DNA of 64,000 nt from Vitrella brassicaformis CCMP3155 (GCA_001179505.1 CDMY01000149.1:117416-181415); one strand, 5' to 3'; counted from the first letter of the stretch, positions 1 to 64,000 are shown. Program-made: numbers and translations. Notes: generated from the letters alone by a model not told the origin.

Positions 1-105
1 TGAGCGCGAAATCCGGAGGAAGCTTCGTTTTCGCAAAGATAGGAGAGCCGTAGCTCTGCGGATTCAGACAAGGAGGCAGCAGGTGACTGGGCGTGCGCGT
101 GAGTG

Positions 106-1305
106 ATGCCTTTCACCTTCGGGCATCACGTCGTGCACCACGTGCTTCAACGCAACGAGCACAACCGGCTGGGGCGGATGCTCTTCAGATACCTCTGCTT
201 TGCCGCCTCCAAGAAGCTCTGGTGCGAGCGGCAACTCAAATCGACCCTCTACCTCGCTTCACACCCACGGGTAAGGCAAGGCAAGGCCACACAACCAAGG
301 CAAGGCAGCCGGCGCCTTCTCGTCCCTCCCTCACTCACTCTCTGCCTGTCCTGACTGCCTGCGTTTCATTATATCAGCACCTTGGGCTGGCTCTCTTCTA
401 CTTCTTCCTTGGCGTCCCGATAACCGACGACACGCGGCAGCACCACCGCAGCAAGACCAGGGACGCAGAGGGGCAGTTCGGGGCTGACGACGGCTTCTCG
501 GCCCTCGCGGCGGGTCTGGCCGACGCCACTGCGGATGAGGGCAGGGAGCCATTCTCAGAGCCGAGTGACGACGAGAATGAGCTTGACGATGACGACTTCA
601 ACTTGTCCCTCACCGGCCCCACGTTTCCCCGGCCTCAGCTGGCGTTCGCACCGCAGCCCCCGCACCACCAGAACGGCACCGTGAGTACCATCTCCCCGGA
701 CCACACGGCCGCCCCAATGGCGAGTAGTGAGGCGCCCATGAGGGGGAGCAGCTCCCAGAGCGAACAGGACAAGATTTATTTCCTCGAGCAACAGGTGAGG
801 TGTACAGGGGAGGGGCACGATTGCGTATCATGCATAAATTGCCGTCCATCTTGCTTTGTATCTGTGTGTGTGTGTTGGCCAGGTCGCCCTGTTGACCAAG
901 ACCCTTGCCGAGATGCGAGCGACCCAGGCGATGAGCAGTCCACCCCCAGCCAGCGCCCCCTCCCAGCCCCCCTTTCCGGCAATGGACGTCGATCAGCCGG
1001 CGCAGGGCGATTCAGCCCACTACACCACCCCCACTCCCCTCAAGGGCAGCGCCGCTGATGTGCTGCCCCCGCCCCTCTTCGGCCGCCCCCCACCCTCGGA
1101 CACACACCAAGAAGACGGCTCTCCCATGGGAAGCCCCTCCGGCGGCGGCTCGCCAATCGTCATGCGGTCCAACCCCCCGAGAAACATCGGCATTGGCAGC
1201 CCTGCGACCAATGGTTTTCCTGCGGCGGCAGCAGCGTACAGTGGGAGTGTGCCGGTGGGGGGCAGGGCGGAGAGGGGTGACCCTATCGCGTGGCTGCAAC
1301 AGTGA
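106..1305 (+). CDS. Hypothetical protein (3 exons) with a short coiled coil and Pro-rich C-terminus
   Basis: ATG 106. Exons 106-270 (GTAAG donor), 378-794 (GTGAG donor) and 883-1305 join in frame: MPFTFGHH..HPR|HLGLALFYFF..KIYFLEQQ|VALLTKTLAEM..WLQQ*. No family recognised. Confidence 0.6.
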
Positions 1306-1967
1306 GGCAAGGGAGGGCGTGTGGGACGCGGACATGCGTGGGTGGCTGTGGCTGGGGGGATAGATAGTGACGGGCGGGCCGTGAGTGAACGAGATGTGTA
1401 TGGTATGGGATGACTGTGAGTGAATTCCCTACACGCCATTCACTCGTCTGCCAGCCCACCATCTGTCTCTTTTTCCGTGACTCACACGAGAGATGCGTTG
1501 GGGTTATCAGTGCAATGCATGGGTCCGTCCAGCTAGGATGCATGGGAGAGAGGAAGAAAGATATCCATCCGTGCGTAGTGTATTTTTGGCGCTTCAACAC
1601 ACGACGGACAGAGAGAGAAGGAGAGGGAGGAAGAGAGAGGGAGAATGCCATGCAGGCGGGAGCATGCATGCAGCGCCCTTTTTCCTGTCTGCATGCCGGC
1701 TGACCATTCCTACTCGCTGTGCACATCCGTCCCATTCTGTCTGCCGTGTTGTCTTTTGAATGGTGTGGTGATGTCAGCGCCCATGCCCTCTGTGTGGGCG
1801 AGGCGCGCCGACGTCATCCTGCCATTCACAATACTGACATGGTGGACGGAGGGAGGAGTGCCTGACCGACCGATCAACCGATTGATAACCCGACCACAAC
1901 TGACTGTTGTGTTTTTCCCCTGGTGCACATGACATCGCGCGCACATACACACACGGCATACACACAC

Positions 1968-2000
1968 GGCATACATACATACATACATACATACATACAT
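1968..2000 (+). repeat. (CATA)n microsatellite
   Basis: About 8 tandem copies. Confidence 0.9.
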
Positions 2001-2436
2001 AACATGCACACATAAGGTGAGTGGGTACGTCGGCCTACCGCAGCCGTCGCGGGATGGATGGGGTGCGTGGTGTCTGTGTGTCTGTGTGTCGATCAGTCAG
2101 TCAAGTGTTTGTACCTACCGTGCCAATGAGTGAGACAGACAGACACCTGAGATATTTCATCTCTCGATGCGTGCCGTGCTGTGCCTTGCCGTGTGCCGTC
2201 GGTGTACGTCGATGCCACACTGGCCATTTCTTTGCCCTGTGTCTGTTTGTCTGGTGTTGCAGACGAATTCGTTCTGCATCGATCAGTGTTTTTGACGTCT
2301 GCGTGTCGAGAACACGTGCACGCTTCGGTTGGCTTCAATAATCGTGCTCTGCGTCGCTCCCTCCTCCCCACAGCCTAGGGAGCTCTTGCGCGTCAAACAG
2401 ACATCTAGCTTGAGCTCAATCAGCCTTTCTGATTTG

Positions 2437-3825
2437 ATGTCGAATTATCCATTGGGACATTCTGGGAGCTTCGGCTACCGAGGAGGCCGCAAGCGTGGCG
2501 GCTATGGCCACCGAGGCGGCAAGGGAGGCTACTTCTCCCACCCGTTCCACCCATCCCACTCGCACGACGGCTTCCCCACTCACCACCAGCAGCACCACGA
2601 GCGGGACAAGTGGGAGGCCCTCGGCAGGGCGCGATTGGGCGATGATCAGCAGGGAGGACCGCAGGCCTCGGCCGCAGCCGAGGCATCGGATCTCCACTTG
2701 AACGGACGCGGCACGCAGACGGGACGCGCCGACCAACACGCCGGTCGGTCAGCCAGACAGCGCAGCCAGACAAACGGAACGGACGGCCTATGCCACCCAA
2801 ATCAGTCGATCTCTGCCTGTGTTGCATGTGGTGTGGTGTGGGATATGATTCATTCATGAATGACATGGTCCATCAGGTGAGGAGAGTGCGTCAGGACCGA
2901 CAGGCTCCTCTTCTCCCTGGGTGGTCCAGGCCACTGCCCCAGACCACACACAGACAGCTTCAGCGTCGGCGTCGCGTGCCGACCATGGCGACAGCGTGGG
3001 TGAGGGCGGCAGTGGGGTTGGTCCACCTGGATCAGGAGACGGGGAGGGAGGGGAGTGGCGCAGCAATGGCAAGGACGACAGATTCGATATGCGGGAGGGA
3101 CTAGAGTTCCTCAAAAACCGTAAGCATCGCATCCAGGGCCGTCTCGGGGGCTGCCTGGCCTGTGTCTGGTTCATCCATGCTTGTCTGTCTGTCTGTCTGT
3201 CTGTCTGTCATATCTGTGTGTGGTTATGTTCTGGGTCTTATGTCAGGTCACGATGAGGTGTTATCGCGCCTGGAGAAGCAGCAGAGAGAGGGCAGACCCA
3301 CAAAAGATGGTACCCTTGTGGGGGAGAGGGAGTGAGGGAGAGAGGGAGGGGACAATGCGCTCACGAGGCCCCCCATGGATGGGATGGGATGGGATGGGAT
3401 GGGATGATATGCGTTTACGTCATTTTTCTTTCGTCGCCTGTATGTATGCGTGTGTGTATGTATCAGAGGACGGCTATGTTCACCTGTGGAAGCCCCCGCC
3501 GCCCACGGCGCAGCAGCAGCAGCCCATGCGGCCTGCCCAGGACGACTTCCTCCTACAGCTACAACGAGCACTGCAGCGCGTCCAACAGCCCAAGTGAGTG
3601 CGACAAACAAAAACAAACAAACAAACAAACAACGGACAATCTCACCACACACACACCCGTGGCGTGTTGTCTGCAGGGAAGGGCACATTCCATCGTCCCC
3701 TACGTCCCTCCCCTCCCCCCCACCCCCCCACCCCATCAAGCGGGGCGACGTCATTCGGCCTTCCACAGAGGTGGCGGCGCAAGCGACCGGAGGGCCCGAA
3801 GCACCCGCGACTCCCCCACCCATGG

Positions 3826-3856
<31 letters not shown>

Positions 3857-5752
3857 ACAGCAGCAGCCCATGGTACTGCCGCAGGCGTCCATGCCCCACG
3901 GCGCTGCTCCGTTTCCGCTTCACAACCTCGACAAGGGCACATGGGCAGCCCCGCCACCCTCCTGCCCGCCACCTCCTTTCCCTCCCTCAACGCTCCCTCG
4001 GCCACCGCCGCCATCGACGACACTCGATGTGGCGCTGACAGACGTCCATGGCGGCCCAGGGCAGCAGAAGGGCCGGGGCAGTGGAGCCGCCGGCAAAACC
4101 AAGAAGAGGGGCTCCAAGGGCGGTGCGGCCGCTGGGCCGGTTGCCGCTGCTGGTGTTGGTGGCGCTGGTGCGGCTGAGGGGGAAGGGGACGGCGAGAAGC
4201 CTCCTGGGGCTGTCGCTGGAGGTGGTGCGGAGACGTCTGCACCTGCCCCACCGCCCCCTGTGGTGCAGGAGGAGCCTGTGGTGGCCAGCGCGCGTCATCA
4301 AGAGGAGCCGACTGAGCAGGAGCCCCAGCAGCCACCGGCCACGGAACAACAACACAAAGAAGAGCCGTCCGATGTGCCGACTGCGCCACCACCTGAGGCG
4401 ACTGCAAAAGGGGATGTGGCTCAGGAAGGTGAGGCCGACGTGGCGCCTCCCTCGAGCCCATTCTTACCTCTTGACGCCGCCAACATCGAGCCGCTTCCCG
4501 TCATCACCCCCGCCACAGCTGATGGGGCGCAGGCGGCTGACGAGGGTGACAAGGATGCGGTTGAGGAGAGGCCGCCATCCTATGTGGCTGACGAGGCCAC
4601 GGGCGGCGACAAGAATCAAGAAGTGACAGCGGGGGTGGATGTTGGTGGCGAGGGCAAGGAGAGCGGCGAGGCGGCGGCTAGTGCTGCAGAGGCAGAGAAG
4701 GAAGAGCCACAGGGTGGAGAGCAGACAGGTCAGTGGGCTGGGCTGGCGACAATATTACATACACTGCACTGCACTGCACAGACAGGCCATCCGAAGACCA
4801 TCGTTCAACCATGGTGCTGTGCTATTCTAATGTTCAGGTAAAGCACCAGCCATGCCGGAGAAGGCCACCACAGAGGTCACGGACGACACAGCCGCAGCGC
4901 CGTCCAGTGCGATCGAGCCCGTCGCATCTCCCCCGCCCCCACCCGCCGACGCAGACACATCCCCACCCAAGGCAGACGACGCCAAGAAGCCCTCCGTCTC
5001 TCCCTGCCCGTCGCCCCCGCCCCTCGCCGCCGATGACCGCAAGACATCAGAGGACCGTAAGCTGCAGTCCAGCAAGCGAGGCAGCGGTTCGCCCGACAGC
5101 CAGAAGCGCAAAGCCGGCCAGAGTGTGTGGCGCGAGAAGCCCAAGGGAGGCCCTCCTACCGGCAGGGAGGGCGCCCAGCAGCAGCAGCAGCTGACGAATG
5201 GCGTGTCGAGCGAGGCGCCCGTTGAGCGCGAGAGGGAGCGGGATCGTGAGAGACGTAGCAAGAAGAAGGACAGCGACGCGCAGGGGCAGCAGCAGCCGCC
5301 GCCGCATGAGGAGCGCAAGAGGGCGGAGGGGTCGGAGGGGAGGGACCAGCACATGACCACTGCTGGTGGCGGCGACGATGCACCACTGTCAGGGGAAATA
5401 ACCGATGAGCAGCAGGTCAGTGTCAGTCGGTGTGTGAAATCCACCCCGCCCCACCACAGAGAGAGCACCACATAAAGCACAACGCGTGTGCTCTGTCTGT
5501 GTTGTGCTGCAGAAGGCGTCGGCGCTTCGCATTGTGTCTGGTTTCAAGTCGATAGTAGCGCAGATGACCCCCACGGCCGAGTGCGCCCTGGCGGTGCCGG
5601 CATCCATGGCGGCCGAGGACCACACCGACACGACAGCTGACCAGGAGGCCAGCGGCGGCCAGGGGACGGACGGTGCTGCCAGTGGGCCCGGGGGCAGCAA
5701 CGGAGTGGTGGTCAAGGTCGTCACCGATGAGCAGACCAACACGGACGAGTGA
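2437..5752 (+). CDS. Low-complexity, probably disordered protein (RGG-rich N-terminus, polyQ, Pro/Glu-rich); about 7 exons
   Basis: ATG 2437 MSNYPLGHSGSFGYRGGRKRGGYGHRGGKGGY. Later exons show LEFLKNR|GTAAG, GHDEVLSRLEK, EDGYVHLWKPPP, a long exon ~3679-4729, an exon ~4838-5415, and a last exon ending TNTDE* at 5752. Exon set approximate. Confidence 0.6.
3826..3867 (+). repeat. (CAG/CAA)n coding polyQ tract
   Basis: CAGCAGCAG..CAACAG run encoding about 14 Gln. Confidence 0.9.
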
Positions 5753-7771
5753 AGGCATGCACACTCACACACACATACCAAGCTATACATACGTGTAGAT
5801 GGACGACTCAGATATCCATTGGTTGGGGTGTGTGAGTCAGGTGAGGTGAGATGGGCTGAGTTGGGACGGGGGTGGGAGGGGAGGGCGCCTGTGGGTCTGT
5901 CGGTGTGTGTGTGTATATAATAGGACGGATAGGGGATAGATAGAGGGAAAGGAGTGGGGCCAGGGAGGGAGGGAGGGAGGGAATGCGCCTGCGGGTGCCT
6001 GCATGGAAGCACCCTTTCCATCCGAGTAGTCAGTCAGTCAGTGCCCTGATTTGCGGCCCCAGTGTTGTGTCTAGTTTACATTCTCCGTTGCTGTGGGTCG
6101 ATGGGTGCTTGGCTGGGGGGATTGCCTGTCTGTCTGTCTTGTCTGTCTGTGTCTCTCGTGTGCATATGCGCCCGCCTGACTGACTGACTGATTGTTGTGG
6201 GAAGGAAGTGGCTGAGTGAGTGGACGGAGTATACAGAGCCAGACCGAGAGAGGGGGAGGGGTGAGGGGGGAAGAGAGATACGGTTGATTGCATTCATTGT
6301 AGCTGATAATGGTAAGAGTGACCACCAACATCCACACCTGGTACGCCTGCCTGCCTGCCTTTAGTCCATGTTGAAGAGTGAGTGTTCAAGAGAGAGATAG
6401 GGAGACGGACGAACGGAGGGAGGGAGGGACGCATGGCATGCGTGTGTGCGGAGCTACCTACGTACAGTCAAGAGACGTCACAAGTTTTGGCGCGGGGGAT
6501 GGTCAGTCAAAGTGAAGACTGACAACGGCACACAGGTTGATTTCACCCATGATCGATCCACCCATCCATCGTTCGTCGGCCACATCCACCATACACCGTC
6601 CCGTCCATCCATCCATCCGTCTGTCACTAGGCCACGAAGAAAGAGTAAGTACATCCGTCAGTCAGTGCCCGCTGCCGATTCAGAAATACAACCATAGCCT
6701 GCAGAAAGAGAGAAATAGCGGAGAGCCAATAGATGCATGTATGTATGTAGCCAGGTAGGTAGGAAGTATGCAACCGGACGCAATCAGAGCTTAAAATGAA
6801 AGGACAAGGAAGGAAAGTCACCCAATCGTACGGACAGGCAAGGACAACGTACGCTCGCTATGGAGTCATTCATGGATGCGATGCATGTGTGTGAATGGAT
6901 GTGTGTACGGTAGGTACGTGTGGTGAACACGTCTGTCTGTCTGTCTGTCTGTGCAATGCGACCGGCCACACTGCTCATGGCCCATCGATCGATCTAGGTA
7001 CGTAGCTGGGAAGAGAGAGGCACGACACACATATAAGAGCACTGCACGGCTACACAAGTGAGTCAGTGAGTGAGCAAGCAAGTACGTACTCAGGGAACCA
7101 ACCGGCACACGTCTCACTCTCTCCCTCTGTCCGTCGGTCTGTCTTTCCGTCTCTCTGTGCGCAAGTGTCTTGAGTGCGCCACATGGGCTGTGTGCACCCG
7201 CCGCCTTCGACGCTCACCAAGCAGCATTCAGTCATACCGCTGGATGGGCGTGGTAGGGGGCGAATATAAACAGGCCCACGTGGCACTCACAGAGGCGAGT
7301 ATCTACGTATGTGAGGATGAATTGGAGCATGCTGGCTACAACACGCCAGCCAACTGATCTATCTGATCGATCTGTATGTATGCATCGTTGGTACGTACCT
7401 ACGCCTGCGCCGTGAATCGTCAGGTCAGCTGCCGCCTCGTGCACGCGTGTTCGGAGACATCCTCAATCTGCGACAGACAACAATCACCGCCGACCTCTCA
7501 GCGCTGATCCTCGTCTCCGAGCACATGCAGAGGATGCATCCCCACACACACACACACGTCGCAGGCAGCACCACCGGCCCACCACAACCAGGGGTAATAC
7601 AATACAATCACATGACAGAAAACTAAGGCACAACACCACACAGACAGCAAGACACTCACTCACTCACTCGCACGTCCATCCATCCGGCATCGCATCCCTC
7701 TAGAAAAACATCCCATTCTCGCCCCATTCTCGCCCCTGTATCTTGCTTGTATCGTTCTCTCTTTTCCTCCC

Positions 7772-8900
7772 TCAGCAGCAGCAGCAGATCTTCTTCTTCG
7801 GTGCGGCCCTCTTGGCTGGCGGGGGCGGTGGGCCGCCCACCGAGTAGACCTCTGGCGGGTAACTGTAGTAGGTGCTCGTCGGCGGCAGCGACGGCACACC
7901 GAAAGGCATCGCATACGAATACGCCCTGCCACACACACACAAGACACACACACACACACATGGAGAGAAAGATGACATGGTGGATGGAAGCACCAACAAC
8001 TCGTCTCTCACCTACCCGGTGGTGGGAAATGCAGGTGCGTACGAGTGCGCCGCCCCACTCCCAGCACTGCCCGCCGCGGCCGCACTGGTGCCAGCAGCTC
8101 CGCCTGCCTCTCCCGCCTCCCCTCCGGCGCCCGTGGCTGAGGAGTCGCCGCCCGCCCCGCCGTGAGGCCCACCGGCGCCACTCGGTGGGTAAGCGTAGAG
8201 GGGTGGGGCTGCAAGGAAGGAGGGAAAGGAAGCACCAGAAGAGAGAGTGGCAGGGACGGGGGAACTGGGTTTGGCTGGGTCAACGAGATTAGGTAGATCA
8301 GAGTGAGTTAATAGGTAGAGAGAGAGATCAGTGGGTGGGTAGGTTGGTAGGTAAGGAGGGGGGGACAGACGGGGGGCAGGGGTGACATAAATGTGTCTGT
8401 GTGTGATGTGATGTGATGTGCCCGGCTGCCGGGGAAGGGCTCACTCGACTCACCTGGGCTAGAAGCCATCAGGTAGAACGCAGACGGGTCACCCATCGGA
8501 CCCATGACTGAATCGCCACACACACACACACAAGACGAAACACACAACACGAAACACACACAGAGACCGTGACGGGCACCGTCGTTGGTTGGTTGGCACT
8601 CCTCTGTTTCCTTACTGTGCTGCGGGTGGTTGGCCATACTCGCGGGTGCAGTCGTCGACACCACCGGGTCAACTGGCACACAATCATCACGACACAGATC
8701 CCAAAAACAGCATCAGCCACGCTGTTTGTTACGTTACAGCCTTTCCAGACCCAGGCTCCGTCTCTTGTCAGCTTACTTGTCGAGTATGACGCCCCGGGCC
8801 CGTAGGCGGGCGGCATGGTGCTCGTCACCATCGGGAAGGCGGGCATAGGCCCCAGATACCCCGGGGCAGTTGTCGGTCCGGCGGGGTACGCTGCAGACAT
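7772..8900 (-). CDS. Small Pro/Tyr/Gly-rich protein ending KKKICCCC* (probably lipid-anchored); 4 exons
   Basis: In-frame splice: MSAAYPAGP..PPAYGPGASYST|IMGPMGDPSAFYLMASSP|APPLYAYPPSGAGG..PAFPTTG|AYSYAMPFG..PPPPPAKRAAPKKKICCCC*. Donors GTAAG, GTGAG, GTAGG. Confidence 0.7.
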
Positions 8901-9021
8901 GGCAGAAGTCGGTGTTAGAAAAGATCTGAAAAGATCTTCAGTCCCAGCTGCTGAGAGGGTTGCAGGAGGGTGTTTGCAGTCGAAACGCAGCCGATTCAGG
9001 CGTTACCTCTTTTTTCCAATT

Positions 9022-9037
9022 GCGAGCTTCAGCTCGC
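9022..9037. promoter_or_regulatory. Candidate promoter element: inverted pair GCGAGCT-TC-AGCTCGC between divergent genes
   Basis: Read directly, between ATG 8900(-) and ATG 9134(+). Function is inferred. Confidence 0.4.
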
Positions 9038-9133
9038 ATCCGTGCAGCAGAAGAAACTTGGAAGATCCATCCTTCGTTGTGTGCCTTGTGATCAGCAGCA
9101 ATGGTGGATGAGTCAAAAGATGCAGTTCATGGC

Positions 9134-11852
9134 ATGAGATCTGTCACAGTGGTGCTCTCGGCTCTGGCAGCAGGGTGGGTTCATCATGCGATGTCCTTCG
9201 CCCAACCACGAGCACGTCCACATGCATCGACTCATCGTGGATTTCCGTTTCGTCGGCACTCTCGGGATCGGCCGTTGTCAGTCGTTGGTCTGAGCAGTGA
9301 GGAGAGGGAGAGCTGCGATGTCACAGAAGTGGATGGCTTTCCGCCGTGTGAGCCGACGGAAACGTTTGAAGAGAGCAAAACGGACACGACAATGAATGGA
9401 TGGATGAGGAGGTGTGGATGTGATTTGAATGTGTGCCTGCACTGCAGCTGATGAGTTCCTAAAGCAGTACTGGCAGAAACGGCCGCTGCTGGTCCGCCAG
9501 GCCTTCCCCGACTTCAAGTCGCTCCTGTCGCCGGAGGAACTGGCAGGTAATTGCTGGGGACACATGGACACACAGATGGATGCACACATCCTTCTCTCTC
9601 ACATTATTTGATGGTGTGTGTGCAGGGCTAGCAATGGACGAAGAGGTGGAGAGCCGTGTGGTGTCGCATGAGACGGCGGCCGACGGTACCCGACGGTGGA
9701 CCAAACGAAACGGCCCCTTCCACGAAGCCTTCTTCACCCAAGAGTTTGCTAACTGTAACACCACTCTGCTCGTGCAAGAGTGCAACCGACACATTCCACC
9801 GGTCAGACACAGACAGTCTGGGCTGAAGGAACAGTCATCCATCACACGCCACGCCACGCCTGTTGCCTCGTGTGTGTAGAACTGCAGTTGAGTTCGTTCC
9901 TTGACTTCTTCCGGTTCATCCCGTCTTGGCGGATCGATGATCTGATGATCAGCTATGCTCCGAAAGGCGGCGGCGTCGGGCCACACGTCGACTCATATGA
10001 CGTCTTTCTGCTGCAGGTAGGTACCTTAAGAGAGAAGGGGAAGGGGAAGGAGAGTCCACCACTTAATCAATCTTGCTTCTGTGTCTTTGTGTACGTACGT
10101 CCGTACAGGGTGCTGGTCGCCGGCAGTGGAGCATCGAGAGCGGCAAGCTGTCACTGAGGAATGAGGAGGACCGCCTGGTGCCCGACAGCCCCGTCAGGTG
10201 AGGGAAACAAGGTCAGTGCGGGCACTGGCTCACTTAGTCATGGTCGGTCCTCAGAGTGGTTGAGGGCTTCACGCCAAGCCACAGCTGGACTCTTGCACCA
10301 GGCGACATGCTCTACCTCCCACCAAGGTAAGGAGCCAGCGATTTGATACACGGCCGGGGCAATCCGGTCATTCACTGACTTGTGTGTCGTCAATTGCTTA
10401 AGAGTGGTGCACGACGGCGTCTCGCTGGACGATGAGTGTATGACGTACTCGATCGGTTTCAGGTATGCGCCCATCTAGATAACGTGTGTTGGAGTGCGGT
10501 GCCAATCACGGCTGCGTGCGTCTTTGTGTGTGTGGACACTCAGGGCCCCCCGTCGGCAGGAGATCGCCATGGCCTACATCGACAGGATGGCTGATTACAT
10601 CGAGGACGAAAGGCGGAGCCTTAACGATGACTTCTTCACAGACGACCACAGATCGTCGTGAGTGAGAAACCGGGGTCGCTTTATATATCGCTTTATTTGC
10701 CTAATCGGTCATCCTTCCACTACCCCTCTCTGCGTGTATGTGTGTGCAGAGCGCAGCGCGACTATGGCGAGATCGATAGTCACGACGAACGTGTGTTCCG
10801 CGACATGCTCAGGTGCGCAAGTGACGATGCTTCCCAATACTCATTCCTCTCTCTTTTTTCGCTCACAGTACACGCATCGCATGCACGTGAATGCATGTAT
10901 CATGTGTGAATCTGTGCGTGTATGCAGGCATGAGCTGGCTGTGGCGATGGACGAGTGCGGGGATGAGCGGCAGCTTGTGTTCATGGGCGAGCACATCACC
11001 GCCCCTATGCGTTTCCATCCATCCCTCCCAATGGACATCTACGGGATGGATCAGCGCCACGCCGACGCACTCTTGCACGAGATACTTCTGCACGATGACA
11101 ACAACAACAACATCAACGCCGGGCTAGAAAAGGACCTTATAGTGGATGGGACCATCAGGGTATCCCCCGCCCTGGCAGCATACGCGCCGCTCTCTGACGA
11201 TGTGCCCGATCAGCAAAGAGTGCTCAAGTGGGCCGAGGGCGTCAATTTTGCTCATGCCCTCGGCAGCTGTCCACAAAGTGTTGCTTACCTGTTTGCGTAC
11301 GGCAAGTCGTTCAAGCTACCCTTTGGTGCTGGGGGCGATGTGTTCCTCCCTGTGCTGACCAGCGGGCGGACCGTGGCCTTCAGCCAACTAAGGAGGGCTC
11401 TTCCTCCTGGGGCAAGCAATCCCGACGACAAGTGTCAGTGTCGGCAGCTGCTGAGACAGCTACTGATGGAGGGATACATCTATGACCCACACATGGTGCT
11501 CGAGCCATCCATAGAGGAGGAAGAGGAGCGAAATGGCAGCCACGAAATAGACTTGGACACGGAACTGCCAGCAAGAAGACCTCGTAAGCAAGCATTAATG
11601 CAATGTCACCGATTTATGACTGCTCGTCTGTCTGTCTGTCTGTCTGTCTGTCAGAGTCGTGACATGTGGAAGTCGTCCGTCGAGCAGGAGCGTCTGCGTG
11701 CCGACAAGCTCCACTCACGACAAGCTAAAGCACGGCAGCCATTTATGGTGGAGAGACATGGCATCCACCAAGAGAGGGCAGCGATGAAAGAACCAAGAGG
11801 TTTTCCTCACTGTGGGGGGGACCTGGGCAAGGCGGGCGGGGACAAGGTGTGA
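9134..11852 (+). CDS. roxA: JmjC/cupin-4 2OG-Fe(II) oxygenase of the RoxA/YcfD (uL16 Arg hydroxylase) type, with a bipartite plastid-like presequence
   Basis: Motifs EFLKQYWQKRPLLVRQAF, FRFIPSWRIDDLMISYAPKGGGVGPHVDSYDVFLLQ (HxD) and LAPGDMLYLPPR|VVHDGVS..MTYSIGFR (distal His). N-terminus MRSVTVVLSALAAGWVHHAMSF-AQP. Alternative ATG at 9101; extreme 3' end less certain. Confidence 0.85.
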
Positions 11853-12047
11853 TGCTTTGAGCATTGGGACGTCCGTGACTGTGGCCGCTCTGTGTTTCTT
11901 TGCGCACTGCACATCCTAGCTGTTTCCTGGCTGTATCATAGTTGAGGAGGTCTGCATGGATGCGGCGGTGAGAAATGTGTGTGCTGGTATAAAGCAAATG
12001 CATCATTCACCACACACACACATACACCGTGGTCCACTCGGCCTGAC

Positions 12048-12054
12048 GCGAGCT
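12048..12054 (-). promoter_or_regulatory. AGCTCGC candidate element (reverse strand)
   Basis: GCGAGCT about 50 nt upstream of the PP2C ATG. Confidence 0.3.
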
Positions 12055-12101
12055 CAAAAATTGTAAACGCAGTCTAAGGGAGTCGTTCGGTCAATTGATA
12101 G

Positions 12102-14219
12102 ATGGGCAACGGTGCTGCGGGGAGATGCGGGGTAGACTTCCAGCCGCAGTATCAGTATTTCCAGCCGAGCCCTCCTCCCAGCCCAGGACGTTCCTCGAGA
12201 GACCCATGGAGGTCAAAACACGACCATCAAACCATTGTTTTGCCATCAAACCATCACAAACAGCGGCACGAACACACCCGTGTGGTCCCTGTTTGCTGCT
12301 TGGGTGCACAGTTTGGATTTTGAGTGCGTCCGAGGGGAGCTATCGGACGAGAACCTGCTGCAGAGATCTGGACAGGTGCGTGGTGGAAGGAAGGATAGGA
12401 TGCGTGGGTGGTGGATGCATCCGATATCCCGTTTTGACGCCACTGTGTATGTATGTTTGTTTGTGCAGCAGAAGCAGGTGTGCCGCGTGGGTGAGATCCA
12501 GCTGTCTGTAGGGTGGTCATGCGTCAAGGGATACAAACCCAACAACCCCGTGCTGCCCAACCAAGACGACTTCCTCATCGCAAGGCAAGGCAGGGAACGA
12601 AAGGCACACACACACACACGGATGGATGGATGGATGGATGGATGGATGGATCCGCATGCATCATGTGCGGATGGATGGACGCAGGATTGGGGAGGATGCT
12701 GTCTATGCTGTGTTCGACGGACATGGTCGGTACACAACAAGGGGAGGGAGGGGGCGTCGTGGTCAATGGTCGGGCGTGGGTGGATGGATGGATGGATGGC
12801 ATGCAGGTGATTTGGGTCACGTCATCTCCCACGCGACCAAGATGTTCTTCTCTAGGGTCCTACACGATCGGTGAGTGAGGAAGGAAGGCAGGGAGGGATA
12901 TATGACACATCGATGGGCATTCTCTCCTGTTTTCCTCCTCCCCTTTTGGTGCAGTGCTCATCTGTGGCGTCAGGGGTGGCGTCACGGCAAGGAGTATGTC
13001 GTCAAGCTCATGGATCAGCTGTTCAGAGAGGTGAGATCGCATGCACACCCATCCATCTATCGACACACCTTGACCGACAACACAACGATTGTTGTGTGTC
13101 GTCACGTCATACATGTCTGTCTGTCAGTGTCAGGAGTATTTGGTGACGGCGTATCCGATGGAGACCGAGTGGTCGGGCACCACGGCCACGGTCATCATCC
13201 ACTACAGGGCGCCAAAGATACTCTGCGTCGCACACGTGGGCGACTCGCGCGCAGTGCTACTCAACCCCAGACGGACACCCGCCGCCGCACATCGTACGTC
13301 CGTCTCGTTGGCTTCTTCTCTTCTCACGGGGGCGTGTGGATGTGTGTGTGTTTCATTGTGTGGTCAGCGTATGTAGGGTACATGTTTGGCGGCATGCCAC
13401 TGCAGCCGTGGGAGGCGCAGGAGCTGACGGCCGACCACAACCCGTCCAACCCAAACGAAAGAAGACGCATACACCACGAGGTGAGCGACACGAGAGAGAG
13501 AGACAGAGAGGCCGACGGACGAACGTCCATGTCTCTCTCTGGCCATACACACAGGGCGGGATGGTGACCTTAGACGGCGAACGGCTGGCCATCCACCCGC
13601 CGTCGCAGCCCACCCACTGCTCGTCGGGGTCGATGCTGGGCACCCTCTTCCCCAGGTGCCAGTCGTTCGTCGGCAGCCCCACCCTGTCGCTGTCGAGGTC
13701 GCTGGGTGACACCAACATGCAGTCCAAGGGCCTCTCGTACCGCCCGGACGTCGCCCTCGTCAACTGCATGGAGGGCAGCATGCTCGTCGTGTGCACCGAC
13801 GGCGTGTGGACTCACATCAGGACGCCGGTCGGCAGGCACAGGGAAGGAAGGAGACACAGTACAGTGTATGTGCGTGCGCATATCGTTTATGTGTGCAGGA
13901 GGCGGCTGAGTTGGTTGCTGCGTATTCGTCTCTGCAGGGTATTCAGGATGCGTCCAACAACATCGTGGGCGTGGCTTGGGAAAGGTCAGCCAGCATGACC
14001 AAAGAAAGAGGGGAGGAGGGTTGAGAGGGCTGAGATGGATGGATGGACGGATGGATGTGTGTGTGCGCATGTCGTCAGGTGGCGCATGAACCCCTACGTC
14101 GGTGAGTCAGCTGAGCAGCGAGCCAGTCATTCTTTGTGGCATGTATGTCTGTATGCGTCGTGCCCGCTGTGTGTGTGTGTGCAGATGACATCACTTCTAT
14201 CGTGGCCTACATCACGTGA
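12102..14219 (+). CDS. PPM/PP2C protein phosphatase with a putative N-myristoylation site
   Basis: Spliced motifs KGYKPNNPVLPNQDDF, YAVFDGHG, SGTTAT, VAHVGDSRAVL, LTADHNPSNPNERRRI, LSRSLGD, VCTDGVW and DDITSIVAYIT*. Starts MGNGAAG. Confidence 0.9.
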
Positions 14220-14947
14220 GGGAGTGGTTGGTTGAGCGAACTGCCTGTGTGGCGTGTGTGAGGGAGTGTGTACGTTTTCACGCTGATGGATGGATGGATG
14301 GTGTACACTCATGTGTATAGCGTCACGTCAATGCATTAATGGACCCATGTGTGTTTGTATGTATCACACTATTGAATTACACAGAGTCCACTGTACCCAT
14401 GGAGCGACCCTGTGGTGTGTGCGCTCTTCTGGTGCGTTGATGTCTGACTGTCCCGCTGCAACGGGATGGCTGTCAACTGACGCTTAGTTGGCAGCCAAAC
14501 CATTGCAGCACGACCCTCGACGTCAACACAGCGGAAAGCATGACAAGGGCTGCCAACACACACCCACCCACCCACCCACCCATGCACACGCAACGGAAAA
14601 ACGATTTCATGAAAAACAACCATCCATCATCCGTCGCGCCGTGTTCCTCCCTCCCGCCCTCCCAGCCAGATGATCTGTCTGTGTATACACATATGCACCT
14701 ACCTACCTACCTACCGTACAACACCGTGGCTCACAAATAGACGGACGGGTCTCTTCTGTCTTCTCAACCAATTGGTCTGTCTGCCTGCAGGGCCCTACTT
14801 GCAAAAGCTGCCGATGTGTGTTGGCCCCCCAATGTGTAACTTATGCAGTCATGACGCACAAAAAAGAGCCCTGATCGTCTGTCTACCTAGGCTAACGTCT
14901 CACAAATGACTGTCTACCTATCTACCGGCCGGCCGTCAGGCAGTGAG

Positions 14948-17255
14948 TCAATCGAGGCCGACGGTGTCACACCCCAATGACACCACATGCATCGGCTGCA
15001 CCGCACCCACCAGCCGCCTCTGACGCAAATCAGACTGCAGCCGCACCAATGGCACCATCCCACCATACCCACACGCACCCTTCAGCGCTGCTGACGGGCC
15101 AGACACAGATCGACGCACCGTCATGGGGGCCACAGAATCGTTCGGTGGTGGCCGCATCAGCTCCCTCACTGACTCACGGAAGGTCGCCGACCCGAGAACG
15201 ATGAGGCAGCTGAATGGGATGGGCTTGGTGATGGTAGGGCTGGGCTGGAGCAGCCGGATGAGCGCCTCGTCGATCAGTGGGCGGCTGAGTGGCGGCGTGT
15301 CCATTTCTGTGCGGGTCGGTGGGGGGGTGGGTGAGGAGGGGGGCAGCCGCCAGTATCGGCAGAAGAAAGCGTCTCTGTACCTGCACATGGATGGATGGAT
15401 GGAGAGACAGCGACACAATGATGCACTGTCAGAGAATGCGTGTGCGACTCTTCGTCTGAGCCTCACCTCTCTTCCATGGCATCGAGTTCGCTTCTGCATG
15501 GGATGGTCTCCTGCTCATCGTCACACACGACGATGCCCAGCCGGGGAGGGGGAGGGACATCAGCACCCGGCGAAAAACCCTCCTCCCCTCCTCTCTCGTC
15601 CCTTGCCTCATCCAGTCCAAAAGACGACAGCGACAGTGTCGACGCCATCGAGAGCGCGGCTGTTCCTTCGCCGCCGGCGATCTCATCCTCAGCATCCTGG
15701 TACTCGCACCACGACCCGAATCCCTCTCCCTCGATGTAGGGCGCCGTCTCGCACACGTCGGGCAGCCCAGGGCCCGCCCACGGCGCACGCCGCCGCCTCG
15801 ACGACCGAAGGGATATCGGCACCGCTGCCGGCTCGACCTCCTCGGTCGCCGGCCGCCTCGCAGAATGGACTGGCACTGGGGGTGGACAGACAGTCTTCAC
15901 GACGAAGTCTGGCGGCTCCTGACAGGCGTGATGGAGGAGACTCTGCCGCGCGATGCCTGTCGAGGGGCTGGTCCGCGATGGTGGGATGGTGGGGGCAGTG
16001 AACTGGGGGGAGCCTGGCGGTGGAGGGCTGTCTTGTGCTAGTGCGTGGGTGAGTGATGATGGTCCTGGGCCTGGGCTGGATGGCACTGTGCGGAAGAAGG
16101 CCTGGGCGCACTGCAGGGCCAGGGGGACGTGATTGCCATCGGCTACGATCAAGGTGCTCTGCCACGGCCAGTCGCGAGCAGCCTCATTGTCGTCACTCGA
16201 TCCGGCGGCCTTCAGCAGTGGAGTACCGACAGGGCCCTGCATGTGCACAATCGACCCTGACACCACACACACAGACGCGACAATCGTTCCATGACACCGT
16301 CCAGAGTACATACATGCATTTGACGTACCCAGCAGCAGCGAGTTGAGGAATCTGTAGAGGGCGTCCTCAGGATCCACTCGCAGAACGAAGTCCATGAAGA
16401 GGTCGGTGTTGGTGGTCGCCGTCGTGACGGGCGGCGCGTACCTCGTGACCACCTCCCCGTCTGAGTCACCCCCACTAGTAGTGACCGCGATGCCCACACA
16501 CTGCCCCGCCTCGCACACGATCCGGGTCGCCCGTGGCCGCCTTAGCGGCACCACACGCACCAGGACGCCCGTCGCGACACCCTGTTGCTTGAGCTCCTCG
16601 CGATGCACCAACACATGGGGCACCCAGCCGTCTCCCACAGCACAGCCGTTGTCGATAGTGTATCTGTCAACGGTGGGGCCATTGTTGACATCTGGCTGCG
16701 TTGGTTCTGCGGCGAGGCTGACGAGCGACGAGGAAGAGAAGGAACAAGTGCGGGGGCCGCTGGGGGTGGAAGACGACGTGTGGTTGTGGTGGTGGTGGTG
16801 GACCTGCTGTATCACCGGCCGATCGCCCTTGTTGACGCCGAGGGGGTCAGGGGAAGACGGCTGGTCGCCCGGAGAGGAGGAGGCGACCCCATTGTAGTCC
16901 CTCTGTCTCCGCTGCTTGGCCTCCTTCCAGATGGCCGTCAGCAGCACATGAACGGCATCCATCGACAGCATGCGATACGCCGACGACATGACCCTCACCC
17001 CCCACACATCGCCGCCCTCGGTGTCGGGACCACCAACGTCACCGCCTCTCGCCCGCTTGCTGACCCGTCCCTCGAGAGCCAGCCCGCGACAGTGCTTCGG
17101 GCTGTGTGTGCGGTGGTGGCAGTGGTGGGCATGTGTGTGCGAGTCCGGCAGCAGGTCGAGCATGCGCTTGCGCCGCGACGCTCGACGGCGGGAGGGGGAG
17201 GGGCTGAGGGACCGGGGGACGGGGCAGTGCACAATGCCCTGATGATACACAAGAG

Positions 17256-17288
<33 letters not shown>

Positions 17289-20200
17289 AATGTGTCGTCT
17301 GCGTGTGGTTTGTTTGGCTGGGGTGTGGAATCTTACTTGTGTCCATGTGGCTGCGAGTGCCAGTTTTGCGGACAGCCGTCTGTGTTGGTTGCGCTCCAGG
17401 AGTCCCCGCAGCAGCTGCATCGCGGCCGCATCGACGCCCTGGAACAGGGGACCACCGAACTGCATGTGAGCAATCACAGAGAGTGAGAGAGAGACACACA
17501 TCCTTGGATATGCATGATGGCAGGTGCATGAAGTGACATTTCTCACCTCTATCGGCTCCTCAGTGATGGCCCGCATAATGTCGCACCTGCAGGCAGCAGA
17601 GACGGCCACACGTGAGGAGATGGATGCAGCTATCCATCCATCCATCCATCCATGTGTGTGTGCTCATGTGTGCTCAGTGTTGGGTACATACGTTCCGTCG
17701 AATGGCAGCATGCCGGTGAGCATGAAGTAGAGGCACACCCCGGCCGACCACACGTCGACCTTCTGCCCGTACTCGGCCCAGCCGCCCACTATCTCGGGCG
17801 CAGTGAAACGCAGGTTCCCTGAACAACAGAACGAGGGGAGGGGGCCTTTCTCTTCCCAGTGGCTCGCTCCTTGCAGGACGGACCTGCGGGTGTCATCATG
17901 CCGTCAAGGTCCCCCTTGCGAGCGATGTTGAAGTCAGCCACCTTCAGACACGCACTACACACCTCACCTGATGTGAAATCAGGGACACAGACCGACATGG
18001 AAGGCGCGCACACTCTTGCGTGTCGTCCTTCATGCACGGACTTGATGTGAGCAGCAGGTTTTTGATGGAGAGGTCCCGATGTGTGACGCCGTTCTCGTTG
18101 AGGTACACCAGAGCCGTCATCAGCTGACGAAACACGTGACGCGCCTGACCATCTAAACACCACACACACACACGCACGCACGGAACACACCCATTGCCCA
18201 CGCTGTGCTCAGCTGGTTTGTCTCTCAATCCCTTCCTTACCCGAGAAGCGTCTTTTGCCCTTGAGTTGTGCCATTTTCCTGGACGCGAGCGGGTTGACCT
18301 CCAGGTCGCCGTATCGCTCGACGGCCTCCTCCAGGTCGGGCCCGTCGATATACTCCATCACCAAATGCAAGGCGCCCTCACGATCGAAGTCCTGGTCGGA
18401 TCGATATCGATGTGTGATAGACCCGCCCGGAGAGTGAGGGGCTGTCTGTCGTGCGGCTTACGTTGATGAGTTCGTGTGCCTTGACGATATTGGGGTGGTT
18501 GACCGACTTCATGACCTCGAACTCACGCTCCACCTGCACACACCACACCACAACACACCACACCACCATGACAGAACACGGCTTCCACCGACTGACTGAC
18601 TCATCGAGTGACTGACTGACCACATGTGCGATCTCGATGTCGTCAGTCCTGACGGTCTTGACGGCCACCACACAGCGGTCCGCACGACGGATGGCCCGCC
18701 GAACCACACCCAACGTCCCCTGCCCCCGTCTCTCGAGCAGGTCGTATCTCTGGTACACGGCATGGTCGCGGCGCATCAGACTCCACCGATTGTTGCCGGG
18801 GTCGGTCACCTCGACGTCAGTCAATCTGACACACACACACACACACACACGGACAGTGATGCGCTGATGGCGTTGAGTGTCGTGTCCGTGTGTGTCTGAG
18901 TATGTGTGTCTTCCTTTCTTACGGTGTGTTTTGTCTGCGTAAGAGTTTTTTGTCGACTGCGATAGCGATGGGCTGCATGGACGACTGCATGAAGGACGCC
19001 CGGCGCGACAAGAGCCGCGACTGCGACAGCCGCAGCCCCTCGCCGACCGTCGACACTGAGATGTCACCCGTGCTGCTCCGACGATTGTCTGCACAGACAC
19101 ACAGAACAAACGCCAGCCAACACCATGCCAGCCAGACATACGCCAGCCCCCGCCCTTCCAGCTCACTTTTGATGGCGGGCACACTGACGGCATGGACAGG
19201 TGCCGTGCTCATCCAGCCGTCCAGACACTCGGACGTGCTGCGGGCCACAGCTTCGGGCAGCCGAAGTGACGGTGACGGCGAGGCCTCATCGCTGGGCAGC
19301 TTGGGCAGCATCTGGCCGGCCGAGGTCGTCGCGTGCATCGACGCCGTGTCGAGCAGGGGCGTCCGAAAGAGACCGTCGAGCTCGAGGTCGCCTGTGGGCG
19401 ACCGCTCCACACGCTCAGAGGGCTCGTCAGGCCAACCACCACCACCCTGCACCGTCAATCCATCCATCCATCCATTTGACACGTTGACTCCCCCCCACTT
19501 GTGTGAGTGCCGTGCTGACCAGGGGGCTGTGTGCGAAGCTGCCCAGCAGTGCGTTGTGTCGGTCCAGATGTTCCGCCAGTGTGTCCAGGGGCGCCTCTCC
19601 GAGTGCCCATGAGGGCGTCATGAGCACCATCTTGTCGACGGCCGTCGGTCTGTCGCTGCTGCCGGTGGAGCGGCCCTGTGTGGGCATGTAGTAGTGGAAG
19701 AAGAGGCCGACGGCCGGGTGCTTGCGCATGAGGGAGAGGACAGAACCTGTATGTAGTCATGACAGGACAGGACAGGAGAAACGTGTTTGTTTTTCGGGTC
19801 CATGGAGGGCATGGATGTACACATACATATACATACCCCAGGTGACGTCCGGGACGGGGTGCTCAATCACCACAAGGAAACCCTGCTCGTCCATCTCTAG
19901 CGACTGCATCACATCATAATCACACACACACACACACAGGTCCTCTCGTGAGGCCTGCGTCTGCCTCCCCCCTACCTCCCTCCGCCACACACTGACCTCG
20001 GTCACGAGCCACACATGCCCCGCCTTCTTCCGCCTTTTCCTCCCGTGGATCCTCACGCGGCACACACTCTGCCTTTCGGTGTGTGTGACGGGCCTCAGCT
20101 CCTCCAGCCGGTCGCTGACGGCCCGCCTGTACCGCCGGACGTCGCTCGGGTGCAAGAATGACCAGAGGTTCTTGTACAGCAGGTCATCGTGGCGGTAGCC

Positions 20201-20299
20201 CAGGATGGCGTGGCTGCTGGGCGACACATACCGGATGCTGCCCGTCGAGGCGTCGAACTTGGTCACCAGGGAGGGACCACAGGCACACGACGGCTCCAT
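14948..20299 (-). CDS. PAS domain + CAMK-like Ser/Thr kinase + degenerate FNR/cytochrome b5 reductase-like module
   Basis: PAS ~19830-20299: ILGYRHDDLLYKNLWSFLHPSD..VWLVTE|SLEMDEQGFLVVIEHP. Kinase ~17350-18740: GQGTLG, VAVK, EREFEVM, HRDLSIKN, ADFN, FTAPE, DVWSAG, RRLSAKLAL. FNR-like ~14948-16600. Junctions I checked from PAS through to the end are in phase. ATG 20299 sits just after a possible acceptor (TTACCTAG), so the start may lie further upstream. Confidence 0.8.
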
Positions 20300-20501
20300 C
20301 TAGGTAACAGGGGCAATGATACGGCGAGGTGGCGTCAGGGGCGGCGCCGCCAAGGGAGAGAGAGATGCACCATGAAGCGCGATGAAGGACTTTCTTTGCC
20401 TCGGGATTTATGCGGCGGCCTGCAGCGGACCGTGAAAGAGCGGCACGTGCTGAAGTAGTGGAGATAATGAGGGAGAGCGGTAGAAAAGCTCTTTTCTGTA
20501 A

Positions 20502-20508
20502 AGCTCGC
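20502..20508 (+). promoter_or_regulatory. AGCTCGC candidate element
   Basis: Between the divergent PAS-kinase and signal peptidase genes. Confidence 0.35.
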
Positions 20509-20575
20509 AGCCAAGCTTGCAGAGTGATCGAAATCGGCGCCGCTTCCCCCCGAAGTCGCCAGTCCGCAGCTGCCA

Positions 20576-22175
20576 ATGTCACCGTCTTTCCTGATATCGC
20601 TTATTTCGGCCATTTTTGCGTCGCATCTTGTGCTACTCGCCGCAGCGTTCGTCCCATCGTCGCTGCCGTCATGCGGGAGGACGCAGGCGCATCGCCTGGC
20701 GACGCTGGAAGGCAGGAGGCGTGTTGTGAGGCGCGCCTTGCCCGGCGCGTGGATGATGAGTCGAGATGCACACCCAGCCACCAAGGTACAAAAAGGATGC
20801 AGGCAGGTGATGTGTTTGATGGCATGCAGACGTGTGCACGCACTGTGCCTGTGCTTGGGTTTGGTTTGCAGGAGGTTGAAGCGCCTTGTGCAGCAGAAGA
20901 TGCGCGTGACTGGAAGGTCAGCGGTATCAGGGTGCCGGCTGATGGATCAGCAGGAGCTGCGCCGTCCATCCCGCCAGCCCCATCAAATATGACAACCTCC
21001 CCCGTTGCATCCTCCCCCTCTCTCCGCCAGCCATCAGTGTTGAGATCCCTCCTTTCGCCGCCCAGAAGGGGCGATGGCGGTCGGGGCGATGATGGTCCGA
21101 CCGATGACGACGTCCCATCGCCGCCCCTGGCCAAGCCCCGGCGCGACACGGCCGACGAGGTGCGGAACGTGTTCATCGCCTTCTTTATCTCCTTGATGAT
21201 CCGGATCTTTGTTGCTGAGCCGCGGTTCATCCCCTCGCTGTCGATGTACCCGACGCTGGATGTGGGCGACAATGTGGTGGTGGAGAAGGTCAGCAAGTAC
21301 TGGCGGGAGCCCCACAGGGGGGACGTCCTCGTGTTCGTCCCGCCACAAGAGGCTCTCAGGTGAGTGAGATAGGCATGTGGGCACGCAACAGTGGCAATCG
21401 GTTTTTGGTGAGCTGTTTGTCGATCAGCTTGAGCGGGTCAAAGGACGACTCGAGCGCCTTTGCACGTCTGCTGAACGGCGGCAAGTCTGACCGGGCCTTC
21501 ATCAAGCGGTGCGTGGCCGTCGGGGGCGATACAGTGGAGGTCAAGAACGGACGGCTGTTTGTCAACGGAGACCTGCAGGAAGAGAAATTCATCAACGAAG
21601 CACCACGGTGAGTGAGTAGTGAGCCGATACAGACAGACACACACAGTCTCCCTCTCCATGCCATGCATCTCTCTCGCNNNNNNNNNNNNNNNNNNNNNNN
21701 NNNNNNNNNNNNNNNNNNNNNNNNNNNNNNNNNNNNNNNNNNNNNNNNNNNNNNNNNNNNNNNNNNNNNNNNNNNNNNNNNNNNNNNNNNNNNNNNNNNN
21801 NNNNNNNNNNNNNNNNNNNNNNNNNNNNNNNNNNNNNNNNNNNNNNNNNNNNNNNNNNNNNNNNNNNNNNNNNNNNNNNNNNNNNNNNNNNNNNNNNNNN
21901 NNNNNNNNNNNNNNNNNNNNNNNNNNNNNNNNNNNNNNNNNNNNNNNNNNNNNNNNNNNNNNNNNNNNNNNNNNNNNGGGGGGGGGGTATGGTATGGCAG
22001 GTACATGTTTGGTCCGTTCAAGGTGCCGGATAGCATGGTCATGATGCTGGGCGACAACCGCAATCAGTCGCTGGACTCGCACGTGTGGGGGTTCCTGCCG
22101 GCGGACAACGTCATCGGCCGGGCGGTGTTCAAGTACTGGCCGCCCTGGAGGGCAGGCACCATACCCTTTGAATAA
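20576..22175 (+). CDS. TPP: Plastid type I signal peptidase (S26A; thylakoidal processing peptidase-like)
   Basis: Catalytic Ser box EPRFIPSLSMYPTLDVGD, Lys box AFIKRCVAVGGD, and MLGDNRNQSLDSHVWGFLP..IGRAVFKYWPP. Signal peptide MSPSFLIS..LLAAAF-VPS. One intron contains an N gap. Confidence 0.92.
21678..21977. other. Assembly gap (300 N)
   Basis: N run inside a signal peptidase intron, next to poly-G. Confidence 1.
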
Positions 22176-22199
22176 AGTGGACGGTTGGAATAAATGGCG

Positions 22200-25100
22200 C
22201 CCGGTGGTCGATATCTATTGCTCTGTGTTTGTAGTGAGTGCATATGGCTCTTTGCATGACTGACAGACGGACGGACGGAGGGAGGGAGGGGTCGGTGGGG
22301 GCTTGGGTGTTCTCTGCAACGCTTTTGATGGGATGGGATGGGATGGGATGGGAGGTTGTGTGGAAACCGATCGAGGTATGCTCGCAGATGGATGATTTCT
22401 GAGCGCACGCAGGCACATGCATCGCAATGTGTCCAGCCCACACGCACACACACACACACACACGCACACGAAGACACTGACAAAGGGCCACGTCACGTCC
22501 TAAAAACCATCCATCCATCGTTCCATCGCTCTTTCTTTTCTCTGTCCTCCTCCTTGCTGTACCACGCCATGCCACGTACACACGCCCCAGGACACAGACA
22601 GGATGATGGAGTGCTGTGCTATGCTACGGTACGCCATGCAGCGCATCGATCAATCAACTACTAAATCACGATCATTCATTCGCTCATAGCCAGCTAAGCT
22701 AGTGCCCGCCCGCAGCCGCGGAAGCACTTCCGTAGGTAGATAGACTAGCCTTTCTCTCTCTCTCACTCAGGTGGATTGGATGGGCCGGTGACCGACTGAC
22801 GGAATGGCTGGCTCTAAGGTGGCTCTAAGACACACGCACCCACGCAGCACAAACACACACACACGAGAGAGAGAAGAGGAGAGGAGAGGGGAGGAGAGGA
22901 GAGTGCAGCCATCGGCTAGGACTCTACACACGCATCCATCCAGACAACACCGACAAAGGGATAGACAGACAGCCTGCTTGACAGGCATCCCGAAAACAAC
23001 CCACGCAATCCCATGCAGAAACCGCACCGAAAGAGAACGAACGGAACGGAACGGAGAGGGCGACCACATCCACACTGACTGTAATGCTGTAAAACAGACC
23101 ACACACACGCACCACACACACACCACACACACAACATGACATGAAGGAGAGAGGAGAGAGCGACAAGACGACAAATATCTGCTGTACAGTATGCCGCATG
23201 CTACGCCCCCAGCCACCCAAGCACCCCACCCACCCCCACCCAATCAGGCCAATCAATCATGTCACTCCATCGGTGGTCAATCAAAACGCAACTTCCAAAA
23301 CGCAGCCACACACAAACAAAAAGATAATGGGCACGGCACAGAAGGAAATCGAGAGGCACTCAGGCAGGTCCGAATGGATGCAGGGAGGGATGCAGGGAGG
23401 GAGGGAGGGACAGGGGGAGCCTAGCCTGGTGGCAACTGAAATGATCAGTCAGTCAAAGTGACTAGCTCGCTGTTTGTTAAATCGAAGGAATGCTCCATCC
23501 ATCCATCCCCAGAAAAAAGCAGTGCGCCGTGTGTGACGGGGAAAAAACAGGGGGGGGGGGGGGNNNNNNNNNNNNNNNNNNNNNNNNNNNNNNNNNNNNN
23601 NNNNNNNNNNNNNNNNNNNNNNNNNNNNNNNNNNNNNNNNNNNNNNNNNNNNNNNNNNNNNNNNNNNNNNNNNNNNNNNNNNNNNNNNNNNNNNNNNNNN
23701 NNNNNNNNNNNNNNNNNNNNNNNNNNNNNNNNNNNNNNNNNNNNNNNNNNNNNNNNNNNNNNNNNNNNNNNNNNNNNNNNNNNNNNNNNNNNNNNNNNNN
23801 NNNNNNNNNNNNNNNNNNNNNNNNNNNNNNNNNNNNNNNNNNNNNNNNNNNNNNNNNNNNNNNGGGGGGGAGGGGGGGGAGGGTGAAACAGTCAGGCAGG
23901 CAGGCAGAAGAAAAGAGACATAAGAGCGGAGGGGAGGGAACAGAGGAAGAAAAAACACCAAGAGGTCATGTACTGTAGAGTGAGTGAAGGGGTATGTGAT
24001 GTGTCTGTGTGTGTGTGGGGGTGAAAGCGTCGATTGGCCTTCCTTCCTTCTTCCGCAGTCCGTAATAGTACATCAGATCGGCACCTCGCTCGCTCACTCA
24101 CTCAGCACAGGACAGCACGGCACGGCACACACGGAGGAGAGACAGACAGACAGCCCTCTGGTCGGTCGGTCGGTCGGCCAACAGCACAAAAAACACATAG
24201 TTCCTGAGAACACATGCACTGTACCCGTCCAGTTAGTTAGTTAGTCGTGTGTCTCAGGTCTGCATGCCAATTGGCGGGTGTGCTGTGCTGACCAGACCAG
24301 ACCCTATCTATCTGTGTGTCTGTGTCGGTGTGTGTGTTTGTGTGTGTGTGTGTCTGCCAGTAGGCTGCCTCTGCGTGCGCGTTGGTCTATCTCGGTCAAA
24401 ACTGCTTTGTGTGCGAATGGCTGGCTGGCTGGCTGGTCTAACGAACGAAGGATCATCCATCCATGCGGGCAGACAGACAGACAGACAGACATGCAATCCC
24501 CCTACTAAAGCGGAAACAACACATAAAGAGGAGAATCGGTCCATCCCATACAGTGGGTGCCGTCGGTCCGTTCGGTCGACAGGTACTTCTTGGCTAGACT
24601 CTCTCTCTGTCTTTTTCCCTCCCTCCCTCCCTCCCTGACTCTCCCTCTGTGTCCCCTCCCTCTCTCCCTCTCTGCCGGTTCCCGCGATCGAGTACCGTCC
24701 GACGGTCAATCAAAGGGGACTTCAGTATCAGACAGCCAGTACGTCGTGTTGCGTCACCCACACACCCACACCCACACACAACGTCTATCGCTGCACATGC
24801 ACTCACTCATTCTCACAGCAGGCAGGCAGGCAGGGCCGGGCAAGCGGCTAAGCTAGCCGGTCAGCTAGCACGCCTTCTTCCCCCGTCCACTCCATCCACC
24901 CGTCAGTCGTCCGTCCGTCCGTCCGAGACCAACCACCAAACACACAGGCCACATCTCACACCACACACGCCACAGCCACAGCCACATGCACCCACCCACC
25001 CTCCCTCTCTTTTACCACCCTAAGCCCCTCTACTTACGTTATATTACGTACTTAGCGCACACACACGACGCGACACGCATGGCATGCAGGCAGTCAGTCA

Positions 25101-25880
25101 GGCACTTCTCAATCAACGAGTGAGAGGATCAATCCATCAATGGCGAAGAGGTAGTGGAACGACCCACAAAAGCCGACCCTGGTTCGTGCAGGCAGCTCCT
25201 AGGTCGCTCTGGTCTCGTGAAGGAATCGAATCATCCACTCACTGGTCGTCAGTCAGTCAGTCAGTCAGTCAGCAACAAGCAGACAGCCAGGCGAATGACC
25301 CCTCTCTCTCGTCCTCTTTTCGAAGGGAGAAAACGACCCAAAAATACATACGTATGCCACATCCAGCCACCCCTGCCACATCCAGCCAGCCATCCCGCAG
25401 ACAGCCCACGCCCCCATTCATCCAATCCACAAAAATGATAAAGCAAACCACTACAGCCAGTCAGTCAGTCAGCCGCGCACACACGCATACTACAAAGGTA
25501 TGCCGCGCGAGCGGGCTGCTTTCAGCCCAGGCATCGACGCGGCTGCATGACAGACATACCATCGCATAGCAAGCATAGCACTCCAGCCAATCCAATCCGA
25601 TCCAGTCGATCAATCGCGTCCCGTGGCATGCATCCCATGGCGTGGCACACCCCACCCCCACAACCACCACACCCACCCACCCACCCTCCCTCACGAACAT
25701 TCATTCACTCACACGTATGCATAGGGAGACACAGGCTTGTTTCGTCCGCCACACACCCACTCCAGGATATCAGGAAAAAGAAAAAGAAAGGTCCGTCTGT
25801 CGCGCGAGAAGGGAAAGAGAGCGAAGGCAAAAGGAAAAGGCCCACAGCAGCCCGGCCGGTAAATCGGTGGGGTGGCCAGG
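22200..25880. repeat. Long microsatellite-rich spacer between convergent genes
   Basis: Mosaic of GGAT, GACA, GTCA, CCAT, GGAG, GGTC and GTTA tracts. No convincing exon found. Confidence 0.6.
23564..23863. other. Assembly gap (300 N)
   Basis: N run flanked by poly-G. Confidence 1.
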
Positions 25881-25894
25881 CCAGGCTGGTTGGC

Positions 25895-28800
25895 TCATTC
25901 GACGACTCGGACGAGAGCGCAAGTGCCGGGGTCGGTGATGTCGCCGCCGACGGCATTGTGGAGGTCCATGGACGGGTCCTGCTCGAACATGTTGAACGGC
26001 TTCACCAGGAAACCCAGCGTGTTGCCTGGTGGACACACAAACACAACACAACCAGCACATTGTGACGCACAGATGGATGGATGGATGCACTCGCATCAGG
26101 ATGGATGGATGGCTGAATGGATGGGGAGCCGCCCGCCCCACGTACCTTGTGCGACGGTGAGTGGCCAGTCCTCGATTTGTGGGATGTGCCAGAGACCGGA
26201 GGATATCCATGTGACGAGGTCCTTGCGGCGGGCGGGCTCCGAGTCCTCGATGTACCGGTCGAGGCTGACGGCCGGCCGCCGGGCGTACTTGTTGTCGCGG
26301 GGCAGCGACGCGTCGTACTCGCTGTCCTTGTAAACAGTCGAGGCCACCTTGTACTTGGTCCACGCCGCGGGACCGCCGTAGAACTCGCTCTCGGGCCATG
26401 GAATCTGACACCACACCAAACGGCAGACCACAAAATGGTCTCTCCCCCTCCCAATCCAGCGTGTCCGTGTGAGTGTGTCAGTCAGTGGCTTACGGCTTCG
26501 TTTCTGATGGGTCTGATGTAGTAGCCCTTGTAGTGCTCGCCGAAGGTGGCGGCGCTCTCAGTGACGACATGGTAGGTGAGCGCCCGCGTGCCGTTGACGA
26601 GCCAGGCCGCGCCGATTTCGTTCTCAGCCCAGATGGTGCGGGTCTTGTGCGCCCCGCTGCGGTAGCCGTCCGCTATGACCTCGGTGAAGTAGACGGAGTT
26701 GTCGTCGCCACGACCGTACACCTCAAAGTCCACACGCCATGACGCCCAGTGGCTGTGCAGCGCACCGAAGCGGCCGGACTCAGTCACCTGTGAAACACCA
26801 CACCACACACAGGCAGGCACGCAGGCAGACAAGACAGAAGAGAGTGTGTTCTGTGTTCCTATGGGCGCGTGTGTGGCCGGCAGGGCAGATGGACCTGTGT
26901 GCCGTAGTCTTCCTGTCTTGCGGAGAAGTAGGGGACCTCGACGCCCTGGTAGAGCTCGCCTGTGAAGGAGACGGTGACCTCGAAGTTGCCGGAGGTGAAA
27001 AAGTTGTAGTCGGCGATGTAGTCGTAGTTGGACACCGTGATGATCTGGCGAATCACCAGGCCGTGCAGCGGCGCACCGTCGTCGAGCCGGTTGGACTTCC
27101 AGTGCGACCGCAGGGGCCGCCCGAAGTCCTGCTCGAACACACACGTCGACTCGTCACGGAACAGAAGCACCGCCGTCCGCGGGCACTCGATGCCTGCACT
27201 CACACAAACAAACACCCACACATCCACCCACACGCCTGTCTGTCTTGACGCACTTGTCCCCTCCCTCCCCCGACCTCTCTCACGTACCTAGGGTGAGCTT
27301 GCGTGCGGCCCTGCCGAGTCCGCCGTACCACGAGTCGATGAAGTACCAGTTGCGTTCCTGTACGGTGTAGTGCGCCATGGCCTCCTCCATGCCCATGTGG
27401 AAGGCCACACGGGTGCCCAGGAACATGAGGTTCCAGATCTGCAGCGACTTGTCGCGGTCGTTGTTGATGGTCATCTCCCAACCGGCGTACTCCCCGATGG
27501 TGTACGACGTGCCGTCGGGGTTCTCCTTGATCGTGAAGCGCTTCCCCTGCGGCTCGGCGTGCTCGGGAGCCAACCTGAACATTACCAAGAACAACACCCA
27601 CATGTCTGTCTGTCTTTGTGTGGGCGTGGTGCCTGTTTATTTGTTTGATCGGTGAACACACCTGTATTCGAGTCCGCCCCTTCCGCTTCTGCCACCCGTC
27701 GGCTGGAGTCTTCGTCTTCTCTCGTTGAGCTTCCTGGCGCGGATCTGGTCCTTGATCCCCTCGGGCGTCAGCTTGCGCACCTCGTTCCTCGTAAAGGCCG
27801 CCTCGAAATCGCTGGTCGAGTCGAAGTGATGCCTGACATCCACACACACAACACACATGCATCCAACCGTCCATCCCTTTGTATGTTGAGCTCGCTCTCT
27901 CACTGATGGACTGACGTACCCGTTGTAGAAGATGCCCTCGACAGCGTGGTTGTGCAGATCGAGAAGGAAGTTGATGTTGTAGGGCTCCTCGGGGTGGGTG
28001 TTGGCGCGCACCTTGAAGAAGAATGGGACCTGGTCGCCCTCGGGCGTCTTGACACCGACCCACGTCTCGTTCTTGTCCTCGTCGATCATCAGGGGACCCA
28101 GCTGCAGGCAGTCGTGCTGGTTGGGGCAGTCGTCACCGTAGGGGTAGCCAGTCGAGTCCTGCAGGATCCTGTGGATGTCGTGCTGGGTCGACAGCCGTCG
28201 GCCGAAGGGCCCGGTGGGGGTCCACCCGGCGCACTCGACGCTCACAGGCTCGCCGAGCTGCTCGTATTCCATGTCGTATGAGTCGAGGGGCCCCACCTTG
28301 TACTGCAGGTAGGATCCACGACCGCCGCTGCAACGGGCTGCACGCACACGGGCGTACCGCTTGGGCATGGGGCCGCCGTCGTCCAGATATCTCAAGATGT
28401 CCGCCCTGTATGTGGCGCACGCACACACAGACACAGGCATCCATCACACGTTCGTCCTGTGGTGGTGTGGTGGGCGGTTTACTTGACAGGGAAGAGGGAG
28501 ACGCGGTAGACGCCCTCGAGGCCGAGGTCTCTGCGGCCCTCCATGAAGGACTTGACGACAGACTCCTCGGTGGCCGTCAGGGGGTCGAAGGGCGTCGCAG
28601 TGCCCTCCTCGCGCACCCGTGGGGTAGTTGGCATGTCGCAGAAGGCACCTGACACGCACGCGACCACGGACGGAAAGGAAGGGAGAGACATGGATCTTCT
28701 GGATCTCGCATCTCGTTCCTCAGTCACGTCACTTACCGAAGGACTGGACCTGGAACTTGGTGCTCCACATCTGCTCCTCGTCCATCTCAGCGGACCCGCT

Positions 28801-31800
28801 CTGGCTGGCGGCGTAGCAGTAGATGTCGTAGTTGACGTTGCTCTCGACGCCAGCAATGATGAGGTCCTGCTTCTGGCCGGGACGAGAGAACTTGGCCGAC
28901 GCACCCAGACGGTTGACCTGGTCCTTGGAGGGACGCTGGGTGTACTGCGAATCGCGGGCGGCGCACCAGGTCTGGCCGGGGGTGTCCAGCTCCGTCGTGA
29001 TGTAGATGGCGTCGGCCACCGCACGGGTGCTCACGATCTTGAGCTCGGGAATCTTGCCTGCATCACAGACACAGAGGTCGGTCGGTGCCGTGCCGTATTG
29101 GGTCTCTCTCTGCCCGTCTGTCTGTCTGTCTTTTGCTCATCCGTTCGCTCGGTGGCGTACTGACTTTCGGTGGTGAATTCCTCTTCTGTTTCCTTGACGG
29201 CGTCCTCCGTCATGCGGTTGCCCTTTGGTGCAGCCTTGTCCTCGGCGTAGCAGTAGACCTTGTACGGGCTGTCGGGGTAGAGCTCGCGGACAACGACCGT
29301 GGTGTTCTTGTCCTTGCTGGCCTCCTTCCGCGAGCCGCGCTCCTTGAAGGTGTCGAGGGGCGGCAGCCCGGTGCGGCCCTCGGGAAGAGCCATGCACCAC
29401 ACCGTCGCGGCCTCGTTGGCCTTGACCGTCACCTCGGCTGTCGTCGGCTTGGGAGTCACCTTCTCAACGGTCAGCTTCGGGGCCGTGCTGTCTGCAAGCC
29501 CACACCACACACACACACACACACACAATGATGCAACACAAGGGTCGGCGCTCTTCTCACGCCCTAAGTTACTCACCGGTGGTGACGCGAGTCCTCGACG
29601 ACCTGACCTGGTTGTCGTCCATCTCGCTGGGCGTCTCGCTGGCTGAGTCCTGGAGGGCGCTCACCCGGTCAGACCCGGCCTGTTGCAGCACTGGCACGCC
29701 GCCGGTCGACCCGCTCGTCTCGGCGTAGCAGTAGACGTCATAGTTCTTGTTGGCCTCAAGGCCCTCGTCGATGGTGATGGTGCGGGTCTCGCCCACCTTG
29801 AGAGGGCCGCCTGCCGACACGCCGTCCTCCTTGACCGTCGCGCCCGTGGGTGCATCGGCGCCCTGTGAGAGGGCCAGGCACCACACGCTGGACTGCTCCT
29901 GCCGCACCTCCACGTCCAGCTCGATCTTGGACTCAGTGCCGCGGGCAGCGACAACCTGCATCAAACCTGATGAATGATGAGGGGGGAACAGCACGCAGGA
30001 AAGGAACAGAGGGACGCATTCTTTCCTGTGACCGAATGCAATGCAGCCCTGCAGGCAGAGTGTCCGTCTATCTATCGGTCGTACATACCGACGATGAGGC
30101 TGTAGGATTTCTCCTTGCCCTCGTCTTCCCTGAAGTCGTCGCCCAGCTTGAGCACTTGGTCGAAGAAGCGGAACTCGACGTAGCTGCCGTCCCAGCCGTC
30201 GCCGAACGAGTCCTCGAGCACCACCGTGTAGTTGCCGTAGTGGGGCAGGCAGCACGGCACCCACGTCCCGTTCATCTGGTCGACCGAGTAGCCACGGCCG
30301 GCGCACGAGACGGCACCCTCCACGTACCACGACTTGTCGAGAGCCCACTGGCCGCTCACCAGACGCACCTCACCGCACACTGAGGCATGGATGGATGGAT
30401 CACACGCACACACACACACACACACACAGCAAGAAGAGAGAAGTGAATGCATTGCGGTAAGAGGGATTGGCGGATGGATGTGCCATGCGTGTATGTGTGA
30501 AGGGTCAGACGAGGTGAGAAGTTAGCTATCACCATCTCGCTTGCGATCAGATGCAGCATAGATAAGGAACTCATCCCTCCCTCCCTCCTCCCCGTCATAC
30601 ACCCATCTGCCTCACTGCCTGCCTGTCTGCCTTTCTGACTCGCTGCTCTCCCTGCCCGCCCCGTCAATCAACTCACCGAGGTCGCTGCCGCTCTGTGGGG
30701 TGTCAGGGATGAGCAGGTCCTGGGGACAGGCGCCTGGCTTCATAGAGATGTCGTCAATGCCGATGTCGCTCAGCTCGCTATTGCCAGCCACTGCCTCGAA
30801 CACCAGCTCCAGTGGGGCGTCGCCGTCATGGGTGACTTCGAAGCCTCCCTTCTTCCATCCCGGGCCCTGGTTGCCCACCAGGAGCCACGAGGGGTTGCCC
30901 CAGTCGCCCGTCACCTCCTGGTTCTTCTTGTGCGGCGCGGCGTAGGCGCGGAGTGCGTTGACGTCGTCGCCGAACATGTTGTACTGGAACTGCACGCACT
31001 GCTTGCCCTTGGGGGCGAACAGGGGGACCGATCGGAGGGTGGCCGTGGCGCCCGGCATGAAGCGGGGCGAGTCGAGGTACATGTAATGGCCCTGGCCTTC
31101 GAGGCCCTCAGTGGCGTCACCATCGGGACCGACGCCCGGGGCCACGACGTAGTCGTCCTTGTGGGGGTTGCCGCTGCCGCTCTTGAAGACCTCGTCCGAC
31201 GCGTCGTCCACGTAGTTGGTAAAGCCGCACAGACCGTTCTCGAAGTCGCAGTTCACACTGTAGTCGCCGATCTCTGACAAACATCCACACACACACACAC
31301 ACACACACGTGTGTCATTGATCTCTCGTCGACGCATTCATTCTCTCTCTACCCACGACTCACTGACTCACCGAGAAAGCCGACATGGTGGTAGAAGTCCC
31401 TTGGGTCTGGGTCCTCTGTTCCGGCGGCGAGGAATGCCGAGTAGCACATGTAGTAGCTGCCCGGGTCGAGCCTGCTGCCGACCTTGAAGACCGTGAGCGC
31501 GGTCGAGTTGAGCTGGTCAGTGGGCACCAGACGGATGGCACCGCGCAGCAGACGGGTGGTGGGCGGGCACACGGCCGAGTCGCGATCTTCCGGCGCGGGC
31601 AGGATCAGCAGCTGGTCTTTTCTTCGGAGGCCGAATCCGTTGATAGCTAGGGTGCAGTCCTCCCCGGCAAGGCAGCTGAGGCTCTGGTTGTACACCGGGG
31701 CCACGCCTGACATAAATCACACGCACCACACACGCACGTGGGGGGGTGGGGTGCGCTGTCAGCCCAGTGGCCTTTGTTCTCACTCACTTCTCATGGCAGG

Positions 31801-32227
31801 AGGCTTCAGTGTCGGGTCGAGAGCAAGGGCGCGTGAGCCGCCGCGACCGTCGGTTCCACCACATTGCCCTGGACCGCTGAGAACGGACGTCGCGGTGTCG
31901 TTGCCCTCACCGTACACCCTCGTCACACACTCTGTTGAACGACACGACACACACGACGGAGAGGGGGAAACACAAGGATGAGAGGGTGACTACGTGCTCG
32001 TGTGGCAGATCTGGCTACCCCCGTTCCTTTCTCAAAATCAGATCTATCTCAAGGCCCTCTCCATGCTGATCGCGTGCGTGTGGTGGCGGTGCATGCGGCT
32101 CCCCCTCCCTCCCCTGCTCACCATATCGCTGTAGATCACGGATTGGTGTTTGACACTGACCCACAGCGAGCAGAGCGAGCGCCAGAAGCCCTCCGAGCAT
32201 CCTCCCCCGTCTGTGACCTCTGGTCAT
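25895..32227 (-). CDS. Secreted multidomain protein: signal peptide + MAM + three FN3-like repeats + copper amine oxidase
   Basis: Signal LGGLLALALLAVGQC. MAM ~30700-31277 (CDFENGLCGF..GHYMYLDS..CVQFQYNMFG..IGIDDISM..C). Oxidase: PFDPLTATE, base Asp in YFIDSWYGG, TPQ motif NYDY (27018-27029), Cu ligands HSH (~26749-26757) and WHIPQIED. Ends ALVRVVE*. Confidence 0.9.
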
Positions 32228-32493
32228 CTCGGTTACTGTGAGGGGGGTGTCTGTCTGTCTGTCCCTCGTCCTCCCTCGTTGCTCCTTTCGTGTGTTTGCC
32301 TTCTCTCTCTTCACTCCCCCCCGCGCCTGCCGGCTCCTCGCCGATCTCGCGTCGGTGTTGAGAGCTGGTCTCGAGGGACGCGCCGGAGTCCCTCTCCTTG
32401 CGGGAAGGGCAGAGGACGGAGTGGGTGACGAGCGGGATCTCCCCTCACACCGAGTTTTGGGACAGATAGCGCTACAGTGTTCCGTACACGTCT

Positions 32494-32510
32494 GCGAGCT
32501 GCAGGCTCGC
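32494..32510. promoter_or_regulatory. GCGAGCT-GCA-GGCTCGC near-inverted pair
   Basis: Between the divergent amine oxidase and NOP10 genes. Confidence 0.35.
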
Positions 32511-32550
32511 GGATCGAGCCGCGCAGCCTGGATTCTCCTCGCATGGGAAG

Positions 32551-32850
32551 ATGCTGCTAAGGTTCTACTTCAACGAGAAGGGAGAACGGGTCTACACTCT
32601 CTCGGTGAGCCACACAGCGCAGATGAAGGCAGAGATGCATGTGTGCGTCCGCGCCTGCTCCCCTCCCTTGATTGGCTTGTGTGTGTCATGCCATGTGTGT
32701 GCCATGTAGCCCAAGTCACCCGAGGGCAAGCCGACGTTCTCAGCGCACCCGGCTCGTTTCTCGCCTGATGACAAGTACTCTGAGGAGCGTGTGCAGCTCA
32801 AGAAGAGATACGGCCTGCTGCCCAACCAACAACCATTCCCGGAGCTCTAG
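32551..32850 (+). CDS. NOP10: H/ACA snoRNP protein NOP10 (2 exons; absent from the ORF track)
   Basis: Exons 32551-32604 and 32710-32850 give [18 protein letters not shown]|[37 protein letters not shown], including the typical [14 protein letters not shown] motif. Confidence 0.93.
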
Positions 32851-33536
32851 CAAATAAGCCAGCCGCAACCGTTGTGGTTTTCTCGAGATGGATGGAAGTC
32901 TTGACTAACATGGGTTCTCCGACTGATTGATTCCTTTCATCTGGGTGGGTGCTGTAACCTTCCGCCTCCTTCGTCGGTTGCGGATGGTTGCTGCATCGAG
33001 ACCGGGCGGCAGGAATCGACTGACGGAATGAGCCTGACTCTAGCTATCTGGCTGAGCTGACTGTGGGGATTGTCGTGGCATGGTTGGTGAACTGATGGTG
33101 TGTGACATCTACTGCCCTTGCCCTTCGGTGATTGGCTTTTGTGAGACTGCTATGTTCTCGTCCTTGTACGTGCTATCGCTGGACGGTGGATCGTGCAGCG
33201 GTCAGTCCGTGCGAGAGACAGCAGCGGCAGTCTCACGAGAGACGGACACAGAGGGAATGCAGGACGACTAATTGGTGCTATGACAGACAGACAGACAGTG
33301 GCTGGTTTTTCGGTCATGTTTGTTGCATACTCGTGTTCTCCCACAAAGACACACATGGACGCCGTTTGTGCTCATGTAAGTATGTACGCGCTTGCAGGAT
33401 GGATGACATGGTGCAGTTTGACGATCAGACATCAATCAACCCATACATAACACCCCGAGCATTCGATCAGTAGCACATCGACAGAGTCATTCACTCACCG
33501 ATCCACACCACACGACATGACGGAAAAGGTGGAAGG

Positions 33537-34933
33537 TCAAGCCACGTGTTCCTGTGCCTGCATGTCTGCGGCGCCCCCAGCAGGCACATCAGCAGCAGCA
33601 GCAGCAGCAACGGTCTGCTCCGGCCCCTCGCCACCGGGCGGTGGATAGACCTCCACATCCCCCACCGGCACCGGAGGCGGGCCAAGTGCGTCAGCACCAC
33701 CAGCAGCCATACCGGCACGCCAGTTGGTCGTGGCGTAGGTCTCGAGCTGCCACACACACGCAGGGTGAGAGGGTGTGTGTGGGGGGGGGGATGCGACAGT
33801 GCGTTCGCTTACCTTGGGGCCCGCCTGCTGATACTTCTTGAGTTTGAACATTTCTTTCTGGTGTGCGGCAGCCTGTAGCTCCTTGACCTTCCGCACCACC
33901 GACGCATGGCCCTGGGCAGCCTGAGCGAGACACACGCATAGAGGAGAGAGGGAGACATGGGTGAGCCGGCCAGGTCTGAGCTTCCTCACTGCTGCCTGGC
34001 TGCCTCACTCTGGTGATCTTGGGCTGCTTGGTGGATGTGACGGCCTTCTCGTGCTCGTGGTCATACCACTCATACCGCTTCGCCAGCATGTCCACGCCGG
34101 CCTGCATTGCATTCATGCAGTCGACTCACACACAACGATTGAACATTTTTCCCCATTGTGTGTGTGTGTGTGTGTGTTGTTGGCCCACCCGTCCGTAGTC
34201 GTCCATGATGACTCTCGCCATGGGCGTCGAAGGACGCCCCCGCATGCCATAGACGAAACCTGACACACACGAGAGACGCAGAGGACAGGCAGCAGTGGGG
34301 GCGAATACAGAGAGATAGGGAGGAGGAAGACACTGCGTGGCGACTTGGGTTGTGGTCGGATGGTATGTTCTTGGAGGGGTTTGTCAGGATGATGTTTTTG
34401 ATGGTCACATTGGTCGTCGCCTTGCGCAGGGCCGCCTGCTCCTGCACACACACCGCACAGCCACACACCGATCAGCGCCGTCCGTCACGACTCACGAGCC
34501 GCAGACCAGACCAGGAAGGGCCGACCTTTGCAGTGACGAGCTTTTCGTGTATGGCCATCTTGTTGACCTTTTTGAAGTCCTGCACCCTCAACTCAGGCCT
34601 TGGCTTGGGCTGCAACAAGGCAAGCAGGAGTCAGAGGAGCCAGCCAATGCCTTCCATGCTATGAATGAGCCCCAATGCAGGAAGCAGCGAAATCTCCCTC
34701 TCTCCCTCTCTCTCTCCCTCTCCCCTGCACCCCTGACTGACCTTGTGGTGGACCCATATGGATGTGACCTCCTTGGCCCCTTCCCTGTCGTACGCGAGCG
34801 CCTTGCCGTATTTGAAGCTATCGCCGGGAAGGTCAAAGTATGTGGGCTTGCTGCGACCGACGTCGTCCTTGACCAGCAGGTGATTCCTCGTCTTATTCGC
34901 TGGATGGTGGGCCACTACCACCGTGCTCGCCAT
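33537..34933 (-). CDS. CFAP77: CFAP77/DUF4483-like axonemal protein
   Basis: NHLLVKDDVGRSKPTYFDLPGDSFKYG..EGAKEVTSIW, QDFKKVNKMAI, FVYGMRGRPSTPMARVI and EMFKLKKYQQAGPK match the family layout as I recall it. Confidence 0.7.
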
Positions 34934-35577
34934 GGCTTTCGTTGTTCACCACCGGAAAACAATGCGCGCTTCTGCATGCGGAGAGGGGGCGCCCCCTGTC
35001 CTCTCTCGCCGGAAATTTGCCACGCTGCACGATTCATAGCCAGTGAGTTGTGTATGTGGAAGTCATTTCATAACCACACCACCAATTGGAAGGTCAATGG
35101 AGACACATGCAGTGCACGAAAGCACGACTCACCCGAAGAATGAATGACTCTTGGATGCCCCAAGAGGCTGCCATGCCCTCTCTCCCTCGCCTGAGATGCC
35201 GACACTTCTGAGACGCCCTCGGTGTTGCCTCACCCACCAATCCTTTCACAGATCCGCGGGCGAGCCAACACGCAGTCCGTCCAAAGTGTCGGTGATCTCA
35301 CCGAGAGTGACGTACGTACCTTACTTACTGGACGAAATTACGTCCGTCCGTCCGTACCGAAGGGACTCGCACTATACATGTCAGAGGATCTCAGCAGCAG
35401 CAGCTGTGCACCAACAGCATACATACTTACACACACCACCGTACCGTACCGTACGTACGTCCGTGTACATGATTGACTGTCTCTCCCCACCCCCCTCACC
35501 GGCCAGCCGACGGTGCCCAGACTGAAAAACACTACAAATCCGTCAGCCAGCCAGCCAGCCAGCCAGCCGGGACCGTG

Positions 35578-38500
35578 TTAGTGTGACAGCACCGGGATGA
35601 GCGACACGCTCGCCGCGCGTCTCTGCGACGACCCGCTGCTTTGCCTCATTGGCAACCGGGAGGCCCTCAGCGAAAAAGAGGGCGCCAGGGGCTCGCTGAC
35701 AAGCGGGCTCTGAGTCAGCGATATCCCGCTCACCGCACTCACGCTGACGCACGGCGACAGGCCCTTGGACGGCGGACCTTCACTCAGATGGCTCCCATCG
35801 CTCCGGCCCCTCTCCCTCTCGCGCGCGTCGTATGCCAGCCTCACTTTGAGCACCGTAGGGACAGGAAGGGGCAGGCCTGCGCGCGTCAGCCGCACAACAT
35901 GGTCCCCATCGCTCGATCGCCGCCTCACGTTGCCTGCCTCCACCACCAGCAGGCCTTCACCATCGTCGGAAGCAGAGGGCGTCTTCTTGGACCACCCGTC
36001 GGTCTGGTTGCTCCGGATACTTGACTCGCTGTTTTCGCTCACTTGTCGCCCTCCGCCGCCACCAAGACCAGGCACCAGCCGCCCACTTCTCCCACCTGCA
36101 GCACCGTTCTCTCGCGGCGACGGTCTCAGCATAACCACGCTCTGGCTCGCATCAGATGGCACGTGGGCAGCTCGGTGGTCGTCGGAGCGGCCGGAGGGTG
36201 ACGTGATGGCGTGGGGGATGTCGTCGCGGCTCTCTGGGAGGGAGGAGGGGTGGTCGTGAATGGACGACTGGTCCTCTGGGTCGTTGGGCCGGTCGGGCTG
36301 CAGGAGCTGGCCGACTAGCCGCATTGGGCTTGAAAAGAGATGGTCGAGCTCATCTGGAGGAAGGACGGCCTCACGAGGAGCACCGGCACGCCTGACACAA
36401 GACAGGGAACATGCATCCAAGGGCATTCGTTGTCTCTGCCAGCGGTACCTACCTATCGATTTCCGTTGACGTGTACGAGATGGTGTCAGGAGCGTCGTTT
36501 CGACTGTCGACTGGCTGCCTCATGTCGTCTCCATTGCCCTCCCGCTTCACCTCTGACGGCTCCCTGACCCTCTGCCCCCACGGCACCATCGGATCTTCAC
36601 CGGGCGACCCGCCCCGCCCCCACCCAGGTGGCTGCATCATCACCAGTGGCGGCTCGTGACCGACTGCCAGCTCTGAGTTCCCGTCAGTCGAGCTCTCGTG
36701 CAAGTCGTCAGACTCGCCGCTCGCCTCAATGTCTCGGCTACTCACCGGGGGCTGTGGAGGGCGGAGATGTGTGTGTCGAGGTGACTCTCTGTCTCTTGCT
36801 GCGAGGCCGAGCCACGCACGGTGCAGCGGCCCGTCGGTGGCTGAGGGAGAGGGCGTGGCAAATGCGGCTTGGAGCTGGTCAAGGGGGTCCTCGGGCTCAA
36901 GGTGACGAGGGGATGGCGACCGCTGCGAGGGGCCCTCCTGCGCGCGAACAGACAACAGGCAGAAGAACCGAATCAGCGAAGAAGGTGCGGTGCGTCCTCT
37001 GTGTGGCCATTTCCTTTCTTTCTCACCTCCGGTGCGTCCCAGTCATCTTCGTCTTCTTCCTGTATGTGCTGCCGCCACTTGGCGCCGGCGTCCAGCGAGA
37101 GCATGCCCTCGGCCGTCTTCCTCTTGCCCTCCATCTTGCCGCCCCCATGCCGAATCACGTCAGGATCACTCCGGCTGCTCTCGAAGCCATGCAGCCCCTC
37201 ACAGCCCCTCATCGTCGGGTGGGTCGGCTCCATCGCTGGGATGGGGATGGGCGGGGGAGGGGGCGGGGGCAGACGAGGGTCCTCGGTGAGGTGGTCAAGG
37301 AGGTCCTTGTCGGACGATCCACGCCGCCTGAGGTCGGCTGCGTCCACCAGGTGGGTGTCGCGGTGGATGAGGGGCATGGCGTATGAGTCGTATGAGTCTC
37401 CCGTGCTTTCCTGCACGGTCAGGGAGCGGATGCGATCCTCGCTCTGCTTTGGCGGCCGGCGTGTGGCGATTGTCGATGTGTCGCCCTCGCGGCCAACAGA
37501 CCGCGACCGACGCCTGATGGAACCAACCAATCACACACACACAGACAGACAGAGCGACACATACATCGATTCATCATCCATCCACCAAGCCACAATTTTT
37601 CCTTCCTTCCTCTGCTCACTTTGATGAGCCTCGTGTGGTGCTGGCTGATGTCTGCCGTCCCCCCGATGTCCCTCGCCAGCCGGACATGCCGCCAGCCACA
37701 CTTCCCTCAGACAGGAGGAAGCGCGGCGGGGCGTGCATGACGGGAGACGGAAGGCCGCCTGCGAGGGACGCCAGGGGTGGCTGTCTGTCGATGGACGCGC
37801 TGCTGCTCGTGCCGGTGCCTGTGCCGCTGCGACGGCCCCGTTCGCTCGTCAGCCGAGGGAGCGTCAGAGGCCTGCCGACGAGCAATCCGACGAGCAATCC
37901 AACGACACAATAAATGATGGTTGCAATGGCAATGTAACCCACGTGCCCGCCCATATGTGCGTGTGTGTCACCTCGGTGAGCCTTCAACGGCAGCGTCTTG
38001 GGCCGCCGACGTGGTGTGGCTTTCGACTGGTGGCTGGAAGGTCGTCGGGCGGGCGGCCGGCGACAGCTCGGGGGATGGTGAAGGCTGTGTCAAGCCCTTG
38101 TCAGCAGACGATGCCGCCTGCATCAGCAAAGACGAAGAGATCCATTCACCCCATTGCGAGACATTCCCGCACCCATCCATCCATCCATCTAACAGTGCAT
38201 ACCCTTTTGACATCCTCTCGTGAGTCGGCCCGCTGTGTGGGCGGCAGGGGCGTCACGGGCGTGTTCTCGAAGAACTCGCCCGACGTTCGTCCGCGGCCAG
38301 ATGGGCTGTTGTCGACAGAGGGGCAGAAGGGAAGTCGGTGTGACGAGGTTGAGGGGCTCTCGGCCTCCCACGCGAGAGCGGGACCCTTGCTCGTCGACAG
38401 GTCACCATTCCGACTGACAGTCAGTCAGTCACAAGCAGGGGGACATAACATTGCCTCTTTCCTTAGAATCCCCGGCCATCATACACACACGCGTACCCCT

Positions 38501-41363
38501 TGATGCTTGTTTTCCTGCACAGTTGCTGCTCGCTGCTGACACGCCTCTCGATGACCCCAGCCTCACTCCTGGGTCGTGAGGGGACGTCATCATCGCGCCT
38601 CCTCTGCCTGCGGTGGAACTCAGACCGCGGCGACTGCGGCACCGATCGCACCACAGAGTCTCGGCTTGACGCCGAGTCGGGCGATCCCAGGCCTGGACGG
38701 TTGCGACGCCCGTTGGGCGGCGACACGTCGCTCTCGAGGGTGTCGAAGTCCTCTACCATCAGGAACTGCGAGGATGGGCGGCCTCGGGCGCGCTGCGTGG
38801 GGGTGTTCTGGTGGATGAAAGGGGGAAAGAACCGACAGACAGACGGACAGACAGACAGACATGGTGCCCGTCCAAGAGAGGAAGGCGTCTTGTTCTACCT
38901 TGTCTTCGTTGATTGGGATGACCAGGTTGTTTCGGCGCCACTCCTCCTCAAGCTTGGCGAGATAATCTGACGGATGCGTGGATGGATGTAGGTCTCTCTA
39001 CCTGTCGTTGCCGGTGTCTGTCTGCGGACCCACCTGCTTGGATCTTGACCTTGGCGGTTGTGCCCAGGATGGCCTCAGGGGCAAGCAACCTGACCAACAG
39101 AGAGAGAGAGAGGGGCACAATATTGCCAGTCTGTTGCCTGTCCAGGTATGCGATGTGTGTTACTTACTTATCGTCGGAGTTGCCCATCTCGTAGACGTTT
39201 TGGCGGGCGAACTTGAGCAGGCGCACGCACTCGACGTCACGCGCATTCATGAGCCGATTCCTGGTTGGCAAACACACAGAGACAGGCATGCACATGAGCA
39301 AGCATGCTCTCCTGCCTCCGTCTGTCTGTTCTGTCTGCTTTGCTTGTGGGTGTTGTGTGTCTGCCCACCTGAGCAGCTTGAGGATGGCGAGGCCGATGTG
39401 GTGCATTGACTCGAGGCCCTCGCTCAGCATCCAGTCCCACAGACGACCCACACACTCAAACGGGAAGCTGACATGAAACACAACACACCACACCACGACA
39501 CGACTGATGTCTGTGCGGTTGTGTGGTATCTTTCTGTCAGGCAGTTTACAGACCTGTATAGGAAGAGTGAGATGAACCACTGCATTGCGTAGACCTCGAC
39601 GTGGGCGTCGTTGTCCTCGAGGTGGCGTGCCAGGATGGGCAGCTTCTGCCTCACAAGCGCGTCGAACTGATGCATGAACAGCTTGATCCCGTACAAACCC
39701 TCCTCAAAGAAACGGGACGCACTGCATGGCACGCATCCACAAGGACAGTGCACAAATGCTGTTTGTGGTGGTGTGCTGTGCTGTGTGGTGTGTTTCGTCA
39801 CCCACCCATAGGTCTCTGCGTCCATGATCCTCACGAAGACCCAGAAGGCCTCCTCCTCGGCTTTCCTCTCCAACTCCCGCAGCCCCTCCTTAGTCATCTG
39901 ACCACCGCCCATCGGACCTCGACACGACGGACCCCTCTCGCCAGCGCCACCACCACCCCCGCCAACCCACGCATTGCTCGGCGGCGAGCCGCCCTGCCGG
40001 CTGCTGCCGCCCATGCCGACGGAGGAGAAGAGGCTGTTGGGGGAGTTGGTTGTGCCGCCCTGCGGCGCCTGCCCGTGGGAGGGCGGGGAGGTGAGGTCGG
40101 GGACTGAGGGGTGTGTGGAGGTGCGTGTGGCTGTGGACGGTGAGAGGGCTGCGTCAAGCTTGTGGGTGTGGGCCATCAGCAACAGGTACCCTGCGATGAA
40201 ATTCATGCCCTGCACGTACCTGATGATAAGACACACACAGAAGAAAGAAAGACGCGCACACACACGGGGATCACGTCACACGAAACCATGAAAAAAGGTC
40301 TCACTCACGGCAGCTCGCTCACCCAATGCCTGGGTTGTGGTTGGCGTATGCCACCAGCAGCCGACGCAGAGCCGCCTGCCCAGCCGGGTCCCTGACAAGG
40401 CAGGGAGCAATTGCACAGGGATAGCTGTGACCGCTGCACAAGGGGAGGGCATCTGTCAACTTATGTGCGCATGTATTTTACTTGAAGAAGAGGCTGCCTT
40501 CTCCCTCTGGGAAGGTTCTCTTGAGGTCCAGCTGGATCTTGGGGTCGTTCTCGGGGTTGGCGCGACTCGCTGCGGCCATTCATCGTGACATCAAACCATC
40601 CACGCCTCCCTTTGTGCCCTCTGTCTGTCTGTCCGACTTACCCAGTTCCTCGTATTTGCCGACCTTATACGAATCCCCGTACCCCACTGCCGCCTTCCAC
40701 GACAGCCACCTGCACCCACACATCCAGGAAAGGAATGAAATCACACGCACACGGCCGCACCGTAACGGCCGTAAGAGGCTTGCCTTGCCTTGAAGGCTGT
40801 GTCCGCCACTCACTCCCTGACTCACCTGAAGCGTGCTGGCGGGCCCTTCCTCAGTCGCTTCCGAAAGTTGTCCGGGTGGTCAGCAAAGTACTCAGCAAAC
40901 TCGCCGTCTTGCAGCATGCTGCCACACAGAGAGAAAGAGTAAGTGACATCTCTAACCCTTGCTACATCCATGCCCTTCCTCTGTTTGCTCACTTGAACCA
41001 TCGCCTGAGCAGCTTCCTGTGTGTCTTCTCCTCAGGCCTGAGTGACTCGAGGAACTCCCTCTCGCTGGGCTGGTACAGGAAAGGCCGCGGCTTGGGCGCC
41101 GTCACGGCCAGCGGGCCGCCCTGCGTCGGCGTATCAGAGGGCGTGTGCAGGCCGTGCGGGGACCCTCCCACGTGCACCGGACGGCTCACTGCCGAGGCAC
41201 GCCTGCAAGGAACGAAAGCAACAAGAGAGGACAACACCAAACGCCTGCAAGGCTACCGAGTGGACTCGTTGTTTGCTGTGTGTGAGAGGTGGTACCCGAG
41301 TGGAGGGGAACCGTCCCTCGTCGGCTCGTGTGCCCTGGCCGCAGACGAACAGTTGCAGCCCAT
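35578..41363 (-). CDS. TBC-domain RabGAP with an MGCNCSS N-terminus and a long low-complexity C-terminal tail
   Basis: KRLRKGPPARFR, IQLDLKRTFP (Arg finger), LRRLLVAYANHNPGIG|YVQGMNFIAGYLL (Gln finger), EAFWVFVRIM, YAMQWFISLF, RLWDWMLSEG..HIGLAILK. Continuity of the tail exons (35578-39000) with the TBC exons is likely but was not checked at every junction. Confidence 0.8.
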
Positions 41364-41576
41364 TCAGCCCTCCGCCTTCTTCCTGACGATGCCTGGTGAA
41401 CTATCAGGCCCACAGGCAGCCCGACAGCCAAGGCCTTGGGCCACAGAGCTTAGTTGCCTTTTCGAACTGACGGCTGAGAGGCCGGACGCTTCAATAAGAG
41501 CTTGTGTGAGCTTTCCTGAGCCTCATCGCCACTTGAGTCGATTCGAGTTAGAGCAAAAGTTACACGTCGCACAACA

Positions 41577-41583
41577 AGCTCGC
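41577..41583 (+). promoter_or_regulatory. AGCTCGC candidate element
   Basis: About 215 nt upstream of the TBC gene ATG. Confidence 0.3.
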
Positions 41584-42059
41584 TGTCACCCCATGCTGAA
41601 TTCACTGCCCACTGGCATGGGCGACTCCTATCCCATCTTGTCCTTAATGTGCGTCTCCACCTTCATGAATCACCCGCCCATTTGCTCATGCTTTGTCTGC
41701 ATCTCCCTTGAAGCAGACAAGAGACACGTGGGGACATGCTGACAGCATCTCGGATTGGGAAGACCGATTGTGGTCGACACAGACGCCATTCCCAATCCGA
41801 GATGAGTACATCGACAACAGACTGTCTTGGGCAAAGCAAAATTTAAATAGGTGGCTGAGCGAGAGAGGGTGGCTGCAATTCATTCATGAGTGAATGTGGA
41901 GGAATGGCCTTTCGGAATTGCTCGACACGCACATGCAAGCGTCTCTCCTGACTGCATGTACATGCATGACTGACTGCACACACTGACGAATGGACACTGC
42001 AGCTCATATGTAAAGCCAACGAGTCAATGAATCAGTCATCAATCAAAAGATCAAACGGC

Positions 42060-44370
42060 ACTCGCAAACACACACAGACAGACATCAGCAGACAGACACC
42101 TTATGGACTTGTGTGTGTGTGTGTGTGTGTGTTAGCTTATCTGTGCGTGATTGAGTGAGTGGGTGTTTGTCTTCAGACGCCAAACCAACGCCACCTTGTT
42201 GACACATGGGTGCATTGTTCCTGTGGGCTCTGCAGCCACCTGACGGGTCCAAGCACAGACACACACACACACACACAGACATACATACATACACACCAGA
42301 TCGATCACGTCTCTCTCTCTGTCGCTGACTCTCTGTTTGACTGACGGTGCTGCGGGAGCTGTGGGAGTCGTTGAGGCGCTCGTGGTGGACGACGTGAGCT
42401 CGGCCGTGGCTTGGTAGACGGCGGTCAGGATATAAGATGTAGGCAGCAGTCAGAGACATAACCAGTCAGAGACATAAGGGTGTGGAGCGGCGGATGAGTG
42501 GTCCTTCTGCACACACACACACACCCTTAGTTTGTGATGATGAGCCATTGTGTCTGTCTCTGAGCCAAACCTCTTTTCTTTGTTTCTGCAGTTGGTCTGG
42601 TGGTGCATGTCCTGCTCGGCTTCGGCCAGTCGGTTCGGCGACATGGGGAAGTAGTCCAGGACGACCTTCTCCATCTCCACCGGCGTGTACGTCTTGTGTC
42701 TCCACCATCGCGAGGAGCTGAATGCAAGACACAAAAGAACAGACACAAAGAGACAGACAGACATGAGAACGAGGGACAGTGGGAGCCTTTCTTGTCGCCT
42801 GTCAACTGCTCACCAGCGCGAGCCCAGCAGTGACAAAGTTGTGCTGTTGGCCGTCAGCACTGGGCCTCCCACATGTCTGCCGAAGGAGGACACTCGCAAA
42901 CACAGACAGACAGACAGCACATGGACTTGTGTGTGAGTGTGTGTGTGTGTGTGTGTCAGCTTATCTGTGTGTGATGGAGTGAGTGGGCATTTGTCTCCAG
43001 ACGCTCGCCAGAGTTTGCCGGTCGATTGCTGGTTATACAGGCACACATAGGGAGAGACGACATGCAGTTGTTCTGTTTGTCTGTCTGTCTGTCTGTCTGA
43101 CAGTTGCTCAAACACGACAGTTGCAGTGGATGCACCGGGAGTATTGAGTGGAGGCAGCGATGTTGGAGTGAGGCTTGACTGACCAACGAGGTTGGCTCTG
43201 CAGCCATCACAAACACACACACACACACACACACATGAGTGTCTGCCTGTCTCTCTCTTTGTTTGTCTCGGTGTTTGACTGACGGTGCTGAGTGAGTCGT
43301 CGAGGAGCTCGTGGACGGACGTCAGCTCGGCCGCTTGAGAAGGTGACGGTCGGGATATAACATGAAGGCAGCGATTGTCGTGCTCGGTCTTGGACCCGCT
43401 CGCCGGTCTGTTGGTTTTGTCGTGGTCGTTCTTGGACCCGTTCTGCCGGACTGGGTGTGTTCTCCTGTCTCTGAAGCAAACACACATTTGGCACATGCAC
43501 GAGTGCGTGTGTGTTCTTTGCTTCTCCTTGTTGTCCCTCCGCCGAAGAGCTTGGCGTTGTCTTCGAGGACTCCGTCTGTGGCTGCACAAAACTCACAGAA
43601 ATCGTAATGTCGATATGTATCTGTGGAGTATTTGCTCCCTCTTTTGCGTCTTCGGTGTCGGTCTCCGAGGTCCGTGTCGACGAGTCCTGCTGCTGCTGCG
43701 CATGTACAGACACAGGGATATTGATATGTACGTGTCTGTCTTTGGGCTTAGCTCTGTGTGTTTCCCCTTTGGAGGTCCCTGTGACGAAGGGCGTCTCCCC
43801 GTGGTCCTGCATACTTACATCAAGCCACACAGGAACAGTGATTTGTATGTGTTGTTCCTTCCGTGTGCTGTGGGTCCGCGTGTGTGGCGACGTCTCCTCC
43901 CCGTCGGTGAGGGCGTCTCACTCCGAACCGGCAACGGGCCCTGCTGCGCACCTACTACTTTGACCGACACAGGAGGAATGCTTATGTGTGTTAGTTGTGT
44001 CGTCTCTTTCGTGTGTGTTGTGTGTGGCTTCCTGTAATCTTGTGCGCCTGGCGCCGCTGCCATGTTGTCGTTGTCGTGGTCGGTCTTGGACTCGCTCGCC
44101 GCTGCCGTCAGCCACAGGATGCCGAGGAGGTAGAGGGCGGTCTTCATCGTGCTGCGCTTCGTTGCTGTCTGCATTGGTGCTCTCGTTGTACGCTGTTTCG
44201 TTGTGCTTGGCAACTCGAAAACAGCGCGAGAACAAGATCTGCCTGCACACAACACACAACACAGCATGCCAGCAGACACACAGACTGCTTGTCTCTCTGT
44301 TTGACTGCTTGTCTCTCTGTTTGTCTCTCTGTTTGACTGACGGTGCTGAAGCACAGAGTGTGTCTCTTCT
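42060..44370 (-). repeat. Degenerate tandem segmental duplications
   Basis: TGTTTGACTGACGGTGCTG occurs at ~42333, ~43272 and ~44330. Blocks ~42060-42445 and ~42893-43365 share several motifs. GTCCAAGA(C/A)CGA(C/G)CACGACAA occurs three times (~43380, ~43420, ~44075). Confidence 0.75.
43207..44147 (-). pseudogene. Secreted repeat protein ORF interrupted by an apparent one-base frameshift (pseudogene or assembly error)
   Basis: ATG 44147 MKTALYLLGILWLTAAA-SES. Adding one G to the G4 run near 43905 links PSPT to GEETSPH and an open frame of more than 200 codons with about five HIxIxIPVxV-like repeats. Confidence 0.4.
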
Positions 44371-45029
44371 TGGTGGATGAGGGGCGAGGGAGGGGCGAGG
44401 GATGGAGGGAGGGAGGGAGTGGGTGATTTAATCGGTCGATCGTGTGCCTGTGATTGGTAAAGCATTCGCGATCGGTCGATCCCATGCACACGTGCGTACA
44501 GAACCAACATACAGACATATATTGTAACACATCCAGCTGGTCATTCGTGTGCGACGGAATTTGATTGTGTGCCTCCCTGCGGAGAAATGAATGTCAGACG
44601 GCCTCGCTGCTTGTTTGACGGAATCGAACTCAAAGACGCTTCACATGCCTCCGTGCCAGCGTGTTGTGGACACGCACAGACAGCACATCTGTGTGTGGCC
44701 GTTAGACAAGCTTGCCGAATGAGTGATGGCGTGACCATGGACTCTCTCGCCTTATGGTCAATTCACTCATTCTCGCGTTTCGTCATCCGGCTGCCCACGC
44801 ACACGTGCTCACATGCTCTCATCATGTCGCACATGAGCGTGCACAGCGTCGCGACAAAGCGACGAGACGCGAACCCGACAAACGCTTGGTTACAACTACA
44901 CTGCTGTCTGTTTCGGTCAGCATGCCCTCCTTCCATGCCATCAGCAAAGGCATAGGGGTCACACCCCACACCACACACCCCTCTGCACTGCACACACGAA
45001 GCACCCACCCACCCTTGTTGTGCTGCAGG

Positions 45030-46150
45030 CTACTCGATAGACTCGACAAAGTCCCTTCTGTCGGGTGCGATCCAGTTGCCGAGGTAGAAGGGGTTCCACA
45101 TCACGCCGAAGAAGAATATCAGCCCGAATGACATGTAGAGGGGAGAGTGGTTGACGCGGTACGAGCTCTCCCCGTGGCGCTTGTTGGGCAGAATTTCCTT
45201 GCCGCGGACCAGGGTGTGAGTCCACTTCCACGCAGTCCCGGTCTTCACCTCCTGGCCACGCTCTGTCCAAACCAACCAAGCCCAGCGCGCCATGGCTTGT
45301 TCGTTCCAGAGCGGGTGGGTATCCTACCTCCGCCGTAGAATTCAGGGTCGACTGTGGACACGCGGAGCATCATGCTGGGCAGCTTCTTGATGCGCGCCTT
45401 GTCCGCACTCTCCTCGCGGCTCTTAGGCACCGGGAAGGCGCCCCCCTTGATGCCAAAGATCTGATGGATGGACGCAAGGGACAAACAAAGCATGGCGGGC
45501 AGGGTGGGGGTGAATGAATGAATGAATGACTGGATGGATGGATGGATGGATGCCGCAGAGACCCCACCGACCCCACCGACAGACTGACCGATAGTGGCAT
45601 GGCTTTGACGTGGAAGGGGACCTTGCTCTCCTCATGCTTGCCGGGCTTGACCTCACTCGTAAACTCGGTCGGATTCTGACGCGCAGCCAAACCACACAAC
45701 ACGGAGATGGATGACAGATGAGGGCCCCTCATTCATCATGGACCTGGGGCCACTTACTTTGAACTTTATGATGTTGTAGTAGGCCTGAGCCTGGAACTCC
45801 TTTGCCAGGAGCTTGAAGAACATATCACGCCCCTCGCTGTAAGGGTGCAACATCTGGCGATACTGATCTGACACACACACCGACACACACCGACACACAC
45901 ACACACACAGATGGTGACTCCTCCAATTTCTCCTCGCGTGTTGTGTGTGCCTTGTCTGTCGCTTGTCGGTTGGCTGGGCTGCACTTACTGACGGCCATTT
46001 GTTTGATGTTGTATGTGATGTCGACGAGGTGCTTGTCGCCGAACTCGGGCCACCTGTCGTCCGTCACCAGCAGCACCGTCCGCACACCATCACACTCAGC
46101 CGCACTCTTGGCACCCTCCACCGCCCGCGGCCCAGCCACCAACACATCAA

Positions 46151-46191
<41 letters not shown>

Positions 46192-46570
46192 GCGCCCTTT
46201 GCACGATAGAAGAAGATCTATGTGCGCTGGCCGTGAGTGGCCGTGAGTGCAGTGCTTTGGTTGGCTTACGTACCACTTCGCCCATTTGCTGTGCGGCCGC
46301 GATGCACTCCCTGGTACCCTGTGTGAGGTCGCCATTCTTGACGTCGGCAATCACCAACGACGAGATGAAACGGCGCCGGCCGAAGGCAATGAAGGGTGCA
46401 ACAGGCTGCAAACCAAACCACATCCGGCGCAACACACAAGCACAAGCAGAGCTGCAGATCTGCTGTGTGCCTATGGACGCTTGTTCCCTGCTCACCGGTG
46501 GCAGTGCTGCCGATGAGAGGGCAGCCGTGCTTCGGGCCAGGCTCCTTCCAAGCCCCACCAAGGCCGCCAT
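45030..46570 (-). CDS. Mitochondrial ETF-alpha domain-I-like protein lacking the FAD domain, with a C-terminal transmembrane segment
   Basis: Presequence ..FGRRRF, then ISSLVIADVKNGDL..ECIAAAQQMGEV|FDVLVAG..AAECDGVRTVLLV..|QYRQML..LLAKEFQAQAYYNIIKFK|NPTEF..|IFGIKGGAF..|..LYMSFGLIFFFGVMWNPFY..SIE*. All junctions in phase. Confidence 0.7.
46154..46188 (+). repeat. (CA)n intronic microsatellite; representative of dozens of (CA/GT)n, (GACA/CTGT)n and (GGAT/ATCC)n tracts in introns
   Basis: Seen directly, immediately before the minus-strand acceptor (..GTGTGTGCAG). Confidence 0.9.
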
Positions 46571-46672
46571 TCTTGCTCCACGGCCTCAAAAAACAGAAAG
46601 GTCAGGTCGAGAGCAAGCAAGGAAGCCGGCGCTGACAGGCAGACACGCTCTCGTCCTCCGAAGCATTTTTGA

Positions 46673-46696
46673 AGCTCGCATTGGCTTCAAGCTCGC
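46673..46696 (+). promoter_or_regulatory. Two direct AAGCTCGC copies
   Basis: At 46673 and 46690, between the divergent ETFA-like and TBCCD1 genes. Confidence 0.4.
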
Positions 46697-46866
46697 GTTT
46701 TCCGTCAAGAGCGGAGAAGGAGGGAAGCAGAAACGTCCGGAACCATTGAGCGAGCGAGCATCGCCAGCCCTCGCGGCTTCAAGTTGGTTTTCGGCGTCGA
46801 GTCGACTGGCGTTCCCCTGAGAGTGAGACCTGGCGCACGTCGGGCGGTTATAATAACTCATCTGCC

Positions 46867-49800
46867 ATGAGCATGGTGGACAGCCTCCGCATCTGGGTGC
46901 GAGGCGAAGTGTTTGACCACGGCCTGCTGCACACGCCCTCCCGCGCGTCCGCCAGCTGGACATCCGCACAGATATTCGACTTCCTCGGCAAGCTCAGCCT
47001 CACCAGCCCCTCCACCTCAACATGCGTCACGCGCCAGCAGTGGATCCAATTCATCAGGGACCGCTCCACCGGGCCCCTCCCTCTCTCCGATCAGGAGGCA
47101 CTCGCATACTGGGGCGTCTTCAGCGCCCTCACCGACACCATCATGCCCATGGCGAGCGGCGGCGGCACCGGCGGCGAGTCGGTGTCGAGCTTCAGCCCCG
47201 CCACGTCGTCGAGCCACAAGCGGAGCGATGTGGCCAACGCCACGCCGCTGAGCGAGGCGGGCATGGCCCCGTCCAGCCCGTCGGGCATGTCTGGGAGCGG
47301 CATCGGGATCCCCACCGACTGCTCCGCGCCCTTCATCGACATCCGCGTGCTAGGCGTGCTGCTGTACCTCCAGACCTACACGCCCAGCCGGTACCGCGCT
47401 TTCAACCTCAAAAGCGAGATCGACTGGCCCGACAAGGACAGGGTGTCCAGGTCGATGGACAGCCTCACGGCGCCCGGGTCGCAGGGGCAACACCCCCTCA
47501 ACTCGCCAAGGTCAAGCGCATCGTCACCCAGGTAGGTGTGTTTGGGTCTGGCCAGGCTGGGGAGGGGGAGTCAAGGAGGGAGGAGTGCTCTGATATATGT
47601 GTGTGTGTGTGTGTGTATGTGTGTGCATTGCGGCGTGAATGCAGGGCTCAGATAACGACCAAGACGTACAGGCGCGACAACAACCACATAGTCGACTTCG
47701 TCAGGAACAACACCGAGGTCAGCAGACAGGCACCCAGCATGACCCTGTCCTCTTGTCCAGCAGTTTGTCGTCTGCCTGTCGATCGGTCGGCCTGTCGGTG
47801 TGTGTGCAGCCGCTTCTACAGCTGGTGAGCAGGTGCTACGGGAAGGATCAGGCGCTGGACGAAATCGCGTGCGACGACCTGAACCAACTCGCCATCCTCA
47901 TCGCCACGTACTTGCACACGACAATCAGACCTTTGTGCCATCCATCCATCCATCCATGTGTGTGTGTGTCATTACAAAACATATATATCAGTGGTGAGCG
48001 GCCGCTGGGGAGTGCTTTGCTCGAGGGGCAGGGGGGCGGCAGCAGCCCCACGGATGCCCTCCCCATACAACACATCAAGGTGTGCATGTCAGGGGGTATC
48101 CGTGTGTGTGGGTGTGAAAGCCACCAATCCCACCTCTCTGTCTGTCTGTCTGTCTGTCTGTCTGTGTGTGTGTGTGTGACGCAGAAGCTGATTCGCGAGC
48201 GTCTGGTGTGGAATTGGGAGGAGTACCCGAGCCTCACCGGACCTGACAAGGCCACCTCACTCTCCTCTTCCTCGCTCGCCAAGGTCGGTGCGTCGGTGGA
48301 TGTGGGGGCGGGGATGACGTGTGTTTATGGTGTGCGGCACTCATGGTTGTGCGGTCAGGCCATCAGGGCGGGGGGGTCGATGATCGTTGGGGTGAGCAAG
48401 GCGTGCATCATCCGAGAACAGGTGGGTGAGTGACACAGATAGATGAGGGGAGGGAGGGAGGCATGGGAAGGGAAGGGAAGGGAAGGAAAGACACGGATGC
48501 CTCGTCTCATGCAGAGCGAGCTGAACGGTGCGGATTCGGTGCACATCTTCCAGTGCACCGACTGCACCATCTACATCACAGCAAGGTAGGCAGGCAGGCA
48601 CCTGTCTGGGTGGACCATCCATCCATCCATCAGATGGCTGATTCTTGCGTGTGTGGCGTGTGCTGTCTGTCGTGGTGTGTGCAGGGTGCGGTTCGTGTAT
48701 GTGGGGTCGTGCGAGGGCTGCCAGCTGGTGCTGTGTGCGGTGTCGTCGCTGTGCTCCATCAACAACTCGGAGCGCCTGCAGGTCCACACCATCGCCAAGG
48801 CCATCAAGTCAGTCAGTCCGGCCTGCGTGCCACTCGCCCCTCCATCTGCCTGTCTTTGTCGCGTGTGGATGTTTGCAGGCTAGAGAACGTGACTGACACG
48901 ACTCTCTACTGCTACTGCCGGCTGCGGCCCATCCTTACTGGCGACACACGAGCCATCGAACTAGCACCCAGCAACAGTGAGCACACCCCTCGCCCACAGA
49001 CACCTGCACCCACACCCACATCCTTCATCCTTCATCCCTCCCTCCCTCCCTGCTGTCTTCCAGTTGTGTACAGCCGTCTCGACACCCTCCTTGAGGGCTC
49101 CACGCTGCGGTACGACGAGGAGTGCGTCGACCTCTTCGCCCACCCCATCTGCTGCGCCCCCAACCTCGCCAACACACACGCTTCCCTCAACCAACCACAG
49201 CTGTCGCGCACTCTCCATGCCCATGCACTGCGCGCCGGGCTGCATGGCCATGGTGCGGGTAGCGGGGGCGGCCCAGAGCCCACGAGCCCCGACGCGCTGA
49301 GCCAGACATTCCCCCCGCGACTGCTGGGGGATCTGGGGCGGTCGGCGTCGGTTGTGGATGGGGATGAGGACGCCGGGCTGACCTATCGGCTGGTGCACCC
49401 TGACAAGTTCCAGGTATGCATGGCGGGTGAGTGAGTGGATCGGTGGGTCGGGGGGTGGGCTGGTTCATGGTACTGTGTTTGCGGGTGCGGTTCCTGTCTG
49501 TGTGTCATGCTGCAGGCTCTGGTGGTGCCTGATCGTCGGTGCAGCCCCGGTCGCCGGCCAGCGTCGCAGCCCCAATCCCCCACACACGTCCCACCCACAG
49601 CAGCAGCAGCAGCAGCATCACCACCAGCTGCAGCAGCAGCAGCAGCAGCAGGAGCACCCACCAGCTCAGCCCTCCCCCGGTCGCCTACGCCCACATCCGG
49701 CACCGCCAGCAGCAGCAGCAAGGAGAGGGAGAGGGACGAGGGGGGCCCGGGCGGTGGAGGTGGTATTGGTGTGGGTGTGTCGTCGAGGCAGCGGCTGGTG

Positions 49801-50339
49801 CTGCCGGAGGTGTATGCCGCGGCCCTGCAGCAGAGGATAGAGACGGTAAGTGGCATGGCTGGTGCTTTAAATAGTGCGCCGATCGACGGCCTTGTGTGTG
49901 TGTGTGTGTGTGTGTGTGGACGTGTGCAGGTGAAGGAGCTGCAGGAGTCTATCGGCCAGCTGCCCGAGGGGCCGCGGCAAGCCCTGAACAAATACATACA
50001 GGGACACTTCAGGTAAGCAAGCGGAGCCAAGTCGACCACACACACACACCCAGACAGACAAACAGGCAGACAGACAGACAGCCAGTACCTTGCTGTCCAT
50101 GTGTGTGCAGGGATTGGCTGCAGAAGACAGGTCGTCAGAAGCACATCATGGATCTGATGAAGATGGTGGACAGCGACGCGTCAGGGCGGCAGGCCGGCGT
50201 GTCCCCACAGAGCAGCGGCTCCATCAACCCTCCCCCCCTCTCCCTCACACCCCCGCCCCTCTCGTCAGCAAACGGGTCCGCATCGCCGCCCCAGCCTCTC
50301 AGCGACGATGGCAGCCCTCTGGCCGTCAGGCGATTATAG
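46867..50339 (+). CDS. TBCCD1: TBCC domain-containing protein 1 (centrosome/basal body)
   Basis: N-terminal LRIWVRGEVFDHGLL. C-CAP/cofactor-C beta-helix SVHIFQCTDCTIYI..VYVGSCEGCQLV..LENVTDTTLYCYCRLRPILTGDTRAIELAP. C-terminal IQGHFR|DWLQKTGRQKHIMDL. Confidence 0.85.
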
Positions 50340-51244
50340 CCATCCAGCCATCCATCCATCCATCTGTCGATGATGCTGTGGTCGTGTGCTGCTGTCCTGC
50401 GGTCGTCTGGGTGTCTGTCTGGGTGGTTTAATGCAATGAATGCAGCCAAGCCAGCAGAGAGGAAGAGACAAAGGAGCGTTGGCTCAGCCTGGCTTGGCTT
50501 GGCCCGGGTTGGTTGTTTTTTGTCCCTTGGTACCTCCCTTGTTGGGTTAACGTTGGTTGCGTGGTGAAAGGGTGGTTGGTTGGTCGCTCCATAATTACGT
50601 AAAAACCGTACGTAACGTAATTACATACATGCCTACATAATGTTACACTCCATTTCATTCATTGCATTGCATATAGATGTGTGTGTGGGTCGGAGGGGGG
50701 GGAGGGGGGTGTTGGTTCCTTCCTACGTGACCCCATCTATATGTGTGAGTGCATCCCACAGGATTATTGTTGAGGTTAGAAGGGCAGGAGAATGACGGAC
50801 GAGTGAGAATGAGCATAGCTATTGGTGGCTCAATGGCCCGGTTGGTGGATGGATGGATGGATGGATGGCGTGCTCTCCTGCCTCCCGCAGACGGACAGAC
50901 GGACATATGGACAGACAGAGAGACGGGCAGTGACGGTTGGTATCTCTCAGCTCCCTCTTGTTTGCGTGTGTCAGTGTGCCTCTATCAAGTGGTGTCGCTA
51001 TCTATTATGTGTGTGTCTCTCTCTCTGTGTGTGTGGTGTTTCTACGTCTCATGGCCGCTCACTGGCTTGCTGTGCGACTGTCTGTCTGATCGACACTGAC
51101 TGTGCAGCTTTATATTTGTGACCATCTTCATCCCCCCCTCCCTCCCTCCCGCTCCGCGCACACACTGACGCACACCATACAGGGCCTCGATAAGCACAGC
51201 ACAGCATAGCAAAGGGTGGATGCGTCTGTGATGTGATGATTCCT

Positions 51245-53502
51245 TCATCTGAGGTTGCTCAGATAACACCAGCGAGCAAAGTAGCTCTGCGGGCCGGGCG
51301 ACCGATCGTAAACCTGCACCCACACGCACACACACACACACCCATCCATCCGTGACCCCACACACACATACGTACGGTGCACACACACATCCATGCAGCT
51401 ACGCAATAAATACCTGAGCATGCTCGGTGATGACGCGCTTCCCCCTAGGCATCACGCCTCCCAACACCTGATTGATGGACAGACAGCCAAACAGGTCCAT
51501 GCAACATACAAGACACAGCACAGCACAGCAGCCCCCNNNNNNNNNNNNNNNNNNNNNNNNNNNNNNNNNNNNNNNNNNNNNNNNNNNNNNNNNNNNNNNN
51601 NNNNNNNNNNNNNNNNNNNNNNNNNNNNNNNNNNNNNNNNNNNNNNNNNNNNNNNNNNNNNNNNNNNNNNNNNNNNNNNNNNNNNNNNNNNNNNNNNNNN
51701 NNNNNNNNNNNNNNNNNNNNNNNNNNNNNNNNNNNNNNNNNNNNNNNNNNNNNNNNNNNNNNNNNNNNNNNNNNNNNNNNNNNNNNNNNNNNNNNNNNNN
51801 NNNNNNNNNNNNNNNNNNNNNNNNNNNNNNNNNNNNCAGCAGCCCCCCCCCCCCCCGTCCCACCCACCCCACCTTTCGGCTCCTGGCCGGGAGGTAGATG
51901 GGGCCAGGAGAGCAGTCCCTTCTCTCACCGGGCCCATCTCGCCCCGATGAACCGATGAACGCCGCCGGGCCGCCGGGCAGAGCCGTCACCTGCACACATC
52001 CATCCCATCCATCCATGAGACAGACAGAGCCGTAAAATGTATACATGGGACGGATGTTGGCCAATACATACTGCAGATACCGTACCGGGCGGTAGTTGAC
52101 ATGATATGTGGCAGGCCCAGGGCGGCCCGGCACCTCATCGTTATAGAACCGCCGACGCGCCTGCACACAAAGGACAAACAAACTCCACTGAAGACGTCCG
52201 GGCAGGCAGGCAGGCAGACAGGTATGGATGGATGGATGGATTCAAGTACCGCACCCGGGACCAGCTGCCTCTGAGAGAGAATGACGGCGAGTCCAGGCCA
52301 AAGGTGCTGTCGACTGCCCCAGGTGTGACGCCCCGCGTGAGGTAGCGCGAGCAACGCGTGTGCGCCATCGTGTTGTCCTCTTCACGCTGCACCCATTGCA
52401 TTGCAGCAGACAGAGACACAGAGACTTTGTCATGGTCTCGCCTCCCTTCTCTTGTTTTTTCCTCTCGCCCACCCGTACCCAGCAGCTGTGAGCAAAGTGC
52501 CTCGTTTCATCGTCACGTCTCCTGCTCACGCTCACACGCGACACGCATGGCCTGTCTGCCCTTCGTGGAGGTGCCTGGCTCATCTCTACACGCGCCCTCT
52601 GCACCCCAAACAGAAGGCAACGTTTGCAATGGCCACGAGAGAGAATTAATGATTCCTCAATGCGTACGTACCTCATCCATATGGTATGCCTGACCCATAA
52701 CGTCCTTCAGAGCCCTCCCGGCCACCTTTCTCCTGTCCCTCACAGCGGTGGCTCCCGCTGCCGTCTGCGGCGAGGTCAATGCGGCGTTGCACGTCTGCGA
52801 CCTGTCCGGCCTCAGCACCAGCAGCTTATCGAGTTCGGGGGATGGGACGTACGCCCTGCACGCTGCCGACAGAGTGCCGTACACAGAAGAGGGAGGCGGC
52901 CCGGCTACCCGGCCGTTGAGCCGCGCCGACCTCCCACCAATGACGACAGCCCGAGCCTCAGGAGCCTCGCCTTGGTCGACTGGAGCTGCTGGTGTGACAA
53001 GGGTGTCCTGTGGTGACTGTGGTGGGCCAGGCCCTGGCGGTGTCACTGGATGGCCAGCTCGCATCTGGATGACGAGTGGCTGCGGCTCGTTGTAAGTGTG
53101 CGACTCCCATGTGTGGCCATCGTTCCCGCTCGGCATCTGGGGGACGGTAGCTGAGACGCCGGATGGCTCCTCATATTGCTGCTGCTGGTGCTGTCGAAGG
53201 AGACCGAGGTACGCCAAGATCTTCTTTCTGCAAAGCACCATTCGAATCAGCGCCATGGCATGCCATGCACCACAGGAAGGAGGATACGATCACACAGTAC
53301 CTGTGTACCTGTGTATGTTGTTGTGGATCCCCAGGAAGGACAAATCCTCCTCTGACAGCCCCAGCAAGGTGGGTCCATCCGCCTCGTTTTGAAGGAAGAG
53401 CTGCCCGTACGGCGGCTGCATGCCGAGGGAGTCAATCCAGGCCGCGACGTCCTCAGAGCTCCACTCCAAGACATCGGCAGGAGGCTGAGGAATCGACGAC
53501 AT
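51245..53502 (-). CDS. N-terminal SAM domain + SHIPPO/ODF3-like PGP-x-x-Y repeats
   Basis: SAM: LEWSSEDVAAWIDSLG..FLQNEADGPTLLGLSEEDLSFLGIHNNIHR|KKILAYL. Repeats RPGPATY, SPGPIY and SPGPQSY, plus STFGLDSPSFSLRG. Last exon VYDRSPGPQSY..NLR*. One intron contains an N gap. Confidence 0.72.
51537..51836. other. Assembly gap (300 N)
   Basis: N run inside an intron of the SAM-SHIPPO gene, flanked by poly-C. Confidence 1.
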
Positions 53503-53875
53503 GCCTGTTGTTGAGTGGGGGCCCGAGACGGCTGCATGCAACGCACCCCCATCTCCAAATCACCAGCCACCTGACAGAGTCCCGCATGCTTGAAGTGAGC
53601 TTCAAGGCGGAGAGGGAGATCTTTCCAATACGGAAGGCACATGTGCGATTGGCCAACAGAGCCGTCGGTCTTTACATGGATTCATCCTCATCCATAATGG
53701 CATACCCACGCACACACGGAGACATCGGCAACATCGCCAACATGGGTCTTGAAACGGATGGATGCGTTGCACATGATGGATGAAGGACACAAACAACAAC
53801 ATCGACCCACACACACTGCAGGCATACTCTCTGCCTGCACCGCACCCACTCACTCACATCACACCCATCCATCCG

Positions 53876-55045
53876 CTATTGCTGCCCTCTGAATATCGTC
53901 CCCTTCTCGGCATTCTCCTGGACAAACTTGAGCACTTCGGTGAAATTCGGCACCGACCTGGCAACACATGACAACACACCACACCACACCACAAGAACTC
54001 TACAGCTGCAACCAGCCCTCGGTGGCCGCAGTGTGCCTTGACTGACCGTATTTCCAGTTTGGATCCGTCCTTGAGCAGAATGTTGAGGTCGCCCACATCC
54101 GCCACGCCAAACCCGCGGCGCACAGACCTGGGAGATCGACACACACACGAAAGCACCCACGGCATGAGGCTTGAGCGGTGCGGTACACTGTGGTTGCGTG
54201 CGTGAGTGGGCCCACGTGATGGAGTCGATCTCCGGGTAGATGACCTCGGTCTCGTCGTTGCCACCTATGCCGCTCGTCACGCGGATCCGGCGGCTCGTGA
54301 ACTCATACCTGACGCATTCATACCACGTGCCAGCCAGAGCCATGTTCTGTGTGTGGCGTGTGTGCGTGTTGTCATTTCTCGCGTTGCCTGCCTTACTTGA
54401 CCCAGATCTGCCTTGCGACGGCCCCAGCAAACGGGATGATCCTGATAGCAGAAGGGGGAAGAAATTGGTGTGCCATGCCATGTGTGTGCGCCGTGCCATT
54501 CATTCGCACCCGAGGACGGTAAGCACGGAAATGGCGGGAATGACCACCTCAGTCCACGAGGGCTTTGTGGTCATAAAGGCGGTCTCGGCCTCGAGCCTGG
54601 GCCCCTTCTCCTGGTCCTTCTTGACCTGCCGCTGCTTCTGCACCTGAGCCCTCTCCTGCAGCTTAGCCAAGCGACTCTTCTTCCGCTTCTTGCTGTCCTC
54701 CACGCCAGCAGATTTATCCTTCCAAGAGTCGTCCTTCGCCGCCCTCTCATCGCCTTCACTGCTGTCTGCTGCATCTTCTGTCACGGCCACAGCGGTGCTG
54801 CTGCTGCTGCTGCCCTGAACGCTCTCAGCTGCAGCCGCAAGCAGTGGAGATGCGGCCGGGCTGTGTCTGCAGAGGAGGGTGATGGACTCATCTGTGAGCA
54901 AGGACACGCATGGGCCGTCCGGGGGAGGGGGAGCGGCGGGCAGGCGTCGTATGGAGCCGCCTCTCTGGAGCGGGACGACGAAGGAAAGAGCCGAATTGAT
55001 GCAAGAGAGGAAGATCAACAAATCGACGATGCACCGCGATAGCAT
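53876..55045 (-). CDS. Plastid-targeted membrane protein with a bacterial PH (bPH_2/DUF304-like) domain, cyanobacterial type
   Basis: Signal MLSRCIVDLLIFLSCINSALSF-VVP. Then AFMTTKPSWTEVVIPAISVLTVLG (TM), VRYEFTSRRIRVTSGIGGNDETEVIYPEI, GDLNILLKDGSKLEIRSV|PNFTEVLKFV. Confidence 0.72.
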
Positions 55046-55091
55046 GCTGCTGATGATAACTGCATTCGGCAAAGATCTGCCAGCTCCTTCA

Positions 55092-55098
55092 AGCTCGC
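55092..55098 (+). promoter_or_regulatory. AGCTCGC candidate element (TTCAAGCTCGCA)
   Basis: Centre of the ~100-nt gap between two divergent plastid-targeted genes. Confidence 0.4.
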
Positions 55099-55146
55099 AT
55101 TTCCGGCTTCCCCTCCGCAGCCTTCAGTTTCCCTTTCTCTGGCGAG

Positions 55147-56404
55147 ATGGAGTCAGCAAGGCCATTGCAACCGCAATCTTCAAAGATCTGCGTCATCGCT
55201 GCAGCGGTTTCTCTTGTCTTCGCCTCGCTCGCCCATGCATTCATCCCCTCTACTCCCACCTCCCCCCTCTACCCGCTGCCCTCCCTCCCCCACACACACT
55301 CGAGGCGCTTCCGCCCCGTGGCTCTCCCCCACAGCCAGGTACCCTCCACACACACAGCCCCTTCCCGGCCAGCCGAGGAGGTGCATCCGATAGAGGTGGA
55401 GGCCTGGGGGTCAGAGCCCGACCAGATCGACGACATGGACGACGAGTTCCGGGAGATCCTGGACAGGACCGAGGCCGCCGAGCGGCAGCTGCCTGAGGCC
55501 GAGGACAAGTACGCCAATGAGGCCTACGACGAGCTGATAGAGCGGGTGGCGGCGACGCCTGACCATGAGCTGGAGGTGGTGGCCAGCGCCAACTTCCAGT
55601 ACCTGTGGCGGGAGGACTGGTACCTGCGGGTGTGCGAGTACACTCGGCTGTTCGAGAGGGACAAGAAGGAGGCCTTTGTACGCAAGGCCAACAAGGTGTG
55701 GAGTCTCGTGTCCGCAATGCTCGCTGAAGCCCTCGAACCCGAAGACAACGTCAAACAGGTCAATCGCTAGGGAGCTGTGGACCATCCTCTGTTCCCTTTG
55801 CTCGTATGTGCGTGTGTGTCATGTTTGTCAGGTGGTGTCAGCCATCCTCAAGGAGACGCTGGTGGGGCTGGGTGAGTTCCCCCCTCTCCCTTTGGACCCA
55901 CCAGCTGACCGCCGGCTCCGCAGCTACGTGCAGCGCAATGTGGGCCGCATGAACGAGCCCTTCATCGAGATACTCGTCAAGTGGATCACACGGGCCGCCA
56001 CACACAATACCGAAGGCGACGAGCGCAAGGTACAGCTGCTTCAGCGTGTGCTGCGGCAGTGGGCGGCGGAGGCGACGATGGAGACGGTCGACAAGCTCGT
56101 GTCGGCTGACCCCTACGGCCTGCCGGCCACGAGCGGCGTCAGCAGAGTCATCCGATGGCTCACAGACAGGGACCTGGTTGATCGACGGAGAGGGGCAGAG
56201 GGAGTGGAGGAAAGTAGTGTGTTGGATGGGGTCAAGGCGGACGAGGTTGAGAGGGCGCTGCAGGTGCTGCAGAGCAACCTGACGCTGAGGTACCGGCTGG
56301 GGTCGGTTGCGCAGAAGGTGCACTCGGAGTATGTCAGAGAGCTTATGGGGGCCGTCAGGCAGACAGTCGGCGAGGCTACGGGTATCCAAGAGACTGCTGC
56401 ATGA
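55147..56404 (+). CDS. Plastid-targeted helical protein of unknown function (2 exons)
   Basis: Signal ..ICVIAAAVSLVFASLAHAF-IPS plus a Ser/Pro/Arg-rich transit region. Two long open exons, ending GIQETAA*. Confidence 0.7.
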
Positions 56405-56503
56405 GCCCGTATATATGGGTGTGTGAGTGCGTGACTCGATGGACGCATCAACACGACCTTCACAGAGGTCACAGGCACACTCACACGGCCACGCACTCGC
56501 AAG

Positions 56504-59500
56504 TCACTGCGTCTCTGTACAGGTCTCCATCGCTGCTCTGCCCCTCTCTACCACGTCCATCAGCCCCATAGCCACCGACACGCGAAAGGCCTCTTTGTCC
56601 CCCTTCTGTATTACGGCCTGAGCCGCTTCACATGCTCTCAGATACGGCCCCTCTGTCTTGGCCAGCTTCCTGGCGCCCCCCTGGGAAAAGAGCACGCCCG
56701 TCGGCTGTGGCGCGCTCTCCAGGCCCATGTGCAGTCCGCGGCCAAGTGCGTGGCGGACGATCTTCGGGGCGGTCGCGATGGCGTTGTCGATGTCTGCGAT
56801 GAAGGAGGCGTCGTTTGTGTCGAGCATGATGGTCGCCAACGCGTTGATGCTGTACACTGCACCAGAGAGAAGAGGGCACGGAGGGAGGGAGACACACATA
56901 TGGATGGGTGGACCATCGTCGATATATAGACATGGTGTCACTTTCCTCTCCCCCATGCCGTCGTACCACTGTCTTGCAGGACCGTGCCGATCTCCACCGG
57001 CGCCGCGCGTATCATCCTTGGCAGCTGCCGCACCACCTTCTCCCTCAGCGCCGCCTCCTCCTCACACACCGTGCCAGGGCTGGCCTCGTTCGCCTCCGGC
57101 TTGCCCAGCCCCACCAAAGCCACCAAAGCCGTCCCATATACCTGTGGGAACGACTCCCTCACCCCACCCGCCCCCTGCTTTGTCAGCAGCTCCCACAGAA
57201 ACGGCAGCAGAGCGTTCCTCACACCGGGGCTGCCCAGGCATTTTGCCCAAGTGCGGAATGAGGCCACGGTGCGGACGAGTGCGAGGGCGATGTAGGTGGC
57301 CGCGAGGGCGTCGGAGAGCACGGGGACCGGCCGAGGGTCGCTCGTGGGGACCTCAGGCTGCTGCGAAGAGGGGGGCTTCTTGGCGTGGGTGATGGTGGCT
57401 TGCAGGAGGGAGGGGAGGAGGTGGGACGTGATCGACGCCATGCGTGGGTGCGTGTCCTCGAGCAGCATCTCGAACGGCCGCAGCACCGCAAAAAGGTACC
57501 AGAAGGACGGCACGCGCAGCCACGGCCTCCCCGCGTCACCCTCCGCCGCGCCTCCCTCCAACTTGATCTGCGTCCGTAGGGGCGACTGGTGGATGAACCG
57601 GGCGATCGCCGGCTGCACGAGGGTGGTCATGGCGTAGTCGAGGAGGGCTACGCTGGCGCCGTAGAGAGCGGCTCCGATGCATGTGATGAGCTGTCGCTGC
57701 TGGTGCGAGGGGTGTGGCTGGCGGAGCCACCAGTCCTTGGTGGTCGATGGGCGGGTGGCCGATGAGTGGGGGTCTGCACACATCACATGCATGGCACAGG
57801 GATGGCGAACCAATGCAAGGCAATGCAGCTAGCTGTGCCAGCTGAGCTGCCAGGTGTGGACTGCACCCACCTGCGATGGCCAGTCTGAAGAGCAGGTCGA
57901 CGAGTCCCTTGGCGGCCCCGTTCATCACCGCACCCACAGGACCTTCACACATATCGCTGCACACAAGTGAATAATGGCCACCATAGCTAATGTACCATGA
58001 GCTCTCACCCCCGCCCCTGCTTACTTTGCCGTACTGACGAGTTTTGCTGCGATGAGGACTGCGAATGAGTGGAGGGGTGCTGAGCCGCCAGACGCCCAAT
58101 TGAGAAACCGCCGCAGGTACAGCGACAGGGCTCGACGGCTCCCCTCACACAAACCACCGTCCGGCGCCCTGAAAGATAGAAATGAAATGTCAAGACCCGG
58201 TGCGTGTGGTGGGGGGCAGGCAATGTGTGTCAGCTGGCTACTTGAGTGCGCAGACGAGCAGCGACACACACGATGCGACGGGTAGCTGGAGAGACATGCG
58301 GTACATCTCCTCACCGCCCTTGCCGGGGGCCGTGTCAGCCGGCCGGAACGGGTCACCCTTCGCCACACACACACACATGTCAACCAACAAACGTGACCCC
58401 ACTCTGTGTGTGTATGGGCGAAGGCGCTTGCCTTTGCCAGTGCGAGAGGGTGGTTGCGCAGCGTGGCCTCACAGTGGTCGCACGCCAGCCGCATCAGCTG
58501 CTCAGCTTGGCAAGGGCAGTCGAACACCGCGCTGCGGGCACCGCTAATCAGCAGATTAGTCACCAACAACTAGAGAGAATCCGCCAGCAACACAGGAAAT
58601 GCGGCGGCCGTCCATCCACGTGTGCATTGCATTCGGTGTCCATCGACCTCTCTGTACTGCTGCGGGAGAGCCTGTGTGTCGTCTGCAGTCTGTCCACTGC
58701 GCACCGACACACCTGCGATGAATGACTTCGCAATATCGACCGACAGCCTGACACAACACAAGATTGATTGATTCCCTCTTTGTGCTCTTCTCTTTTCTGC
58801 GGCAGGTCTTGTTACCCGACGAGGCGGGCGAGTATGATGACGGCCTTCATCGTGAGGTCGCGAATGTCCTTGCCGACCCCGCCATACCCCTCTCCCTCCC
58901 TCTGCCGACACACCAACACGCCCAGCAGCGCCTCCAACGCACCGAAATACGCCACATCCAAACCTCCCCACTGCACCTCCGAACTCCCGCTGCTCGCTGC
59001 CGACGATGCCGACGATGGCATCGCCGACAATAAGAAGCTGATCGCACGATTCAGCAGGGCTGCGGGCGAGTGTTGCTGGCCCGTCTGTGTGCCGTTGGGG
59101 GTGTTGTGGGTGTCGACGAGGAGTGGCAGCAGCCTGGTGACGGCCTTGATGCTTGTGGTGATGGTGCGATGGAGGAGAGGGGTCAGCATGAAGATGGAGA
59201 TGGGCTGGGGAGGGGAGCCCTGGGAGGACGGCTTCGCAGCCTTCCACACGGCACTGAGAACCTGCAGGCACGACCAACCACGGCACGGCCAGACTCTTCT
59301 TCGTCTGTGTGGGAGTTCTTCTCGGTACCTGGTATAGTCGCGCCAGTGAGCCCGACGGCAGGCCGTCGCCTTCCTGCCCGTCAATGAGGTCCATGAGGGC
59401 ACCCAGCACCTCTCCCAGCGCACCTCTCATCTCTTCACGCCCCTGCCCCTCCCTCTGCACCGCAATCTCGGCCGCCAGCCCCTCACAGCTGCTGGACACT

Positions 59501-59835
59501 GCCAAAACCAGGCCCTGGCCCTTCCTGGCCACCTCCTCACTCACAGGCAGCGTTGTGCACCCCTCCGCCAATGCGACGGCCCACCACACCAGCCGCGAGA
59601 GGATCTGCCGCCGGCAGGCCTCCACCATCCCGTCAGGACTCTGGAAAGCGGTGTTGGCGGCGTCGAGCAGGGCCAAACACAGGGATGAGGCGTCGTTCGG
59701 CGATGATGCGCCATCGTCCTGATACGTGGCGAGAAGTCGGTCTACACGGTCCAGAAGGCTAGCGCACGAGCCGATCGAGCTGCGGATGGAAGCGGGGGAT
59801 GGCGCACCCTGCGCACGCGGGACGGGGGACTCCAT
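56504..59835 (-). CDS. Large Leu/Ala-rich alpha-helical (ARM/HEAT-like) protein of unknown function; multi-exon
   Basis: ATG 59835 (AAAAATGG context). Long open exons ~59330-59835, 58812-59270, 56975-57780 and 56640-56860 with amphipathic helical patterning. 3' end uncertain. Confidence 0.55.
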
Positions 59836-59986
59836 TTTTGCAGCTTCGTAGGCATTTGTTTTTCCCCCATTTACATCACTGTGTGATGATCGTTTACACG
59901 GAAGCATGGGCGACCAGCACGTCTGATCTAGAGTCGGTATGGATTTGCTCACGCAAGACACAAACAATCGCTCACAGATCGCAAAA

Positions 59987-59993
59987 AGCTCGC
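59987..59993 (+). promoter_or_regulatory. AGCTCGC candidate element
   Basis: About 150 nt upstream of ATG 59835(-). Confidence 0.3.
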
Positions 59994-60458
59994 CGTGGCG
60001 ATTTCTTTACGTCCTCCTTTGTTGAGTGGGCGGATGCAAGCGAAATGAGTGCGGGAGCATTCATATCGGCACCGACCACGATCACACACACATGCACCGC
60101 AGCCCCGTTCTACCACGCTCAGAGCCGCTGCCGGTCGCTACGCGCCACTCTCACGACAGCTACCCACCCCCTGCACACCCATCAGCCGCCGTCTTGCCCT
60201 GAAGCAGCTCGTAAAACTTCCTCTGAGATGCCCACGCACAAGGTCACACAGGCGCACCCATGAGACCCTGTGTGCTCCGCGTGTCTCTGTGTGTTCACTC
60301 ACCTGCCATGCCGCCAGCCTTTCGGCTCTCGGTCGGCCTACTGCGGGTCTCGATGGCGACAGGGCGTCACTCAACGCCTGCATTGCCTCACTACTGGCAG
60401 AATCGGCACCACCACGACGCTGCAGCCAATGACACACACATACACATGAAGCCGAGAT

Positions 60459-63400
60459 TCAGAGCCCTCGGTGGCCGCCACCGCTCCCCTCCTCTCCTCC
60501 CCTCATCACCTTTGGCTGATAGAATTTGCTTCTGATGAGGTCAGGTGACCCCTTCCCAATCTGGCTTTGGCCACCACCATCAGGCGAGCCCTCCCCACTC
60601 AGACGGCTCGACGGGTCGACCGACGGCGACCACGACGAACGCAACCCTCCCCCTGTGTCCTCCTTTCGCCCGCCCGCCTTGGCGTGACCCCCTTCCACGC
60701 CCTTGGGGAACAGCGGCACCGACTCGGCAAATGGATCGGCCGGGGGATCGCGATGGGTGAGAGGGGGGCCCTTCCCCTCCCCCGGCTTGCTCTTGTGCTC
60801 AGGGGAGGCCGAATAGAGCAGCGACGACCTGTGGGTCAGCGGGCGGGGCGAGAAGGGGTCACTGGGCTTCGACCCATCAGCAGCACCACCTCGTGACACG
60901 GGGGGGCGCGCTCCGTGGTGTGTCGGCTCCTTGTGAAGGTGCTGGCGAGCTGAGAGCGCCATGGAACCACCGACCCCACTACTGCTGCCGGACAGCTTCG
61001 CCAGTCCGCTGAGCCGTAGCCGATTGATCGACGGCCTCCCCTTGGATGGCCGCAACACGCGCAGCACAGCCGCAGGGTCTCTGCTCTTGTCGTTGGCTGA
61101 TCTCTTGGCTCGCTGGGCCGCAGGCTTGAAGGTGGGGGAGTGGAAGTGGGTGAGCTTGGGGCTTATGTCGTCCCGATCGTCGACCAGCTCCTTCTGTGTC
61201 GATGGAAGCGATGAGTCGTCGGCCAGCTGCGCCGCTCCTCCGTCCCTCTGATAGCGCACGGCATATGGCGACGGGTCCATCGCGTCCTTCTCGGTCGCCA
61301 CCACGACGCTGGCCCCCTTCTCCTCTTTCTCCTCCTCTGCAATGGGCGGCATGGGCTGCAATGAGTCCCTCGACGACTTGCCGCTGTCCTCATTCTTGGC
61401 CCCTGGATGCTTCAGCTTGGCCGCCTTGGTGCGAGAGGGCGATGGATACAGCTCGTGGGCGAATGGGTGGCCGGGCAGGGACCGCAGCGATGTGGCGGAC
61501 GGTGGCAGGGTGTTGTTGGAAGGGGAGGGGGGGGAGGTGCCGGCCTGACGTGTGGCGACAGGAGGGGATAACTTAAGGCGGCGGCCGTCCTCTGTCTCTG
61601 TCTGGGTGGCGGTTTGTGTGGCGTGTGGGGGAGGGGGGTGCTTCTGTCTGATGAGCTGGCGGGCCACGTGCAGGTCTTGGTGCAGCTGGAGGATGGCCTC
61701 TTCAAGAGCCTCCTTCTCCTGCTGGGCGGCCTGCAGCAGACAAGCACATCGCCCAACATGTGGAAGTGTGTGATCACACGTATGCCGTGTGCGACCTCTG
61801 CCTGCTGGAGGGCCTCGGCCTGTTGTCTGTCGGCGATCTCGCGGTGCTCGGCCGCGGCGCCCTCCATGGCCTCCCTGAGCCGCTCCATCTCTGACGTCAC
61901 TTTTCTCAGCTCGCGATCGCGCTCCGTCACACACCACTCGAGCCGCTCGTTGGCCGCCTCCAACACATGCACCTGGCTGTGCGCTCGCTCAACGTCCTAA
62001 AACGACCAAAGTCCGGTGTACACATTGCCCATGTTGCCCGTGTGAATGCTCTCACCTCGATCAGCCTGCTACGCTGGTCTTCATGGCTCATCAGGAGCTG
62101 CTCCCTCTGGGCGCGTTGGTCGGCTAGGTCGGTGGTGAGGCGGGCGAGTGCGTCGGACGCTGTGACGGTCATCCGGCTGCTGACGTCGGCCAGAGTACGG
62201 TAGAGGTGCACCTGTGCCGAGAGGCTGCGGTTGTGGGCCTCTGCCGCCTTGGTGGTGTTGCGGGCGATGGCCAGCTGGTTGGTCAGGTCGTTCACCACCT
62301 TCTGGGTGTCACTCTCAGTCTGACACACACGAGCCACAACACCCATGCATACAGACAGACGGACACACAGGAAGTCACTACTCATGGATACATACCCACC
62401 CCGACGTGTGTGCCTCACGTGCCTCACCTGTTGTATCTGTTTGCGCAGCCTTGTGACCTCCTCGCGCCACTCGTCGCCCTCCCTATAGCCGCTCTCCCTC
62501 ACTCCCCTGCTAGTCACCCAACCCCCTCCAGCATACGACGCCACCTGCCGCTCCCGGCTCGTCTGCGACGGTTCACGCGAGCCCGACTGCGATGTGGGCG
62601 TGAGGCCCAATGTGGCCAACACTATGGGTCGATCCGTCATGGGGACGGGGCGGCGGTCGTGTTGCTGCTGGAGGGATATGGTTGAGAGGGGCAGACGGGG
62701 GACGGTGACGCGTTGTGGAGGGGAGGGGGAGGAGACTGGCGACTGGTAGCCGCTGCTATGCTGCCCGGGGTGGTCGTCTGCGTCTGCGTCGGGGCCGGAG
62801 TGTCCGAGAAAGACTGTTGTGCGTGCAGGGGAGCCGCCGACGCGGCTGCCGTCATCCTCCTCTACTTGGTCCTCCTCATCCTCCCCCTCACCACGAGTGT
62901 GCTCAACGGCATCCCTGCACACACACGTTAGTTAAACACACAGCCACACAGAGATGACATGCAGGCAGCGCCGCACCGCACCATCAGTAACCAACCCATG
63001 TGTGCCCGCTCCCCCACCACCCTCCCCCAGTCACTCACCCGGCAGCCGGCCCTTGATCTTGATGAGTCCCACCCCGGGGCGAGAAGAATGGCGAGAGGCT
63101 CGACCCCGTGTAGGACTGGATGGTCTCGTCGATGTCGGCCTCCAAGTCGTCAATGGCAGACGCATGACCTGCCCGGCCCTCCTCTGCATCTCCATACCCA
63201 CCACCAGCCGCCCTCTCGAGTATCGTGGATGAGCCGATGTCCTGATCCGTTGCATGGTCAGCTTCAGCCGGTTCATCTCTACTGCAGGGCGCCGGGACGA
63301 CGTCCGTCTGTGTGGATTCGCTCTGCTGACGGGAGCATGGGGCGCTCTGCCGCTGCTGCTGCTGCTGCTGTCTGCGATGAATAACTGCTACGGCTCGCCT

Positions 63401-63602
63401 GCATGAGGGCAGCACAGAACGCAACGGGACGCATGAAAGGCTGTGAAAGGCAGATCTGCCTGCCTGTCTGAGGCTAAGTGCGTGTTACATACTTGAGTTT
63501 GTGTGCGAGTCCTTCGAAGCGGTCCAGCTGGTCGTTGCTCAGCTTCATCAGGGCATCAAACGCGGCATCTCTGCTGCAGCCGCTGCCGCTGGGTTCTCCC
63601 AT
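60459..63602 (-). CDS. Coiled-coil protein with Ser/Pro-rich disordered ends; multi-exon
   Basis: ATG 63602 MGEPSGSG..KLK|GTATG. Heptad-rich exons (EEVTRLRKQIQQ, LEAANERLE..ERDRELRKVTSEMERLRE, EKEALEEAILQLHQDL). Ends GGGHRGL*. Confidence 0.6.
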
Positions 63603-63618
63603 TTCTCTGAAAACCAAT

Positions 63619-63625
63619 GCGAGCT
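63619..63625 (-). promoter_or_regulatory. AGCTCGC candidate element (reverse strand)
   Basis: GCGAGCT 17 nt upstream of ATG 63602(-). Confidence 0.3.
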
Positions 63626-64000
63626 GCGATGCTGTGTTTTCCGATGTGTGTTTTGTCAGAAGTGCAAGTCGGTCCAGGGTTTAGGGTCTAGGGTTCATAG
63701 ACCGACGATCCACTGATCTGTGAGACAGGACGGCTGTTGAGTCTTTGTCCGTTCCATGAGACAGGCCATGGCGGACAGGACGTCAGACGGGATGGACTGA
63801 CGCATACTACATGTCCTACGTGGACTCTCCACAAAAACCACAGACCTTACGTTACATTGACTTAATCCTTTATCCGGGACTGACCGCCCGGCAGATCCTC
63901 TCTTCACCATTCTCCCCGACTCTCTCCCACCTATTCTTACATGGGCGCAGCAATCTGGTTTGTGTTTTCCGCCTGATCGGCAGTTGGGCAGATCCTAACA

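What the first reader, a model, noticed from the sequence alone, without database searches (positions are those of the whole stretch)
14948..20299. One spliced ORF fuses a PAS domain, a Ser/Thr kinase and a degenerate FNR/cytochrome-b5-reductase module: candidate redox-sensing kinase
Seen: in-phase GT-AG joins link PAS (HPSD..VWLVTE|SLEM..VVIEHP) to a complete kinase. Downstream the ordered elements EAGQCVGIAV, VVTRYAPPVT, MDFVLRV, ALYRFLNSLLL|GSIVHMQGPVG, STLIVADGNHVPLAL, RPLIDEALI and CLIVLGSATFRESVRELM follow. Known: the FNR/b5-reductase fold has the same order (GQ, RxY[TS], DLxIKxY, GDxIxxxGPxG, MIAGGTGITP, GRI, CGP). Inference: the FAD motif (RxYT to RYAP), nucleotide motif (GGTGITP to DGNHVP) and CG (to LG) are all altered, so the module may be a flavin/NAD(P)H-binding sensor or a pseudo-enzyme. 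PAS-kinases are known, but I do not know this three-domain architecture. It could be a two-input signalling hub.
Basis: partly seen in the sequence, partly recalled or inferred. Interest (0 to 1): 0.78.

Follow-up and report, generated by a model that had tools for sequence, protein, structure and literature searches.

The report
PAS kinase with degenerate reductase-like tail
An alga (Vitrella brassicaformis) has one 16-exon gene that joins a PAS sensor domain and an intact protein kinase to a long tail that looks like a worn-out flavin reductase, an arrangement with no detectable relative elsewhere, though the reductase likeness rests on weak evidence and no function is shown.

Summary
A 16-exon minus-strand gene (20299..14948) translates exactly to the public 1362-aa model "unnamed protein product [Vitrella brassicaformis CCMP3155]". 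Spliced RNA contigs confirm three introns, including the two inside the FNR-like part.

- **PAS:** real (TIGR00229 27.3 bits against a cutoff of 22.9; ARNT/BMAL-type PAS in PDB, E 3e-6).
- **Kinase:** complete and CAMK-like (Pkinase E 1.6e-47). Catalytic residues are kept; DFG reads DFN.
- **FNR-like module:** supported only by weak, convergent signals.
  - Pfam's only E<0.05 hit is FAD_binding_6, E 0.016-0.038, below the gathering score.
  - The only NCBIfam hit is the FNR-type reductase MmoC, E 0.009.
  - Language-model neighbours are FAD_binding_6 for residues 870-1012.
  - Separately, they are NAD_binding_1 for residues 1188-1305.
- **Inconclusive tests:** AlphaFold had no alignment to work from and failed (pLDDT 33-35). 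A thin E. coli FNR profile gave nothing.
- **Cofactor motifs:** every canonical FAD/NAD(P)H motif is degenerate, so a pseudo-reductase is likelier than a redox sensor.
- **Relatives:** a HMMER scan of 1.84 billion representatives found no relative of the tail.
- **Open point:** no RNA contig bridges the kinase and the tail.

Verdict: a new variant of a known kind, of moderate interest.

The parts
14948..20299 (-). Whole coding region: 16 exons, 1362 codons plus stop. It equals the public Vitrella brassicaformis CCMP3155 protein P0001.
   Evidence: The exon list reproduces P0001 exactly. P0001 was found as the only hit of the HMMER scan and is named.
19868..20254 (-). PAS domain (residues 16-113), split by intron 19904-19996.
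   Evidence: PAS_3 26.6-28.8 bits against a cutoff of 25.6 on segments. TIGR00229 sensory_box 27.3 against 22.9. ARNT2/BMAL1 PAS in PDB, E 2.9e-6. No LOV-type NCRF motif.
17343..18740 (-). Ser/Thr protein kinase domain (residues 377-650), spread over exons 6-13.
   Evidence: Pkinase E 1.6e-47, profile 3-262 of 263. Single exons hit collinear profile positions. The nearest solved kinases are CaMKII, CDPK, DCLK and the MSK C-terminal domain. Intron 17819-17883 is confirmed by an RNA contig.
16630..17238 (-). Low-complexity linker (residues 653-855), rich in Ser, Arg, His and Pro. It starts with a basic RRRASRRKR stretch.
   Evidence: No Pfam hit. Composition. RNA contigs cover 16544-17016 and 17043-17216.
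16198..16629 (-). FAD_binding_6-like segment (residues 856-975), with elements AGQ, TRYA, FMDFVLRV and LGSIVHMQGPVG. It is split by the 72-nt intron 16257-16328.
   Evidence: Pfam PF00970 E 0.016-0.038, residues 892-967 against profile 28-96 of 99. NCBIfam MmoC E 0.0087. Atlas features 0.91-0.92, nearly all neighbours FAD_binding_6. Intron confirmed by RNA.
16078..16170 (-). Presumed first strand and helix of the NAD-binding-like half (residues 985-1015: STLIVADGNHVPLALQCAQAFF).
   Evidence: Aligns with the AGGxGxxP strand-loop-helix of four E. coli FNR modules. Inference only.
15556..16077 (-). Insertion of 174 aa rich in Pro, Ser, Ala and Gly (residues 1016-1189), inside the NAD-binding-like half.
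   Evidence: Composition. No family hit. No secondary structure in the low-confidence model.
15137..15555 (-). Rest of the NAD-binding-like half (residues 1190-1300: RLGIVVCDD…SELDAMEERY…FFCRYWRL…RPLIDEALIRLL…CLIVLGSATFRESVRELM). It is split by the 86-nt intron 15381-15466.
   Evidence: The two best Atlas feature neighbours are NAD_binding_1 clusters (0.86, 0.85). Collinear alignment to E. coli FNR modules. Strand-helix alternation in the low-confidence model. Intron confirmed by RNA. No HMM hit.
14951..15136 (-). C-terminal tail (residues 1301-1362), followed by the stop codon at 14948-14950.
   Evidence: Translation. An RNA contig runs through it and at least 131 nt below coordinate 14800.

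Best explanation
This is one lineage-restricted Vitrella brassicaformis gene for a 1362-aa signalling kinase.

- **Input (inferred):** an N-terminal PAS domain of the bHLH-PAS/PAS_3 type, not a LOV domain, is the likely regulatory input.
- **Catalytic part (catalytic residues read from the sequence; activity not assayed):** a CAMK-like Ser/Thr kinase domain. It keeps the glycine loop, the VAVK lysine, the alpha-C glutamate, HRD…N, the DFN aspartate and APE.
- **Tail:** about 710 residues of low-complexity linker plus a strongly diverged two-lobed FNR/cytochrome-b5-reductase-like module. This is a FAD_binding_6-like part followed by a NAD_binding_1-like part, and a 174-aa disordered insertion interrupts the second part.
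- **Why probably not an enzyme (inferred):** all residues that normally hold FAD (RxYS/T, GxxS/T), NAD(P)H (GxGxxP) and the CGP cysteine are replaced. The module is most likely a pseudo-reductase used as a regulatory or docking domain, not a working flavoenzyme or redox sensor.
- **What is shown:** exon structure, three introns, PAS and kinase membership, and the absence of sequence relatives of the tail.
- **What is inferred:** FNR ancestry of the tail, loss of cofactor binding, and a single transcript across the kinase-to-tail junction.
For: - **Gene model:** 16 in-phase GT-AG exons reproduce public protein P0001 exactly.
- **RNA:** spliced contigs remove introns 15381-15466, 16257-16328 and 17819-17883, and cover exon 14 up to 17216, which is 22 nt from its acceptor.
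- **Kinase and PAS:** Pkinase E 1.6e-47 and PAS_3. TIGR00229 above its cutoff. PDB PAS hits at E 3e-6. CAMK-type nearest kinases.
- **FNR signals:**
  - FAD_binding_6 is the best Pfam hit of residues 835-1020 and the only one for residues 856-1012 and 880-985, E 0.016-0.038, aligned to profile 28-96 of 99.
  - An independent library gives only MmoC, an FNR-type reductase, at E 0.0087.
  - Segments of the same protein outside the PAS, kinase and FNR-like barrel regions gave no hit below E 2.
  - Language-model features put residues 870-1012 among FAD_binding_6 clusters (0.92, all 40 neighbours). Residues 1188-1305, with no shared residues, fall among NAD_binding_1 clusters (0.86, 0.85).
  - The order and spacing of AGQ, R.Y, G.IV.M.GP.G, IVA.G…P, IVV.D…EL…Y and LG follow four E. 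coli FNR modules along their whole length.
- **Motif degeneration:** read directly from that alignment.
Against: - Both AlphaFold models were built without an alignment and are unusable (mean pLDDT 35.3 and 33.4). The fold is therefore not verified.
- FAD_binding_6 scores 14.8-16 bits, below the 21.1-bit gathering score. No HMM detects NAD_binding_1.
- The Pfam and NCBIfam hits overlap on the same G.IV.M.GP.G stretch, so they are not independent.
- hhalign against a profile of four E. coli FNR modules gave P 0.1-0.4. With an HMM of that profile, 448 of 2000 shuffles scored as well as the real sequence.
- The Atlas scores of 0.86-0.92 are in a range that shuffled proteins sometimes reach.
- The region was selected by a reader scanning many windows, which inflates the chance of a coincidental resemblance.
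- No RNA contig crosses intron 17239-17336, and the PAS exons have no RNA cover.
Confidence: 0.6

Rival explanations
1. The tail is not related to FNR at all. It is a fast-evolving, largely disordered, species-specific extension of a PAS-kinase, and its short motifs resemble FNR by chance.
For: - All HMM scores are below curated thresholds.
- There is no PDB sequence hit.
- hhalign and the shuffle test with E. coli FNR modules are non-significant.
- AlphaFold finds no confident fold.
- No homologue exists to test conservation.
- The region was picked out by scanning many windows.
Against: - Two HMM libraries and the language-model search each give only FNR-type families.
- A second, non-overlapping segment points to NAD_binding_1, the expected partner family, in the expected order.
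- Other segments of the protein outside its named domains give no comparable hits.
- The alignment to FNR modules is collinear over about 270 residues.
Confidence: 0.2
2. The FNR-like module is still functional. It binds flavin and/or NAD(P)H in a non-canonical way and passes redox or NAD(P)H status to the kinase.
For: - The scaffold motifs that shape the fold (AGQ, GP.G, IVA.G…P, LG) are kept.
- The open reading frame is maintained over 710 codons and two spliced introns, which suggests selection for some function.
- From general knowledge, E. coli Fre shows that FNR-like proteins can work with loosely bound flavin.
Against: - R.Y(S/T) reads TRYA.
- The G..S/T phosphate-binding turn is replaced by acidic DPEDALY.
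- GxGxxP reads DGNHVP, and CGP reads LGS.
- A 174-aa insertion splits the nucleotide-binding half.
- No experiment bears on the question.
Confidence: 0.12
3. The public model fuses two genes: a PAS-kinase that ends near exon 13, and a separate downstream gene for the FNR-like protein that starts inside exon 14.
For: - No RNA contig bridges 17216 to 17337.
- RNA contig depth is two to three times higher over the last three exons than over the kinase exons.
- An in-frame Met (RKRMLDLL) lies about 75 nt into exon 14.
Against: - Donor GTAAGA and acceptor …CATCAG are canonical and in phase, and exon 14 is open from its first codon.
- Reading through the donor gives no nearby stop for a kinase-only product.
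- An RNA contig reaches 17216, upstream of that Met and 22 nt from the acceptor.
- A 3' bias in depth is usual for poly-A libraries and contig depths are poor measures.
- There would be only about 100 nt for a promoter.
Confidence: 0.1

Closest known systems
PAS kinase (PASK / yeast Psk1-2): N-terminal PAS domain(s) regulating a CAMK-group Ser/Thr kinase
   Same: An N-terminal PAS domain, a long linker, then a CAMK-like catalytic domain in one polypeptide.
   Different: There is no evidence of orthology. PASK is absent from the 60 best PDB kinase matches and from the 120 best database matches, which are CaMKII, CDPK, DCLK and MSK C-terminal domains at about 28% identity. PASK ends soon after the kinase, whereas this protein adds about 710 residues with an FNR-like module.
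FNR-like two-domain reductases (Pfam FAD_binding_6 + NAD_binding_1: cytochrome b5 reductase, nitrate reductase flavin domain, Fre, Fpr, Hmp, MmoC)
   Same: The same order and spacing of scaffold elements: GQ, R.Y, hydrophobic strand, G.IV…GP.G, IVA.G…P, strand-helix repeats, LG. The only family-level signals obtained are for these families.
   Different: Scores are below family thresholds. All cofactor-contacting motifs are replaced, a 174-aa insertion splits the NAD-binding half, about 60 extra residues follow it, and the module is fused to a kinase instead of a redox partner domain. No fold verification was possible.
Phototropin-type LOV kinases (flavin-binding PAS plus kinase)
   Same: A PAS-fold sensor N-terminal to a Ser/Thr kinase in a photosynthetic eukaryote.
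   Different: The LOV flavin-cysteine motif (NCRF) is absent. The kinase is CAMK-like rather than AGC-like.

Membership tests
PAS domain (Pfam clan PAS_Fold / TIGR00229) | Profile match above the curated cutoff | tested here: met
   TIGR00229 27.3 bits against 22.9. PAS_3 26.6-28.8 against 25.6 on residues 1-215 and on exon 1, but 23.1 on the full-length protein. ARNT2 PAS-B E 2.9e-6.
Eukaryotic protein kinase (Pkinase PF00069) | Full-length profile match and catalytic residues (GxGxxG, VAIK Lys, alpha-C Glu, HRD, Asn, DFG Asp, APE) | tested here: met
   162.6 bits, profile 3-262 of 263. The sequence reads GQGTLG, VAVK, EREFE, HRDLSIKN, DFN and APE. The DFG glycine is Asn.
PASK orthologues | Kinase domain closest to PASK among kinases | tested here: not met
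   The best PDB and database matches are CaMKII, CDPK, DCLK and MSK. PASK is not among those listed. No tree was built.
LOV/phototropin kinases | Flavin-adduct cysteine motif (GxNCRFLQ) in the PAS core | tested here: not met
   Neither NCRF nor CRFL occurs in the protein.
FNR-like reductases (FAD_binding_6 + NAD_binding_1) | FAD_binding_6 profile match at or above the gathering score | tested here: not met
   14.8-16.0 bits against 21.1. E 0.016-0.038, though it is the top or only hit.
FNR-like reductases (FAD_binding_6 + NAD_binding_1) | NAD_binding_1 profile match | tested here: not met
   No HMM hit for residues 985-1300, 1180-1362 or 1188-1300. The only support is language-model neighbours at 0.86 and 0.85.
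FNR-like reductases (FAD_binding_6 + NAD_binding_1) | Six-stranded antiparallel barrel followed by a Rossmann-type domain | tested here: inconclusive
   AlphaFold without an alignment gave pLDDT 35.3 and 33.4, so no fold search was run. The order of predicted strands and helices is compatible but of low confidence.
FNR-like reductases (FAD_binding_6 + NAD_binding_1) | FAD motifs R-x-Y-S/T and G-x-x-S/T | tested here: not met
   These read TRYA and DPEDALY in the alignment with Fre, Fpr, Hmp and Hcr.
FNR-like reductases (FAD_binding_6 + NAD_binding_1) | NAD(P)H motifs G-x-G-x-x-P and C-G-P | tested here: not met
   These read ADGNHVP and LGS.
FNR-like reductases (FAD_binding_6 + NAD_binding_1) | Flavin content and NAD(P)H-dependent electron transfer | not testable with these tools
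   Needs purified protein.

The most novel reading that the evidence does not exclude
The diverged FNR-like module still binds NAD(P)H or a flavin and gates the adjacent CAMK-like kinase. Together with the PAS domain, that would make this a two-input eukaryotic Ser/Thr kinase that reads cellular redox or NAD(P)H state directly. No such sensor architecture has been described, and it would have arisen de novo in the chromerid lineage.
Probability: 0.12. Interest if true: 0.75.

Novelty: new variant of a known kind. Interest (0 to 1): 0.42.

Why it matters
PAS-regulated kinases and FNR-type reductases are both well known. A kinase carrying an FNR-derived module has not been described to my knowledge. 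The paper library held no paper pairing the Pfam names FAD_binding_6 and Pkinase, and 1.84 billion representative proteins held no relative of the tail.

If the FNR ancestry is real, this is a clean case of a redox enzyme scaffold recruited into a signalling protein and stripped of its cofactor sites. That bears on how pseudo-enzymes arise and on signalling in chromerids, the photosynthetic relatives of apicomplexan parasites.

It is also a caution about annotation. The public record lists only the kinase domain and misses both the PAS domain and the tail's possible origin.

The practical weight is limited. It is a single species-specific gene with low expression, weak fold evidence and no functional data.

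Tried and rejected
- **Word search.** The search with the 591-aa tail was blank within its length limits of 384-1221 aa. The full HMMER scan then found only the protein itself.
- **Structure prediction.** AlphaFold2 without an alignment on residues 835-1362 and 856-1012 gave mean pLDDT 35.3 and 33.4. I ran no fold search on these models because matches to them would be meaningless. I did not feed AlphaFold an alignment of true FNR proteins, because that would force the answer.
- **Own FNR profile.** I took E. coli Fre, Fpr, Hmp and Hcr and searched for more members. The hits were all at least 80% identical to the seeds, so the profile stayed thin.
  - hhalign of the tail against it, with or without the insertion, gave P 0.1-0.4.
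  - The HMM score of the real sequence was matched by 448 of 2000 shuffles.
  - This is inconclusive rather than negative, because the profile has four distant bacterial members and no b5-reductase type.
- **PDB sequence search.** phmmer of the tail against PDB sequences gave only histidine-tag artefacts and one chance hit.
- **Pfam.** No hit on the linker, the insertion or the C-terminal tail.
- **Rejected readings.** A LOV/phototropin reading (no NCRF motif) and PASK orthology.
- **Papers and earlier findings.** Nothing on this gene or this architecture.


Full report
**What is in the sequence**

The interval 14948-20299 carries a minus-strand gene of 16 exons. Every border is GT..AG and every join is in phase. 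The exon list reproduces a public protein of 1362 residues letter for letter (P0001). Its sources call it "unnamed protein product [Vitrella brassicaformis CCMP3155]" and "Protein kinase domain-containing protein", with only kinase families precomputed. The start ATG at 20299 follows an in-frame stop directly. A divergent S26 signal-peptidase gene begins about 100 nt further on the other strand.

**RNA evidence**

Eight runs hold the stretch. Two of them (X1, X2) hold it in spliced form, so they are RNA. Two others (X3, X4) are collinear with the genome.

- One 1594-nt contig of X1 joins 14800-15378, 15465-16255 and 16328-16420. After the stated cut shifts, this removes exactly introns 15381-15466 (86 nt) and 16257-16328 (72 nt).
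- X2 shows the same two joints, plus 17819-17883 (65 nt) inside the kinase.
- The 72-nt intron is a multiple of three without a stop. Only RNA could show that it is removed.
- Further contigs cover exon 14 at 16544-17016 and 17043-17216, and parts of exons 6, 10 and 11.
- No contig crosses intron 17239-17336, which holds a (TCTG)n repeat where assemblies break. The PAS exons have no contig cover. A single transcript is therefore the parsimonious reading but is not demonstrated.

**PAS and kinase**

- On residues 1-215, PAS_3 scores 26.6 bits (cutoff 25.6) and TIGR00229 scores 27.3 (cutoff 22.9).
- The Pfam PAS model aligns residues 18-113 and so runs across the exon 1/2 join.
- The nearest solved sequences are PAS domains of ARNT2, BMAL1 and PER (E 2.9e-6).
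- The LOV cysteine motif is absent.
- Pkinase matches residues 377-650 over profile 3-262 of 263 at E 1.6e-47. Single exons hit collinear parts of the profile.
- The sequence keeps GQGTLG, VAVK, the alpha-C Glu, HRDLSIKN, the DFx Asp (DFN) and APE. I predict an active enzyme.
- Its nearest relatives are CAMK-group kinases: CaMKII, CDPKs, DCLK1, MSK C-terminal domains and BRSK, at about 28% identity. PASK is not among them.
- The public model carries a 22-aa insert between subdomains V and VI. An alternative in-phase splice (donor 18299, acceptor 18144) removes it and fits the profile without a gap. RNA does not cover this spot.

**The tail**

Residues 653-1362 have no relative. The word search was blank. 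A HMMER scan of 1.84 billion representative proteins returned only P0001 itself.

With the introns removed, several searches point the same way.

- Pfam gives FAD_binding_6 as the best hit for residues 835-1020 and as the only hit for residues 856-1012 and 880-985. The E-value is 0.016-0.038 at 14.8-16 bits, aligning residues 892-967 to profile 28-96 of 99.
- NCBIfam gives one hit, the FNR-type reductase subunit MmoC, at E 0.0087 for residues 925-975.
- Seven further scans of parts of the protein outside the PAS, kinase and FNR-like barrel regions gave nothing below E 2. The composition of this protein therefore does not throw up hits freely.
- The language-model search put residues 870-1012 among FAD_binding_6 clusters (0.92, all 40 neighbours FAD_binding_6 or FAD_binding_8).
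- It put the non-overlapping residues 1188-1305 next to two NAD_binding_1 clusters (0.86 and 0.85).

Each signal alone is weak, and the two HMM hits lean on the same G.IV.M.GP.G stretch. The strongest argument against coincidence is that the second half of the module independently draws the partner family, in the right order.

A MAFFT alignment of the tail, with residues 1016-1189 left out, to E. coli Fre, Fpr, Hmp and Hcr is collinear over both lobes.

**What failed**

- AlphaFold2 had no alignment to work from and gave mean pLDDT 35.3 and 33.4. I did not search folds with such models.
- My own FNR profile stayed thin, because the database hits were near-identical to the four E. coli seeds.
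- Against that profile, hhalign gave P 0.1-0.4 and the real sequence was no better than 448 of 2000 shuffles.

Weighing all this, I put FNR ancestry at about 0.75 to 0.8.

**Function**

In the alignment the cofactor-contacting motifs are all gone.

- R-x-Y-S/T reads T-R-Y-A.
- The G-x-x-S/T turn that holds the FAD pyrophosphate is replaced by the acidic DPEDALY.
- G-x-G-x-x-P reads D-G-N-H-V-P.
- C-G-P reads L-G-S.
- A 174-residue insertion rich in Pro, Ser, Ala and Gly splits the nucleotide-binding lobe.

The scaffold residues are kept: AGQ, GP.G, the hydrophobic strands and the LG turn. This is the usual picture of a pseudo-enzyme. I therefore favour a regulatory or docking role for the module over flavin or NAD(P)H sensing. 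The open frame is maintained across 710 codons and two spliced introns, which suggests the tail is under selection for something.

**Comparison and novelty**

The protein works like a PAS-regulated CAMK-type kinase, as PASK does, but it is not shown to be a PASK orthologue and it is not a LOV kinase. The FNR-like tail fails every curated membership criterion that I could test. It should be described as FNR-like or FNR-derived, not as a member of the family. I found no paper pairing the Pfam names FAD_binding_6 and Pkinase and no relative of the tail.

I rate it a new variant of a known kind, of moderate interest (0.42). The architecture is unusual and apparently unique. Against that, the gene is a single-species orphan, the key fold claim rests on weak convergent evidence, and the attractive redox-sensor idea is contradicted by the motif losses.

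Noticed in passing
window 12875-14000, + strand: Exons of a PP2C-type protein phosphatase lie just downstream and converge on the kinase gene (Pfam PP2C E 0.002 and 0.008 on two ORF pieces; motif …SRSLGD…VVCTDGVW). A kinase and a phosphatase tail to tail may be coincidence.
   Followed up: partly
window 20410-22175, + strand: A type I signal peptidase gene (Peptidase_S26, E 2e-13 and 9e-9 on two exons) diverges from the PAS-kinase start, with only about 100 nt between them. An assembly gap (run of N, about 21680-21990) lies inside it.
   Followed up: partly
window 15378-15403 and 19451-19477 (introns of the gene): (GGAT)n / CCATCCATCC microsatellites inside introns attract hundreds of unrelated contigs in all four runs, with depth peaks of 400 and over. 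This is a genome-wide simple repeat that breaks assemblies and creates false 'joints' of about 4 kb in the read layout.
   Followed up: partly
window 18042-18391, minus strand (kinase exons 8-9): The public model keeps a 22-aa insert (VNPLASRKMAQLKGKRRFSDGQ) in the kinase. An alternative in-phase splice (donor 18299, acceptor 18144) removes it and fits the Pkinase profile better. This may be alternative splicing or a model error.
   Followed up: partly
window 17130-17238, minus strand (start of exon 14): Right after the kinase domain comes a basic stretch, SPSPSRRRASRRKRMLDLL. It could be a nuclear localisation signal, a pseudosubstrate or an RRxS phosphorylation site, at the position where CAMK-type kinases carry their autoinhibitory segment.
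   Followed up: no
window 19499-19520, minus strand (exon 3 donor): Two in-phase donors lie 21 nt apart, GTCAGC at 19519 (used by the public model) and GTGGGG at 19498. They differ by 7 residues (VSTALTQ), and no RNA contig decides between them.
   Followed up: no
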